Assembly (NCBI GenBank): GCA_044229845.1
Contig: JBGASG010000005.1
Coordinates: 1 to 64,000 of the forward strand
Source: Candidatus Obscuribacteraceae bacterium
GTDB lineage: Bacteria; Cyanobacteriota; Vampirovibrionia; Obscuribacterales; Obscuribacteraceae
Length of the DNA: 64,000 nt
Direction of reading: 5' to 3'
Program-made: the position numbers and the translations under genes
Part shown: piece by piece, positions 1-64,000 of the stretch
Numbering within the stretch: position 1 is the stretch's first letter
How the letters are laid out: each line of letters opens with the position of its first letter
The notes under the pieces: model-generated
What the model was told of the DNA's origin: nothing
The model's input: the letters and a program-made list of their open reading frames with translations, nothing else
The model's database searches: none

Positions 1-59
1 AGCGGATCTTCAACAACTACCTCTGGCTTTTTCAGCTCTACGACTGTATCTTTCTTCAT
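1..59 (-). CDS. IS256-family transposase, N-terminal fragment (partial at window edge)
   Basis: ATG at 59, MKKDTVVELKKPEVVVEDP(L); not in the ORF track because it is cut by the window edge. Confidence 0.6.
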   Translation of the reverse strand, partial: MKKDTVVELKKPEVVVEDP

Positions 60-140
60 TAGGCGTACCTTTCTCTTTAGCGATTGAAAGAATACGCCGC
101 CTCATTCAATTTTTCAAAACACAACTTTCGGCAAAAACTC
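1..140 (-). mobile_element. Left end of an IS256-family insertion sequence (continues out of the window)
   Basis: Minus strand from 140 reads GAGTTTTTGCCGAAAGTTGTGT (IS256-like end), then TTGAAA-17bp-TATTCT promoter, an RBS-like AGAAAGG and an ORF start MKKDTVVELKKPEVVVEDPL typical of IS256 transposases. It coincides with the point where the permease loses homology. Confidence 0.7.
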
Positions 141-1057
141 GGCAAAACGGCTGTCAATCCCAGCGACGACGAATAGAGGTTGCAATCGTTGGCTGCCCAT
201 GTCGCCAACATCATCAATACTAACAGCAACCAGGTGAGGTGCAGCGGCACCATATGCGACATCACATCTTTGGTGGCAAAACCAATCGCCATCGCCCCAC
301 AGGTGATCAAGAGCAGCGGATAGTTTATTGAGTAGTGTCCGAGCGCGTACGCTATGGCGTGCCGTTCATTGCGCGCGAAACGGGCGAAGTCTGGATTCAT
401 CGATGCGCCTACGATCCATCCGCCAACGACCGTCGCAATGGCGGCTCCCAGTGTCAGTGCCGACGATGCGGGCGGCTGATACTGGACTGCAGCCTGAAGT
501 CCGTTGCCGGTCGTCACCAGTGTCGTCAAGCCATAAGCGATGCCGGCAATCAAAAGTGGTACTGCAAGAAACGCCAGCCGTCCGATGGCTTTGATCCCCA
601 ACGCGGCAGTCGTGATCATCGCCGCACCGCCCACGATGATCATCACTTCTCGCGGTAGATTGAAGTTGAAGAGTTTCTGGATGAGGCTGATAACCGCATT
701 GGTAAACATCTCGGTTTGCACCGCCCACCAGCCGGTCATGCCGAGCGCGAGAAGAATGCCGATCAGCAAGGCGCCTTTCGTTCCGAACGTCGCTCTGGCG
801 ATCATTGCTGTGGAACATCGCACCCTGGCTCCCAGCCTGGCCGTCAAGCTGCCGATCAATCCCAGCAGCGCTCCACCGGCGAGGGTCGAGATAACCAGGT
901 CTTGCAAAGTCAAGCCGTAACCGAGACTGCCACCAATGATGAAGAGGGGAATGCTGATCAGCACGCCCGTTTCTATGACCAGCAGATACCACCACGGTCT
1001 CAGCGAGTCTGCAGCCACCGGCGCTCGAGAAAAGTCATCTTTTCGCGCATCGCCCAT
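77..1057 (-). pseudogene. Purine/cytosine permease (NCS1, CodB-like), C-terminally truncated by IS256
   Basis: Multi-TM protein with GWWAVQ, PDFARFAR and NDCNLYSSSLGL motifs; after AVLP the last ~20 aa are IS-derived; lacks the last TM helices of a full-length NCS1 permease. Confidence 0.75.
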
Positions 1058-1076
1058 GAACTATGCAAGCTCCAGT

Positions 1077-2486
1077 TCAGCGTACGTACTCAGCCAGACG
1101 GGGTCTAAACCCAAAGTAGATGCAGCCCACGATCAGCGCCGTCACCACAGCGGTGATCACAATCAGCCCGTTCAACTCCTGAAACGCGTTGCTCAATCCG
1201 GTTTCGAAATACTGCTTGTTGATCTTGATGGCTCGTTGAGCGGCTTCATCAAACCTCGCGAAGTAATAGTTGGACTCTCCAGGCGCATATCCCAGACCAA
1301 TCTTGAGAGCGCCGGCTAAGTCGCCTGCTTGCCCCAGCTTTCGCATGGTTTCGTCCACCGAAGAGTATTGAGCGAGCGCTTGCAGCGCTTCAAGAGCCGC
1401 CTCGGACTCGCCCTCAAACCGTATGTTGCCAAACTCGGTCGCCAGCGATCCACTGAAACCGCGGAGAGTGATTTTTTCCTTTGCTGCCATGTGTTTTTCG
1501 ACATCGGCGATGGTGCTGGCGAAATTTTGACCGTCGCTAAAATTGGCGATCGACGTCATCGCATCCCTGAACTTCTTGTCGTACAGGTCGACGCGCTCTC
1601 GGTCGAACAACCACCTGCTTTGCAGAGCATTGGCGTGGTATGCGCTGGCACGCGCATCCATGAGTGCCACCAGGGAATCATACGAGTCTTCCTTGGCGAC
1701 TTTCATATGCTGAGCGTTTTCGCGCAAAGAAGAGTACAGTTCGTTGACGGCGAACAGTACCGCTATCGTAGCAATCAGCAATGGCACGTTTATGCGGCGT
1801 CGAAAACGGCTGGTGAAATACAGTTGGGTCACTATCAGGCAGCCGGTCAACACAATTCCAATTGCCAGGACCAGCCCACAAGATAGGGCTGACTTGGATT
1901 TTTCCGCCGAGTAAATGCTCTCCAGTTGATCGGTGTTGGCTTTCTGCAGTTCTTGGGTAGACGGCAAAAGTTTCGTCTCCAGCGTATCGACGCTGCTCAG
2001 GTATGCCTGGATAGCTGCGGGTTTGTTGTTTGCGGCTGCTGCATCGAGAGCTGAGCGTGCTTGCGCCTCGTACTTGCCGAGCGCAAACATGATGTTCTCG
2101 ATAGGGGTCTGCTCGCTGCGACCGTAGGTTATGTTCTTCGCTGCAGCTATCAGACTTTTGCAAGCGGCGATACGCGCTCTTTCGAAATCTTCGGAGTGCA
2201 TGCGGGCGTCTCCGCCCTGGAGCAGTTGATTTGCCAGCGAGGCATCCATCTCGTCGAGACTGACTTTGATTTCCTGAGCCGCCATCACCGACGGTGCAGC
2301 GTTATATCCGACGGTGCGGGCGCTATGTTCGTGCTGCTTGATGGTTGACACTGCAACTGAGCAAAACACCATCAAAGCCAGGAAGTCTATGACAAGCAGT
2401 AAACGCAGCCTTGTTGGTGTCACGTCGGCGACGGCTGACTTGAGCAATTCTCTAAACGGATCGGCTTGCGCTGTTTTTACGTCCAT
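1077..2486 (-). CDS. GlnX-like 4-TM sensor membrane protein with two helical-bundle extracytoplasmic domains
   Basis: TPTRLRLL N-terminus, RRRINVPLLIAT, ARASAYHANALQSRWL and GFRPRLAEY C-terminus match actinobacterial GlnX-type proteins of pknG operons; TM-bundle-TM-TM-bundle-TM topology. Confidence 0.7.
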   Translation of the reverse strand: MDVKTAQADPFRELLKSAVADVTPTRLRLLLVIDFLALMVFCSVAVSTIKQHEHSARTVGYNAAPSVMAAQEIKVSLDEMDASLANQLLQGGDARMHSEDFERARIAACKSLIAAAKNITYGRSEQTPIENIMFALGKYEAQARSALDAAAANNKPAAIQAYLSSVDTLETKLLPSTQELQKANTDQLESIYSAEKSKSALSCGLVLAIGIVLTGCLIVTQLYFTSRFRRRINVPLLIATIAVLFAVNELYSSLRENAQHMKVAKEDSYDSLVALMDARASAYHANALQSRWLFDRERVDLYDKKFRDAMTSIANFSDGQNFASTIADVEKHMAAKEKITLRGFSGSLATEFGNIRFEGESEAALEALQALAQYSSVDETMRKLGQAGDLAGALKIGLGYAPGESNYYFARFDEAAQRAIKINKQYFETGLSNAFQELNGLIVITAVVTALIVGCIYFGFRPRLAEYVR

Positions 2487-2947
2487 GTCAACCGCCTGAT
2501 GCTATTCGCTTCGTCAACCAGAGCGATTCGCTTTTCGTCGCTATCGGCAAAGTGTGCGCATTCTCGCAACGCAGCTTCTGCCGCATCCCGCAAATCGTCC
2601 TCTCTAAATGGAATGGTGAACAAAGTAAAACTCGGGTCTGGTTGCAACTGTCTCGTTTCCAGCTGGGTGATTGCCGTCAGCAATAAATCCGCGTGCAGGC
2701 GCCACGCTTCGAAGTTGTACGGAAAAATCTTCTTGAGCTTGTGCGATGCCGTCAGCAGACCTTGCCTGTTTGGCGCCACATCGCGCGGCTCAAGCAGTTG
2801 TCGCACCGATTCGACTATAGCCTGCCGCTCAGTTTCATCGAAATCATCCGCGAGATCGTGGACGGAAAAGCGCGCGCCGCAGACCGTACAGATGCCCTGC
2901 TCGACGACACCGTCGCAATTCTTCTCTCGACATTTCACTTCTGCCAT
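2477..2947 (-). CDS. PknG-like protein lacking the kinase domain (N-terminal Cys4 Zn/rubredoxin ribbon + PknG C-terminal helical region)
   Basis: CREKNCDGVVEQGICTVCG at the N-terminus; C-terminus EDDLRDAAEAALRECAHFADSDEKRIALVDEANSIRRLTWT resembles the PknG C-terminus; overlaps the GlnX-like gene by 10 nt. Confidence 0.7.
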   Translation of the reverse strand: MAEVKCREKNCDGVVEQGICTVCGARFSVHDLADDFDETERQAIVESVRQLLEPRDVAPNRQGLLTASHKLKKIFPYNFEAWRLHADLLLTAITQLETRQLQPDPSFTLFTIPFREDDLRDAAEAALRECAHFADSDEKRIALVDEANSIRRLTWT

Positions 2948-2975
2948 AATGTCACCTGGTCCTCACCAAATTGCC

Positions 2976-4892
2976 TCAGCCGACATGCACGATCGGTCGT
3001 CGCTCTTCATACGGTTCCGCAGACCGCAATATCTCTCTCGTCAGTGTTGCGGTTTCGCCTTCGCCTAAGAAAATGTATTTGAAAGTGTAGGCGATAGGAT
3101 GTCCCTGGGACCAACCGAAGTACACGTGGGGTACCTTTTGGGTGCGGTCGCGCAGCTCCAGCAGCAGCGCGGCGATCGCATTAGGAACGGCGGGGTTTGC
3201 GCAGCGCAGGATTTTGTAGCCGCCTTCTTCGTGTCCCGTGACTTCTAAAAGGTCTTCTGAAAACTCGGAGGCATCGGATAGCTTTACCTCGATGAAGATA
3301 AAGTCGCCTTCGTTCTTCTGGATGCTGTGCACCATGCGAGCGAACTGCTCTTTGTCCTTGTGGTCGCGCATTCCGTAGCGGTGTGCCACCAGTCGAATTT
3401 CACCCATGTGGTTGCGCAACGCTTCTTCGATGAACGAAATGGCTTTGGCGTCCAGGTGAACATCTTCCACACGCAACTCCGTGGCTCTGACCGCTCTGGA
3501 TATTACGGAAGCGACCAGTACGCAAGCTATGAAGAAAAGCGCAATCTGAAGTCCCTCAGGTCGTTCAGACATGTTGGCGAATGTCGTATATATAAAAAGA
3601 AACGCGATCAGCGAAAAATAGACGCGCAGCTTCGGCTGCGTGCGCCAGATGCTAATGGTCGCCGCAATAGTCGCTGATGTTATCAGCACCAGCACGCCGG
3701 TCGCATATGCACCGGCCTGTGCGTCTACATTGGCCTTGAACATGATGGTGACACCAAACGCCACCGCCGAGAAAAACACAACCAGTGGTCGAATGGCTGC
3801 CGACCAGCTGGGTGCCATCCCGTATCGGGGCAGATACTTGGGCACCAGACTCAGCAAACCGGCAATCGCCGACGCCCCGGCAAACCACAAAATCAAGATG
3901 GTGCTGATATCATATGCGGTGCCGAAAGCATTGCCCAGATATTCGTGGGCAAGATAAGCCAGCGCTCTGCCGTTGGCCTCGCCGCCTTCATGAAACAGCG
4001 GTGCCGGAATCAACATCGTAGTGACTATGCTGCTGGGAATCAGGAAAAAGCTCATGATCACAGCTGCGTAGGTGAGCAGTTTTCTGCCGTTTCTGACACG
4101 CCCGGCCGGGTTTTCCGCTGTATCGGCGGCATCTCCTTTGACGAGCGGCAAGACAGCCACGCCCGTTTCGAATCCGGACAGACCAAGTGCCAATTTAGGA
4201 AACATCAACATCGAGACGCCGAGCATCATCTCCGGCGAATGGTATTGCTTGAAGAGGTTCGCGACCCAATCGGATGCCAGGTGCGGTTGATGGGTGACCA
4301 ATTCATAACTGCCTTTGGCAAGAATGATGCCGCTTAAAAGGAGGTACACGCACACGATTGCCACTGACAGCCCAATCGCCTCTTGGAAGCCCTTTAGAAA
4401 CAACGCTCCGAGCAGTGCGATCAGTACCAGAGTCACTTCAACACGATGCTCCCGCAACATCTGCGGCACAATCGGGTTTTCAACTATGTGGGCGGTGGCA
4501 TCTGCCGCCGACAAGGTGATGGTTATGATAAAGGCGGTTGCGGCAAAGCCGAGCAGGGCCAGAACCAGTGTTTTACCGGTCCAACCGGGCATCAACCTTT
4601 CCAGCATGGCAACGCTGCCCTGCCCGTTCGGACTTTCTCTGGCGACGACGCAATAAGTCGGAAGGGCGCCGAACAATGTCACCAGTACCAGTATCACGGT
4701 GGCGACCGGCGACAATACGCCAGCCGCCAGGAATGCGATACCAGGTTGATAACCGAGGGTGGAGAAGTAGTCTACTCCCGTCAGACACATGACTCGCCAC
4801 CACGCATCCTGATGGTGCGGATGTGTTTCGCCAGGCTTGCTGCCCTGGAAAAACCACTCTTTAAATCCGCCTGCGCGTGGTTGGCTACTCAC
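2976..4892 (-). CDS. APC-superfamily amino acid transporter with C-terminal cytoplasmic domain
   Basis: [36 protein letters not shown] and [11 protein letters not shown] motifs; about 12 TM segments. Confidence 0.85.
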
Positions 4893-4969
4893 TAAACTTA
4901 CGGCTCCCGAGATTGCCCGGACAGCTTAGTGCACTTGCGGCGCGCGTTCAATTAATACTGTTCCTCTTG

Positions 4970-5446
4970 TCAGGTTCTGATCTGGTAGTTTCTGTAGGCA
5001 TGCAGCAATGTTCGCACTACTTCCGCAGTTTCGTGTAGTGCATCGACCGTACCGTCTTCGTCTAGGATTGCGAAATTCAATCTAAAAATCAAACTTCCTC
5101 GACGGACGGAATACAACACACTGAGATCCGACGGTATGAACTTTTGAGCCCTCACGATGATCAGGCAGTCATCGCCGATTGGGAACGGCGGTTGCACAAT
5201 GTCGCCTATCAGCTCGAACCGGGACTTCTCGTCGCTCATAAACTCGAGAAATCCCGAAACAGCAAATTCGATCACCATCAGCGAATAGCCGAAGAATTTT
5301 GAGTTCTCGTCCTTGTGCTTATACCAGGCTAGCTCCATGCACCGACCACCGCGCGAATACAAATCGAACAAGCAGCGAATCTGCTGGTCTCGGAGGTGAG
5401 ATTGAGCGAGCTGGAATGGGAAATCTTCGGGAAATGTGGGTAGCAT
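4970..5446 (-). CDS. Hypothetical protein
   Basis: 158-aa ORF with globular composition filling the gap between flanking genes. Confidence 0.55.
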   Translation of the reverse strand: MLPTFPEDFPFQLAQSHLRDQQIRCLFDLYSRGGRCMELAWYKHKDENSKFFGYSLMVIEFAVSGFLEFMSDEKSRFELIGDIVQPPFPIGDDCLIIVRAQKFIPSDLSVLYSVRRGSLIFRLNFAILDEDGTVDALHETAEVVRTLLHAYRNYQIRT

Positions 5447-5555
5447 ACGGCGGCAATAATTGCAGGCGACGCCGTGGCATTCAAATTAAGTGTTATGCTT
5501 GGCAGCCAGCCGGCTTTGCGAGCCGCACCCAACCCACCAGCGTCAGGAAACCTTC

Positions 5556-6719
5556 ATGCGTCAACCAATGCTCAATCCTCCTGCCTTCGCGGCCGTGGCA
5601 CTATTTTTGGCGGGGATGGCACTTTGTTGTGCGGCGCTACCGGCGAGGGGAGATGCTTACGATCACAAGGCGTGGTACCGCGATCGTGGCAGGAGCAAGG
5701 ATCAGACGGAGATACAGTTCGACAAAGACCGCTTCATCGAATACAAGTATCCCGCTGAGGGATTTGCTATTAAGGAAGTCGATATGTGGTCCGTCGGTAA
5801 TCCCGAAGCAGGCTGGGTGACGCACTACACCGCTCATGTGCACGGGGGGATGAAGGTCACTCCGCTGCCACCAAAATCAACCACAACATTGGAATCTGCC
5901 ACCAAAGCTCGTATAGACGCGATCCGCTCCAGGCTGAAAGCTGAAGGCGGCAAGTTGGTATCAATCACTTCGACGCCGGCGAAGTTTTGCGGATTTGCCG
6001 GACGAAGGATCGAGCAGAAGTTCACGTTCTCCGATGTGCCGGATCCCATCATTTGCGTTTCGCACATCGCAATTGGCAATAACACTGAGTACCTGCTAGA
6101 TGTCGCCGCTTTCGAATCCTTATATAAGGACAAGACCTACCACGCAATGCTGGAAGAAACAGCAACATCCGCGCATCCTCTGCCCAAGGGTGTGCGCAGC
6201 ACCAAGCTGCCTGCAACAGACGCCGAAATTGATACCATGATCGCGCAAGCGCTATCGCAGCTCAAAGAGAAGAATGACGGTAAGCGGAAGATCGTTTATA
6301 AGTATCCGTTCAACTGGCAGATTCGCCAGCCTTACGAGTTGATGGCAGGGGAAACGGTGATTTTGTTCGACTCACCGAAAGGACTGATGCACGGAGCGAT
6401 ATTTGCGAAGGAGCTATTGCCAGGACAAACGGCCGCTTCCCTGGCGAAGGAGCACATTGACCACTACGGCACATGGGCTTCTAAGTTGGATTACACCACC
6501 GTCAAAAACGAGCCGGCGAAGTTTGGCGGACACGACGGTCGCCACGTTCAGGTGCGCTTTGCCCAGCACTACGACTATACCGACCCATTCACTCTCTGTG
6601 ACAAATACATCGCCATCGCTAACGGCAAGGTGTACGAACTGGAAATCAATGCGCCGGAAGCAGCATTTCCCAAAGTGCAGAAACTTGTCGATGCCATTTT
6701 GGGTTCGATCAAGTTTTGA
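5556..6719 (+). CDS. Secreted protein with two PsbP/DcrB-like domains
   Basis: Signal peptide; internal duplication (YKYP...PAKF(C/G)G..GR...IAI.N...Y.L); ATG 5556 chosen after AGGAAA. Confidence 0.7.
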   Translation: MRQPMLNPPAFAAVALFLAGMALCCAALPARGDAYDHKAWYRDRGRSKDQTEIQFDKDRFIEYKYPAEGFAIKEVDMWSVGNPEAGWVTHYTAHVHGGMKVTPLPPKSTTTLESATKARIDAIRSRLKAEGGKLVSITSTPAKFCGFAGRRIEQKFTFSDVPDPIICVSHIAIGNNTEYLLDVAAFESLYKDKTYHAMLEETATSAHPLPKGVRSTKLPATDAEIDTMIAQALSQLKEKNDGKRKIVYKYPFNWQIRQPYELMAGETVILFDSPKGLMHGAIFAKELLPGQTAASLAKEHIDHYGTWASKLDYTTVKNEPAKFGGHDGRHVQVRFAQHYDYTDPFTLCDKYIAIANGKVYELEINAPEAAFPKVQKLVDAILGSIKF

Positions 6720-6736
6720 AGCGGTAGTTCTAAGTT

Positions 6737-8125
6737 CTAGCCGACTTCAGTTTGTGCCGTGGGCAATTTACCTGAGCTGCAGGCTTCCGCAAAGAGCTTG
6801 TAGTCCGCCTCTGTTTTGGCTGCATACGCCACCGCGCCCTTAGCGAGTGCCTTAGCAAATTTGTCGCCTTTGCCGATGTATTCAGCGATGGCGGGAGCTT
6901 CACCAGATTTTGCGTGCGCCTTGGACAATATCATGCCGGCAAAATTGGCAATGTTGGGCAACGAGCGTTTGGTCCAACTTGCAGGGATGGGCGACAATTT
7001 CACGTCGCGCAGTTGCCTCACATAAAAATGTCGGCCTCGTTCGCCCAGCGACCACCCGAGGAACATGTCACTGGCAGATTGCATAATGCGCTGTCCAACT
7101 ACAATGCGTTGACCGTGGTTCTCGAACTTGGAGGGTTGCGTATAGGGTTCGAGCACGGATGGTTTGGCTTCCTTGACCTGGAGGATCAACAAGTCATCGT
7201 GCGGACCCACAAGTAGAAGCACACCGCAGAATGTTCCCACGCTGCCCGTCCCGACGACCTTCGTCGCAAAGTCCACAACCTGGAAATGTTTCAAGAGAGA
7301 GGATCTGTCCGCCGGCAATGACTTGAGGTAGAGATCGTAGGCTTTCTGGATCGACTGTTCTTTGATGTCGTTACGGTGAAACAGAAGCGGCGGAAGTTCT
7401 TTAAATCGATACTGTCCGTTCTTCTTCTCAACCAATTTCTGTTCCAGAACTTCAGGCGAAGACTTGCGTTGTTCTTTGGCAAGATTCTCTTTGAGAAACT
7501 TGCGTCGGGACTTCGTAAGCGCTTTATCGACGAATTTTTGGTAGTCGATCATCGAGTACCAGATGTCCAGAAGCCTCTCATCGGCATAGGATGCCATCTG
7601 TGCCTGGTACGCGCGCCCGAGATCGTAAGCCATGGACTGACCCATTGACACAGGCATTCCCACCGAAGTGAGAGCGAGCACCATGCTGGCAGCGAGTCGT
7701 TTGAGATCCCATTCGAAAGGAGCGGGATGCGTCTCATCGAAGTCGTTGAGATCGATGATCACGTTTCGCTCTGGTGTGGCAAAGGCGCCACAATTTAGAA
7801 TGTGGCAGTCTCCGCAAGACTGCACAATGATGCCTGAACTATGTTCTTCCGCCAGGTCTGCGGCCATCACAGCGGCGGCGCCGCGGTAGTACGTGAATGG
7901 AGATACAAGCATGCGGCTGTGTCTGATTGGAACCAGGTCCAGCAGCCGTCCCTCGTTGCTATCCGCGATGATCTGTACAGGGTCTTTCCTGGCGGCAGCG
8001 CTGCTGCGACTGCGACCCATCCTTGCGATGGGTTTTTCTTTGGTGACCTTGACCTTGGCGGTGACCTTAGCGGGTTTTTTGGCGCCCTTCTTTTGCTTTG
8101 GTTTAGAGGTGGTGGTGGTAGCCAT
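6737..8125 (-). CDS. DUF2252 family protein
   Basis: SPFTYYRGAAAVMAADL, CGDCHILNCG, DLNDFDE, KVVGTGSVG, LQVKEA and GQRIMQSASD motifs. Confidence 0.9.
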   Translation of the reverse strand: MATTTTSKPKQKKGAKKPAKVTAKVKVTKEKPIARMGRSRSSAAARKDPVQIIADSNEGRLLDLVPIRHSRMLVSPFTYYRGAAAVMAADLAEEHSSGIIVQSCGDCHILNCGAFATPERNVIIDLNDFDETHPAPFEWDLKRLAASMVLALTSVGMPVSMGQSMAYDLGRAYQAQMASYADERLLDIWYSMIDYQKFVDKALTKSRRKFLKENLAKEQRKSSPEVLEQKLVEKKNGQYRFKELPPLLFHRNDIKEQSIQKAYDLYLKSLPADRSSLLKHFQVVDFATKVVGTGSVGTFCGVLLLVGPHDDLLILQVKEAKPSVLEPYTQPSKFENHGQRIVVGQRIMQSASDMFLGWSLGERGRHFYVRQLRDVKLSPIPASWTKRSLPNIANFAGMILSKAHAKSGEAPAIAEYIGKGDKFAKALAKGAVAYAAKTEADYKLFAEACSSGKLPTAQTEVG

Positions 8126-8191
8126 AAGTTCCCTCGCTGACGGGCACCCTCTGGTTGTACCACGCGCGGTGGGTATTGCATTCTTTAGTTG

Positions 8192-9019
8192 TCATTGCCG
8201 ACTCCGAGTTTCGGACGACGGGGGACCTATTTGCTTTGCCAGATCGACCAGGGGTTGTTGCGAGAGGAGCACGAATCCGTCGTGCTGGCGATCTATATCC
8301 GCAATCAGCGTCAGCACAATCGAGAACGAAACCGCCACCAGCGACGCCGTAATCCAGTTGCGCGAACCGCCGTGTCCGAACTGGTACCCAACGCCCGACA
8401 TTCCCAGAATCGTTAGTACGTACAAGGCCAGCCAGATGACGTCTGGCAGTTTGCCGTAACGCTCGGCAGACAATCGCTTTGACTGCAGGTCGATGGTGTC
8501 ATTTACCGTTGAAACAAACTGGGCTACACACGGTGAGTCGTGGAGCGCTGCAGCCTCTTTCACATAGCTCCACAGCTGGTCTTGTAGTTTGTTCGACTCG
8601 GTGATGGCATCAACCACGAATTGGTCGTCGTGCGTCTGGCGCAAGTCTTGTGTGAGCCGCAACCGAAGAGCGACGTACTCGCGCAACAGTTCCTTGACGC
8701 CGTCAGCTTTAGCTCTCGGCAAGAAGTCGGCGCGCAGAAAGGTCGTGCCAATTGCGTTTGCCTCATCGATAATCAGCAAGCGTCTCTCGCTCAAACGCGC
8801 TGCCGTAAATCCAAAGGTAAACGCAACCAGAAATGCCACCAGCCCAAGCTGAATTTGCACCATGGTACCAATCGAGCCACTGCCTTCGGGCTTGTTCGAT
8901 TTGACCAATTGACTCTTGTGGTGGCGACCAAGTCGAAAGCAGCCTTCGATGCAAATCAAAATGAAGGCTATGGTGCCAAGAAACACCAACCAAATCGGAA
9001 TGTGACTGAAAAAGCTCAT
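8192..9019 (-). CDS. DUF4239/bestrophin-like membrane protein
   Basis: LVAFTFG..A.R...RR..IIDEANAIGTTFLR and LIADIDR motifs; 4 TM; ATG 9019. Confidence 0.8.
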   Translation of the reverse strand: MSFFSHIPIWLVFLGTIAFILICIEGCFRLGRHHKSQLVKSNKPEGSGSIGTMVQIQLGLVAFLVAFTFGFTAARLSERRLLIIDEANAIGTTFLRADFLPRAKADGVKELLREYVALRLRLTQDLRQTHDDQFVVDAITESNKLQDQLWSYVKEAAALHDSPCVAQFVSTVNDTIDLQSKRLSAERYGKLPDVIWLALYVLTILGMSGVGYQFGHGGSRNWITASLVAVSFSIVLTLIADIDRQHDGFVLLSQQPLVDLAKQIGPPSSETRSRQ

Positions 9020-9176
9020 GATTCCATCTCCCGGTCGCTTAGTCGAGGGCGCGGCTGAGCAAGGATTTACCCAGGAAACGGAGTCTGGATCGCTTGACCA
9101 CTTGCTGCGGGAAAAGATCATTTGCGTGCTGTGCGCAAGGAGGCTAAGCGAAAGTCAATCAGGTTTTGAGGCGTCC

Positions 9177-10061
9177 TTATTTCTCCTTGACCGCATCAAT
9201 AACTTCGGCTGCGCCTCGGTCACTGGTGTAGTAAATTCTGATCAGCGGATGTCCCTTATAATCCGGACCTACATACTTTGCCGGCTTCAACTTCCAGCCA
9301 TCGGGAAGTCCTGTAAGACTGCCGGTCCAGACGATGCCGCCTGAGGCGTCCATGCTGAACGGGTGAAAGCTGCCCTGTTGGCTGGAAAAGCCCTTGTAGG
9401 TGCCGCCTCTGATTTCTATGGTTCCTATGTGGATGTAGCTTCTGCCGGAAATCTTGTTGCACGTATAGATTCCATCTGGAGGAGCACCGACTCCTTTATC
9501 TGTAGCCGGTGCGCTTTGCGCGGCTTGAATCGGTGGATTCCCTCCCGGGTTGGTGCTATACACCGGAGCGCTCGCGCGCGGCGTCACCGGCGTACTCGCC
9601 GCGCCGGCAGTACCGTTAAGCTGCGCTTTGGTGAACCACACTCCCACATCGGAACTATAACCCGACCCTTCGATGTGCACTTTGACGTTGTCACCATCTT
9701 CCTGGAGGATGGTGCCGGTTTGCTTACCTATCTGCACGCGTTTGCCGGGCTGAAATGTGCCACCACTTGCTACCGCCGATGTGGCACCGCCACCACCACC
9801 GCCACCACCACCTCCTCCTCCTCCACCGGCGCCACCGCTAACTTTATGCTCCTCTTTGTCGTACCACACCCCCACGCCGGCACTATAACCGGACTGAGAA
9901 TCCAGACGTACTTTCACGAGCTTCCCGGTATCCTCGATGACAATGCCGGATTGGTTGATACTACCCACGGTTACGCGTTCGCCGGGTTGGAAGCACCATG
10001 CCGCAGGAATCGCCACCACAGAAACCGCAGCCGCGACCACAGCAAGAACCAATCTTTTCAT
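9177..10061 (-). CDS. Secreted protein with two SH3/Tudor-like repeats joined by a poly-Gly linker
   Basis: Signal peptide; FQPG(E/K)RV...GYS..VGVW twice; Gly tract; Pro/Ala linker; C-terminal domain. Confidence 0.75.
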   Translation of the reverse strand: MKRLVLAVVAAAVSVVAIPAAWCFQPGERVTVGSINQSGIVIEDTGKLVKVRLDSQSGYSAGVGVWYDKEEHKVSGGAGGGGGGGGGGGGGGATSAVASGGTFQPGKRVQIGKQTGTILQEDGDNVKVHIEGSGYSSDVGVWFTKAQLNGTAGAASTPVTPRASAPVYSTNPGGNPPIQAAQSAPATDKGVGAPPDGIYTCNKISGRSYIHIGTIEIRGGTYKGFSSQQGSFHPFSMDASGGIVWTGSLTGLPDGWKLKPAKYVGPDYKGHPLIRIYYTSDRGAAEVIDAVKEK

Positions 10062-10278
10062 TCACCAATCTCCAAAAGCAAGCAAATCGTAGCATGCCCG
10101 ACCCACGCCGTTCTCGCTCAGCCGGTGATTGATACTTCACCCTCAGAATCGCAGTGACGAATGTAGTCGTTTGCCTGCGAATCAGACTGACGCGCGGAAA
10201 GCGAAAAAGTCGCAGGTGCCCGGAATGGAACGAAGCAACCATAATGCGAGTCCGGTTAAGCGCTATAGGAAGTGTATT

Positions 10279-10761
10279 TCATTTCCTCTCCCATCTGCCC
10301 GTCAGAAAGTGCGATCTTCGTCGCGACTCTTTGGTTGCATAGGTCTCTCCAATCGCACATGCGATGCGTTCGATGCACAAGCCTCCGGCGAGCCACGGCA
10401 GTCCACCAGGCAAGTATGCCAATCCACAAACCATTAGCAGGATTAGCATATGGTCGTCGGAGAAATACAGGTCCGGCCAACTCGATAAAGCTTTTGCACC
10501 AGTTGAGAGAAGAAACCCAACAATGAACATTTGTCGCGAGAAGCTGAGGCCATCACGGTTCTGCTCAACATGGGGAAGTGCGCCGCGTCCGACAACCAGA
10601 AGCGTAACTGTGTAGTTTATCGCCCAGATAAGGGCGACAAAAATTTCTGCTAGAGGACTGTTTAACTCAATCATTGGGCCGATCCTATCGTGCACTGTTT
10701 GCAGCCGAGCCGATCTGCAGACACTTGATAAAGTGTTGACCAGCAGAAAGTCCGGACCCAT
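10279..10761 (-). CDS. Hypothetical membrane protein
   Basis: Three hydrophobic stretches; start uncertain. Confidence 0.35.
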   Translation of the reverse strand: MGPDFLLVNTLSSVCRSARLQTVHDRIGPMIELNSPLAEIFVALIWAINYTVTLLVVGRGALPHVEQNRDGLSFSRQMFIVGFLLSTGAKALSSWPDLYFSDDHMLILLMVCGLAYLPGGLPWLAGGLCIERIACAIGETYATKESRRRSHFLTGRWERK

Positions 10762-10775
10762 GGAGAAACCGCACT

Positions 10776-11984
10776 TTAGGGTTGACCGGAATCACTGCTG
10801 GATGCACCTAGTTTATTCTGCAAATGGGCAAGCGACGAGCAGAACAATGCGTAAGACTCGTCGGAAGAATTGGCTTGCGCAATGTATCCATCGCGGATCT
10901 TTCGCGCGAAAGCCATTTTATTCTCATCACCAGTCTGCACTGCAACGTCTGCAAGCTCCGCCCATTTAAGCGCTAGGTCCTGGTGCCTGCAATGCTCCCA
11001 AGCGAGTGGCTCTTTAAGGGACACCAGTTTTTCGTACAATAAGTTCAATTTCTTTTTGCTGATCTTGATTTCGATTGTACGCAGCATCTCGTTGACGTTC
11101 CTCTCCAGAGAGGCGATTCGCTGCAGCGGAGTTCCTTTCGCGTCCTTCTCCTCGTTTTGCTTGGTATCACTGGCGGTCTCTTCGTTTTCTGTCTTATACT
11201 CCATCTGTGCTTGAAGTTCGGCTGCGAGTTCAATGACGATGTTTTTGAACTCCGTTGCAAGCGCCTCTTCGAAGGGCGCAACACAACCAATCAAGCCGCA
11301 CAAAATTTCGAGCCGCAGTCGCACATGATCCATCTCGGTAAGTACTTCCTTGAGAACAAGATTGCGCCGAGCAAGCCTCTCAACGGGATCGGTAAGCATT
11401 TCGTTGAGACCAACGAACGACCACTGAACTTGAAGCGCATTCCACATGGCTTCTTCCTGTTCTTCGGAACTGAACCGATCAGCCTGTGCTGCCCACTTCG
11501 TCACTCCCTCGTCATTGAACTTCATCGAAGTGAGCATTGCTATTTCATTTGCAACAGAAGCATCGACGAGCTTCCGAGCACCAGCGAGCGCAGATTCGAA
11601 TCGGCGATACGCGCGCTCGACACCGGAAGGTATCGATAAGTCTCGAAGTGATGCGCGCAAGTCAGCGAAGGCTCCCTTGAGGCGGAGGCGTAGGATTCTT
11701 CCATGTTGGCCACGATGTTCGTAGCCACCTCTGCCCCTGGGGTACAGTCCATGGAAAATGTGAGGTCCGCACGTCCCATGCGCCGCAAAGTAAGCACGGC
11801 TCGCATCGAGAGTGTAATCGTGGTTAGCTGCCGACTTCACATCGAGTTCGTTAACTGTAAGTCCGTCGAAACACCACCAGCACACGGGACAAATCTCGCC
11901 GACCGCCGCCGTGGTAAATGTCACATAGTCGTAGCACGGGCAGACCACGGTTAAGGGCATGCGAGTTTTCTTGTTCTTGCCCAT
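10776..11984 (-). CDS. CPCC-type cysteine-rich domain fused to a coiled-coil region
   Basis: CPCY...EICPVCWW.FDG...SAANH..TL..SRAYF...G matches the Cys-rich CPCC family; C-terminal heptads; ATG 11984 chosen. Confidence 0.65.
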   Translation of the reverse strand: MGKNKKTRMPLTVVCPCYDYVTFTTAAVGEICPVCWWCFDGLTVNELDVKSAANHDYTLDASRAYFAAHGTCGPHIFHGLYPRGRGGYEHRGQHGRILRLRLKGAFADLRASLRDLSIPSGVERAYRRFESALAGARKLVDASVANEIAMLTSMKFNDEGVTKWAAQADRFSSEEQEEAMWNALQVQWSFVGLNEMLTDPVERLARRNLVLKEVLTEMDHVRLRLEILCGLIGCVAPFEEALATEFKNIVIELAAELQAQMEYKTENEETASDTKQNEEKDAKGTPLQRIASLERNVNEMLRTIEIKISKKKLNLLYEKLVSLKEPLAWEHCRHQDLALKWAELADVAVQTGDENKMAFARKIRDGYIAQANSSDESYALFCSSLAHLQNKLGASSSDSGQP

Positions 11985-12163
11985 AAGACTCGGCACCAGG
12001 AGACGTTCAATGCCTCTATTGTAGTCAACAACGGCAGTTCTTACTGGGAGACCGCGGACTGGCATGAGCAAGACTGCCCATCGTCTACAGGCAGGGCTGG
12101 CGCTTTGGCTGGCTGGGTACAACCTAAATAAGACCCCCGTCCGCACCCACGCGAGAATCAGCC

Positions 12164-13798
12164 ATGCCGGTAAAGAACGCTCCTGCCACCCAGGACAGCG
12201 ACAGCAATACATTGAAGGAGCGCCTCCTTCCAGAGGAATGGCGCCGCTTCGCTTCGCTGGCGCGCACTCGCTATAGTGCCGGCATTGAGCCTGACTATGT
12301 TCACGAGGGGCGTTCGGTTGCCTGCATAGAGGTCGTCGAGGGCAAAGAGAGTGGCTATGTTTCGCTGTCGCGGAGTCTTGAGTTCTCGCAGTATTTTGGA
12401 AAGCGAATAAAGGTGAACGGCTTCGTCAAAGCTGAGGACGTCGTGGCGGACGCGAGTATCTTTTTCACCGTCTTCACAGGTCCGAAATCCTACAATGCGC
12501 AGGGGCTCACACCACGCTTGCGCGGCACGAAGGATTGGCTCAGATTCGAGTTCGAAGCGGACGTTCCGCCAGAAACCCACGACCTGAGATTAGGCGGAAC
12601 AGTGACCGGCACCGGAACGATCTGGTTCACCGATTTGGAAATCGAAGAAGTCGGTACCATAAGTCAGGTCAAGGCAAGCAAGTCCAGGTCCAAAGCCAAA
12701 GCCACAAAGCCCGTTCAAGAAACCTGGCATAGACCGCTGTCTGCCATACCGAAGGGCTGGTACAGCGATGGTTCGCAAGGAAAAGGACGAGTTGGCATCG
12801 ACAAGGAAATCACTTTCGAAGGCGAGAAGGTCGCGTGCATCGAGCATAGCGACTGCCCCGCCCACGCTGAGGTCCGGCTGTGGAACGACATCGACGCGAG
12901 CGGATACATCGGAAAACGGGTGAAGCTTACCGCTTACCTGAAGTCAGAAGCCGTGTCCGGCACCGCAACGATCGGATTGCGAATGAAGAGCCCCAACAAT
13001 GGCTGCGCCGGGCTCGACGAAATGGACAACCGCCCGATTAAAGGCACCACCGATTGGACGATGTGCGAAACGGTGATGGATGTTCCTTCAGACACGGTCG
13101 ACATCCGCATTGGCGCCAGATTGCGGGGAAGCGGAATCATGTGGATCGGTGGACTTTCTTTTGAAGAAGTCGGGAACGATGTTCCGGTCACGGACAACTA
13201 CGCCATGGGCTGCCGGGGCGTGTGGCCAAACCAACCTCTCAATTTGGATTTCGCTGAAGATGAGGATCCGCGGTTCCTCGAACCTGGGCAGCCGACCATT
13301 CCGAAGACCTGGCTTGGCTGGTCGTCGTCGAATCTGCATGAAGTTCTCATTGACGATGATGTGGTGCACAAGAAGGGTGGCAGATCCGTGACCATCAAAT
13401 CGAAGGGGCGGAGCACCGAGCATGATACCGGCGAGTTATTTCAAAAGTTTGGTGCGCCCGAGTATCGAGGGAAGCGGGTTCGTTTCAGTGCGTACACGAA
13501 GACAGCCGACATCGCTGGACATTGCGGGTTGGTCGTTGATCTTTTGGATCCGTGGCAACAGATGATCTTTAGACAAAACACCTACGACCTGGACAGCGCG
13601 AAGTCGCATGATTGGGTCAAGCGAGAGATCGTTGTTGATGTTCCGCATCGGATTGGTGTGATTCTAATCGGTGCCACTCTCGGCGGTACCGGGCAAATGT
13701 GGATTGATTCGGTGTCCTTCGAGGAGGTCGGGCTCGACGTTCCGCTCACGCACAGCTCCTGGAAGGAAACTCCATGGAACCTCGATTTTGCGGCATGA
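12164..13798 (+). CDS. Protein of three tandem beta-sandwich (galactose-binding/CBM-like) domains
   Basis: GKR(I/V)....K...V...DW......DVP.....GG...GTG.IW......EEVG repeated three times; the same domain type occurs fused to AraC regulators and erythromycin esterases. Confidence 0.75.
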   Translation: MPVKNAPATQDSDSNTLKERLLPEEWRRFASLARTRYSAGIEPDYVHEGRSVACIEVVEGKESGYVSLSRSLEFSQYFGKRIKVNGFVKAEDVVADASIFFTVFTGPKSYNAQGLTPRLRGTKDWLRFEFEADVPPETHDLRLGGTVTGTGTIWFTDLEIEEVGTISQVKASKSRSKAKATKPVQETWHRPLSAIPKGWYSDGSQGKGRVGIDKEITFEGEKVACIEHSDCPAHAEVRLWNDIDASGYIGKRVKLTAYLKSEAVSGTATIGLRMKSPNNGCAGLDEMDNRPIKGTTDWTMCETVMDVPSDTVDIRIGARLRGSGIMWIGGLSFEEVGNDVPVTDNYAMGCRGVWPNQPLNLDFAEDEDPRFLEPGQPTIPKTWLGWSSSNLHEVLIDDDVVHKKGGRSVTIKSKGRSTEHDTGELFQKFGAPEYRGKRVRFSAYTKTADIAGHCGLVVDLLDPWQQMIFRQNTYDLDSAKSHDWVKREIVVDVPHRIGVILIGATLGGTGQMWIDSVSFEEVGLDVPLTHSSWKETPWNLDFAA

Positions 13799-13922
13799 TC
13801 AGTTATGCAATTGAATAATGAGGGAAGAATGGGAAGTGATTTGCGATACCTCTGGCTCAGGTGACATTGTTCCACAACACAGAATGTACTTCATCGCAAA
13901 TGGAATGCCGGAGTGATTTAGC

Positions 13923-15023
13923 ATGCGCGACATTTCTAAATTTGACTGGATAACCTCCCTCTCCGACGACTACAGGCAAAGCATTGAGTATTTTTTCGAC
14001 GCTTATGATCGATTACGTGCACGAACGATGGAAGAACATGTTCACGCGCTGATTGATCAAGCTCCGTTCAAAGCGGTAGGAGATGAAGCATTGGAAAATG
14101 CCTGGGTTAGCAATGATGCTTCTGTAATATCGGATGCAGCAGCGCCGACGCTATCGAAAGAATGGTACCGTGCATTTATCACTCAGCATGGAGATCTCGT
14201 CAGATACTTTGATCGATTCACTGTGAGCACGACGCTAGCGATTGTTCAGCTCTTGGATGGACTGTTGATAGCTCTAGAAAGGGGCGACATAATTGTGGCG
14301 TTTTTGTGCGCTCGCAGCATCATCGAAAACTCCTGCACGGTTATAAGAGCCACTGACGACATACAGGGCGACCTCTCAAAGTTAAACAAGGACGGCGATC
14401 TGAATTTACGTCCGGACATGACCGACAAGTTGATTAAACGTGTTCTCGCACGCCGAATAAATTGGGCAAAGTTGCTAGAAAATCCGCGAGATGCAATTCG
14501 CACAAATAATCTGTCTTACGAAACCGCGCCGCTGATGATTGATGTCACGGCTGTCCAAATTTTGAATGCTGTCGATTATGTTAACCGGACATTGCCAGGA
14601 ATACGGGGCGCGTACGATATCCTATGCGAGTTCGCTCATCCAAACCTTGGAGTTTCGCTCGCGTTTCAGCAAAATCAGACCTCTCACAAGGATAAAAATT
14701 CTGTATTGTGGAACCACGTACACCTGAGCCATGGCAAGCCCGTCTATCTATTACGAGAAATGAGCGAAGCATTCTGTGAAGTATTCTCGTGCATCGCGGC
14801 AGTTCTACGGAAGTTCGAGCACGTTCTGGGCGAGGTTGCCCCTGCACAGCGACAACAGTTACAGCTATATTCTGCGAAGATTCTTCGCAAACTGCTAATC
14901 GAACGCGTGGATATCGAGGGAGAGATAGACCTTGAATTGGGCACCCTGCTCGACCCATACGGTCCATGCCCATGCGGAAGCAACCAAAAGTATAAATTCT
15001 GCTGCAATGCAAAGCAGGTTTAG
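13923..15023 (+). CDS. SEC-C motif protein with DUF5677/HEPN-like helical domain
   Basis: C-terminal PCPCGSNQKYKFCC; ARSIIEN and YDILCEFAHPN motifs. Confidence 0.7.
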   Translation: MRDISKFDWITSLSDDYRQSIEYFFDAYDRLRARTMEEHVHALIDQAPFKAVGDEALENAWVSNDASVISDAAAPTLSKEWYRAFITQHGDLVRYFDRFTVSTTLAIVQLLDGLLIALERGDIIVAFLCARSIIENSCTVIRATDDIQGDLSKLNKDGDLNLRPDMTDKLIKRVLARRINWAKLLENPRDAIRTNNLSYETAPLMIDVTAVQILNAVDYVNRTLPGIRGAYDILCEFAHPNLGVSLAFQQNQTSHKDKNSVLWNHVHLSHGKPVYLLREMSEAFCEVFSCIAAVLRKFEHVLGEVAPAQRQQLQLYSAKILRKLLIERVDIEGEIDLELGTLLDPYGPCPCGSNQKYKFCCNAKQV

Positions 15024-15261
15024 AAATCCGCCTCGTTGGAACTGGCAGCAACTGCAGCCTATCTCCTATTCGAGAGTTATGGAAGTGAGGTTAGCGCTGG
15101 CGACTCGATTGCGCACCATCAATGGTGGCGAATCGCCGAAGGATATCGACGCATACTCTTTGGCTAAAGTTGGTCAGGCGACAACATTAACCTGTAACTG
15201 CGGGTATAAAGTCAGTCGGAGTCCTGGAATCTCGGTACCTGAATCAAATGAGGTGAGCGGG

Positions 15262-15534
15262 ATGCGCTTAGCACTTGTTGCCGTTTGCGTTTCGGCTATC
15301 CTGAGCGCGCCAATGTTGCCGTGCTCCGTCTTGGGCGCTGCTGCTCCGGCAATTAGCGCACCGCTTTCTAGCGGCGATGACGTTGTTGTGTTCAACACGA
15401 AAACGTTCAAGTATCACATTCCATCATGTATGTGGGCAAAGCGATGCACGTGCAACTGCATCAAGATTTCTCGGAAGGAGGCATGTTCGAGAGGCGGCGT
15501 ACCGTGCAAAGTTTGTGGCGCCGGTGAGGGGTAA
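15262..15534 (+). CDS. Small secreted Cys-rich metal-binding protein (Ada/nuclease-associated-like)
   Basis: Signal peptide; NTKTFKYH..SC...C..NC....A..RGGVPCKVCG; RBS GAGGTG. Confidence 0.7.
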   Translation: MRLALVAVCVSAILSAPMLPCSVLGAAAPAISAPLSSGDDVVVFNTKTFKYHIPSCMWAKRCTCNCIKISRKEACSRGGVPCKVCGAGEG

Positions 15535-15672
15535 GGCTGAGCATTGGGACTCGCGTGGCGTCAGAGGGAAGCTCTCTCTTCTAGGCTGCGAGCCGTTCTT
15601 TATTCGCCTTACCTTCCTTACTCCGCCTGCGGTGGTGTAATATTGCTTGTCAGTCAAGCTTGGAAGCGAAAA

Positions 15673-16542
15673 ATGAACGGTCGTCAAATTGCATGGCTTT
15701 TTGCTTGTTTGGTTGTAGCTTTGGGCGGGTGTGCCAACAAACCTCAAAGCCGCGCCTGGCCTACTCAGGATGTAACAGCAATGGAAGCGGTGTGGAAGTC
15801 CGATCTCCACACGCAATATAGTGACGGCAAACTTTTTTATCGTGCATCAATAGTGAAAGCTAAGGAGTCCGACAAATCACAATCGTCGTTGGAGCTGATG
15901 CGCCCCAAAGAACTTACACCGGTGAAAGTTCAACTTTTCAACGAAGGCGGTTTCAAGGTGCAAGAGATTCCAGTGAAGTTTGTCGCAACAGAGTTTCGCG
16001 CAACCAGCAAAACAGGTAAATCCAAAGTGCCCACTGCATACGAGGCTAATGACAGTATAGTAAAACCGCAGGATATTCCCGCTGATGCTCTTACATGGAA
16101 GTTGGACTTCTCCGCGGTAGAGCTGCCGCGCAATTTCGATCCAATCAGAATTGTTGAGAGTGATGGAATGCTAGCTTCATTGCAAACGGACTGGCGCGAC
16201 GGGAACTTGTATTTCACCCTGGATTTGAAATCGACAAAGCCTGGGTCGAAGAAGTTCGCCACCATCTGCGAAGGCAAGCCAGTTAGTGCCGCAACAGTCA
16301 CCATCCGCTGCGTTAATTCGACGAACCATACAGTTTGGTCTCGACAAATTCCTATCCAGAAGATGACGACCATAGTCAACTCGAAGAACTTTCCAATAGC
16401 CTTGCAGTTCCAAGACTCTGAACCGGTCCCAAATCAAGTCTATAACTCCATTACCTCTTGGAATTTGGCGCATCCTGACCTTGATAAGTTAGTTCCACTG
16501 GAGCTCAAAGTATGGCGCTGGAAGCAAACTCACACGGAGTGA
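15673..16542 (+). CDS. Lipoprotein with duplicated domain
   Basis: Lipobox LGGC; two related segments (L.TQYSDGKLFY / L.TDWRDGNLYF, each ending W.L). Confidence 0.65.
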   Translation: MNGRQIAWLFACLVVALGGCANKPQSRAWPTQDVTAMEAVWKSDLHTQYSDGKLFYRASIVKAKESDKSQSSLELMRPKELTPVKVQLFNEGGFKVQEIPVKFVATEFRATSKTGKSKVPTAYEANDSIVKPQDIPADALTWKLDFSAVELPRNFDPIRIVESDGMLASLQTDWRDGNLYFTLDLKSTKPGSKKFATICEGKPVSAATVTIRCVNSTNHTVWSRQIPIQKMTTIVNSKNFPIALQFQDSEPVPNQVYNSITSWNLAHPDLDKLVPLELKVWRWKQTHTE

Positions 16543-16631
16543 GTTTCGTTGACGCCTATTGTCGAACATGCATACTGCGTATAAACTAGAAGAATCGGAT
16601 ATTCGTTTGACATCACCGGTGGGGTTTTATC

Positions 16632-18143
16632 TTGCCTCGATTTGATGCGCACTTGTTCGTGTCGTCGGTCCGACGTTTTTCCCGCACGGCGTTAGCGGTG
16701 ATCATTTGCTTGGCGGTGGCCGGGCACCCTTGCCTGGCAGCAACGCTTGCGGAAACAGTCGGTGCCTGTGAAAAAGAAATTGGGGCAAAGACTCGAAGCA
16801 ACGCGACATTAGCGAAGCGGGTTGAGTCCCTAGAAAAAGCCGTATTTGGTTCAGTACAGCAAGGATTAATGGTAGACCGCGTTCATAACCTCCGAAAACA
16901 TCTTTTTGAGCAAGCAAAGGAAAAGGAGACTGCACCTATATTGCAGCCAACGCCACAGGCGAGTCCTGATTCTGAAGAAAACATGCCTGCCTCTCAGCCT
17001 ACGCCGGGAGGTGTCGGAAGTAGTAATTCGGTTGGAAGCCCCGACATTCCCACGATTCAGGCGGAACCTATCACCGCAGAAGATCTTCGAAAGCGCGATG
17101 AACTGATAGAGCGGGCGCGAACACTACACAGTACTGGCAACAATCAATCTGCGATGTCGTGTTTGGAAGATGCTATCGATCTGGATCCCGCAAGTGTCCA
17201 CGCTCACTACTACCTGGGCAAGATCTGGGAAAGTGAGGGCAACTTTGATAAGGCAAAGATGCACTACAAAGCTGCCTTGGCAAGATCACCCGGACACCCT
17301 ACTATTCTGAGGGCCCTCCGCGCCCTCGATGACGGTCCAAAAGACCAAGGACCTAAAGCGCTTCCAGCCGAGACTAGCTCCAGTGCCGGGACGATTGATT
17401 CAGAGCCGGCTACAACTCCGGAACCGATAACGACACCAGCCGCACCGAAACGACTATCGAAAAACAATCAAAAGCCAACCAGTACAACCAGTACAGCTGT
17501 GCCGCAGTCTCAGCGGTCTATAAATGAGCAGTTCGCAAGGCGGCGCGCGGCAATCGCAAAGCGATTCGAACAAGCTAAGGACGACTTTCAACGCGGTGAC
17601 TATCATCTCGCTATTGAGAGTCTTCAGGAAATCGTGAGCGAAGAGCCATTCGACGCAGATGTACATTACGCTCTGGGGCAGGCGCTACGGGGCGCTGGAA
17701 AGAACGATGAGGGGTTGTTTCACTTGCGACAGGCTTGTGATTTAGCTCCAGATAACGAAAAATTTCGCAATACTTTGGCGAGGGCCTCTGCTCCGGTAAA
17801 GGAAGCGCCTTTTAGCCCCAGCACCACGGCTGGTATCACTCCTATGCAACCTGAACCGACATCAGTTGTTCAGTCTGGCTGGCAAGATGAGGAACAACAA
17901 CCGACGCGCAACTACTACACTTCTTCAAGAACCGTTCCCACGGTATCCTATCGATACGATATCTCTCCCCAGACCGTTCCGTACTATTACTACATGCCTC
18001 GCGTTCCCCGCGCGACCAGCGGACTCGTGGGTGGACTGGCCGGTGCGGGAATAGGCATGTCCGTTGCCCGCAATCCAGGGAGGGGGGCATTGTGGGGTGG
18101 ACTTGTTGGCGGACTCTTAGGTTTGTTGGGGGGAGGCTACTGA
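16632..18143 (+). CDS. Secreted TPR protein with C-terminal glycine zipper
   Basis: Signal peptide, two TPR clusters (AHYYLGKIW, VHYALGQAL), GGLAGAGIG...GGLVGGLLG tail. Confidence 0.8.
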   Translation: MPRFDAHLFVSSVRRFSRTALAVIICLAVAGHPCLAATLAETVGACEKEIGAKTRSNATLAKRVESLEKAVFGSVQQGLMVDRVHNLRKHLFEQAKEKETAPILQPTPQASPDSEENMPASQPTPGGVGSSNSVGSPDIPTIQAEPITAEDLRKRDELIERARTLHSTGNNQSAMSCLEDAIDLDPASVHAHYYLGKIWESEGNFDKAKMHYKAALARSPGHPTILRALRALDDGPKDQGPKALPAETSSSAGTIDSEPATTPEPITTPAAPKRLSKNNQKPTSTTSTAVPQSQRSINEQFARRRAAIAKRFEQAKDDFQRGDYHLAIESLQEIVSEEPFDADVHYALGQALRGAGKNDEGLFHLRQACDLAPDNEKFRNTLARASAPVKEAPFSPSTTAGITPMQPEPTSVVQSGWQDEEQQPTRNYYTSSRTVPTVSYRYDISPQTVPYYYYMPRVPRATSGLVGGLAGAGIGMSVARNPGRGALWGGLVGGLLGLLGGGY

Positions 18144-18811
18144 TGCGTCGGTCCTTCTCGATTTTTGTTTTGCTTTTAGCCGTTATTGCGTGGGGTAGTA
18201 CCACGTGTAGGGCGCAAGACGAATCGCCATCTCTTGAGCGAAAGTTGTTGAAGGGTGGCATTCACAAGCAGGAAAAGCTCGATGATTGGGAGCTCGACGA
18301 AGGCAACACGCAAACACCACCTAATAGTGACCAAGAGGTTGGAGCGCAAGGCGAGCCGCAGCCATCGGATGTTGTTAGTCGCTCTAAGCCGCTCAAACTC
18401 GACGCAAGCAAATTTGACGATCGGGGGCGATTTGATATTGGAGCAGAGGCTGGCGATAAACAACTGTTGTTAGCATGGGAACGATGGCATAAGCAATTTA
18501 GTGCAGAGTCTTATACTCGAGCCTGCGCGCGCTCGAATGGAACGGTCTCCGGCTTCGGTTGTTATGACGTAATGGTCTACCGGAATGGGACTGTCGGCGT
18601 GCGACTCGTAAAGTCAGGCGGAGATCCAGCGGTAGCTGCAGCAGGATTGGATGCGATTCGCAGTATGAATGGAAATCCCGGACTGACCTTTCCAGTCGCA
18701 TCTGAACGACAGCAGGTTTCATTTACGAAGATGTTCATGGTTGCTCCGAATATTCGCCCCGGGTACGGTTGGATAACAAACGATTATGAGACGGTTGGAC
18801 AATCGTATTAG
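18143..18811 (+). CDS. Secreted hypothetical protein, TonB-C-terminal-like domain
   Basis: ATG overlaps upstream TGA; signal peptide; V.RNG.V.VRLVKSGGD pattern. Confidence 0.6.
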   Translation: MRRSFSIFVLLLAVIAWGSTTCRAQDESPSLERKLLKGGIHKQEKLDDWELDEGNTQTPPNSDQEVGAQGEPQPSDVVSRSKPLKLDASKFDDRGRFDIGAEAGDKQLLLAWERWHKQFSAESYTRACARSNGTVSGFGCYDVMVYRNGTVGVRLVKSGGDPAVAAAGLDAIRSMNGNPGLTFPVASERQQVSFTKMFMVAPNIRPGYGWITNDYETVGQSY

Positions 18812-18815
18812 AGCG

Positions 18816-20012
18816 ATGTCTCTACTCGTGGTGGCAGTCGTGTTTGTTGCCCTGCATCCACCAATTGGTGTTACGCAAGATTATGAGGCTGACTTATACA
18901 TGGCGGCGTCTGAGGCTTACGATTCTGGAGATCTCAGCAGGGCGGCACAGCTTGCGGATAAGCAATACCGTTTGCAGGCTTCCGCTGGAACCTTCGACAA
19001 GCGCCTGGCTACATTGCTTGCCAGGATTGGGAATGCATATCTAACCAGCGGTTCTCTACTGGAGGCGAACGCAACTCTTCTTCAGGCGCTTGAGGCCAGC
19101 GATAGTTCGTACGGAAAAAATAGTCAGCACTCCGCTAATATCCTCTTGACACTCGGTAGCGTTGAGGAAAGTGCATCGCACCTGTCCAAGGCGCAGGAGC
19201 ACTATTACTCTGCGTTACGCCGGGTTGAGGATACTGTGGATGAGAGCGACCCACTGCTGAACACAATTCGCAAACGTATTGCGCGAGTGGATGCTGTCAT
19301 CCAGTTGCGCTTGCCAAACCAGAGACAGAAACCAAAACCGCTAAGCACGCCCGGTGTTCTTAGCACACGTGATCTAGCGAAAAGGGTTATGTCATCCACG
19401 GTTGCCATTGCTCATGATACCAGTACCGGTATTAGCCTCGGATCTGGATTCTTCGTGGCCCCATATACGATAGCAACAAACTATCACGTTATCGATGACG
19501 GCTTAGGAGTTGGAACCTTCGTCAATCAAAAATCTACGTTCATTTTGGAGAAGGTTGTCTGGACCGACAAAGAAAATGATCTTGCCATAGTGCGAGTGTC
19601 GATTGCCGGCATACCCTTGTCTCTGGGAGATAGTGACAAAGTGCAGGTGGGTGATTCAGTGTTCGCAGTTGGATGCCCAGAGTTTTTGGTTGGGACTTTC
19701 AGTGCCGGAAACATTAGCGCCATCCGAAGTTTGCGAGGCAACAAGCTTTTGCAGACGACTACACCAATTTCGCAGGGGAGTAGCGGGGGGCCTCTGGTCG
19801 ATAGTTCTGGCAAGGTAGTTGGAGTTATCCAATCCTCCTGGCGCAAAGGACAGAACCTCAATTTCGCGGTGCCGGTAAACCTGCTAAAAGGGCTACAGGT
19901 TTCTGGTCAGACCACCAAGATATCCGCACCACGTAGTTCGTCGAAGACGAAAAATGATCAAAGGCCAATTATTAGTCCTAGTGCTTACTCATCGAAAGTA
20001 TCTCGCCCGTAA
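18816..20012 (+). CDS. TPR + trypsin-like (S1C) serine protease
   Basis: Catalytic triad motifs ATNYHV, NDLAIV and ISQGSSGGPL; N-terminal signal and TPR-like repeats; no PDZ. Confidence 0.88.
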   Translation: MSLLVVAVVFVALHPPIGVTQDYEADLYMAASEAYDSGDLSRAAQLADKQYRLQASAGTFDKRLATLLARIGNAYLTSGSLLEANATLLQALEASDSSYGKNSQHSANILLTLGSVEESASHLSKAQEHYYSALRRVEDTVDESDPLLNTIRKRIARVDAVIQLRLPNQRQKPKPLSTPGVLSTRDLAKRVMSSTVAIAHDTSTGISLGSGFFVAPYTIATNYHVIDDGLGVGTFVNQKSTFILEKVVWTDKENDLAIVRVSIAGIPLSLGDSDKVQVGDSVFAVGCPEFLVGTFSAGNISAIRSLRGNKLLQTTTPISQGSSGGPLVDSSGKVVGVIQSSWRKGQNLNFAVPVNLLKGLQVSGQTTKISAPRSSSKTKNDQRPIISPSAYSSKVSRP

Positions 20013-20048
20013 AGAAGAGGAAGTACTTGTGGACGAAAGGTAATCTTG

Positions 20049-22178
20049 ATGAACACCGATAAGGAAGCTCAAGCAACTCTAAACCCAGGCATACCGCTTG
20101 CCCAACTGAAACTCGATCGTCTAGGCTATGCTCCCTTTGCTAGAAGACTGGCTCATGCGCTTTTGAAAATGACACCACAGGAAGGGCTCGTGATAGCCCT
20201 TTATGGCTCTTGGGGTTCAGGCAAGACTACGGTGTTGAATTTTGTCCAAAAATCACTAGAGGAACTACAAGAGGATCAGAAACTCCCATCTGAGCCAGCG
20301 AAAGCGCTAAGCAAGTCTGGTAAGCAACCGACTAAGGTCGTAATCGTACCCTTCAATCCGTGGTGGTTCTCAGGACGAGAAGATTTGGTTCGCGCATTCT
20401 TTCTCACTGTCTCTGCAGCGCTCGAAGCAGCCAAGTATCCTACACCAATCAGCGAAGCCTTCAAGAAGCTCGGACAGGTCGCTGCCCGGCTACCAATACC
20501 AACTGGACTGGGTCCAACTACACAGGACGTTGCGAAATGGGGTGAAGTAGTTCAACAACTTCTGGGTGATCCCCAAGAGCTAGCGAAGCAGAAAGAGTCC
20601 GTTGGCGAGTTACTGAGGAAACAGGATCAGCGCCTGGTCATAACGATCGACGATATCGATAGGCTTTCCTCGGACGAGATTATCGACCTCTTTCGTGTCG
20701 TTAAGTCGATTGCCGATCTACCAAGAATCACATACCTGCTGTCATTCGATAAAACTGCGGTCGCAGAAATTTTGAAGGGTAAGCTGGGTGTTTCAGGAGA
20801 GGACTATCTAGAAAAAATTGTTCAAGTTCCATTTGAAATGCCAGTACCTGACACCGATTCATTTTCAGCATTTTTTATCGACGAACTCAACAAGGTAATC
20901 GCCGAGCTGCCCGATGACATCGATGCAGAATACTTGCGAGCAATGTATGCGGGTATTCGACACTTTCTTCGAACGCCGCGCAGGCTTTTACGCCTCCTGA
21001 ATATTTTCAACGTGCTTCTGGCTGGACTTAGAGGGGATGTCGACCCGGTCGACCTGCTTGCAATCGAGACGCTAAGACTCTATTGCCCCGACCTTCATCG
21101 AAAGATTGTCCAATTCCCTCATTTATTTACTGAATTTCCAGGTGGAGGTTTTGGCAAGCAGGACAAACAGCAGATCGAAGTTTGGTTAGACCAACTTCCT
21201 GACGAGTCCCAAACTGGAGCCGCGATCATCTTGAGTGAGATGTTTAACCGTCCACCACGCTCAGGGTTTATCCCAAGCTATCAGCAATCAAATGATCCTC
21301 GTCGCATAAGAAACTACGAATCTTTCCCAATTTACTTTCACTTCTCCATTCCAGGTTGGGGTGTTTCTCGCGAAGAGTGCGATGCTATCCTTGATCTGCT
21401 GGATAAGCCTGAAGATTTCCATGGACTGCTCAACAAATTGAAAGATCAAGTGCGACCAGCTGGTGGCACGCGGCTCAATTCGTTTCTTGATGCTGCTTTA
21501 TTGCCAGCTCAAAAGCTAAATACAGACAGATCGCGGGCCATGATTGTTGCTCTTTTTGATTTTGGAGACCAATATCTCGCAGGTGACGACTACGGACGCA
21601 ATCCGCTTGGTATTCCATTTGGCAATGAGATGGGTATATTGCGACTTGTACTGCAGTGTCTGCGCAATTTGCCGGAGAAGGAACGTGCCAACTACCTTTC
21701 GGAAGCAATACCGGCTAGTCGGTCAATCGTTCCACTTGTGCACACCGTATTCAGCTTAGGGACAGATTTTGGAAGACATGGCGGAAAGCGAGAACCACTA
21801 AATCAACTTGTAACGGAATCAGAGCTGGACAAACTTGAGCAGCTCGCGCTCGAGAAAATAATCGCCCGGAGTAAGGATAGAACGCTGGTGCAAGCTTCAG
21901 AGTTGAAGCAGGTTCTACTCGCTTGGAAAGACTGGCAAGGTCACGACGCAGACATCTCGAACTGGATTAAAGACTTGAGCACCGAGTCGGAAACGCTCCT
22001 TCAGTTTCTCGATAATTTCTTCGTTACAACAAGCATCCAAGCTGATTCACTCGAATATTTCGTAAGTCTGGACCACATCATGCCTCAAATGGAAAAACTT
22101 GATTATCAGGCATTAACCCCAAGACAGCGCGAGATTGTAGCGATGTGTCGTATGAGCCACCAGAAAAAACCTCCGTGA
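20049..22178 (+). CDS. KAP family P-loop NTPase
   Basis: YGSWGSGKT Walker A, FNPWWFSG, IDDIDRL Walker B, YLEKIVQVPF and TPRR motifs. Confidence 0.92.
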   Translation: MNTDKEAQATLNPGIPLAQLKLDRLGYAPFARRLAHALLKMTPQEGLVIALYGSWGSGKTTVLNFVQKSLEELQEDQKLPSEPAKALSKSGKQPTKVVIVPFNPWWFSGREDLVRAFFLTVSAALEAAKYPTPISEAFKKLGQVAARLPIPTGLGPTTQDVAKWGEVVQQLLGDPQELAKQKESVGELLRKQDQRLVITIDDIDRLSSDEIIDLFRVVKSIADLPRITYLLSFDKTAVAEILKGKLGVSGEDYLEKIVQVPFEMPVPDTDSFSAFFIDELNKVIAELPDDIDAEYLRAMYAGIRHFLRTPRRLLRLLNIFNVLLAGLRGDVDPVDLLAIETLRLYCPDLHRKIVQFPHLFTEFPGGGFGKQDKQQIEVWLDQLPDESQTGAAIILSEMFNRPPRSGFIPSYQQSNDPRRIRNYESFPIYFHFSIPGWGVSREECDAILDLLDKPEDFHGLLNKLKDQVRPAGGTRLNSFLDAALLPAQKLNTDRSRAMIVALFDFGDQYLAGDDYGRNPLGIPFGNEMGILRLVLQCLRNLPEKERANYLSEAIPASRSIVPLVHTVFSLGTDFGRHGGKREPLNQLVTESELDKLEQLALEKIIARSKDRTLVQASELKQVLLAWKDWQGHDADISNWIKDLSTESETLLQFLDNFFVTTSIQADSLEYFVSLDHIMPQMEKLDYQALTPRQREIVAMCRMSHQKKPP

Positions 22179-22226
22179 CCTGCACCATTTTGTTGTACCA
22201 CGTCAAGCAGAGACTTCTTGCTTCAT
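22176..22226 (-). mobile_element. 51-bp terminal remnant of a second IS3-family element
   Basis: TGACCTGCACCATTTTGTTGTACCA resembles the IRs of the adjacent IS; its TGA serves as the KAP stop codon. Confidence 0.55.
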
Positions 22227-22253
22227 TGACCCGCCCCCATATTTGGTGCCAAC

Positions 22254-23129
22254 CTAAACTTGAGAATTCGGCATTATGTTAGGTTCCTGATTCCTGAAAA
22301 ACCGCATAGCTGCTGCGAATTCAGACGGTGTCTGGAAGTCCAAGGCAGAATGGGGTCTTCTAAAATTATACTCCTCCTTCCAGCTGCTTAGCTTGGCTCG
22401 CGCATCCTCGATCGATTCGAACCAGTGAGTATTGAGACATTCCTCCCGCAGCCGACCGTTGAAGGATTCCACAAACGCATTGTCAGTTGGCTTTCCGGGG
22501 CGTGAGAAATCTAGCTTTACCCCGTGCTCGTAGCACCATTTGTCCAGGGCTTTTGAAACAAACTCGGGACCGTTGTCGCAACGAATCATTTTCGGGAGAC
22601 CCCGCTCTAGTGAGACGAGATCTAAAACGTTGGCGACGTCGTTTCCGCCGAGCCGGTGCGCAACATGTAGCGCCAGGCATTCTCTGCTGCATAAATCGAT
22701 CACAGGAAGCAAGCGGATCTTCCTTCCGTTGAATAATTCGTCTGAGACAAAATCCATTCCCCATACTTCGTTGAGACTGCTCACTACTTCATGCGGCTGT
22801 CGGTGAATCGCGGCAACGTGTCGCTTCGGGCGTTTAAAACGCAGCGACAGCGCCTGTTGCTTGTACAGACGGTAGACTCGCTTGTGGTTAATCTCCCAGC
22901 CCTCCCTCTGCAGCATCACATGGATTCTGCGATAGCCAAACCGAACGCGAGCTATGGCAATTTCCTTGATGCGGATTTGAAGCGTGATTTGGTCGTCTTT
23001 GACGCTCTCATACCTGTTTGTCGAACGAGCGAACTGAATAACGCGGCAGGCTCGTCGTTCGCTAACTCCATAATCCAATTTCAAATCGTCTACCAGCTTA
23101 CGACAGCGAGAGGGCGTCAGAGCTTTTTT
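22254..23129 (-). CDS. IS3 transposase OrfB (DDE), expressed by -1 frameshift
   Basis: WGMDFV, IRCDNGPEF and VESFNGRLREE motifs; AAAAAAG slippery site at 23123-23129. Confidence 0.92.
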   Translation of the reverse strand, partial: KKALTPSRCRKLVDDLKLDYGVSERRACRVIQFARSTNRYESVKDDQITLQIRIKEIAIARVRFGYRRIHVMLQREGWEINHKRVYRLYKQQALSLRFKRPKRHVAAIHRQPHEVVSSLNEVWGMDFVSDELFNGRKIRLLPVIDLCSRECLALHVAHRLGGNDVANVLDLVSLERGLPKMIRCDNGPEFVSKALDKWCYEHGVKLDFSRPGKPTDNAFVESFNGRLREECLNTHWFESIEDARAKLSSWKEEYNFRRPHSALDFQTPSEFAAAMRFFRNQEPNIMPNSQV

Positions 23130-23383
23130 GTTAGCACGTCTTGCAGCATTGCCCTGTCTAGAGTTAACTCTGCTACCAGCTGCTTTAACTTCTTGTTTTC
23201 CTCTTCGAGAACGCGCAGCTTTTGAAGTTCTGATGGGGCGAGCCCGCCGTACTTTTTCCTCCAACTGTAAAACGTCTGCTCGGAGACGCCCATTTTGCGA
23301 CAGATCTCGGCGACTGGGAGACCGAGTTCATGTTGTTTGAGAGCGCCGGCGATTTGTGAATCGGTGAAGCGTGATCTTGTCAC
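23117..23383 (-). CDS. IS3 transposase OrfA
   Basis: SRFTDSQI...CRKMGVSEQTFYSWRKKYGG HTH plus leucine zipper. Confidence 0.92.
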   Translation of the reverse strand: MTRSRFTDSQIAGALKQHELGLPVAEICRKMGVSEQTFYSWRKKYGGLAPSELQKLRVLEEENKKLKQLVAELTLDRAMLQDVLTKKL

Positions 23384-23462
23384 GGCAAAACTCCTTTCTA
23401 GCTGGGTCTGTTTTGCCGAACTTTTCTATTTTAGAATGGATCAAGTTTTTGGGGTCAGGTCA

Positions 23463-23612
23463 CGATATATCCAAGATCATACTGCATGGAGGTGACCAAC
23501 CTGATGCCTTGGTCGACCTTTTTCACTCCAACCGCTTGGCCTGCGAGGCATTGGGAGAAATTGGCTTTGGTGGCGACGGTCAAATTGAATGCACAGGTCA
23601 AAGCGATTGTCC
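23463..23612 (-). pseudogene. Degenerate IS481-family transposase C-terminal fragment
   Basis: Minus-strand translation NFSQCLAGQAVGVKKVDQGIRLVTSMQYDLGYI matches the IS481 C-terminal pattern AGQ.VGIKEVDDGIWLVSFM.YDLGY. Confidence 0.65.
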
Positions 23613-23696
23613 GCGATAATGCTCGGCCGGATTAAGTGCAAGACGAACCCGGCCAAATTCGGTGCGAGTATGCACTCGAGCAACCCGGCAATTACA

Positions 23697-25565
23697 TCAC
23701 TTGGGATAGGTATCACCCAGAGCAACTTCTGCAGCTAAACTTGGATCTAGTGATACAGCCTTTTTGAAATCCCTAAGAGCTTTCTCTTCCTGCTTTGTTC
23801 TCTTAAATGCTAGTCCACGCTGAACGTAAGCCTTTGCGGCATCTTCCTTCAGAGCGATAGCTAGAGTGCAGTCCTCAATAGCTTTTTGCCACATTCCGAT
23901 CTTGTTGAAAGCGCGACCCCTCATCCAATACGGCCATGCGTCTTTTGGAAAGCGGCGAATCGCTCGAGTGTAGTATGTAATCTCTGCGTACTTCCTTTCC
24001 GTCGATAGCGCCTTTGCAAAAGCATCGATGCCTTTTTCGTGGTTGCCTGAGTACATGCAGCACTCGCCGACCGAAAAGTAGGCGCTAGTCGCATCAGCGG
24101 GGGACAAAGCTGCAGCCTTTGAAAACTCTACCATTGCATTAGCGTACTGGTTAGCTTTCATCAAGAGTCTGCCTTGTCCACACAACCCCTCGGCGCCCCA
24201 TTTGCCTTTGGGATCAAGAACAATTGCCTTTTGATAGTCTTGCTTCGCATTCACAGTTTGATTCAGAGAAGCGTAGGTGTTACCTCTCATAACATAGGTC
24301 CGGGCGTCATTAGGTGCTAGGCGAATTGACTCGTTAAAGTCCTTAAGTGCGTTGGCGTGTTGGCCAACGAGGTCGAATTGGCGCGCTCGGGAATAGTACA
24401 GCCACGGATCTCGCGGCGAAAGGTTTATAGCTGCTTTTAGATCCGTGAATCCAGATTCTATTTCCTTGTGCAAAACTTTTGCCATACCTCTCAAGGCTAG
24501 AGCCTTGGTGTCTTTTGGATCAATGTTCAAGGCCTCGGTAAAATCGGCGATGGATTCGTCGTGTTTGCCTAACATCTCCAGGCATTTCCCTCGTTCTATA
24601 AACGAAGACTTGTCTGACAGGCGAGCAAGTTTGATAGCAGAGCTAAAGTCAGTGATAGCTTTCTCAATCTCCAACCGATCAGACAAAAGCAAGCCCCTCT
24701 GCGAATAGGGCCAGGGGTCTTCCGGCGATAATTTGATCGCCATTGAATAGTCTTCGAGCGCTTTGTCAATTTGTCCCGCATCGACAAAGGTATCCGCACG
24801 CGATGAATACAATTCACCATTGTCAGGAAATTTGGAAATGGCGTCATTCCAGTCTGCAATCGCCTTATCAAATAACTTGAGCCTAGAGTAGAGTGTTGCC
24901 CTTGAGGTGTAGTTATCTACATCAGTTGGATCCAGCTCAATCGCTCGTGAGAAGTCCGACAGTGCTTGCTTATAGTCGCCAGATTCCTGATAGACAGCTC
25001 CTCGTAATCCGTAGCGGAACGACTGGGGCGGACTTGCAGCGATCTGTTGCGAATATAAATTGATAGCGGTTACCAAGTCAGACGTGGCTGCTGGCTTATC
25101 TCCGACTCTCTTATATAGCTTGGCTCGGGCATAATAGTTGAAACCGTAATTTGGTTCGAGTTTTATTGCGATGGTTAAATCTTGAATAGCGCCAGTGTAA
25201 TCTGAGAGCGTTCTCTTGAGCTTCGCGCGGTCCTCGTAGAATCGAGCAACGTCCGGCGATAAAGTGATTACCAAGTCAAAGTCTGCAAGCGCTAACTTGA
25301 GTTGACCGGTTCGCACTCGGAGTCTAGCCCTTCCAGCCAGCGCAAGTGTGCACTGCGGGTGCTGCTTAAGTGCTTCTTCATACATGTTGCTTGCAGCATC
25401 TAGATTTCCTGCTTCTTGTAGCTTGTCTCCCTCAACTGCTTTTATACTCGCATCCATCGTGGCGCGTAGCTGCGCAAATTGCTCCTCGTCCGTAGCTGCT
25501 CTGCCAGCGTCTGAAACAAGACTCAGCAGGAAAATCATCAACACCGATGTGATTGCCTTTCGCAT
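23697..25565 (-). CDS. Secreted multi-TPR protein
   Basis: Signal peptide followed by about 15 TPR repeats (A...RG......A..DF..AI.L.P). Confidence 0.9.
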   Translation of the reverse strand: MRKAITSVLMIFLLSLVSDAGRAATDEEQFAQLRATMDASIKAVEGDKLQEAGNLDAASNMYEEALKQHPQCTLALAGRARLRVRTGQLKLALADFDLVITLSPDVARFYEDRAKLKRTLSDYTGAIQDLTIAIKLEPNYGFNYYARAKLYKRVGDKPAATSDLVTAINLYSQQIAASPPQSFRYGLRGAVYQESGDYKQALSDFSRAIELDPTDVDNYTSRATLYSRLKLFDKAIADWNDAISKFPDNGELYSSRADTFVDAGQIDKALEDYSMAIKLSPEDPWPYSQRGLLLSDRLEIEKAITDFSSAIKLARLSDKSSFIERGKCLEMLGKHDESIADFTEALNIDPKDTKALALRGMAKVLHKEIESGFTDLKAAINLSPRDPWLYYSRARQFDLVGQHANALKDFNESIRLAPNDARTYVMRGNTYASLNQTVNAKQDYQKAIVLDPKGKWGAEGLCGQGRLLMKANQYANAMVEFSKAAALSPADATSAYFSVGECCMYSGNHEKGIDAFAKALSTERKYAEITYYTRAIRRFPKDAWPYWMRGRAFNKIGMWQKAIEDCTLAIALKEDAAKAYVQRGLAFKRTKQEEKALRDFKKAVSLDPSLAAEVALGDTYPK

Positions 25566-25745
25566 CAAAACTCCTCGCGAAGAAGTTCCATTATTGTATA
25601 TGCGATCCAGCAGTACCTGCGTCAGATGTGCTACAGGCGACGATCATAGCCAGGACGCGCGGTGTTTGTATGTTGTCATGAATGCGAAGGGGAGTCATCG
25701 GCGAATATCACAGTGAGCTGTTCGCGCGTGTGCGGCGGCGCAGAT

Positions 25746-25770
25746 GCCGTTTCTTTCGGGATGCAAAGCG
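25746..25770. repeat. Intergenic 25-bp motif, copy 1
   Basis: GCCGTTTCTTTCGGGATGCAAAGCG, 23/25 identical to 59260-59284. Confidence 0.6.
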
Positions 25771-25882
25771 TCCGTCGTCTGAATCTCTGCTTCGGCAGCG
25801 CTTGAATCATCCCCACCAAAGCTGAATTGGAGTAAGCTTTACCTTGATCGATTAGCCATGGCTCCCGGAGGTGCGACGTTCC

Positions 25883-26116
25883 ATGACCGAGAAGATGGTA
25901 AAAGAAGCGATTGCCAACAAGAAGATGAAGTGCCCGGAGTGCGGTCAGCCGATCCAGAAGTGGGAGAAGTTTTCTGAAACGGTCGACCGGTTGCGCGATG
26001 GTTTCAATATCACTGAGATTGATTCGTACTCGACCAGGGTCACGCTCACGTGCGGCAACGGTGAGTGCCCATATCGCGAGCGCACCGAATACTGGAAGAA
26101 TCTCATCGAAGATTAG
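25883..26116 (+). CDS. Small zinc-ribbon protein
   Basis: CPECG...CGNGEC; RBS GGAGG. Confidence 0.75.
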   Translation: MTEKMVKEAIANKKMKCPECGQPIQKWEKFSETVDRLRDGFNITEIDSYSTRVTLTCGNGECPYRERTEYWKNLIED

Positions 26117-26505
26117 GCCGTGTGAGTCGCAATCCCTGCGTCGCCAGCGTGTCCGACTGGGGCATTTCCTGCATCACCCGCATGACCGACTGGAGCATTT
26201 CCTGCGTCACCGGCATGACCGACCGGTGCGTTTCCCGCATCGCCAGCATGGCCGACCGGTGCGTTTCCGGCACCACCGGCATGACCGACGTCATCACTCG
26301 TTTCGTCCAGATCCAAACCTGGCAAGTCTGCTAACTGTGTCGTTAACGGTTTGGGTTTCAACAGATTTGAGTTGGTCGGATCCGCGAGATCGGTGCTGGC
26401 GGCAATAGTACTGCCTGTGGTGGCAGTTTCGTCCAAAGCCGGTACATCAATTGTTTCTTGCGGGATTGCAGCCGGCGGTGGCTGGTCTGCTACTTCAAGC
26501 GTCAT
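26113..26505 (-). CDS. Acidic low-complexity protein with C-terminal (VGHAGDAGNAP)n repeats
   Basis: Repeat variation is almost all at synonymous positions of this frame, supporting translation. Confidence 0.7.
   Translation of the reverse strand: MTLEVADQPPPAAIPQETIDVPALDETATTGSTIAASTDLADPTNSNLLKPKPLTTQLADLPGLDLDETSDDVGHAGGAGNAPVGHAGDAGNAPVGHAGDAGNAPVGHAGDAGNAPVGHAGDAGIATHTA
26135..26289 (-). repeat. 33-bp tandem repeat (about 5 units)
   Basis: Units such as CCTGCATCACCCGCATGACCGACTGGAGCATTT with no spacers. Confidence 0.9.
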
Positions 26506-26628
26506 GGTAAATCGCTCAGGTAAGGGCCGACGGACTCACCTCAGAGAGGCGGCGCGCGCTGGGCTAGAAGGTATATTGCAGGCAACAGGCCATGGGCAGT
26601 TTTCGGTGTCAAATACCCGTTTGCCGCG

Positions 26629-26928
26629 GTGCCAGCAGATGCTCGCATTAACAGGTTTATCAAAGTGATCGTGAACGGGCTGGAGCAAGAAAATTCCAAG
26701 GCGTTCGTCGTTGCAGACGGAGTCACCATTGAGTTTACTAAGCACGTGGGGTTGTACACGAATTTGCAAGGCTTCACGTTGCCCTGGAATCAGGTAGCAG
26801 CGCTCGAGAAACTCGGCGACCAGGCCGTGCTTACTCTAAAGGACGGTCAAATTGTGTCCCTTCCTTATCGGATATTCGAACGAAATGAGAATGTGCCTGA
26901 GGGACTGCGCGCCAAGGCTGGGGCATGA
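26629..26928 (+). CDS. Hypothetical protein
   Basis: 99-aa globular ORF, PH-like beta pattern (LPWNQVAALE). Confidence 0.55.
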   Translation: MPADARINRFIKVIVNGLEQENSKAFVVADGVTIEFTKHVGLYTNLQGFTLPWNQVAALEKLGDQAVLTLKDGQIVSLPYRIFERNENVPEGLRAKAGA

Positions 26929-27040
26929 CTCGCGGTGCGCTTCCCACGACGCGACGACTGGAGGGTTGGGATTTGAAGCGGATCAAAGAAATCTCGTCTC
27001 GCGCGAATCCGGGCGGCTCTGGTGAACATAAATATCACTT

Positions 27041-28141
27041 TTACTTGTTCACGCTTTTGATATTCATTTGATCCTTGCTCTGGTTGCAGCGCCAACCACC
27101 TTGCGTGTCAATGAAACAGGTGTACCCCGCGTCATGATCCACCATCTCTATGCGTCCTCGATAACCGGATGGGGCATAGCCGGGATAGTCGATGCACACG
27201 GTGTATTTGCAGAGAACTTCATAGACCTGTGTGCCCATTTTGCCGCCAGGTCCGTCCGGGCTCCCGGTGTGATACGCACCGGGGATAGGCATGCGATAAG
27301 GGCGCTGCTTTACAAGCTGGAAACTGTCGAAGTGAACGGTGGAAGGTGTGTGATCAGTATCAAGCGCACCGCCATTTCTCACATATCTGGCGATGATAGT
27401 CCTCTTGATGTTGTCTTCTACAGAATTGCCGTTAGCTTGAGTTTGCGCTGGACACGCGCAGTTCCCTTTGTCTGCGGTGCCGCCAATCACAGAGGTTGTC
27501 GCAGGTTGAGCCGCTTGTGGAGCAGTGGTGCCCCCAACTGCAGCCGCGGGTGTCATCGTGGGCGCGGGCGTTGTCGTGGGCGTTGCCGCGGCAGGGTTCA
27601 CCGCATTTGGTGACCGAATATCCTTGCGTGCCACCAGAAAGATGCCTCCGGGGCGCCCGTCTGGTCCTGCAGGACACTCCACTCTAACGAAGTCATACAA
27701 TGGATTGTTCTCTAGGATCTTGCCGGTTCGCACGTCGCGTTCACTTCCCGTAGGCAGGCAAACGACACTTTGAGCCACCGCAAGTCCACCGTGCTGTTGC
27801 TGGGGGTCTGCAGCAGCCGCCTTCTGTTGCGCCTCGACGTCGCCTGCCTTGTGAACATCTTTTCTATCCACAAGGAAAATTCCACCGGGATTACCGTTCT
27901 TTGCCGGACCACACTGAACTCGGATATAGGAGTAGTTCGGATTGTTTTCCATAACAACGCCTTCTCGCCAGTCAGATTCGCTTCCTGTGGGCTTGCAGAT
28001 GATTGTTTCTCCGGCGCCCTGTGCCAGCCCAGCTGCTGTAATTGTCATTACAACACCGGCGGACACAATGGCGGTAATCGCAATTTGTACGAGATGCCGA
28101 GTCGATAGTCTTCGTGGGGTTCTTGAAAGCATGGCTGTCAT
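27041..28141 (-). CDS. Secreted protein with duplicated SH3-like domain and Thr/Pro linker
   Basis: C.PTGSE.D.R.G...ENNP.Y..(I/V)RV.C...G.PGGIFLV.RKD twice; signal peptide. Confidence 0.75.
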   Translation of the reverse strand: MTAMLSRTPRRLSTRHLVQIAITAIVSAGVVMTITAAGLAQGAGETIICKPTGSESDWREGVVMENNPNYSYIRVQCGPAKNGNPGGIFLVDRKDVHKAGDVEAQQKAAAADPQQQHGGLAVAQSVVCLPTGSERDVRTGKILENNPLYDFVRVECPAGPDGRPGGIFLVARKDIRSPNAVNPAAATPTTTPAPTMTPAAAVGGTTAPQAAQPATTSVIGGTADKGNCACPAQTQANGNSVEDNIKRTIIARYVRNGGALDTDHTPSTVHFDSFQLVKQRPYRMPIPGAYHTGSPDGPGGKMGTQVYEVLCKYTVCIDYPGYAPSGYRGRIEMVDHDAGYTCFIDTQGGWRCNQSKDQMNIKSVNK

Positions 28142-28153
28142 CAGTAGGGGAAA

Positions 28154-29251
28154 CTAAATTGTATCAATGTCCGCCATTCGAGCCGCGTTGAGAGCATCCA
28201 GGCGCTTCTTCGCATCTTCGTCGCCGGTCAATTCGTGCAGCCAATGATAGCATTCAGCCGCGAACACGTAACTTGCTTCCTTTTCCCCCTTCTCGCCCAA
28301 CATCTTCAGAATTGGTATCCACTTAGGATTGATAGGCATCATGGATAAACCCTTAGCTGCAAGAGCGCTCTTGCAGCGCTCATAGTCCCCCATCATCGCC
28401 TTCACATCTTCGATTGTGGATCCGCCGCACGCAACGATGTATGACAGTTCGTTCTGAGCCATGTCGCCCTCCTTCCAATAGAGACTCGCGACATAACACG
28501 CGATTGCAGGCTCCCAGTCCTCCTTGTGCGTGAAGTACCAGCCAAGATTGCGCATTTGGTGCGCGATGTCCTCCCGTCTGTAGAAGGATGGACCGCTTTC
28601 TTCCATGACTTTCCAGAGCTCGTCCATCTGCTCGCGGATTTTGAAGACTTCGCAGCGCTCGAACTTTAGATCGGCACTCATCGGGCAGCGCACCAATCCT
28701 TTCTCGGTGATTCGCAAGACCTTGTCGTAGTCCTTGTTTTCGAATGCGACGTAGGCGGCGAGTTTGTAGGATTGGCAAAATGGAATCGGCGCCGGTTTTA
28801 TTTCTTTGGATGCCTGGTCCGTGATTCGGTAATAGGCTTCATCGATGGAACTCTCGAAGTCGAGATATACAGTCAGTTCGTCCTCTCGGAAGAGTACCTC
28901 AGGAAACCCTTCATCCAATTCTCTTTCCTGGAGAAACTTAGTTGCTTCCGCAATCTTGCGCTCTTGAATTAGTCGGCTCGCTTCAGCCAGCTCAGATTGC
29001 ATCCTCTCCATGTCCTGACTCATCGCTGCGGAAAACGCTTGCATAGCCTCGTCGGGCATGTTGCGCGCAATCAGTCTTCCGACATGTCGCAGAATTTCCA
29101 GGTTTTGCGGATGCTTCTTGTATTTGTCACCGCAGCCGTGCAGGTATTTCACATTGCGCTCGCGATCTTCGGTGAGACCCTTGTTGATCTCATCGATGAT
29201 CTCTTGCACCGTGGGCTCGGGTTTCTTCTTGCCAAATAGATTGCCGAACAT
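28154..29251 (-). CDS. TPR-like helical protein
   Basis: MRNLGWYF....DWEPAIACY..SL repeat-like helices. Confidence 0.7.
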   Translation of the reverse strand: MFGNLFGKKKPEPTVQEIIDEINKGLTEDRERNVKYLHGCGDKYKKHPQNLEILRHVGRLIARNMPDEAMQAFSAAMSQDMERMQSELAEASRLIQERKIAEATKFLQERELDEGFPEVLFREDELTVYLDFESSIDEAYYRITDQASKEIKPAPIPFCQSYKLAAYVAFENKDYDKVLRITEKGLVRCPMSADLKFERCEVFKIREQMDELWKVMEESGPSFYRREDIAHQMRNLGWYFTHKEDWEPAIACYVASLYWKEGDMAQNELSYIVACGGSTIEDVKAMMGDYERCKSALAAKGLSMMPINPKWIPILKMLGEKGEKEASYVFAAECYHWLHELTGDEDAKKRLDALNAARMADIDTI

Positions 29252-29404
29252 TTGATTCTCGCCTCAGCTTACGTCTTATTTGTCTTAATGTTTCAATGCT
29301 ACGATTTTAAACCCTTGTCAAGCAAATCAAGCAAGCCGCAACTGTGCAACGGTCGCGCTCGGAGAAGCGGAAGATTTGGAACCGGTTCAGCAGAAGTAAC
29401 TAAA

Positions 29405-32400
29405 TTAGGAGTCGGCTTCGACCACTACGCCTGCCTCGCCGGCGCTCTGGAGATAGGCAAGCCAGAAGAGAGGCGCCAGTATCACACCAGTTAGCAGGCA
29501 CGTGTCAAACATCAAGAGCGGCAAGCCGTGATTGAATAGAACGAACACCGGCGGGCACAGGTTTATCCAGAGTATAGCCAGCGCACCGGTAAGAAGGTTT
29601 TTCCGCGAGACTAAGAATATCGTCGCGCCCATGCCGAAGAAAACCATTCCATTGGCGACAGCGAGCACGTTGTCAGTCACGTAGTGTTGGTCGGTCAGCA
29701 ATATGGCGCACACCAATAACGCCACCAAGCAGGTGAGCCACCAGTTTCCTTTCAAGAAACGATGCGCCAGCGCCGCCACCACAACTAGTGCCAGCACGAT
29801 GAGAGAGCCTTGCCGGACTGCCGAGCACAAGACATTGAACCATGGCAAATAGGCGTTGGCCTCAGTGACTGTCGACAACAATGTTGTGCCGGGCCCGAGA
29901 TGACCAATGATCGACTGAGCCTTTTGTATCAGTGCCCACAACGACGTCCAGGCAAGCGGAATCGCAGCCGCCATTATTACCGAATCGATCCAGATTTTCA
30001 GTTGTACCGGGCGCTCTTGCTTCGACAGCGGGGTCAGTGTCAAGTCAACCAATGATTGCAAATACGAGGGCTTGTAATACTTACTGAATATGGCGAGAAC
30101 AAGCATGGAGCCCAGCGCGAACAGCACACCGTCGCTGAGTGCGATACAGGCTCGCGACACGCATTGTTCAAGTACGAAATTGGCAACCGGACTGCTGCCG
30201 TCATAGCTCATGAAAAATCTGGTGGCAGTGTTGATTTCCTTCGCCAGGTACACAAGAACAGCCGCCAGTCCAATATATAGGGGCACTTTCCAGCGAACAT
30301 AGCCTTCTCGCATCAAGCCGATCCATAACCACACTACCAGTGTCCCCAGCGGAATCCATGCCAACAAGCGCACAACCGACATGATCGACTCTAGCCCGCT
30401 TTCCCGCTTGCGTGCTTCCAGCCAGCTGTCCGGGACAACCCATTCGGTGCTCACCTTCCTGACCGATTCACTGGATACAATTACATTGGCGCGTAAGTTG
30501 GCATCGCCAACCTTGCCTCGAGGCACGTCGAACGTTATGTTGTACCAGGAGTAGCTCGGTCTTGCATCGCTGGACGAACTGACAAAAGTAACAGGCAGCA
30601 AACGCTTACAGTGCTCATTGAGAAACGTCTCGGCGATAGTTCGTGCCCGTGGTTCTTTGACAAACACATCGTCGCTTCCAGGAGGGTTGCCGGCGTCTTG
30701 AGCGTAGATGGCACCATCTTTATCCATTTCGTCTTCATAGCATTGCCCGGTAGCTGACCACCAGATCGTATCCCAACCGAGTTCTGTGCATAGCGAGTCG
30801 ACCAGTTGCACCGTCCTCTCGTAACCCAGCTTTTCTCTCAGGTAGATGAGTGCGTTATCAGTACCAGGCATGTACATGTCCAGCGTTTCCAGCCTCGTGG
30901 TGGGCTGGTACCCGAATAAAGTGGCGCCCCTTTCCATCTGGTACCGGCGAGACCTCTCAATCGCCTCCCCTCTGCTCGTAGCGAAATGCTTGATGCTACT
31001 GCCGATCGAAGGCACCGACAGCAAAGCGATTGCCGCGCACGACGCAGGTATTAGAAGAAACAGCGCCGCTTTCAACTTCGTGGACAGCAGTTGCGGATGA
31101 AACGAAGCCGGACGCCCCAAGGTGGTGCGAGCTTCTAGATCAGGCAATACAAACTCCTGAGTGTCCGCTCTCCCGACAGGGTCCTCGGAGAATCCTTTTT
31201 TAGCGGAAACGATCAAACAAATTATCAGTATTGCCAGTGGAATCGCAGTCGGAAGGACGGCTGTCCATGCCACCGCCGGAGGTGCCGACTGAAAGTATTC
31301 CGTTGTCCAGTTGGCATCGAAGAGATAGTGAGACACGAGGCAGGGAATCAGCCCAAATCGCTTCAGCAGCCAGCCGTTAAACATGCCAAACACGGTCAGT
31401 TCAATGCCCCGAGTATAAGCCGGCTGTTGTGGATATGAACTGTGCGCGAAAGCCCAGGCAGCCGCCTGCAAAAAGTTTGCCCACCAGAAATGCCCGCGGC
31501 AGAGTTTCTCAAATAGTCTCAATGCGACTACTCGATACAAACCCTCTTCCATCAACGCCGCAAGCACTCCGATACTCAAGGCATCGACGACAGGAACAAC
31601 ACTGCTCAGGGCCTGAAAGTCTGCCGGCGACATCGGGCACCAATAGCCAATCTGTCTGCCCAACAAGTAAAAGCCGATTTGATAACCCTTGGCCAAGTAG
31701 GCAACTGCAATACCAAGAATGATACCGACGACCAATTCCTTCTTGCGTAGAGCTTCGAAGCTGAACCATCTTTTTATGGACATGTACTGAGGGCACAGCT
31801 CGCGATACAAAGGCTGCGCTGCCGCGTACAAAACTGCAACTGCGAGCGCCATAACGATGCCGCCCATAACGAACACAGCGGACTTCATGAGTAAGAACGC
31901 TTTATAGCTATGGGAAGGGTCGTAGTTTTCGCTCCACCATGGCAACTTGTTGAACTCGGGCGCCACTACCGCAATTCCGCAAAGAATGCCAAACGCGCTG
32001 CACAATTTGAAATTGAACGAGTGTCTGGGAGCGGCCCGGATGGCGACTACCAGGGCGCACACGCCCAGCACCACCATGACGAAAGTGGCAGCCGTCGTGT
32101 ACAGGGAGTTATAACTGCGCATCTCCCTGTACTCAGCATTCCAAGGCCGTGGCGCAATAGCGGAATAGCGAAACGCCGTCACAACGTTGCCGCTGACGGT
32201 GACATCCACTTCGCAATACCCGTTGTCCGGCTGTTTCCAGGAAAATTGGTGGTCTATGCGATTTACTTGTACCTTGTCTTCAGCTGAGATAACCTTCCAT
32301 CCCTCGATTGAGACGGGCAGTTCCTTTGCCACAAACGATCGAGCCAGCGCTTCCGCCGCCGGTCGATCGAGTGAAGGCAATTTCTTGTCATTGCTAAGGG

Positions 32401-32773
32401 TGACTTCCAGCTCCTGGAGTTGTCCCGAGGGCGAAAATCCAATTACGGCTGACTCGGGATCGCTTTCCTTTTTGAAGGAGCAGTGCCAGATCCAAATGGG
32501 CAGTTTGGGTAAGTCGTCAGTTAAGTGGTGGAGTTCGAAGTATGCACTGGTGACAGCGTCTTCTTGCAGCTTCACCGAACTGAGCATGCCCTCGCGATAA
32601 AAGCCGAACTGCTGCAACTTGGCTTTGGCCCTGGCGAGGATCTCGTGTTTGGGTACGGAGAAGTTGATCGATGCGGCGGGAAAAGCTTCCCTCTTCAGGC
32701 GAAATCCGAAGATGCCACCCACGATGCCGAGGATGACAACGATAATGAAGGCGCGCGATGTGTTTATCTTCAC
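29405..32773 (-). CDS. Large CPBP (CAAX/Abi) intramembrane metalloprotease with duplicated extracytoplasmic modules
   Basis: MEEGLYR, WAFAHSSY and VSHYLFD motifs; many TMs. Confidence 0.85.
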   Translation of the reverse strand: MKINTSRAFIIVVILGIVGGIFGFRLKREAFPAASINFSVPKHEILARAKAKLQQFGFYREGMLSSVKLQEDAVTSAYFELHHLTDDLPKLPIWIWHCSFKKESDPESAVIGFSPSGQLQELEVTLSNDKKLPSLDRPAAEALARSFVAKELPVSIEGWKVISAEDKVQVNRIDHQFSWKQPDNGYCEVDVTVSGNVVTAFRYSAIAPRPWNAEYREMRSYNSLYTTAATFVMVVLGVCALVVAIRAAPRHSFNFKLCSAFGILCGIAVVAPEFNKLPWWSENYDPSHSYKAFLLMKSAVFVMGGIVMALAVAVLYAAAQPLYRELCPQYMSIKRWFSFEALRKKELVVGIILGIAVAYLAKGYQIGFYLLGRQIGYWCPMSPADFQALSSVVPVVDALSIGVLAALMEEGLYRVVALRLFEKLCRGHFWWANFLQAAAWAFAHSSYPQQPAYTRGIELTVFGMFNGWLLKRFGLIPCLVSHYLFDANWTTEYFQSAPPAVAWTAVLPTAIPLAILIICLIVSAKKGFSEDPVGRADTQEFVLPDLEARTTLGRPASFHPQLLSTKLKAALFLLIPASCAAIALLSVPSIGSSIKHFATSRGEAIERSRRYQMERGATLFGYQPTTRLETLDMYMPGTDNALIYLREKLGYERTVQLVDSLCTELGWDTIWWSATGQCYEDEMDKDGAIYAQDAGNPPGSDDVFVKEPRARTIAETFLNEHCKRLLPVTFVSSSSDARPSYSWYNITFDVPRGKVGDANLRANVIVSSESVRKVSTEWVVPDSWLEARKRESGLESIMSVVRLLAWIPLGTLVVWLWIGLMREGYVRWKVPLYIGLAAVLVYLAKEINTATRFFMSYDGSSPVANFVLEQCVSRACIALSDGVLFALGSMLVLAIFSKYYKPSYLQSLVDLTLTPLSKQERPVQLKIWIDSVIMAAAIPLAWTSLWALIQKAQSIIGHLGPGTTLLSTVTEANAYLPWFNVLCSAVRQGSLIVLALVVVAALAHRFLKGNWWLTCLVALLVCAILLTDQHYVTDNVLAVANGMVFFGMGATIFLVSRKNLLTGALAILWINLCPPVFVLFNHGLPLLMFDTCLLTGVILAPLFWLAYLQSAGEAGVVVEADS

Positions 32774-32907
32774 GTAGTTGGACTGGTTTCCACCCGGATT
32801 CTACAACCAGTGTCGCGTCATCAGTACTTGATAATCTCAGTCTTTAGGTCAATCAGGTCAGCCCAGACGCGATTCGCGATTACAAGGAGTCCGGCGGGGC
32901 TTGCGAA

Positions 32908-33396
32908 TCAATGGAACATTCCGTACCACGGATGATTTGCCTCTGGCAGATACGGCCAATCGCTCTTCCTATCCAGACTTTTCCTGGAAGCCTCTGCTTG
33001 ATCTGGCGTGAGAAAAATTCCGAACAGGTCATTGCCGCCGTTGATTGCATAGAATCGATAGTCCGAATTTATTTCAGCCAGCTGGCTGTTGATGATGGAA
33101 AAGAGCGCGCATGTCCCTCTTCCCCAGCTTTGCCCTTCAGAGTCTTCAAGTTCAGGACCATAAACAGGATACTCCTGCCCGTTGCAACGTACCGAATATG
33201 ATCCTTCGTCGTTATCGGCCACTTCCTCGATGGCGGCTGGTTGCAAACCGTACTCTTGCAGCGTTGGAGTGAGTAAGTTATAGGCCTCGCCAATTCCCTC
33301 CTCCGCCAGATTTTCGGCATCGAGAATAATCGCTTTATCGTAATCAAGTTCAAAATCAGCCAAGGATTCAGATCCTCCCGCTAGCAATAAAGGCAA
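32908..33396 (-). CDS. Hypothetical acidic protein
   Basis: LDAENLAEEGI, YAINGGNDLFGIFLT and DWPYLP conserved-looking motifs; start uncertain. Confidence 0.65.
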   Translation of the reverse strand: MPLLLAGGSESLADFELDYDKAIILDAENLAEEGIGEAYNLLTPTLQEYGLQPAAIEEVADNDEGSYSVRCNGQEYPVYGPELEDSEGQSWGRGTCALFSIINSQLAEINSDYRFYAINGGNDLFGIFLTPDQAEASRKSLDRKSDWPYLPEANHPWYGMFH

Positions 33397-33925
33397 CTTT
33401 CAAATGGCGTTATCTCTTCGGTTCTTCGTCGGACATGCAATCCTTCCGAGCAGCGAGCTGCGACTGGTGTGGGCGGATGTCTTTAGCTTGACGATCATTG
33501 GCTTTTTGATCAACGGTCAATAATAACAAGACGACCGTTCAAGTTCCAGTGTGGACAACGGACCGGAGGAGCACGTACCAGCGATTTGCGGCGGCCGCTT
33601 CTTTTAATTGATTGACGTAGTACCGGAACGACGGATCGTCCAACACCTCCACACCCATCTCGTCGTCTGCCATCTCAGCGAACAGGTCGACTATCCAGTG
33701 TTGGTCGATCGCATCACCGTCCGGATGTGGTATCGCAGGATCGACATCAAATTGCCATTGAGAAACGAACTTGGTGTTTGGAACAACAGCGCCATCGGGT
33801 TGCTTCTTGATCTTTTCGTGTTGATCAGCAGGTTGTCCTTGCTCGTGATTAACCAGATTGCAAGCACTTCTTGCCGAACGTTGCTATAAGAAAGCATCAA
33901 CACGTCTTGCAGGAATCAGCCACTA

Positions 33926-35614
33926 ATGTACGCGCCAGTTAAACCAAACCATTCTCTCTTTGAAAAACACAAACAGATGATCGAACAGGCAATAGATGCT
34001 GTTCACGAGCGCGCCTACTGGTCACCGTTTCCGGAGATGCCTTCGCCTGACGCATACGGCGCCACTGCCGAAGCCGATCAGAAGCAAAGATATGAGAGGC
34101 AGCTCGGACATAAATTCGAGCGACTGACGCAATCGCATGATGGTTGGCTGCAGAGCGACGAGCAAAGTCCTTACACTCAGCAAGACTTGGGCATCTCGTA
34201 TCCGGTTTTGAATAACGCCAAGGACTACATCAAAGCATCAGACGCAGCGCTTGTCGAGTGGCGCAAAACCGACGTAGAGACCCGCGCCGGTGTGCTGGCA
34301 GAAGCGCTCGACCGGATGAAAAACAGTTTTTATGAAATCGCCGTGAGCACCATGCACACCACGGGGCAGTCGTATCTCATGAGCTTTCAGGCGAGCGGAC
34401 CACATGCTGCGGACCGCGCGCTCGAAGCTCTAGCACTGGGCTGCCATGAAATCAAGCGGTTTCCCCGCAATGTCGTCTGGGAGAAACCTGCGGGAAAAGG
34501 CAATCTGAAACTTGAAAAGCACTACACCGTTGTGCCGCGAGGACTGAGCCTCGCTATCGGCTGCGCGACATTTCCTATTTGGAATACGTTGCCCGGCGTG
34601 TTTGCCAGCTTGATCACTGCAAACACGGTAATCGTAAAACCACACCCGAACGGAATTTATCCGATTGCTATTGTGGTGGCATTGATTCAACAGGTACTCG
34701 CGGAGAGCGGCTTTAGCCCTGACGTTTGCATGCTGGCCTCCGACAACGCCAATAAGCTGATTACAAAAGAACTCGCGGAAGACCCATCCGTGAAAATCAT
34801 TGATTTCACGGGCAGCAGCGCGTTCGGCAACTACATCGAGGGTCTTCCGGGAAAAATCACGTTCACTGAGAAGTCGGGCGTCAACAGTGTTGTGATCGAC
34901 AGCGTTGCCGACCTTGGTGCTGTGGCGCAAAATCTTGCGTTTAGCCTGAACCTATACAGTGGGCAAATGTGCACCGCGCCGCAAAACCTTTTCATTCCAA
35001 AGGACGGTATCAAAAGTGGTGGCAGCAACGTTAGCTTTGAAGAAGTCGAGAAAGCTATTGTGGATGCCGTCACGGGTCTGGCGAATCACCCCAAGGCAGG
35101 TCCGGCGGTGCTTGGCGCTATTCAGAGCAAAGCCACGGCACAACGGGTTACGGAAGCGACCAAGCTCGGCGGCAAGGTTTTGCTGGAAGGTAAACCGATT
35201 CCAAATGCTGAATTCCCCAATGCCCGCACGTCGAGTCCGATTATTATCGAAATTCCCTCGAGTGCGACCGGGATTTTTGAACGTGAAATGTTCGGGCCGA
35301 TTGCATTCATCATTCCGACAAGTTCTACTGAGGAAAGCCTTCAGCTTGCGGCTGAAAGTGCGAAAAAACATGGTGCCATCAGCTGCGGTGCCTACACTCA
35401 GGACGAGGCGACGATGCAACGAATTGCTGATGCCATGGCCGAGGTGGGCACGAGTGTTGCCTTCAACCTTACCGGTAACATCTATGTCAACCAGAATGCC
35501 AGCTTCTCAGACTTCCACGTTACCGGCGGCAACCCCGCCGGCAACGCAAGTTTGACCGATCCAGAATTCGTGCTCAAGCGCTTCGTACGCGTGCAAAGCA
35601 AGGTCGCCCGCTAG
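33926..35614 (+). CDS. paaN: Phenylacetic acid degradation protein PaaN (aldehyde dehydrogenase family)
   Basis: QASGPHAADRALEA, IDFTGS, EKSGVNSVVIDS, LYSGQMCTAPQN and VNQNASFSDFHVTGGNPAGNA motifs. Confidence 0.9.
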   Translation: MYAPVKPNHSLFEKHKQMIEQAIDAVHERAYWSPFPEMPSPDAYGATAEADQKQRYERQLGHKFERLTQSHDGWLQSDEQSPYTQQDLGISYPVLNNAKDYIKASDAALVEWRKTDVETRAGVLAEALDRMKNSFYEIAVSTMHTTGQSYLMSFQASGPHAADRALEALALGCHEIKRFPRNVVWEKPAGKGNLKLEKHYTVVPRGLSLAIGCATFPIWNTLPGVFASLITANTVIVKPHPNGIYPIAIVVALIQQVLAESGFSPDVCMLASDNANKLITKELAEDPSVKIIDFTGSSAFGNYIEGLPGKITFTEKSGVNSVVIDSVADLGAVAQNLAFSLNLYSGQMCTAPQNLFIPKDGIKSGGSNVSFEEVEKAIVDAVTGLANHPKAGPAVLGAIQSKATAQRVTEATKLGGKVLLEGKPIPNAEFPNARTSSPIIIEIPSSATGIFEREMFGPIAFIIPTSSTEESLQLAAESAKKHGAISCGAYTQDEATMQRIADAMAEVGTSVAFNLTGNIYVNQNASFSDFHVTGGNPAGNASLTDPEFVLKRFVRVQSKVAR

Positions 35615-35621
35615 AGTTTTG

Positions 35622-36518
35622 CTAGTATCGGTTGCCTTCCTTAGTGAGTCCGCCGCCTTTGAATTGAATCATGTGATCGTAGACGGAAGCTGTCCAGTCC
35701 TCTCCGGGCGTCATCTCGACCAGGCGAATGACATTCTGCCCGATGTCGTACCATTTTCCGCTAGTAACCTTACCGAAGTTATTCATTTGCCATGTGCCGT
35801 CGGCCATAACGTTGATCGTTTCCGCTGACTCCGGCTTGCCCCAGGTATAAGTCTGGTTGCCGTTGTAATCGGGACCTCCGGACTTGGTCCAGACGCCGCC
35901 AGTTTTAGTGTACCAGCGTCCTACGCAAGACTCGTCGCCAGGCTTCGAACCGACGAAGAATGGTTTCAACCCAGGTGGTGTAATCGCTTTGTCTCCAAGC
36001 ATCGGGTTGGGGTTCATCTTGCCATATCTGAAGTTGCCTGGTTGGGGTATGCGCCCCCAGTCATCTCGCCCGTGCGCAGCTCCAGCTGGCACCGGCGCTT
36101 TTGCTACGGGCGCTGCCCCACCACGGGCGCCGCCAGCGGGCACCACAGAGGGTGCTGCTTGTTCATGCGGCAGAGCCTGATCGGGCGCGCCTTGATCGGG
36201 CGCAGCGACCTTCGCTTGGTTCGCGCCGGGAGCACCCATTGTCCCTCCGTGCTCAGCATCGAACTCCCAGGCGTCGCAGTTTTTCGTTTCTTCGTGACCG
36301 TCTACCTTCACTTCCCAGCGGCTGGCATACTCGTAGTTAGAACCGCGGTCTTTGATGATGGTACCGGAGACGGTGCCACCGCCAAAGCGTCTCGTGCGGT
36401 CCACGAAGGTAACCCGCATTCCGACTTCAGGTTTTGCATTACCGTTGAAGGTGGCGGATACCGCTACATCGGACGAGAACAGGCAAAGCAAGGTAGCAAA
36501 CACGATTTCGCGCAGCAT
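35622..36518 (-). CDS. Secreted protein with SH3-like N-terminal domain and Pro/Ala linker
   Basis: Signal peptide, VGMRV...GTII....WEVKVDG; RBS GGAG; ATG 36518. Confidence 0.7.
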   Translation of the reverse strand: MLREIVFATLLCLFSSDVAVSATFNGNAKPEVGMRVTFVDRTRRFGGGTVSGTIIKDRGSNYEYASRWEVKVDGHEETKNCDAWEFDAEHGGTMGAPGANQAKVAAPDQGAPDQALPHEQAAPSVVPAGGARGGAAPVAKAPVPAGAAHGRDDWGRIPQPGNFRYGKMNPNPMLGDKAITPPGLKPFFVGSKPGDESCVGRWYTKTGGVWTKSGGPDYNGNQTYTWGKPESAETINVMADGTWQMNNFGKVTSGKWYDIGQNVIRLVEMTPGEDWTASVYDHMIQFKGGGLTKEGNRY

Positions 36519-36788
36519 AGCAGGACTCCATATAGTTAGCGCGAAGATCCTACCATTCCGGATTCGCGAGTCCAAGAAGACGAACGTCGTATCAGCCGAT
36601 ATCCGTGTGGATCAAATTTCAGAAGATGACGAAACCGTGCAATCCAGGTTGCGGCTATTCTTCCGCCGGTGTCCATAATTAATCTCGAATGAAGAAGGAT
36701 GGACTTGTTGTCATTGGACGGGCATAAAATCTGCTGAGGATCTTTTGGAGTAAAGAACTACGAAGCTCTCTTTGAGAAACTGAACCAA

Positions 36789-37115
36789 TTGCGACTGCGC
36801 GAACTGCGCGTGGAGAAACTGGAATCCACCGGCACCGCAGCCAGTGGCACCTACCTGCTCATGAGTGGCGCCAACGATTTCGACACTGATCGCCCTGTCA
36901 GAATTCGGTTTGACGGCGTCGGATACATGAATCTCCCGACGCGCTTCGGGTTCGATGAGATGAAACTCGCCCATCCATCGGATGCGCGCCCAATCGAGAC
37001 TTCTTTAAGTTACACCCTCAATCCACCAATTTGGGTGGTATGCATCGAACAGTCGCGCGACGGCGGCCCGCCCGCAAAGTATTTCGTTGCTAACGCTTCC
37101 ACTCGCGCGCTCTAA
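36789..37115 (+). CDS. Hypothetical protein (possibly C-terminally truncated at the island edge)
   Basis: Globular 108 aa; 3' end overlaps the convergent ORF. Confidence 0.5.
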   Translation: MRLRELRVEKLESTGTAASGTYLLMSGANDFDTDRPVRIRFDGVGYMNLPTRFGFDEMKLAHPSDARPIETSLSYTLNPPIWVVCIEQSRDGGPPAKYFVANASTRAL

Positions 37116-37797
37116 GTTGCGACGAGCGCATTGCCGCCTCTAGTTCCTGGTCGACTGCCTGGAGGTCCGGGTCGGACTGCTGCGGTCTGATGTCCCCAGT
37201 CGCGGACTGGTTATGAGTGATGAGCGAATCCTGCGCTTGTGCTTGCAGTAACTGTTGTTGGAGCGCTTGTTGCTCTGGCTGCCCAGGCAGCAAACCGAAT
37301 CCAGACGGCAATACGACTGGTGTCGGCGGTGGTGGCGGTACCATGAAGCTTGTTTCTGATTTTACAGTTTTTGCTGCGGCGGCTTTTGGCGTTGCGGTCT
37401 GGTTAGAGCCCGGCTTCGTGATTTCGCGCTTTCCAGTTTCATCCTTGTCTGAAGCGACGGTTCGATGTGCACCACCTGTGGAGCCATGATCCTGGACGGC
37501 TGAACCGTCAGCGACCTTCAAGCTTGCTGGCTGTTTCGAGATTGTCGCAGTTTGAGCGACAAAGCTGGGCATCCACGTGGGATTGCAAAAGATGCACAGC
37601 GCTGTCACAGAAACTGCCGCGGCGGCCAGCAGCCAGTACTTAGTCTTATTGCTACGACGCTTGATGACACGTTTCGCCAGGGTTAGTTGCACGCAGTTCG
37701 ATTCGCCGGTATCGACGGCTGAATGCTCTTGCCCCGTTTCTGCAGTGCATGTGCAATGCATCGATAACTCATCTTTTCTCATAGCGTTCATCGCCAA
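37090..37797 (-). CDS. Hypothetical single-TM protein with proline-rich tail
   Basis: One TM, VPPPPPTP motif; follows tolC in the operon. Confidence 0.55.
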   Translation of the reverse strand: MAMNAMRKDELSMHCTCTAETGQEHSAVDTGESNCVQLTLAKRVIKRRSNKTKYWLLAAAAVSVTALCIFCNPTWMPSFVAQTATISKQPASLKVADGSAVQDHGSTGGAHRTVASDKDETGKREITKPGSNQTATPKAAAAKTVKSETSFMVPPPPPTPVVLPSGFGLLPGQPEQQALQQQLLQAQAQDSLITHNQSATGDIRPQQSDPDLQAVDQELEAAMRSSQLRAREWKR

Positions 37798-39260
37798 CCG
37801 CCCCCTAGTGCTCGATAGAGATCAACTCTGGACCCGACCAAATTCATTTTCACTTCAACCAATTCTCTTTCCGCATTCAGTTTCTCTTCCTGAGTGAGGA
37901 GTACTTCCACGTAAGTCGCCTTGGCGTACTTAAACAGTTGGTTTGCCGTGACGATAGATTCGTCCAGCAATACGACTTCTCCTTTTTTCTTATCAAATGC
38001 CTGCTGCATATTTCTGATATTCGACACCTCATTAAGAACGTCCGTGTAGGCTTGCAATAAAGTCTGCTCGTAAGTCAAAACCGTTTGGGTTTGGTAGTTA
38101 TCGGCAGTTTTTATTCGTGCAATGATCGCTCGTCGGTTGATCAATGGCATCGTTATGTCACCAATTGCATCGTAGAACAACGACTGTGGTGTTTGAAACA
38201 GCAGTGCCGGGCTAAACCCAGAAAAGCCAGCACCCGCCTTGATCGTCACACTGGGGTAGAGCTGTGCCTTGACACTTTTTAGATCGAGCTTTGCTGCCTT
38301 AATCGCTGCTTCGGCCCGACGAATGTCGGCTCTGTTTTCCAAAAGCTGAGCAGGCACACCCGTCTGCAACTCATCCACAGTCATCGCCATAAACTGCTCA
38401 GAGTGTCTCAATATTGGCGCTGAATCATAGATACCGGTGAGGACCCTCAGACGATTCTCTTTTTCAACAATCCTTTGGCGGGTTTCAAATCGCTGGCTTT
38501 TAGTCTTTAACATCTGGGCTTCAAACCGGTTAACGGCTAACTGGTTTGCTTTGCCATAGCGCTTCAAGAGCTGCATTTTAAGGAAAGCCGCTTCCTGGAT
38601 GGTGATGTTTTCATCCAGTATCTTCAGAGACGTATCCAGAGCCATCAATTCATAGTAGTTGCGTGCTATCTCAGTAACGAGCCTGGAAATTAGATAATTT
38701 CGAACCTCGTATTGAGCTACCATACGCATTCTGGCTGCCTCTTTGGCATTTCTGAATCGTTTCCAGACATCCACTTCCCAGCTCAGGGAAGGGCCCAGAT
38801 TCAAGTTGAAATTTGGATATCTATAAAACTCCCTCTGGGTAATTTCGTCCAACACGCCTTCCTGGGTGTTTTCGGATGGCCTGATGTAGCTTCCGCCAGC
38901 CCCCAAGCCGACTTTAGGCAAGTACTCAGCCTGTTTCTCTTTCACTTCATTGGCAGCAATTTGAATTTCCTGCATCGCAATATTGAATTCCTGGTTATTT
39001 GCCAGGGCTGTTTCAATCAAGTGAACAAGATAAGGATCAGAAAAAAACTTCCGCCAGCTGATGGAAGCCGCACTATGAGCAGAGTCTACGTCCGATAGCT
39101 GCGGAGTGTTGTATTTCTTGGGCACGTTGAATGACTGCTTTTTTTGCAGCAGTTCAAGCGGATGAAACCACGATGTTTTTGCAAAAACAGGCGCGTGAAG
39201 GACTCCCATAAAAGCTATGAGTGTCAAAAGACTAGCGATTTGTTTTCGGTTTCCGCTCAT
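37788..39260 (-). CDS. TolC/NodT-family outer membrane efflux protein
   Basis: W.KFF.DP.L..LI..AL.NN, SWEVDVW, GVPAQLLENRADIR.AE and LYRALGGGW motifs. Confidence 0.93.
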   Translation of the reverse strand: MSGNRKQIASLLTLIAFMGVLHAPVFAKTSWFHPLELLQKKQSFNVPKKYNTPQLSDVDSAHSAASISWRKFFSDPYLVHLIETALANNQEFNIAMQEIQIAANEVKEKQAEYLPKVGLGAGGSYIRPSENTQEGVLDEITQREFYRYPNFNLNLGPSLSWEVDVWKRFRNAKEAARMRMVAQYEVRNYLISRLVTEIARNYYELMALDTSLKILDENITIQEAAFLKMQLLKRYGKANQLAVNRFEAQMLKTKSQRFETRQRIVEKENRLRVLTGIYDSAPILRHSEQFMAMTVDELQTGVPAQLLENRADIRRAEAAIKAAKLDLKSVKAQLYPSVTIKAGAGFSGFSPALLFQTPQSLFYDAIGDITMPLINRRAIIARIKTADNYQTQTVLTYEQTLLQAYTDVLNEVSNIRNMQQAFDKKKGEVVLLDESIVTANQLFKYAKATYVEVLLTQEEKLNAERELVEVKMNLVGSRVDLYRALGGGWR

Positions 39261-39262
39261 GG

Positions 39263-42200
39263 CTAATCCTTAGGTTTCGCTTCGGCTGCGACCGCAGGTT
39301 TCGTGTCGGCTGCGACCGCAGGTTTCGCTTCGGCTGCGACCGCAGGTTTCGCTTCGGCTACAACCGGAGGTTTCGCTTCGGCTGCGACCGCAGGTTTCGC
39401 GTTGGCTACAACCGGAGGCTTCGCATCGGCTGCGACCGGAGGCTTCGCCTCAGTTACAACCGGAGGCTTCGCCTCAGTTACAACCGGAGGTTTCGCCTCA
39501 GTTACAACCGGAGGTTTCTGGTCGGCTGCAACCGGAGGCTTCGCATCGGCTGCAACTGGTTTCGCCTCAGTTACAACCGGAGGTTTCGGGTCGGCTGCAA
39601 CTGGTTTCGCCTCAGTTACGACTGGTGGCTTCGGGTTTTCTGCCACCGCCACTAGTGGCATCGCATCATCTACAACTGAAGGCTTTGCGTCGGCTGCACT
39701 TCGAGGCTTCAATTTTTTGATCAGTAAAGCAAGGCGCCTCTTTAGCGATTTGTGTTTTTTCGGATGACGGTGCTTGTCGTGACCCACAATCTTTTCAGTG
39801 AGAGTGCTTCGCTCTGTATCTTTCAGCAGGTCTTTGCCATCAACCAGGCTGGCGAAAACAAAGTAGAGCCCTGGAATAATCAACACACCGATGATGGTGC
39901 CCGTAAGCATCCCGCCGATGGCAGACGAACCAAGGGTTCTGTTCCCGACTGCCCCGGCGCCCGCCGATAACATAAGGGGAATAAGACCTGCGACAAAGGC
40001 GAAGGACGTCATCAGAATTGGCCTAAATCGCATCCTGGCGCCTTCCAGGGCAGCGTCCAGCAATGGTAAGCCTGCAGACCTTTTTTGAACCGCAAACTCT
40101 ACGATCAAGACAGCATTCTTACCCAACAGTCCAAGCAGGGTGACGATAGCGATTTGTGCATACACATCGTTGGCCAGTCCCATCATTTTGAGCATCCAGA
40201 AGGAGCCAAAAATGCCAACGGGCAAGGAGAAGAGTACTGCCAGGGGCAGTACAAAGCTTTCGTACTGGACCGCCAGCACTAAATAGACAAAGAGCACAAC
40301 AATCAAAGAGATGACGACAAACTCATTGCCTCGTTTCGCTTCGTCGAAGGACAGGTCTTCCCAGGCAATGTCGAAGTCGCGGGACAGGGTCTGTTTAGCC
40401 ACCTCGCGGATAGCCTGAATGGCTTCGCCCGAGGTATATCCTTTCGACGGAAATCCCCGAATGGCGGCAGAGTTGTACATGTTGTAGCGCGTAATTTCGT
40501 TGGGCCCTTTTGTTTTTTTCAGGGTCATAAACGACGTGTAGGGCACCATATCGCCATCTTCGTTTTTGACAAACAGGGTCTTCAAATCATCCAGATTTCT
40601 TCGGTACTCAGGGGATGCCTGGGTAAAGACTTTGAAAAACCGGCCAAATTTGACGAAGCCTTGCTCGTAAGAGCCGCTCATCAGAACATCCAGGTTGTTC
40701 ATAGCCGTTTTGATTGAAACGCCTTTCTGCATGGCCGCCTGGTTATCGATCTGGATTTCAGCTTGCGGGTAGGACGCGTTGTAGAAGGTAAACAGCCCCG
40801 AAATCTCTTTGCGTTTTTTCAGGGCTTCCATAAATTCCTGAGTAGCCGCTTCCAACTCCGGATAGCGGAGGTCGCCGGTTTTATCCAGTAATCGCAAAGA
40901 AAATCCGCCGGAAGAGCCAAAGCCAGGAATGGCCGGCGGCTCGAAAAATTCGACCTTGCCGCCCAATCCAGCAGTCTTATGCTCCAATTCCTCAATTACT
41001 TCATGGACGTTTTGTTTGCGTTCGTCCCAGGGATTGAGGTTGATAAGGCAGGTCCCCGCATTGGAGCCTCTGCCTTCCGTCATGATTTCGTAACCCGCCA
41101 TCGACGTCACCGAGTGGACCCCTTCAGTGGCTTTGGTTCTTTCTTTCAGCTGGCCAATCACTTTGTTTGTATATTCCAGCGAAGACCCCGGTGGTGTTTG
41201 AACAATAGCGTAGATGGTGCCCTGGTCTTCGTTCGGGACAAAGCCGGAGGGCACCTGTTGGCTCATGTAGAAAATGCCGTAGCAAGATAACAGGAAGAAC
41301 GCCATGCACAGTATTTTGTGGGTGACGAGACGCTTCAACAGCCACATGTAGGCACGGGTGAATGCTTCGAAAACGGTATTGAATAGACCAATAAACTTTT
41401 CGAGTATGTTGCGCTTGTGACCGTGACCGGCATGGCTTTTGAGGAATATGGCGCACAAGACAGGCGTCAGCGTTAGCGCCACCACCGCCGAAATAATGAT
41501 GGCGCTGATCATCGTGATGGAAAACTGCCGGTAAAACACACCCACCGGGCCATTGATGAAGGCGATTGGCACAAACACCGAAAACATCACCAGCGTGATA
41601 GCCAGGATCGCGCTTCCCAGTTCGTCCAGGGCTTTTTGCGTGGCCGCATAAGGCGTTAGCGAAGGGTCGTTCTCCATATTGCTGTGGACGGCTTCAATCA
41701 TCACGATGGCGTTATCCACCACAATGCCGACGGCCAGCACGAGAGCAAACAAGGTAATCAGGTTAATGGACATACCAAACATCGCGAGCACCACAAAGGG
41801 CCCGACTAATGAAATAGGTACGGCAATGACAGGAATGACGGTGGAACGCCAGTCCCCCAGAAATAAAAAGACGACCAGGGTGACCAAAATAAACGCATCG
41901 CGGATGGTGTCAATGACCTGCTCGATCGAAGCGTTCAAAAACTTGGAGACATCATAGCTGTACTGGACGTGTATGCCGTCTGGAAACGTCTTAGAGAGTT
42001 CGGCGATTTTTTCTTTGACCTTTTGGATGACTTCCCTGCCATTGCTAGTGGGCGTCTGTTTCAGCACGATAGACGCAGAAGACTTGCCATCGAGATTGGT
42101 GTAAATGTCATAAAACTCACTGCCCAGCTCCACGGTGGCGATGTCTCTAAGCTTGACCATTTCGCCAAATCCGGAGCTTTTGACAATGATATTTTCGTAC

Positions 42201-42937
42201 TGCTCAGGCTCTGAATAGCGGCCGACATAGTTGAGCACCGTTTCTGTAGACTGGGCTTTTTTCCCCGAGCTGATGCCGACCCGTCCGGGACGGGAAATAA
42301 GACTCTGGCTTTTAACGGCCTCGATTACGTCTTCTGTAGAGATATTGTAGGCTCGCATGCGATCAGGTTTGAGCCATAGCCTCATGGCATACGTTCTGCT
42401 ACCAAGTAAGGTTGCGTTCGCCACTCCTGGAATGCGTTGAATTTCCGGTATCAGCTTGGTGTAGGCGTAATTGAACAGGTACTTCTGATCGAAGGAGTCC
42501 GAGTCAGCGTATAGATTCACATACATCAGCATGGAGGGCTGTAGGGGCAAAATGATCACCCCCTCTCGCTGAACGAGTTCAGGTAAGGCGTTCATCATCT
42601 GATCCACGCGGGTTTTAACGCTCACCACCGCCTGGTTGGGGTCGGTACCTGGTTCAAATACCACGCGGATGGTGGCTTCACCGGCGCTGGTGGCATCAGA
42701 GGACATATAGCGCATGCCCGGCACCCCGTTAATGGCCGCTTCCAGTGGTACCAGCGTCGACTGGGTAAGCACATTGGCGCTGGCACCGGGGTAGGCAATA
42801 AAGAGATTGACGACGGTGGGCGCAATTTTTGGGAACTGTGAAATAGGAAGCTGCACCATGGCCAGGCAGCCGAGGAAAACGACAAAAACCGAGATAACAA
42901 TCCCGAGTACCGGCCGTTTAAGAATGTGACGAAACAT
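39263..42937 (-). CDS. RND efflux permease (HAE1/AcrB family) with repetitive C-terminal tail
   Basis: LPISQFP.IAP, GIVVDNAIV, GKNAVLIVEFA and RFRPILMTS motifs. Confidence 0.95.
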   Translation of the reverse strand: MFRHILKRPVLGIVISVFVVFLGCLAMVQLPISQFPKIAPTVVNLFIAYPGASANVLTQSTLVPLEAAINGVPGMRYMSSDATSAGEATIRVVFEPGTDPNQAVVSVKTRVDQMMNALPELVQREGVIILPLQPSMLMYVNLYADSDSFDQKYLFNYAYTKLIPEIQRIPGVANATLLGSRTYAMRLWLKPDRMRAYNISTEDVIEAVKSQSLISRPGRVGISSGKKAQSTETVLNYVGRYSEPEQYENIIVKSSGFGEMVKLRDIATVELGSEFYDIYTNLDGKSSASIVLKQTPTSNGREVIQKVKEKIAELSKTFPDGIHVQYSYDVSKFLNASIEQVIDTIRDAFILVTLVVFLFLGDWRSTVIPVIAVPISLVGPFVVLAMFGMSINLITLFALVLAVGIVVDNAIVMIEAVHSNMENDPSLTPYAATQKALDELGSAILAITLVMFSVFVPIAFINGPVGVFYRQFSITMISAIIISAVVALTLTPVLCAIFLKSHAGHGHKRNILEKFIGLFNTVFEAFTRAYMWLLKRLVTHKILCMAFFLLSCYGIFYMSQQVPSGFVPNEDQGTIYAIVQTPPGSSLEYTNKVIGQLKERTKATEGVHSVTSMAGYEIMTEGRGSNAGTCLINLNPWDERKQNVHEVIEELEHKTAGLGGKVEFFEPPAIPGFGSSGGFSLRLLDKTGDLRYPELEAATQEFMEALKKRKEISGLFTFYNASYPQAEIQIDNQAAMQKGVSIKTAMNNLDVLMSGSYEQGFVKFGRFFKVFTQASPEYRRNLDDLKTLFVKNEDGDMVPYTSFMTLKKTKGPNEITRYNMYNSAAIRGFPSKGYTSGEAIQAIREVAKQTLSRDFDIAWEDLSFDEAKRGNEFVVISLIVVLFVYLVLAVQYESFVLPLAVLFSLPVGIFGSFWMLKMMGLANDVYAQIAIVTLLGLLGKNAVLIVEFAVQKRSAGLPLLDAALEGARMRFRPILMTSFAFVAGLIPLMLSAGAGAVGNRTLGSSAIGGMLTGTIIGVLIIPGLYFVFASLVDGKDLLKDTERSTLTEKIVGHDKHRHPKKHKSLKRRLALLIKKLKPRSAADAKPSVVDDAMPLVAVAENPKPPVVTEAKPVAADPKPPVVTEAKPVAADAKPPVAADQKPPVVTEAKPPVVTEAKPPVVTEAKPPVAADAKPPVVANAKPAVAAEAKPPVVAEAKPAVAAEAKPAVAADTKPAVAAEAKPKD
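39266..39690 (-). repeat. About 16 x 21-24-bp coding repeats (KPPVVTEA / KPAVAAEA)
   Basis: Direct inspection of DNA and protein. Confidence 0.9.
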
Positions 42938-42954
42938 AGCTGGCCGAACCTAAG

Positions 42955-44121
42955 TTACTCTGCATACAGTTTTAAATTCTCAATAGCAAGTTGAGGAGCA
43001 ATCAGCTCGTATCGGATTTTGTCGCCTTTTTCTAGTTTGTTCTGCCGCTCGAGCAGGTACATCTCATCAGGTTTTATCCCGGAGGCGACAATGTAAACGT
43101 TGGGTTCCTCACGGGCCACTTTGATCTCACGTTCGTGAATCACCCCGGTTTTGTCGACTACATAGATGAAGCGCTTATCTAAAATTTCAAACGTGGATTT
43201 TTGCGGCACAATCACCGCCTGCTTGATCTTCTTGGGCCATAGTATTTTGCCTGTTTGCCCGTAACGCAGTAGGCCGTGTGGGTTACTAAAGCTCGCTCTA
43301 AAGGCAATATTGCCTGAGGTGCTATTAAAGTCTGACTGAATGGTTTCTATCGTTCCAGTTTGAGGATAGATTTCCTTGTTGGCGAGTTCCAGTTGGACGT
43401 TCTGAGAAACACCCTGTCGCCTGTGTTGCATGTAGTCCAGGTACTGACCTTCGGGGACATTGAAGTACACCCAAAGTCGATGGGTATCGCTTAAGGTCGT
43501 TAGCTCTTGATTCTCTTCCAGCAGGCTGCCCAGCCTAATATCATTAAAGCGCCCTATCAGCCCGTCAAACGGGGCTCGAATTTCAGTAAAGCCTAAATGC
43601 GTTTTGGCTAGCTGTAGTTCCGCTTGAACTTTAGCCAGCTTGGCGGCAGACATGGCGGCTTCAGTGGGGGAAATAATATCCTTCTCTGCAAGCGCCTGGT
43701 TATTCTCCAGCTCAATTTTGGAAAGCTCAACCTCTGCTTCTTGTTTTTGAACATCGGCTTGGTAGACAGTAGGCTTTATTTGAAAAAGCAATTGTCCCTG
43801 ATGAACAGTTTGTCCTTCGTCTATCAGTACGTCTTGCAGGTACCCCTTCTCCATTGAACGAATTTCAATATGCTGTATGGCTCTAATCTGGCAGACATAT
43901 TCATCATTCAGCGTCAGGTCTTTGATAAGGGGTTTGCTGACCTCGTAAGTCGTATGTGATGCTTCTCCATCATTCGCCGCCAGGTCTTTGCCGGCGGGAG
44001 GACCGACCTGGTGAGCCGAAGCCGATGCTTCTTTGCTGTCAAAGGATGAGTGACAACCTGATATAGACAATACGAGGAGTACTGCGCCGCAGCACAGTGC
44101 CAGTGTTTTAAACAGTTTCAT
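42955..44121 (-). CDS. RND periplasmic adaptor (membrane fusion protein), lipoprotein
   Basis: Lipobox ISGC, IDEGQ.V..GQLLF.I and EIRAPFDG motifs; ATG 44121. Confidence 0.92.
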   Translation of the reverse strand: MKLFKTLALCCGAVLLVLSISGCHSSFDSKEASASAHQVGPPAGKDLAANDGEASHTTYEVSKPLIKDLTLNDEYVCQIRAIQHIEIRSMEKGYLQDVLIDEGQTVHQGQLLFQIKPTVYQADVQKQEAEVELSKIELENNQALAEKDIISPTEAAMSAAKLAKVQAELQLAKTHLGFTEIRAPFDGLIGRFNDIRLGSLLEENQELTTLSDTHRLWVYFNVPEGQYLDYMQHRRQGVSQNVQLELANKEIYPQTGTIETIQSDFNSTSGNIAFRASFSNPHGLLRYGQTGKILWPKKIKQAVIVPQKSTFEILDKRFIYVVDKTGVIHEREIKVAREEPNVYIVASGIKPDEMYLLERQNKLEKGDKIRYELIAPQLAIENLKLYAE

Positions 44122-44305
44122 GAAGCCATTGTTTGTTGTAAACGTTTCGAAGAGCCAATGAGTTTTGATCGAAGATGTGTCTTCCGACACGGCCCTTCAA
44201 ACCTTGCTCTTAGAATCTATCAAAACAATGTGATCAAATTGTGGTTCTACTGGCAGTACCACGAGAATGGTTTCAAGACCTTCATAAAAGGCGTCCAACA
44301 CGATC

Positions 44306-45523
44306 TCATCGCCGGTGAGCGGACGCGACCTTGCCTTTAGGGCTGGCTTTGCCGCTTGCCAGCATGGCATTGCTCAGTGCGATTGTTGCCAGCGGCTCAC
44401 GGGAAAAGGGCTTGAAAACCACCAGCTTGTGGCGCATTTTGACGTTGTACACGCTGAAGGTGACGTTGCTATTGATGTGACTGCTGGGCTTGCTTTTGCT
44501 CATGCCCGTATCGCCAAGTAGAGACGGGAAGAACAGGTTGCCCAGCTCGTCCTCCAGTCCGATATCAAATGTGGTGAACGTATTTTCGGTTTGATTCAGA
44601 ATGTCCAGGTTCAGCGTAATTTCGGTCATCTCGCCGAACGGGTGGCGGTCAATGCGCATGCCCGCCACCTTCACCTTCAGACCCGGACTGCAGAAATCTT
44701 CCGCCGTCTCATCGGGCATGGTCATGGTGGGCAGTTTCAGCGGCTCGCTGAGTATGACTTGCATTTCAGCACCGGGCGGGAGCATGACGCTTTTACCCTT
44801 CGTCAGCATGGCGATTGTCAGCCCGGCAGCGCCACCAATGGCCGCTCCACCAGCCAGGGCGGTCCCGTGGCTGGCGGCCGCGGCCGCCAGACCGCCATAT
44901 TGCAGCACCAGCACTGTACCTACCACGCCACCAATGGCGGTGAAGCCCAAAGCGCGCCCGACAACTTTGGCTGCGGACTTGCCTTTGGAGTCCCGCGTGG
45001 TGCTGTTGCCCTCAATCGGGATTTCACGCCCGTCAGGCGTGATTAAGTAATCAAAGCGCGCATTGATGTAGCCATTGCGGCCCGCACGCTTCGGCCCTTC
45101 AAGAGTGCTCAGCACTCCGTGCAGCACTGTGCCCCTGGGTATCACCACCTGTCTATCCACCAGCACGTCCTTGATGATTTTGCCGTAGAACTCATCGCCT
45201 TTCGTGGTCTCGTCGGCATCAATCTCGTTCGAAAGAACCAGATCCAACGCCGTGCCGGGCGCCACCTCACGCACATCCCCCGTGTTGACGGTCGGGCTCG
45301 GCGGTTGCGGACTGTTGTACTCGGTCTGGGTAATGGTGCTGCGCAGCGCCGGGGACTCGCCGCCGTCGGTAGGAGTGTCGGCGGACAAAACGGACAGCGG
45401 GGCGCCGGCGCTCAGGCTCAGCACCAGACCCAAGGCGCACAGGGAACGGATGACTGACGGTCGCGTCCGGTTACGGGGCTCAAAGGTTTCTTCCATGGGT
45501 CTCCGGGGCACACAGCCTGACAT
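44306..45523 (-). CDS. Secreted TrbI/VirB10-like beta-barrel protein with glycine zipper
   Basis: GT.L.L.L...ID......GDEF....VIP.GT...G pattern and AGGAAIGGAAG; alternative start 45496. Confidence 0.6.
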   Translation of the reverse strand: MSGCVPRRPMEETFEPRNRTRPSVIRSLCALGLVLSLSAGAPLSVLSADTPTDGGESPALRSTITQTEYNSPQPPSPTVNTGDVREVAPGTALDLVLSNEIDADETTKGDEFYGKIIKDVLVDRQVVIPRGTVLHGVLSTLEGPKRAGRNGYINARFDYLITPDGREIPIEGNSTTRDSKGKSAAKVVGRALGFTAIGGVVGTVLVLQYGGLAAAAASHGTALAGGAAIGGAAGLTIAMLTKGKSVMLPPGAEMQVILSEPLKLPTMTMPDETAEDFCSPGLKVKVAGMRIDRHPFGEMTEITLNLDILNQTENTFTTFDIGLEDELGNLFFPSLLGDTGMSKSKPSSHINSNVTFSVYNVKMRHKLVVFKPFSREPLATIALSNAMLASGKASPKGKVASAHRR

Positions 45524-45656
45524 CTAGCGCCCAGAGTATTAACGCATGAACTATGTCAGCTGCGCAAGCAGACGCAAGCTTCCCGTGTCACTGTTCGTCG
45601 GTTTCTGTGAACAGAGGCCGCGCTCGCTTCCGTGGTATCGTAGATGGTGCTTCGAG

Positions 45657-45884
45657 CTAGGGCGCGACAGCCATTTGCGTCGGGACGCGCTGGACGACCG
45701 TCGCTTTCTGCGTTGCCACGATCACCCTTGTCCTGTCCGCGACGGGTTGTTGTGCAGATGTTGCCACCACCTGCTGTCCATCCGCAGAGGAAACGCGAGA
45801 CTTCAAAACTATGAAAGCGGAACTTGATACTACGGAAATAAGCGAAATAAGCGCTACTCCGACAACAAACTCTAGATTGTTCAT
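45657..45884 (-). CDS. Small membrane-anchored hypothetical protein
   Basis: Strong RBS GGGAGG, N-terminal TM. Confidence 0.55.
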   Translation of the reverse strand: MNNLEFVVGVALISLISVVSSSAFIVLKSRVSSADGQQVVATSAQQPVADRTRVIVATQKATVVQRVPTQMAVAP

Positions 45885-46149
45885 GTATCAATCCTCCCGC
45901 GGAATGTAGGCACACCGAAGCGCCGCATTATGTGCGGTTTAGTGTGTATGCATACGGGCTACCTAGCGCCTATGCGGATCCGCTCGCAATCGAGATCGAT
46001 CGCGAGTTTTCGCCTGTGGTGCGCCTACCAAATCCTGATGCGTCTTTTGACGGGCGCAACGTTGGTATGGCCGGACAAGGCACGTATATGCTTCATTAAG
46101 AAGTATATGCGACCGGGCCCTTCACAACAAATTAAACCGTGTTCGAATA

Positions 46150-46386
46150 GTGATCGTCGCCGAGGGCAATCCTTATAAGAAGCGGTGCGTGTCCAATGTG
46201 AACTCGCTGCCCTCTTCCGAATCAAACCCGATAGGCGCGTGGTTGTATGTGGTGATGTCCCTGCGCGGCGAAGGGTGGTCCTACGAAGAAATCGCGAACA
46301 AGACTGGACTGGCAATCGGTACAGTCAGGTCTCGCATTCACTACGCTAGGAAGCGAGCAAAGGAATTAGCGCAGCAAAGCATTTAG
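46150..46386 (+). pseudogene. ECF sigma factor region-4 fragment
   Basis: EGWSYEEIANKTGLAIGTVRSRIHYARKR; no region 2 upstream. Confidence 0.6.
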
Positions 46387-46559
46387 GAATCCTCCATTCA
46401 ACTCAATGTGCGCGGCGCCTTTAATTGTGCCAATGGCGCAGCCGCAAAGTCAATCAACTTGCTGAATCAACGCCTCGACCGATTGACTTTGGGCTTCGCT
46501 CATTGATTTGCCGGTTTCGCTTAGCGCAAGAAGCGCATTCCTTCTGGAGGTTAGAGCGA

Positions 46560-46708
46560 ATGAGAAAGCAAACGGTTAGTCGTCGTCTTAAATACCCGGT
46601 ACCACAATTCAAAATGGCATTGCTACGCGAAAAGGAAGGCAAGACGTTTGAAATCTTCAGACCGAGTGATGTCGAAGAGTTCGTTGAACCATTGAAGCAT
46701 TGCAGCGA
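46560..46708 (+). pseudogene. radC: RadC/JAB-domain gene 5' fragment interrupted by the RIT element
   Basis: LKYPVPQFKMALLRE....IFRPSDVEEFVEPLKHCS breaks exactly at the RIT end motif TTATGTG; radC is a known RIT target. Confidence 0.6.
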
Positions 46709-46794
46709 TTATGTGTCCCAGGAGAATATGTTCCGGCGCAGTCCAGAACCCCGATATCAGCCGGGGGGAGGTCGTGGGTCCGGGAACATAAATG

Positions 46795-47802
46795 TCATAG
46801 AGAATCGAGCCATCTCAGCAGCGCTGCATCATCGCGCCAGCGAACATCAGCGTGGGCCTCTTCGTTTGATGTCGGTGGCCGACATGTTTTCATCGCTTCT
46901 TCCTTCATTCTCATGTTGATTTCCGCGTAGCGATTAGTTGTGTCGAGACTGACATGACCTAGCCATCCGCGAATCACATTTACTTCGACACCGGATTCGA
47001 GCAAATGAATCGCCGTCGTATGGCGGATGACGTGCGGCGAAACAGGCTTTGCAGAGCCATTCGTGCGCTTCTTCTTGATCTCGGCGGTGTGCTTGCGAAC
47101 AAGCTTGTAAATGCCGAATCTAGTCAGTGGTCGGCCGACATTTGACAGAAAAACTGGTTCTTGCGGAACGAAATTCCGACCGACGAGCATGCTTCTCAAC
47201 GTCTCAACCGTTTCTTTCCAGAGTGGGCAAGTTCGCCACTTTCCGCCCTTGCCATGCAACTGAACTCGCATTGCGTCCAACTCAAGTTGCTGCAACGTCA
47301 GACCTGCTACCTCTTGCACCCGGGCACCAGTGTTGTACATAAATAGGAGAATCGCTTTGTCTCTGAGACTCAGAATTGGCTTGCTGTCCGTGGATGCGGA
47401 TTTGAGCATTTGACTGATCTCCTCTATCTCCAGAAAGAACGTTTCTGGCGGATGACATCGCTTTACCTGGATAGTGGCTATCCGTTGCGCTTCCATAACG
47501 TACTCCGGTATGCGTGAAGCCATGTATTCACAAAACGTGTGCATAATGGCCAACCGATGATTGCGCGTTCGGATGGAATTGTGCCGATCGGTTTCTAGCC
47601 AGCGAAGAAACGCCGTGATTGACTCAAGGTCGAAATGGCGCAACTCTAACTTGGTGATCTTGCACTTTGATTTCTTCGAGGCAAATTGCAAATACAGGCG
47701 CAATGCGTCTCGATAGCTCTTCACGCTGGATGGAAGCAATCCTCTTTGGATGGGCAGATAGTCCACCAAAAATGAGTGCAAGACGTCTCCAATCTTGTTC
47801 AT
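46795..47802 (-). CDS. Tyrosine recombinase RitC
   Basis: TGARVQE, HGKGGK, HVIRHT, LGHVS and RYAE catalytic residues. Confidence 0.93.
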   Translation of the reverse strand: MNKIGDVLHSFLVDYLPIQRGLLPSSVKSYRDALRLYLQFASKKSKCKITKLELRHFDLESITAFLRWLETDRHNSIRTRNHRLAIMHTFCEYMASRIPEYVMEAQRIATIQVKRCHPPETFFLEIEEISQMLKSASTDSKPILSLRDKAILLFMYNTGARVQEVAGLTLQQLELDAMRVQLHGKGGKWRTCPLWKETVETLRSMLVGRNFVPQEPVFLSNVGRPLTRFGIYKLVRKHTAEIKKKRTNGSAKPVSPHVIRHTTAIHLLESGVEVNVIRGWLGHVSLDTTNRYAEINMRMKEEAMKTCRPPTSNEEAHADVRWRDDAALLRWLDSL

Positions 47803-48776
47803 AGATGCACCTCCCGTAGTGCTTCCATTGCCAACTTCTGGAAGCGAGTATTTGCTTCATCCAGCAATCCGTCCGTGATAGTCAAATAGACCGCCGTGTG
47901 CTGCAGCTCGGAATGTCCAAGAAAAGTAGCGAGCGGAAGCAAGTGATGAGAGGGATCTTTTCCTTCCCGATAAAAACGCATAAGAGTGTTGACAGCGAAG
48001 GAGTGTCTTAAGTCGTGAAACCTCGGTTCTCGCTGTCCAGCAGCCGGACGCAAATCCAACGCGAGCGTTAACTGTCGAAAGGTTCGCCATGTATTGCATG
48101 AATGCATAGCGGTTCGATCCTCGTGCCACCGGAACACCCGCTCCGATTTGTTCTCAATTTCCGAGTCGTTCACATACAAGCTGAGCTGTTGCGCCAGCTT
48201 AGGCCCCATCGGCAGGTAGCGGCTCTTACCGAACTTTGAGTTGGCGATCAGCAACACATTGCGTTCAAAATCAATATCGCCCACTCTTAAATTGCAGATC
48301 TCACCGACCCGCATTCCGAGCCCATACCCGAGTAAGATCATCATCTGCCATGTTGCTGCACGACGGTGAGCGTTAGACGTATCGTGCAAATCACTTGCTG
48401 CTGACAAAAGCCGCCGAACGTCTGCAGGCGTGAAAATGAATGGTAGCAATTTTTCATTGACTTGCCGCCGTTTCGTTCTTATGGGTGATACGCAGATTTG
48501 TTCTTGATTAACCATCCAATCAAACAGACGGCGAATGATCCCTAACCTGTAGTTGTGGGTTGTTGCCTGCATCGATGCCGATGACCGGAAGAACTGATCT
48601 ACGATGGCACCATCGATCTTGTCGATCGTTTGCACGCCAGTCTGCACCAGATAGCGATCTAGTGCTCGAAATGCCGGTTCCTCTGACTTGTACTTCTTAC
48701 ATAAGGCTCGCTTGTGCTCCAGGAATTGTTCAATTGACTCGGCTAAGCAGCTTCGATATCCAGTCCACTTTTTCAT
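47799..48776 (-). CDS. Tyrosine recombinase RitB
   Basis: GMRVGE, SKFGKSR, HDLRHSFAV, FLGH and VYL motifs. Confidence 0.93.
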   Translation of the reverse strand: MKKWTGYRSCLAESIEQFLEHKRALCKKYKSEEPAFRALDRYLVQTGVQTIDKIDGAIVDQFFRSSASMQATTHNYRLGIIRRLFDWMVNQEQICVSPIRTKRRQVNEKLLPFIFTPADVRRLLSAASDLHDTSNAHRRAATWQMMILLGYGLGMRVGEICNLRVGDIDFERNVLLIANSKFGKSRYLPMGPKLAQQLSLYVNDSEIENKSERVFRWHEDRTAMHSCNTWRTFRQLTLALDLRPAAGQREPRFHDLRHSFAVNTLMRFYREGKDPSHHLLPLATFLGHSELQHTAVYLTITDGLLDEANTRFQKLAMEALREVHL

Positions 48777-50038
48777 AGCAGATCCTCCGCGAGTCCCATC
48801 GCCAGTTCCCGCAGAGACTCAATGTCCACTTTGGAATAAATGCGGGTTGAGTCCGGCGATTTGTGACCGACATAATCACCGATCAATTTCAACGAGAATT
48901 GCGCATCGACGAGTCTTTGAACGCATGTGTGCCTGAGCGTATGAGAACCACGCCTCGGTATATCTACGCCGGAAAGACGTAAGTAATGTACGGCGCGTCC
49001 AGACACCGATTGCCACGACATCGGCGTGACTGGGGCCTGCATACAGAAAAACAAGGCGCGTTCTTTCGTCTTCGGACGATCTTTCTCCAGATATTCGAGA
49101 ATCGCCCTGCCCACAACGCTCGACAATGGATATCCCGTGGAATGACCTGCCTTGCGTTCCCGAATAAGAAGCCGCTCGCTTTTCCAATCGATGTCATCCA
49201 GTGTAATGGCAGCCACTTCGCGCGCACGTAATCCGTACGTTACCAACAAGAGCAGAATTGCGTAGTCGCGTCGACCAACTGAAGTGCGGAGGTCGACTGC
49301 CTCTAACATTGTGCGCACTTCATCCCACGAAATCGACCGAGGCAAGTTTGCCAGGTCGTAAGAGTGGGGAAGTTCAACGACAACACTTAGATCTCGCGTC
49401 AGCAGCCGTTCTCTATAGAGGTACTTCAACATGACTCTGATCGGGCTTAGCACGCGGCTCAAAGACGCCTTGCCTAAACGATCTTTGGTATCAATAACAA
49501 AGCTGCTTAGAATGGGCGGAGATAGCTCGCCTACATCCACCACACCAATTCGATCAAGATAAGATTGCAACAAACCAAGCGAGTAATCATAGACGCGCAA
49601 GGATGCCTTGCTCAGCCCTCTCTCTTCCCTGAGGAATGCAAGAAAATCGTCCATAAATGCAAATCGCGCAGCATACGTGCGTCGGCGGCGGGACCGTCCG
49701 TCATATCCGGGCAGAATAACTGATAGCATCTGGCGAATGCATCCATGAACTTCTCTTTTGAAAACTTCCTGCCGATTTTCAGATCTGCCGAAACGGCTCC
49801 GCTCCTCGAAGTAACGGGCGAAGTCAGAAACGTAATGTTCGAGATGGGAAACGTTTGTGGCTCCCTGCTCCTTGGCGTAATCGCCAAACTGAACTAGCAA
49901 TGGGATTTTTCGATGAATCGTTCGCACGGAATGCTGCTGTTCTTCCATCCACGCGAGATACTTTTCTATCTCAAATGCAATCCATGATTGCCGTATTCTG
50001 TCGATCGTTTTTGGTTTCGAATAATAGTCTTCCAACAT
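48773..50038 (-). CDS. Tyrosine recombinase RitA
   Basis: RDYAILLLL.TYGLRARE, HTLRHT, VGHKS and IYSKVD motifs. Confidence 0.93.
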   Translation of the reverse strand: MLEDYYSKPKTIDRIRQSWIAFEIEKYLAWMEEQQHSVRTIHRKIPLLVQFGDYAKEQGATNVSHLEHYVSDFARYFEERSRFGRSENRQEVFKREVHGCIRQMLSVILPGYDGRSRRRRTYAARFAFMDDFLAFLREERGLSKASLRVYDYSLGLLQSYLDRIGVVDVGELSPPILSSFVIDTKDRLGKASLSRVLSPIRVMLKYLYRERLLTRDLSVVVELPHSYDLANLPRSISWDEVRTMLEAVDLRTSVGRRDYAILLLLVTYGLRAREVAAITLDDIDWKSERLLIRERKAGHSTGYPLSSVVGRAILEYLEKDRPKTKERALFFCMQAPVTPMSWQSVSGRAVHYLRLSGVDIPRRGSHTLRHTCVQRLVDAQFSLKLIGDYVGHKSPDSTRIYSKVDIESLRELAMGLAEDLL

Positions 50039-50184
50039 TCGGAATCTCCTTTCGAAGTGAGTTCGAATGAAGATCTTCCTCGTGGACCAATAAACAATGT
50101 GGTCCCGTCGATATGCTTAATCGCCGTCCGCTCGCGCCGCAGTCCGGAAGCGAGTGACTGTCCAAATGTTGCGGCGGTTCGTCG

Positions 50185-51957
50185 TTAGGTCACTGCTGTT
50201 AACCGATTCTTGCCGCCAAGCATCTTCTCTAGCCCGGTCGTATCCGAAGGCGATTCCGGCAGCCACTGAACGACGGCAACTCGACTGGAGAGTTGCTTCA
50301 CTTCATCAATGTAGAGCTGCTCGACTTGCTGACGTGCCAGCAAAGTCGGATTCTTGGTTTGAACAGGGGACAGCGATTGATTGATGACCCAGGCAAACGG
50401 ATAGATATCCGCCCGCGCCAAATCTTCCTGAAGGCGCTTTGCCTCATGCACCGGAGTTGCTTCAGGCAAAGTAACGATCAATATGCGCGTGTAATTCTTG
50501 TCTCTCAGGCGCGGCAACAGGTTGATCACTGAGTCTGGCATGTTGCTCGATTGACGCAGCACCTCTTTGTGATATGCCTGGGCCGCATCCAACAACAAGA
50601 TAGTGTGCCCGGTTGGTGCTGTATCCAGAACGACAAAGCCGGACTGCCCAGCGGCTACCTTATTAGCAAAACTTCTAAAGACGGCTACTTCCTCGGTGCA
50701 AGGTGAACGCAGATCTTCATCAAGGAGTGCACGCCCCTGTTCATCGAGGTTGCCACCAGCAGTCTGCATAACTTCGTCTTGATAGGCTTTTGTTTCTTCC
50801 GTAGGATCGATTCGACTAATCGTCAAAAGAGGCACAGGATTCTCAACAACCCATGCAATGTGCGCAGCAGGGTCTGTTGTGGTCAAATGCACAGGGTGAC
50901 CGCGACGAGCCAACTCCACTGCTATCGCTGCTGCAATGCTCGTCTTGCCGACGCCGCCCTTGCCCATGGTCATGATCACGCCCTTGCCCGATTTCTCCAA
51001 GTCATTCACAAGCTCCATTAAAGGCGCCGGGAGTTCTTGATCAGCGGCCAATCCATCAAAAACATGAGCGGAGTGGTCTGCCTCAAACATAACGCGCAGC
51101 GCGTCCACACCAAGTAGGGGTCTTGCGCTGAGCAGCACCTCAAGGGTCGGAAGGACTGACAATTCTTTCGGCATAGAGCTCACCGCAGACTGTCCACGGA
51201 TCAAAAACGCAGATGCGATAGCATCGCCCGTGGTATCAGCCTTCAGCACGCCGTTGAGAACCAGGCATTGATTCTGCACGCCAATCTCCCGCAATTCAAC
51301 ACTCGTTTTCGCCGCCTCTTTCAATGCCGACTGTTCTGGCCGCGATACTAGTATCAGCGTAGTGCGAGCACCGTCCATCAGCGTGCGCACGGATGAAGCA
51401 TAAACTTCTTGCTGCTGTTGGAGTCCTGACAGGGGTCCGAGGCAAGACATGCCGGTTGTATTGTCTTCAATAAAAGTAGTCCAAGACTTAGGCAGCGACA
51501 AGAGCCGCATTGTATGCCCCGTCGGTGCGGTATCAAAAATTACGTGATCGTAGTCAGCGGTGTGACTGGCGTCGCCCAGAAGACGTGCGAATTCATCAAA
51601 TGCAGCTATCTCAGTGGTGCAGGAGCCGGATAGTTGCTCTTCCATACTCTTCAAGCTTGCCTCTGGCAGAAGTCCTCGGTACGGTCCCAACAGCCTCTCC
51701 CGGTACTCGCGTGCGGCCGCCTCGGGATCTATGTTGAGAGCGTCAAGCCCTTTCACACCAGGCACAGCTGTTGGCGTGGAGCTAAGCTCAACGCGCAAAA
51801 CTTCATCCAGGTTTGACGCTGGATCGGTGCTGACGAGAAGCACTCGCTTCCCGGCGTCGGCAAGAGCTATGGCAGTTGCGCATGACACCGAGGTTTTGCC
51901 CACACCACCTTTGCCAGTAAAGAACATGTACTTGGTGGCTTGTTCAACAAGATTCAT
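50185..51957 (-). CDS. arsA: Arsenical pump-driving ATPase
   Basis: Two GKGGVGKT P-loops, two DTAPTGHT motifs, SGSCTTE and SPCTEE. Confidence 0.97.
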   Translation of the reverse strand: MNLVEQATKYMFFTGKGGVGKTSVSCATAIALADAGKRVLLVSTDPASNLDEVLRVELSSTPTAVPGVKGLDALNIDPEAAAREYRERLLGPYRGLLPEASLKSMEEQLSGSCTTEIAAFDEFARLLGDASHTADYDHVIFDTAPTGHTMRLLSLPKSWTTFIEDNTTGMSCLGPLSGLQQQQEVYASSVRTLMDGARTTLILVSRPEQSALKEAAKTSVELREIGVQNQCLVLNGVLKADTTGDAIASAFLIRGQSAVSSMPKELSVLPTLEVLLSARPLLGVDALRVMFEADHSAHVFDGLAADQELPAPLMELVNDLEKSGKGVIMTMGKGGVGKTSIAAAIAVELARRGHPVHLTTTDPAAHIAWVVENPVPLLTISRIDPTEETKAYQDEVMQTAGGNLDEQGRALLDEDLRSPCTEEVAVFRSFANKVAAGQSGFVVLDTAPTGHTILLLDAAQAYHKEVLRQSSNMPDSVINLLPRLRDKNYTRILIVTLPEATPVHEAKRLQEDLARADIYPFAWVINQSLSPVQTKNPTLLARQQVEQLYIDEVKQLSSRVAVVQWLPESPSDTTGLEKMLGGKNRLTAVT

Positions 51958-51996
51958 TTAGGCTCCTTTGAAAATTTTGCTCTGGCACTTCGATGA

Positions 51997-52437
51997 TTAG
52001 CAACAAGAGGATTTCTTGTTTGATTTCTTTTCGGCGGTTTCGTCGCAGCAGGCGTCTTCCGTTGCCGGGACACTGCAGCAACCGGAACCCGCTGAAGAAG
52101 TTGGCTCAACGGTGACCTTCAATCCAGGTTTTGGAGCTTCAAGACCGGCCAAGTGAGCGAGCTTTTCGCGCGTTGGATAAGCGCCCTGTACAACGATTTT
52201 GCCATCTATGAGAATCAAAGGTAAGCAATCATTGCCATGCTCCTTAAGCGCAGTGGTGACAGTTGAATTACTGACGAAGGACTGGGGTTGCTGAGAGAGG
52301 TTGTATCGTTCGACCTCAACGCCCTGGCGCTTCAACCAATCGAGATCCGCACTAAATGCCACAAGAGCGGGGTCTACGCCCGGACCGCAAATGCCCGTCG
52401 AACAGCACATCGGTGGATCGAATATTTGGAATTTCAT
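51997..52437 (-). CDS. arsD: Arsenite metallochaperone ArsD with Cys-rich tail
   Basis: IFDPPMCCSTGICG, RYNLSQQP and YPTRE motifs. Confidence 0.95.
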   Translation of the reverse strand: MKFQIFDPPMCCSTGICGPGVDPALVAFSADLDWLKRQGVEVERYNLSQQPQSFVSNSTVTTALKEHGNDCLPLILIDGKIVVQGAYPTREKLAHLAGLEAPKPGLKVTVEPTSSAGSGCCSVPATEDACCDETAEKKSNKKSSCC

Positions 52438-52474
52438 GTTCACTCTCCTTACTTGTTTTCGCACTTGTTGGTCA

Positions 52475-53563
52475 TTAACATTGCTTACTGGAAGTTCCTT
52501 TCTCATACCAGCCTTTGCTTGTATTGACGATTTTGACAACAGCGAGCATTACCGGTACTTCAATGAGCACACCAACCACTGTGGCAAGCGCGGCGCCGGA
52601 GTTGAAGCCGAATAGGCTGATCGCAGTAGCTACGGCCAGTTCAAAGAAATTGCTGGCTCCGATCAATGCCGATGGACATGCGACGCAGTGGGCGACGCCG
52701 AATTTTCTATTGAGCAAGTATGCAACCGATGAATTGAAGAACACCTGAATCAGAATAGGCACCGCGAGCATCGCAATGACGAGCGGTTGCTTGAGAATGG
52801 CTTCTCCTTGAAATGCAAAGAGCAAAACAAGAGTTGTGAGTAGAGCGGCCAGTGAAACCGGATGCAGAAAAGCTAATGTTTTATCGAATGCTTCTTGTCC
52901 ACGCTTCAGTAACGCGGACCTCCACACCTGTGCAATCAAGACCGGTATCACAATATACAGCCCAACAGAAATGAATAGTGTGTCCCAAGGAACCGTTATA
53001 GAGGACAAGCCCAACAGCAAACCGACAATCGGCGCGAATGCAAAGATCATGATTACATCGTTGACAGCGACTTGCGAAAGCGTGAAGTACGGATCGCCCT
53101 TAGTCAGCTGACTCCAGACAAATACCATGGCGGTGCATGGCGCAGCAGCAAGCAAAATTAACCCTGCGATATAGCTGTCAATCTGATCATTCGGAAGATA
53201 CGGAGCGAACAGAACACGAATAAATACATACGCGAGCAGGGCCATAGAAAACGGCTTGATCGCCCAGTTTATGAACAGCGTGACGCCTACGCCTTTCCAG
53301 TGTTTCTTCACTTGCCCCAGAGCGCTGAAGTCGATTTTCAAAAGCATCGGCACAATCATTAACCAAATCAGCAGTCCGACGGGAATGTTGACACGAGCTA
53401 CTTCGAGCGAGCCGATCAATTTGACCGGACCGGGCAAGAGTTGGCCAAGAATGATCCCGGCTGCAATACAGAGGAAAACCCAGACAGTTAGCCAGCGCTC
53501 GAAGAAACCAATCGTCGCCTCCCTTTGCTCCTTATCCACGATGTCAGTTGGCGAGACGCTCAT
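52475..53563 (-). CDS. acr3: ACR3-family arsenite efflux transporter
   Basis: FFERWLTVWV, APCTAMVFVWS, GASNFFELAVA and GVLIEVPVML motifs. Confidence 0.96.
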   Translation of the reverse strand: MSVSPTDIVDKEQREATIGFFERWLTVWVFLCIAAGIILGQLLPGPVKLIGSLEVARVNIPVGLLIWLMIVPMLLKIDFSALGQVKKHWKGVGVTLFINWAIKPFSMALLAYVFIRVLFAPYLPNDQIDSYIAGLILLAAAPCTAMVFVWSQLTKGDPYFTLSQVAVNDVIMIFAFAPIVGLLLGLSSITVPWDTLFISVGLYIVIPVLIAQVWRSALLKRGQEAFDKTLAFLHPVSLAALLTTLVLLFAFQGEAILKQPLVIAMLAVPILIQVFFNSSVAYLLNRKFGVAHCVACPSALIGASNFFELAVATAISLFGFNSGAALATVVGVLIEVPVMLAVVKIVNTSKGWYEKGTSSKQC

Positions 53564-53570
53564 TTCTCGA

Positions 53571-54167
53571 TTACGCCTCCGCCACTTCATTTGCCGTCGA
53601 GGTCGCTGGTCCACATTGAGTGCCAGGTTCGCAACACGGGCCCGATGAAGCGGTATTGGAACACGACTGTTTTGATGCGGATCTGTTTAGCAACCAGAAT
53701 GATCCAGCAATGGATAAAGTGGTAATGCCGGCCACCAGCGGCTTTGCAAACGGCAAAAAGCCCGCTCCCAGTAAACTTATGTAGACACCCAACATCGGCG
53801 AGCCGCAACAACCGGTCATCCAGCATCCTGCGAATCCAAGAAGCGCGGAGAGGCTCAGACCACCTACGGCTGCTCCTTTGGCAGCGGCTTGTGCCCGATG
53901 TTCAAAGAATTGCCGGATGGCAAATGCAGCAAAAGCCAGAGGCAATGCAATCGAATAGCCGAGCAAGTAACTCTGCGTGCTGATGTATTGGCTGCCGACT
54001 GCGGGCGGGGCTGCACAGGCAGTCTCGCAACTTCCACAGCCGCTTTCGGCCCCGGAGGAAGATCCACCCGAGAGCGCGAACCAAATAAAGTGTCCTGCAA
54101 ATGCCATGACAAAGACAGACAGCGGAAGCAGCGCTCGAACAAGTTTATTGCTGGTATGTTTACTCAT
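53571..54167 (-). CDS. Cys-rich 4-TM membrane protein of unknown function within the ars operon
   Basis: CGSCETAC loop, GCWMTGCCGSP in a TM, C-terminal PCCEPGTQC; tightly spaced between arsC and acr3. Confidence 0.75.
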   Translation of the reverse strand: MSKHTSNKLVRALLPLSVFVMAFAGHFIWFALSGGSSSGAESGCGSCETACAAPPAVGSQYISTQSYLLGYSIALPLAFAAFAIRQFFEHRAQAAAKGAAVGGLSLSALLGFAGCWMTGCCGSPMLGVYISLLGAGFLPFAKPLVAGITTLSIAGSFWLLNRSASKQSCSNTASSGPCCEPGTQCGPATSTANEVAEA

Positions 54168-54193
54168 GAGTTGTTACCACTGTGTTTCGTCTG

Positions 54194-54592
54194 TCATTTA
54201 GTCACTTTTGTTTTGGCGAGTTCTTCGACCTTGGCTTTGATCTCGTCACGCACACGCCGAAACACATCGAGTGGCTGACCTTTCGGATCTTCAATATTCC
54301 AATTCGCTTGCGTGCCAATGAAAGTCGATGGGCAGAAATCAGACGTTTTGACTGAACACATCGAGATTATCGCGTCATAGCTTGCAAGCTTCTCGTTGTC
54401 TATGGCCTTTGAGAACTGATTCGAAATATCTATACCTGCTTCCGCCATTACGTTGACCGCGTTAGGATTTACGCCAGACCCAGCTTTCACGCCAGCGCTT
54501 TCAGCTTCGAGTCCGACCTGGCGTGCAAAGCCCTCCGCAATCTGGCTGCGACAGCTGTTCTCCACGCATATAAATAAGACCTTCAATTGCAA
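54194..54592 (-). CDS. arsC: Arsenate reductase, LMW-PTPase (thioredoxin) type
   Basis: LFICVENSCRSQIAEG, C..C pair, WNIEDPKG and FRRVRDEI motifs; TTG start approximate. Confidence 0.88.
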   Translation of the reverse strand: MQLKVLFICVENSCRSQIAEGFARQVGLEAESAGVKAGSGVNPNAVNVMAEAGIDISNQFSKAIDNEKLASYDAIISMCSVKTSDFCPSTFIGTQANWNIEDPKGQPLDVFRRVRDEIKAKVEELAKTKVTK

Positions 54593-55047
54593 CACCCCTT
54601 CTTTGTGTTTTGTACTGATACTGTCTCTGGTGCGCAGCACGAAGCTTTGCTTTCGCGCAACAACTGCACATCTTCGCCGTACGTGGTCGCTTCTCCGATG
54701 GTCAAGAATGACTCCCAAGCGATTCCTTGCGGGTCATGCACCCAAGTCTTGTCAGATTGCGCGTAGCAACACGTGGTTTTCTCCTGTTCGAGAATTTGTT
54801 GCTTCGCATCTTTCAGACGAACAGTGATTTCTTGGAGTGACTGTTCATCTTCAACTTGAATTCCTAGATGATCAAGACCCGCCTGCGCACCGCGCTTCGA
54901 AATGGCGAAGTTAATGCGCGGATCGTCCAGCATCCACTTCGCGTAGTCTTCTTTTTCGACAGTGGGCTTGGCGTTGAAGAATGTCGAATAAAACTGAATG
55001 GATTGCTCCAAATCAGCTACGGCAACATGTACGTGAAACCTTTTCAT
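54583..55047 (-). CDS. arsI: ArsI/CadI-family glyoxalase-fold protein (C-As lyase-like)
   Basis: MKRFHVHVAV, YAKWMLDDPRINFAIS, HLGIQV and TTCCYA.SDKTW.DPQG..WE motifs. Confidence 0.85.
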   Translation of the reverse strand: MKRFHVHVAVADLEQSIQFYSTFFNAKPTVEKEDYAKWMLDDPRINFAISKRGAQAGLDHLGIQVEDEQSLQEITVRLKDAKQQILEQEKTTCCYAQSDKTWVHDPQGIAWESFLTIGEATTYGEDVQLLRESKASCCAPETVSVQNTKKGCCN

Positions 55048-55346
55048 TGGCATTTGCCTCCATTGTCAGCGCAGCAATTCTCAAGAAGAAAGTTGATCAG
55101 CTTCTGCATATGAGCGAAGTCTGCCGAATAGATGATCGAACGACTTTCCCGTCTGGACGTAATTAGTCCGGCGTTGGTCAATTCCTTTAGATGGAACGAC
55201 ATTGTGGCTGGCGGAAGTCCTAGCCGCTCACTCAACTCACCAGCAGCCAGCCCGCCCGGGCCGGTACGCACCAGCAACCTGAATACTTCCAAACGTGATT
55301 CTTGAGCCAGGGCAGAAAGTGCCCGGACCGCGTCTTTGCTTTTCAT
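55044..55346 (-). CDS. arsR: ArsR/SmtB transcriptional repressor (C-terminal CC type)
   Basis: ALSALAQESRL.VFR.LV, MSFHLKEL and FLLENCC motifs. Confidence 0.93.
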   Translation of the reverse strand: MKSKDAVRALSALAQESRLEVFRLLVRTGPGGLAAGELSERLGLPPATMSFHLKELTNAGLITSRRESRSIIYSADFAHMQKLINFLLENCCADNGGKCQ

Positions 55347-55382
55347 ATTTCCAATATTATCGAACTGTCGAAATAATGTCAA
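55347..55382 (-). promoter_or_regulatory. Sigma70 promoter and ArsR operator of the ars operon
   Basis: TTGACA (55382-55377), 17 bp, TAATAT (55359-55354), then 7 nt to ATG; overlapping dyad TATTTCGA-CAGT-TCGATAATA. Confidence 0.8.
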
Positions 55383-56277
55383 GGCGGCCTCCAAAGTTTG
55401 AGCATACCGGGGACGCCCTGACGCTTCATCGACCGAGCGGAGATCTGCCAATCATCCTTTTTGAGTATTAGGCGTAAATCGCTGGAGATTTATGTTCCGC
55501 GATGCAAGTGCTCAGTCAGCTGCAGCAGGCGTTGTCGGAAACGTGGGCACATATCCATATGCATTGGAACGGGCGAAGGGTTCGCGATCGAAACCACACT
55601 TAGGACCTTAATTGCTTTCAATCGCAAGCAGCAAAGAAAGCTGGTTTCTATAGAGAAATGATTTACATATGCGGTGGCGAGTTCGAGAATTGCTTGATGC
55701 GCGTTGTTGCACGTGGTTTGGCTGGAGGACATTCGGCGCCGGCCCAGCGCCTTCGGGAGATATGCCAAGCGAGCGTGAGAAATCTGCTGCGAGCAGTCCG
55801 AGAGATGGATGGCATTCGCGTGTACCACAACAGTCGTGCCGGGCCACCATAATTGGTACTGGAGGCGATCGGTGGCAAGATGATCCTACAATCAAGCAAT
55901 GCTACAAGCGTTGGTTCAAGCCGGTCCCGAAGAAACGGGAATCTTCGAACCCGGCAGCAGCGGAGTCCCCGGACTGCACAGTTTTTACTCCACCTGATTC
56001 CGGGCCCATTGGCCGATGCAATTCAAGAGACTCCAGACACTTTGTGTCGGATCTGACAATTCGTGCGGAATGCTGTATTTGCCTAACTCCAGTGCTCTCA
56101 TACCCTCTTCCAGTATTGCGTCTTTGCCTTTGTTATCGTCACTAAACCCCAAGGCATGAGTGATCATTCCTTCCAATTCACCGTGTGGAGCAATGAACAA
56201 TCCAAAGGTCGCTAATCCCCGAATGAGGTTTTCAGCTGATGTGCGATGAGGTGGGCCCCGACCTTCGGGCCATTTTC

Positions 56278-57218
56278 CTATATTGGCAAGCTAGTCTTTG
56301 CCGTGGTTGTGTCTTCCTTTACTGATACCACATACGATACTACACGGTCAAGTCCTATTTCCATGTTTTCTCTTTCTCTCGTTGTTTGGTAAACCTCCCA
56401 GGGTGTGCTGTAGCCGAGTGCCTGATGAGGACGCTCGAAGTTGTAGAAACGGAACCAGTCCGCGATGCTCGCTCGTGCTTCTTTGATGTCCTCGTACGCC
56501 TTTAGATAGACCTCTTCGTATTTGAGACTCCTCCAGAGGCGTTCAATGAAGATGTTGTCGAGGAATCGCCCTTTGCCGTCCATGCTAATGGCTATCCGCC
56601 TGTCTTCCAAGACGCCGGTGAAATCGTTGCTTGTAAATTGAGCGCCCTGATCCGTATTGAAGATCTCTGGCGCGCTGTAAGCCAGTGCGTCTTCAAGGCT
56701 TCCGTGCAGAAGCTTGTCTCCATCGAGTTTGATAGACGCCAGGACAGCACGAATCGGCTGTGCCAGTCGATGATCGCGACGAGATAGAGAAAGCCCTTCC
56801 TCATGGGTACGTAAGTGATGTCTGCGGCCCAGACCTGATCAGGGCGGTCGATAGTAACGCCGCGCAGCAGATACGGGTAAATCTTGTTTTCAGGTGCCGG
56901 CTTGCTGGTGCGCGGCTTGCGGTAGACCGCCTCTACACCCATTTTTCGCATGAGTCGCCGAACACGCTTTCGATTGACGGCATAGCCAGCCGTCTTCAGG
57001 GTCTCGGTCATGCGGCGACTCCCGAAGAATGGCGTCTTCATGTATTGCTTGTCGATAAACTGCATTAGCTCCAGATCCTGTGCGGTGGCTTCGGCCTTTT
57101 CGTAGTAAAGGCTCGACCGGTTTATTTCTAGCAGTTCGCACTGATGGCGAATAGATATGGATTTGTTGTCGTGCTCGATCAGCGAGATTCGCTGATCACG
57201 GCTCAGTGACCGAGCTTT
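56278..57218 (-). pseudogene. IS3 transposase OrfB with an internal 1-bp frameshift near 56695
   Basis: WAADITY is in one frame; PEIFNTDQGAQF, MDGKGR and IERLWRSLKYE are in another. Confidence 0.8.
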
Positions 57219-57490
57219 CGTGATAAAAAATCGTTCTCAACTTTCAGCTTGCCAATTTGTTCAAAGAGCTGCGACACGCTTTGGTCGGATAGCTGATCAC
57301 CCTTGGTTGCCGGCGCCTTCTCGAACACTGACGCTGCGTTTTCCAATAGTGCCTTCTTCCATGCGTGTATCTGGTGCGGATGCACCTCGTACTGACTGGC
57401 GAGCTCCGCTACGGTCTTTTCACCGCGCACCGCTTCCAGTGCCACTTTCGCCTTAAAGTCGGCGCTGTGCTTTTTCCTACTTCTCTTCAA
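57203..57490 (-). CDS. IS3 transposase OrfA
   Basis: [16 protein letters not shown]...[11 protein letters not shown] motif. Confidence 0.92.
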
Positions 57491-59122
57491 TTCGGCCTCT
57501 TTCTAGCATTGCTAGTTTAGAAGCAAAGGTGTCACTTAGCCAGTGGCCTAAATTGTTGGGACCAGCTCACGAAGCACGTTATCCAGCAAACGAAGACCTT
57601 GACGCTTCAATCGGACTTTGAATGCTTCGTCTGCAGTAAACAAGTTTTGCAACTCTAACTGCAACTCGCTGAGCAATTCCAGAATTTGCTTTTGGTCGTC
57701 GTGAGGAATTTGCAGACGATCAAGAGTCGCCTTTTCCCATTTAATACCTTCAGAGTAGAGTGCGTCGAAGTCAAGCAAGGCTGCCGTCGGGGTGCCTGTC
57801 TTACGCATCACTTGCGCTACTTTTAGTGCTTGGGCATAGCTTCCTGCTGAAACAAAATGTGAATCACGAATGCCACAACTCGGTCTCTGTTGCTGCAAAC
57901 ATCTGTTGAATTCAGTGTAGGCAATCTTATCGAACGCCCCTTCGACGACAACGGTTGCGTCATGAAAGATCCCGTCAAGTGCGTCCGTATTGCGAACTAC
58001 CCGGTCCATGACGAATGGCTCCAGTGCGGATTTCGATACCACACTTGCGGTGCCGTGATCTGATTTCTTTGAGTACGTCAAACGAGCCATTGCAATATCA
58101 TCTGTGCTACTCACGCATCCAGCGACGAAATCGGCGCTGTGCGTTGCGACAATTAGCTGGCCGCTACGTTTTGCGATTTCGCGAACCAAATGTTGAGCAA
58201 ATCGGTTTGCGAGCGGAGGATGCAGATGTAGTTCTGGCTCGTCCAGCAAGACTAGTTTATGTTCGAATGGAAAAATAGACAACACCAGACCGATGAAGGC
58301 ACGGAGTCCATCTCCGAATGAATCTATGCCGATGCCCCGGTCATAATAATCTTGCAGTGTTTTCGATATTATGACTCCAGGCATTTCAATAGGGGGTTGC
58401 TCAGGATTCAATTGCAAGTGCAATTGGCCGCTTTGTAGCTTTTGCACCGCTACGTAGTATCCAGATGCGGGATAAACAATCTCGTTTACTTTATCCAAGC
58501 GCGCTCTATCAGCCAATAAAAGATGATGCACCCAGCGATATCGGTCGCCAGGAATGATGGTGCTAGCGTCTGAATCGCCCGTTATAGCTGTGATACTGTT
58601 CAGCGATGCCATTCTCCGCAATCTGCCGAGATGATTACTGCGCCAGCTCTTCTGATTGAAAAAATTGGGCGTGCAGAACTCTCGCAGAAAAAGGTCAGTG
58701 GCGTTGGACTTTAGGTCTGGTTCGTTTTCCCATTTTGAGTACTCCGCTTCTGAGTATTCCACGAGCTTTAGCGGTTCTAGAAATTTGATTGCCTCATTCC
58801 TATCGAGAATCTTGAACGATGCGTCGCGGAACAATCGTGGCTCTATCGTCTCATGACTGCCGTCATACCATTCCTGAATAGACAACGTAGCTAGCGTCTT
58901 TCCCGACTCATTGGGACCAACAAACAATAAAACGGTTGGTAAGTGTACGGTTTCTCCAGGTTCGGCTCTTCGTGGGCCGTACTTGAATGTGAGTGTATGT
59001 ATTCGGGCCATTTGCAGTATGGTTTTCCCTAAGTGCCCCGGTGATGCCCCGCCAAAATTGGCCACCCCACAAAAAAACCGCTTCGATCTGCGCAAGCGGC
59101 ATCCGCACCAGAGGGGAGAAAT

Positions 59123-59196
59123 TGCGCCGAGAGGGATTCGAACCCCCGACCGACTGGTTCGAAGCCAGTTACTCTATCCAGCTGAGCTATCGGCGC
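59123..59196 (-). tRNA. tRNA-Arg (anticodon TCG)
   Basis: GCGCCGATAGCTCAGCTGGATAGAGTAACTGGCTTCGAACCAGTCGGTCGGGGGTTCGAATCCCTCTCGGCGCA folds as a cloverleaf; loop CTTCGAA; CCA not encoded; TATAAT at 59213-59208. Confidence 0.95.
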
Positions 59197-59259
59197 GAGT
59201 GTCGACAATTATAACTTAGGCACGGAGTTATTTGCCTGTTGTCAGGGATCCGGCGGCCC

Positions 59260-59284
59260 GCCGTTTCTTGCCGGATGCAAAGCG
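59260..59284. repeat. Intergenic 25-bp motif, copy 2
   Basis: GCCGTTTCTTGCCGGATGCAAAGCG, 23/25 identical to 25746-25770. Confidence 0.6.
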
Positions 59285-59351
59285 AAACCCGGCACGATGC
59301 ACGCCGCCGGCGAAATTTCTGGACAAGCGCCCTCAACCGGGCCGCATACAT

Positions 59352-60050
59352 TTAGCTTCTGCGCAGACGAAACGGTTTCAGTGATTCCCAAAAATTCTTG
59401 TCGATCTTCAATGTTCTGCTGATCGTATCTAAGCGCTGCCGCACAAGCGACAGGGGATGCTGCGGATACATGTCATCGAATTGTCGATCGTCTGAGGGCA
59501 GCTCGTGCAGTTTGGACTCGCGCATGCGCTGGAACATTTCTTCCATGCTGGAGACTTGGACCGGCTCTGCATTCGGCTCGGCTTGCGGCCATGGGCATCG
59601 CTGCAGCACGGTGGGATCGGGAAACTTTTCCGGATCGAGTGCCATCACAGTGGCTTCGCGGATGCCGGTTGTCCCTCGCTCGAGCGCTTCGACGTTGAGC
59701 TGGTACGTCATGTTGGTGAACGGAACCCACAAAATTCCCACAAACATCATTGCCAGGCTCTGTGGTTCAGGGGAGCGATATTTGAAGATGCCCCGCAAAA
59801 CTTCTATCTTCTCGACTTCGAACACGTCCATTGAGAGCATGACACCACCGGCGGAGGCACATTGATCCCCGTAAAATCGGCGGGCGCCTTCGACGTCGGT
59901 GAGGTCGAAAGGCCACTCGACTGTATCGCTGAATCTCAAGAGGTGCGCCATGCCGTACTCGTCATTCATCCACAGCTTTCCTTCCGGTGCTGATTGGACG
60001 AGTTCGCCGCAGTTAGTCATGTCAAATCTTATTGAGTCGATGTTCGGCAT
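59352..60050 (-). CDS. Hypothetical protein
   Basis: E.GTTGIREA and SDD..FD..YPQHPLS motifs; ATG 60050 chosen. Confidence 0.7.
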   Translation of the reverse strand: MPNIDSIRFDMTNCGELVQSAPEGKLWMNDEYGMAHLLRFSDTVEWPFDLTDVEGARRFYGDQCASAGGVMLSMDVFEVEKIEVLRGIFKYRSPEPQSLAMMFVGILWVPFTNMTYQLNVEALERGTTGIREATVMALDPEKFPDPTVLQRCPWPQAEPNAEPVQVSSMEEMFQRMRESKLHELPSDDRQFDDMYPQHPLSLVRQRLDTISRTLKIDKNFWESLKPFRLRRS

Positions 60051-60075
60051 GGGCTCATTATTCCCGCCCGAACAG

Positions 60076-60161
60076 CATTTCACGAATCCGCCACGAACGT
60101 GACACGAACAGTCCACGAACGTGCCACACTCAAGCCACGAACCTGACACAACTTATCCACG
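60076..60161. promoter_or_regulatory. Array of 8 direct repeats at exact 11-bp spacing (core CACGAA/CACA)
   Basis: CAC cores at 60081, 60092, 60103, 60114, 60125, 60136, 60147 and 60158; last unit TTATCCACG. Confidence 0.65.
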
Positions 60162-60236
60162 GTCTTCGCCTATGATGCAAATACATCGAAGGCGATGAAC
60201 CATTTGGGCGGCGAGCCAATTGGCGTTGGCGGGGTC

Positions 60237-60349
60237 AGCTCTTGTTAGGCATTATATGCGGGAAGCGGGCAGATCACCCGGGTCCCGCATCGCCGATTGG
60301 TCCGCATAAATCCAGTCGCTTATCGGCGACAAACTGCCTAAAAAGAGCT
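60237..60349 (+). ncRNA. Candidate structured RNA / 5' leader (three-way junction)
   Basis: Outer stem 14/15 bp (60237-60251 with 60335-60349) enclosing stems ATGCGGGA/TCCCGCAT and CGCCGAT/ATCGGCG; strand and function unproven. Confidence 0.45.
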
Positions 60350-60397
60350 ATATAAGGGAAAAACAGAATTAGATACTGATCTCCTGGAAGCCAGCTG

Positions 60398-63391
60398 ATG
60401 GTTGAAGGTTCTGATACCAACAATCCGGTCGCCGACCAGCCTCTGGTCGTCGATCAAAAAGCCGTTGTTGCGGCGCTCTCGGTCTCAAGCGATCTGGCGG
60501 ACAGGTTTAACACAGAGCTGCTCAAAACGCTAAAACTCTCGTCTGCGCCGGAGCTGCCGGATGTGTTTTTCGTCGGCAACGGCACCGACAAAACCGGCAC
60601 CACCGCCGGTACGCAGCCGCCCGAAACGCACAAGGACGTTGCGGTTCCCGCAACGCGCGCGGGCAACGACAGCCCGGCGGACGTCAGCCCCGGAGTCAAA
60701 GTCGACGACAAGGGTCGCGTGCAAGCGGTCGATTATCCCAACGGCACGCGGCGCGAGTTTGGATACGACGAAAAGACTGGTGCGCTTAACCGCATCGTGC
60801 AGCCGGATGGTCAGGTCTACAAGCTCAACGCCGACGGCAAATGGGAAATCGAACAGAAAGCAGCTGGATTTGCGGCAGCCGGTGCCGGTGCCGGTGGTGG
60901 TGCTGGAACGCTCGACTTCGTCGGACCGCCGATGCCGGGTCAACCATATCCGAACTATGATCAGTTCCGCGGGGCACCGGCGCCACTCGATTTCACGAAT
61001 CCGAAAATTTCGCCCAACGGTGTATTTAGCTGGGAGAGCCTGGACGGCAAGGCGGAAACCTCGGTGTTACTCCTCGGTTCCACTGTTTTGCGCAAAGATG
61101 GTGCCACCGTTCTGTCGGACGACCGCGGCAGAGTTTCTCTCATCCAGTACGCAAGTGGAGATCAAATTGCCTTCAGCCACAACGTTGACGGACAGATAGA
61201 TTACTTCAGTCGGGGCGGCAAAGTTTACCGGGTGCGCGACAGCGAAATTTTCGGCACCGACGGACAGGCAACCGGTGACAAGTTTCCGTTTGCAAATCCG
61301 GATGGTACGTTCAGTGTCACCGATGCGCACGGCAACATGCGCGTCACCAAACTCGATGGCACCAGCAGTACCTCGATGTCGGACGGCGGCATGGTCGAGC
61401 GCGACGCCAAAGACCGCATCACGCAAGTGCTGTCTGCCGACGGCAAGGTGCGCAAGTTTGGATACGACGATCAAGGGCGTCTGAACAGCATCACCGACCA
61501 GGACGGCAAGGAGTACAAATTCGATGCCTTTATCGATTTGTTTGGTGCGCGCTTTGGCAGTTTTGAAGCAGCCGACGGCACCAAGCTGCAGGACCCGCGG
61601 CTGAAGCCGGACGGTACTTTCGTTTATGAAACGAAGGACGGCAAAATCCACACCGACTTCACCAGCGGCAGATCGACAGAAACGACAATGACCGTCGATC
61701 AACTGCGCTCGACTGCGGCGCAACTCGAGACATTTAATTGGGTTTTCACGAGCAATTCCGGAATTAAAGAACGCCTGGATAAGATGACCGTCGCCGATCG
61801 CGTGGCGCTGGATGAAACATACAAGAGCGTCTACGGTGTTTCGCTTACGGATAAACTGCAGGGGCAGCTCTGGAACCCTCTCAAACGCGAAGCCTCTACG
61901 GCGGCGCTCGACGACCTGGCTGAGGCGCACCTGCGAACAAAGTTTGCCCATGACTTTTCGGGCACGCAGCGTCTCACCGAAGCGAACCAGGCACTCACCG
62001 ATTTCAGAGACCGCGCGAAGAAACAAGGACTGACGCCTGAACAAGTAATCGCCGCGCAGCAAGAAGCTGTCAAGGAAATGGATCTTGGTGCCACCGAGGG
62101 GCAGAGGCAGCGCGGGCTTGAGAGAGCGCTCACCAATGCCGCTCCGACTTCCGACAGCTTGAATGAGCGCTACAAGGTCAAGTACGACGAAGAAACGCGA
62201 GCGGACGGCACCACGGTGCGCCATTACTATGTCGATGGCGAAAAGGGTGAGAAAGCCAAAATCCTTGATACCACCAGTGATGACCCCAAGGAAATCGAGC
62301 GCCAGTTAATAGAATGGCAGACCAACAAGATGAAGGAGCTGGAGAGCAAGTTCAACGTGCAGTTCAGCCATGATGGTGAACGTGAATCCGCGAGCGGCAA
62401 GACCGTCGACCTGCGCGCGCCCAACATTGCTGAACTGGTGGCACTGGAGGGCGGCTTGCAGCAATCGCAGCCCAGCACGCGTACATCTAACGGCAGACCG
62501 ATCATGGTGCAGTTTGCATTGCAACCTGTGACCACGGCCGACGCGTGGGTGATGCCGCGTCCGGACGGGCAGGATCGCATTTTGTTCGAGCCGGTCGACC
62601 GCATGGGCGCCTGGGGTCTGAAGCGCACCATCCTTCACGAGTGGGGACATAACGCGCAAAATCTCATGGAGAAAGCTGATCCCGCCGCGCTCGAAAAGCA
62701 CTATCAGGAAATCGGTTATCGCAAAGTCGATGGACACTGGTATCTGGAAGGCAAGGACGGCAACTTGTATATCCAGGGACCGGGGCGTGTACCGTCCGGC
62801 ATCTGGACACGCGTCAATGAAAAAGGCGAGCCGCTGCGACCGGACGGTTCACCGGCGCGCGGCTTCGACGATCCGCGGGCGGCCAGCTTCACCAATGAAG
62901 AGATGCGCGAACAGTCAAAGGTGAAGCCGATGACCAGCTACTTCCCGCAGCCCAACGAACGGTCTGCGGATGCCGTCTGGCACTTCCGCGGCGACAAAGA
63001 CTCGCGTTCGAGCCTCTATCTAAATGATCTCGTTCTGTACAACTCGACGAAAGCGTTCGATCAAAAGACCATCGACACCGATCCGCGTTACGGTACAAAT
63101 CCCGACGGCACATCCAGATATATAAGAATGCCGGATGGGGCGATCGAGCCCAACACTGAAGCTAATCGCAAAACAGTCGATGACTTTGAGAAGCAAATCG
63201 CCACTCAGCGCGCCATGATCGAAAAGCTCAAGCAGGCCGAGGTGGACGGCTCTCGCGACCGCGCGATGCTGGAGTTGAAGCGTGAACTGGAAAATCAGCT
63301 GCGTAACAGAGTGCCGGAGGCCGCCGGCACGACAGAGCCCAGCACGGGAACGGAAAGCCGTTCAGGAATAAAGCCCCGCAAGTCGAAGTAG
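60398..63391 (+). CDS. YD/RHS-like repeat protein with annexin-like helix and C-terminal HExxH zinc metalloprotease domain
   Basis: FGYDEKTG and FGYDDQGRL YD-type repeats; DETYKSVYGVSLTDKL; TILHEWGHN and downstream NERSADA; no Sec signal. Confidence 0.75.
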   Translation: MVEGSDTNNPVADQPLVVDQKAVVAALSVSSDLADRFNTELLKTLKLSSAPELPDVFFVGNGTDKTGTTAGTQPPETHKDVAVPATRAGNDSPADVSPGVKVDDKGRVQAVDYPNGTRREFGYDEKTGALNRIVQPDGQVYKLNADGKWEIEQKAAGFAAAGAGAGGGAGTLDFVGPPMPGQPYPNYDQFRGAPAPLDFTNPKISPNGVFSWESLDGKAETSVLLLGSTVLRKDGATVLSDDRGRVSLIQYASGDQIAFSHNVDGQIDYFSRGGKVYRVRDSEIFGTDGQATGDKFPFANPDGTFSVTDAHGNMRVTKLDGTSSTSMSDGGMVERDAKDRITQVLSADGKVRKFGYDDQGRLNSITDQDGKEYKFDAFIDLFGARFGSFEAADGTKLQDPRLKPDGTFVYETKDGKIHTDFTSGRSTETTMTVDQLRSTAAQLETFNWVFTSNSGIKERLDKMTVADRVALDETYKSVYGVSLTDKLQGQLWNPLKREASTAALDDLAEAHLRTKFAHDFSGTQRLTEANQALTDFRDRAKKQGLTPEQVIAAQQEAVKEMDLGATEGQRQRGLERALTNAAPTSDSLNERYKVKYDEETRADGTTVRHYYVDGEKGEKAKILDTTSDDPKEIERQLIEWQTNKMKELESKFNVQFSHDGERESASGKTVDLRAPNIAELVALEGGLQQSQPSTRTSNGRPIMVQFALQPVTTADAWVMPRPDGQDRILFEPVDRMGAWGLKRTILHEWGHNAQNLMEKADPAALEKHYQEIGYRKVDGHWYLEGKDGNLYIQGPGRVPSGIWTRVNEKGEPLRPDGSPARGFDDPRAASFTNEEMREQSKVKPMTSYFPQPNERSADAVWHFRGDKDSRSSLYLNDLVLYNSTKAFDQKTIDTDPRYGTNPDGTSRYIRMPDGAIEPNTEANRKTVDDFEKQIATQRAMIEKLKQAEVDGSRDRAMLELKRELENQLRNRVPEAAGTTEPSTGTESRSGIKPRKSK

Positions 63392-63394
63392 GGC

Positions 63395-63426
63395 ACCGCA
63401 TTGGCCGGCTGGCCCGCCGGTGCGGT
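63395..63426 (+). terminator. GC-rich hairpin after the 997-aa gene (possible terminator)
   Basis: ACCGCA..CCGGC-loop-GCCGG-TGCGGT; weak U-tract. Confidence 0.4.
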
Positions 63427-63560
63427 ATTGCGCACTGCAATCGGGGGATCGGACCATAGTCGTGTGGTGGGGTGTTTTGCTACGCTCTGCCTATCCCCTG
63501 TCTGTCTGAATACATAGATTTTGCGTTGCCCCGAATGCAGCTTCGCAGGAGGTACTGATC

Positions 63561-64000
63561 ATGGCTGATGTCTTGAAAGTCGATGGCGCGGAAGCCGGCC
63601 ACCAGCAGTGGCAAGGCATTGCCGCCGATTTATGGAGAAACGGCGACAGCCGGAGCGCGGAGAGAAATCCGCCACCGGCCGCCACTGGTGACACCAAGGT
63701 GGAGTATGACTCCAATGGAAAAATCTCCACTGTCGAAATGCAGAACGGTTGGAAATTTACGCGCGGTGCGGATGGAAATTATGAAGGAGTCGGACCCAAT
63801 GGTGAGCGCGTCTCTTGGATCAAAGAAATGCAGGTCGGCAAAGATGGAGCCGTCACTTACCAGAGCAGCAACGACTTCGGCGGAAGAGACCATGTGTTTC
63901 TGCGAACCGATGGGCAGGCTCTCACAGCCTCCTATGACGGAGCAGGCGAATTGATGTCTGTGCAATTGCCGGGTGAGCGGGAGATGCGCATCGCGCGTGA
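63561..64000 (+). CDS. YD-repeat-like protein, 5' part (runs off the window)
   Basis: RBS AGGAGG, MADVLKVDGAEAGHQQW...KVEYDSNGKISTV...ASYDGAGELMSV; open to 64000. Confidence 0.75.
   Translation, partial: MADVLKVDGAEAGHQQWQGIAADLWRNGDSRSAERNPPPAATGDTKVEYDSNGKISTVEMQNGWKFTRGADGNYEGVGPNGERVSWIKEMQVGKDGAVTYQSSNDFGGRDHVFLRTDGQALTASYDGAGELMSVQLPGEREMRIAR

Follow-up and report, generated by a model that had tools for sequence, protein, structure and literature searches.

A recombinase trio and an ars operon lie between two RIT-type ends

The window, a stretch of 64,000 bp from the 5.16-Mb genome (G000) of a Candidatus Obscuribacteraceae bacterium, contains three adjacent tyrosine-recombinase genes, ritA, ritB and ritC, overlapping within the 4-8 bp range of RITs, and seven genes of an arsenic-resistance cluster (Table 1). 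Employing a motif search of the translations, we found the catalytic R...H-x-x-R...H/Y residues in all three recombinases, including R, H-x-x-R and H/Y motifs in RitC. Each of them best matched the gene at the same position in the trios of C. necator pHG1 at 28-35% (ritA the first, ritB the second, and ritC the third gene, the last at 33%). RITs are marked by two core-binding domains in RitA and an extra C-terminal helix in RitC (PMC8138268). In the RitA encoded here, about 125 residues before the SAM domain received no domain assignment; the tail of RitC is conserved.

As the earlier note stated, all seven ars-cluster genes are co-oriented with ritABC, on the minus strand. They comprise regulator, reductase, exporter, chaperone and ATPase genes, and the predicted role of the operon, mobile element or not, is detoxification by ArsC, Acr3 and ArsDA under ArsR control. 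The Cys-rich protein has a 67% homolog at the same place in the ars cluster of one relative (G020) and is absent in another (G032); its closest Atlas clusters are unnamed. The ars genes fill their slot tightly: about 105 bp separate box S4 from the stop codon of arsA, and about 110 bp separate the end of ars homology (55382) from box S3 of the right-hand end. At the 13 ars loci of 10 relatives, most of them short, no RIT site pair was present (best score 12.0 bits).

Table 1. Positions of genes, boxes and gene fragments in and around the element
Feature	Coordinates	Strand	Evidence
5' half of radC (JAB/RadC family), interrupted by element	46563..46708	+	similarity; shared junction codon
Intact ritC-side (3') RIT end	46709..46791		boxes S1 46709+, S2 46726+, S3 46791-; 15.1, 12.6, 15.2 bits
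ritC, tyrosine recombinase, 335 aa	46795..47802	-	PF00589
ritB, tyrosine recombinase, 325 aa	47799..48776	-	PF00589; catalytic motifs; ATGA overlap
ritA, tyrosine recombinase, 421 aa	48773..50038	-	PF00589, PF02899; catalytic motifs; ATGA overlap
Degenerate ritA-proximal box (S4), cargo boundary	50071..50081	+	same position as S4 of relatives
arsA, arsenical pump-driving ATPase	50185..51957	-	TIGR04291, 782 bits (cut-off 650)
arsD metallochaperone	51997..52437	-	NF033727 above cut-off
acr3 arsenite exporter	52475..53563	-	TIGR00832 above cut-off
Cys-rich predicted membrane protein, no named family	53571..54167	-	no Pfam/NCBIfam match
arsC-like arsenate reductase (LMW-PTP fold)	54194..54592	-	PF01451; below three NCBIfam arsC cut-offs
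ArsI/CadI family metalloenzyme	54583..55053	-	NF041414 above cut-off
arsR regulator	55044..55346	-	NF033788 above cut-off; 93% to ArsR of G032
Possible decayed ritC tail (weak)	55450..55489	+	z 1.5; HMM match begins at 55472
ritC-side-type end of second RIT	55490..55554		S3 55490+, S2 55554-; 29.3 bits as pair
3' part of zeta/AAA_33-like P-loop ATPase gene	55576..55873	+	frameshifted, 5' half missing

Only the ritC side of the trio carries a complete end

We built a weight matrix from 42 boxes at the RIT ends of relatives, excluding the sequence of the window. Scanned over the whole 5.16-Mb genome, it returned two RIT-type site pairs, which are the left and right pairs of the window (27.8 and 29.3 bits; runner-up 19.4 bits). 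Among 60 control spacings one match reached 27.7 bits, at a span of 83 that equals the S1-S3 distance of the left end itself. The pair scores and control spacings together rule out the right end as a chance match. The end motifs quoted in the earlier note are present where it placed them, and positions 55488-55498 are the exact reverse complement of 46783-46793; counting both strands, the genome holds three copies of this 11-mer, two of them in the window. The gap between ATG and CAT cores is 56 on the left, as claimed, but 55 rather than 57 on the right; the site pairs span 66 and 65, respectively. The left ritC-side end was recovered by an HMM (E 3.4e-19) and is spanned by contigs of sequencing runs X15 and X16; the right end is spanned by one contig of run X14.

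The outermost site, already suspected to be poorly conserved on the right, is absent there: for box S1, all scores at 55565-55579 were below -13. Matching terminal inverted repeats of about 30 bp were not found on both sides of the trio, only the ritC side being intact, and the element has no flanking palindrome. Between ritA and arsA there is no outward terminal set, in agreement with the earlier note; the sole box above 3 bits in this interval (7.3 bits at 50164) has the wrong orientation for S2. By eye, a weak S3 look-alike scoring below 3 bits is seen at 50095, near the canonical distance from S4. It could be a remnant of a formerly canonical ritA-side end, and as such counts against the explanation preferred below.

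One contig of run X16 departs from the window at 50074, within S4, and continues into an intact box and other DNA; this branch comes from a single contig of a single run, with perhaps only 30 fitting letters. The alternative flank was found in none of 104 family genomes and was absent from G000 and the loci collected by that stage. Between arsA and ritA, folding indicated no attC-like or terminator structure (z -0.85), and a simple scan gave no minus-strand terminator. As the ars operon runs on towards ritA and no intervening terminator was detected, a tentative consequence is that arsenite might act as an inducer of the recombinases.

The right-hand end derives from a second RIT

The sequence between the right boxes scored z 6.0 when compared with 11 ritC-side ends and z 1.3 when compared with 8 ritA-side ends; in genome-wide HMM searches, the ritC-side model detected it with E 1.7e-6 and the ritA-side model with E 1.4. 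These values reject it as the element's own ritA-side end: the right-hand feature is a ritC-side end of another RIT, and of the readings in the earlier note, the one upheld is a composite that includes what is left of the 3' end of a second RIT. It is nearer to the ritC-side ends of relatives' loci L089 and L090 (27-28 of 45 positions identical) than to the left end of the element. The ritC C-terminus thought to be faintly visible at about 55450-55487 did not stand out to the same degree; the resemblance is weak (z 1.5), and 6-8 of 100 shuffled sequences were equally good. An RBS-like stretch at about 55455-55465, which by eye resembles a ritA leader, was set aside for its misfitting spacing and a non-significant ritA-side HMM score.

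The flanks are parts of two different genes

The radC fragment on the left shows 29% to residues 1-51 of the intact RadC of the genome (E 6e-5) and 37% to the interrupted radC of locus L042, in which the 3' half resumes past the RIT. The junction codon is identical in the window, L042, L089 (both sides), L136 and L137. The element is inserted in radC, with the 5' half alone present; the 3' half was found neither on the right nor elsewhere in the assembly (88% complete), and no second radC 5' half was found to the right of the element.

On the right, the ATPase fragment shows 57% to residues 82-172 of a homolog in G034. Its gene may begin as far left as about 55557, and its DNA match to three homologs begins at 55576-55580. 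Local alignments to these homologs stop at 55576, which rejects the right end as a piece of the ATPase gene. Elsewhere in G000, a search for the missing 5' half gave no more than a paralog, full-length but distant, and a weak match to a P-loop. The region from 46 to 59 kb has a GC content of 0.50, compared to 0.55, and also contains an IS3 and a tRNA-Arg; no island att repeat was found at the tRNA-Arg, the only duplicates being other tRNA-like matches.

The ars-carrying unit is probably stranded

A clean mobile unit of 8.9 kb, as the earlier note had proposed, is not borne out. The two flanks are not halves of one target (radC 5' half on the left, ATPase 3' part on the right), the outer box is missing on the right, and the unit occurs as a single copy in G000. 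Neither a second copy of the ars unit nor an empty site was found; in 60 relatives, the ars and rit matches listed lay on different contigs. Among the joints listed for contigs of 4 runs at 1-7x, none was an end-to-end joint of a circular or inverted form; such shallow contig sets lose rare forms upon assembly. The three joints in that list, with just 24-25 letters on each side, are likely artefacts and were disregarded. No part of the unit was missing from runs with 0.67-0.89 of the words, all 30 bins being covered. A single-protein scan of 185,579 genomes gave 1 locus, and viral contigs yielded one distant match to the RitA alignment and none with the end pattern. With no second copy, empty site or end-to-end joint, the unit is probably stranded; the value of this particular copy is limited by the damage that it has probably suffered.

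Related RITs carry different DNA upstream of ritA

A RitA tree was constructed excluding L088 (a duplicate of L089), L046 (ritA truncated), L096 (ritA frameshifted) and distant trios of about 30% identity. The clade including the window received support of 100/99 and covered 10 of the 19 rows. In all eight clade members with visible upstream sequence, non-RIT DNA precedes ritA; outside the clade, RITs are canonical in 9 of 10 cases (4/4 from the family with visible upstream sequence and 5/6 from plasmids, the sixth plasmid RIT being interrupted by IS21). Cargo-carrying RITs as a general idea are supported by the genes upstream of relatives' ritA, and cargo as a trait of this RitA clade is likewise supported.

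The clade RITs L041, L042, L090, L091, L093, L055 and L089, whose RitA is 71-77% identical to that of the window, share with it foreign DNA directly upstream of S4 and the radC target. L042 is a clean insertion with the radC 5' half, a RIT plus 0.7 kb of cargo, and the radC 3' half. The points at which the cargo changes are fixed: identity between L088 and L090 (90.9%) begins at the first base of S4, and that between L041 and L042 (93.7%) at the start codon of ritA. Where visible, the far ends in the clade have all three boxes, whereas that of the element in the window lacks S1. The main cargo ORF of the six small-cargo members faces away from ritA, and in this respect the ars operon has the opposite orientation.

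L089 shares the layout of the window, with two ritC-side-type ends and metal-handling cargo: 9.1 kb of RND-efflux, ChrB, DoxX, hemerythrin and TauE genes are followed by ritABC, and the three-box far end has a clear ritC tail (z 7.8). Its flanks are two inverted radC 5' halves, which weighs against a composite origin; they fit two separate insertions with deletions as well as one mobile unit. RIT ends also occur in this family without a nearby rit gene (L136, L137) or beside rit fragments (L139, L142), so an end near ritA need not have travelled with ritA. The other four of eight new pattern matches (L138, L140, L141 and L143) lacked both an outer box and a significant match to the ritC-side HMM, and were left out of the count of ends.

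Possible origin of the unit

We put at about even chances that the locus is a composite cargo RIT, now probably stranded, in which ritABC, inserted in radC with its ritC-side end intact, is followed by the ars operon and the truncated ritC-side end of a second RIT. RitA, RitB and RitC would bind boxes of about 10 bp (WTATGTKBC), namely S1, S2 17 bp inward and an inverted S3 about 65 bp further, and would recombine with a radC site at a point 5-6 bp outside S1. Members of this RitA clade would have their ritA-side end uncoupled from ritA, with foreign DNA occupying the slot upstream of S4. In the window copy, a block made up of ars genes and a recycled end likely took the place of that slot. 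S1 and what lay beyond would have been lost afterwards, in a deletion or an aberrant crossover beside S2 that left the end fused to mid-gene ATPase sequence.

It is possible, though rather doubtful, that two RITs inserted independently at a hot spot, flanking an ars operon already resident in a low-GC island, and that each lost its inner part by deletion, the ars genes never having moved with RIT ends. Such a coincidence would suit a far end from a different RIT subgroup than the left one, flanks from two different genes, orphan ends in the family and the low GC, IS3 and tRNA-Arg of 46-59 kb, and complex, truncated RIT combinations are known from pHG1; however, it requires two deletions each ending about 100 bp from the operon, and leaves unexplained that this one slot is filled in 8 of 8 clade members, its contents bounded by S4 or by the ritA start, and that L089 repeats the layout with another metal-handling cargo. 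Quite unlikely is a unit of 8.9 kb that is currently mobile, with S2 as its right terminal box and flanks produced by its own recombination (adjacent deletion): the recombinases are full length with catalytic motifs, the right-hand boxes score as high as the left ones and, by eye, the ATPase reading frame can be followed from about 5-6 bp outside S2, as far out as host DNA sets in beyond S1 at other junctions, but S1 lies 17 bp outside S2 at every complete end of relatives, secure ATPase homology begins only at 55576, and the unit is a single copy with no joint.

Beyond the composite origin of this copy, a tentative and broader proposal is that the slot upstream of ritA is exchangeable in this RIT clade of Obscuribacterales-like bacteria. 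Genes would be swapped at S4 by RitABC itself, from single small ORFs to metal-resistance operons of 5-9 kb, and ends of other RITs could be recruited, forming a third tyrosine-recombinase platform for gene capture beside integrons and GInt/SE. If true, a clade of near-identical trios with different genes in one slot would point to a role of RITs in spreading adaptive genes; the slot contents include arsenic and efflux operons in wastewater bacteria. With its four mapped boxes, a radC codon that is fixed and natural cargo variants, the clade offers substrates on which the RIT mechanism is testable.

Comparison with known elements

In composite transposons, two element ends bracket passenger genes and one side supplies the enzymes. 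The ends in the window differ in that they are tyrosine-recombinase sites and come from two RITs that are not identical, instead of from a pair of IS copies, and mobility of the unit is only putative. Cargo-carrying RITs were not described in the titles and abstract openings of the literature searched, of which full texts or supplements could mention cases.

In the RIT reports consulted, described RITs measure about 3.5 kb with three genes only (PMC2864759, PMC3414803), and their movement is listed as not tested. The element in the window measures 8.85 kb between its outer boxes, with seven ars-cluster genes inside. In these reports, ritA2B2C2 of C. metallidurans CH34 and the trios of pHG1 have the A-B-C order, ATGA overlaps and terminal inverted boxes seen in the window (PMC2864759, PMC3414803), and the CH34 trio likewise sits in radC. 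Unlike these RITs, the element in the window has 5.4 kb of ars genes in place of the ritA-side end, a second ritC-side end without its outer box at the far side, and no flanking palindrome.

GInt/SE elements and Tn554 also combine several tyrosine recombinases with cargo genes in one element (PMC10214605). They need a fourth protein (GinD, Srap or TnpC; PMC10214605), whereas the trio in the window has no fourth recombination gene beside it, its neighbours being the radC half and arsA. Unlike those of GInt/SE and Tn554, the recombinases in the window match the RitA, RitB and RitC positions.

The RIT trio and its radC target

All three rit genes encode PF00589 proteins with the catalytic motifs and overlap at ATGA, and the best match of each in a pHG1 trio is the gene of the same position; the window's trio is a RIT (recombinase in trio) trio. 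Its left end, on the ritC side, interrupts radC, which the earlier note overlooked. At a relative's locus, L042, a related RIT splits radC at the same codon with both halves retained, and loci L089, L136 and L137 have the radC junction in common with the window. Passages of PMC2864759 and PMC3414803 describe insertion of RITs into radC. The radC 3' half was not found in the window's own assembly (5.16 Mb, 88% complete).

At least half of the 9.9-kb stretch was present in 20 of the 24 sequencing runs listed, from 11 studies, the habitats being mostly sludge, bioreactor and biofilm. Eleven run rows were flagged as possible sources; the four runs whose contigs were compared were not. Each of these four covered all 30 bins, and contigs bridged the left end (runs X15 and X16) and the right end (X14), so an assembly artefact is unlikely. 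At the ritA-arsA junction, an X16 contig reached 30 letters into the ritA side, a single letter below the bridging threshold.

Organization of the RIT ends

Complete ends in relatives are built of three boxes: S1, then S2 at 17 bp towards the interior, then S3 in inverted orientation after a further 65 bp or so (less in L041 and L098-L100). Another box, S4, is located about 35-45 bp ahead of the ritA start. Outside one end there is also a palindromic box pair of 20 bp, which lies on the ritA or ritC side depending on the element and, in L042 and L090, on the radC 3'-half side. The boxes presumably bind RitA/B/C, and crossover would occur 5-6 bp outside S1, judging from tyrosine-recombinase precedent and the radC junctions. 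In four 3.5-kb copies of a distant RIT (L051-L054 on G082:C2; 99.8% identical), three flanks out of four resemble one another and look transposase-like by eye, and a palindrome-like 20-bp pair lies ritA-side in one copy and ritC-side in two. The ritA start codon of the window and relatives lies within box-like sequence, clearest in L041, which may permit autoregulation or serve as a second cargo boundary.

A weight matrix was built from 42 boxes at the RIT loci of eight relatives, with the window excluded. Scored with it, convergent pairs 63-67 bp apart reached 29.3 (55490) and 27.8 (46726), while the genome's next best scored 19.4. Among 60 control spacings a single match scored as high, and its spacing was that of S1 and S3 in the left end itself. 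The earlier note's account of the end motifs, of the 11-bp reverse complement and of gene orientation was confirmed, except that the right-hand gap is 55 bp rather than 57. The scan also agreed with it that ritA and arsA have no terminal set between them and that the outermost site is not clearly conserved on the right, where the outer box is absent.

Coordinates and contents of the window's features and of relatives' RIT loci
Feature	Coordinates	Length	Content
TrbI-like ORF	window 44306-45523		5' part, 45000-45505
Left end	window 46709..46791		abuts radC 5' half
ritC, ritB, ritA	window 46795..47802, 47799..48776, 48773..50038		minus strand
Box-like ritA start	window 50027-50040
S4	window 50071..50081		cargo boundary
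Window cargo	window 50185..55346		arsR, arsI/cadI, arsC-like, unnamed membrane protein, acr3, arsD, arsA, before S4
Cys-rich membrane protein	window 53571-54167		in ars operon, unnamed
Right end	window 55490..55554
IS3-family element	window 56247-57569		orfB split in the assembly
OLD-like ATPase/TOPRIM ORF	window 57548-59196		adjoins tRNA-Arg(TCG)
Short repeat array	window 60090-60161		11-bp period
RIT composite	L089:745-13338	12.6 kb	three intact boxes at each end
L089 cargo		9.1 kb	RND-efflux/ChrB, with DoxX, hemerythrin, TauE
L090 cargo		1.35 kb	SMI1/KNR4, L7/L12 domain
L041 cargo		1.2 kb	DUF6882
L093 cargo		1.15 kb
L042 cargo		0.7 kb	DUF7919
L091, L055 cargo		0.8 kb each	up to contig edge
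Orphan/tandem RIT ends	L136:9740-9850, L137:9528-9610, L139:5804-6055, L142:937-1052

Identity of the right end

With the boxes removed, the inter-box sequence of the right end resembled 11 ritC-side ends (z 6.0) rather than 8 ritA-side ends (z 1.3). An HMM built from 12 ritC-side ends of relatives hit 46709-46830 (E 3e-19) and 55472-55559 (E 1.7e-6), the next hit having E 0.65; an HMM of nine ritA-side ends gave E 1.4. The latter value and the z of 1.3 rule out the element's own ritA-side end. The best matches were the ends of L089, L090, L041 and L042 (z 5.0-5.9), against z 2.3 for the window's left end. What follows the right end is a frameshifted remnant of a zeta/AAA_33-like ATPase gene, its 3' part, to which homology is secure from 55576 onwards; the 5' half was not found in the assembly. 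Taken with the ritC-side type and the closeness to relatives' ends, this half gene shows the right end to be what is left of another RIT's end, truncated and joined to a different gene. The suggestion of a composite with a second RIT's remnant thus stands as to the end itself; a ritC tail ahead of it is no more than hinted at (z 1.5).

Cargo in a RIT lineage

In a RitA tree of 19 rows, the window fell in a clade of 10 (support 100/99). Foreign sequence precedes S4 in all eight clade members with visible upstream DNA, the remaining two rows being truncated. Outside the clade, S1-S3 stand directly before ritA in all four family RITs whose upstream DNA is visible and in five of six plasmid RITs retrieved (from nine matches). 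The cargo boundaries are sharp: identity between L088 and L090 (90.9%) sets in exactly where S4 starts, and that between L041 and L042 (93.7%) at the ritA start. L041 and L091 have two stretches in common, one of 15 bases at the far S3 (by eye) and one of about 140 bp ahead of ritA, but carry different genes. One X16 contig departs from the window at 50074 into an intact S4 and other DNA; the S4 of the window carries three differences.

In L089, counted once with L088 (99.99% identical), the far end has three intact boxes, with its ritC tail plainly recognizable (z 7.8; HMM E 5e-11). Its layout repeats the window's: a ritC-side-type far end, cargo, then ritABC. Two inverted radC 5' regions (84% identical) flank L089, which is therefore no simple insertion either. 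As a test substrate it is preferable to the window. On these sequence comparisons, cargo is a trait of the RIT lineage.

The ars operon and neighbouring features

Homologous ars operons occur in the relatives' genomes G020, G023 and G032 (72-80% DNA identity). The Cys-rich membrane protein gene, found in G020 and absent from G032, could be a new accessory gene of ars operons. Between arsA and ritA no terminator was detected on the minus strand, so read-through from ars into ritABC may be possible. In most matches, across many family genera, the 5' part of the TrbI-like ORF shows 76-90% DNA identity, which is high for this group. All four compared runs have an extra base behind 56693, at the orfB split of the IS3-family element; the split is thus either particular to this copy or an error of assembly. 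The OLD-like ORF is possibly an anti-phage gene. On the far side of tRNA-Arg(TCG) the GC content climbs to 0.56 from about 0.50, suggesting an island border there; no att duplicate was found.

Mobility and origin of the ars unit

As one of two readings, the earlier note proposed an 8.9-kb RIT-mobilised ars unit. Carriage of cargo is borne out by the clade; mobility of the unit itself is not, since it is present in single copy in the assembly, no end-to-end joint was found in four contig sets at 1-7x depth, the right-end S1 is absent and the flanks derive from two genes. None of 13 ars loci, most of them short, in 10 relatives' genomes had ars genes together with RIT ends.

Most likely, an assessment we hold with about even confidence, an ars block with a recycled end would have filled the cargo slot in one of the clade's RITs, and the far end would later have lost S1, leaving the unit stranded. 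That such a slot is recombinase-driven is a tentative idea. Independent insertions around a resident ars operon that never moved with them are possible, if less probable. Orphan ends do occur in the family: the end-pair pattern matched in 13 of 104 genomes (control: five matches in four genomes), four of eight matches away from known trios passed the ritC-side HMM, and two of these four, L136 and L137, have no rit gene within 8-9.7 kb. Among the orphan or tandem ends, two that lack neighbouring rit genes sit in remnants of the radC 5' part, and such ends are possibly non-autonomous RIT derivatives. A unit still mobile, with S2 serving as the terminal box, is improbable given the single copy, the lack of a joint and the absent S1.

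Cargo-carrying RITs were not found in the literature searched, which did not extend to the main RIT paper (Ricker 2013). The published excerpts describe RITs as elements of about 3.5 kb with three genes, terminal repeats and a palindrome, their mobility untested, and mention truncated RIT combinations on pHG1. Compared with a canonical RIT, the window's 8.9-kb region differs in both its ends and its size.
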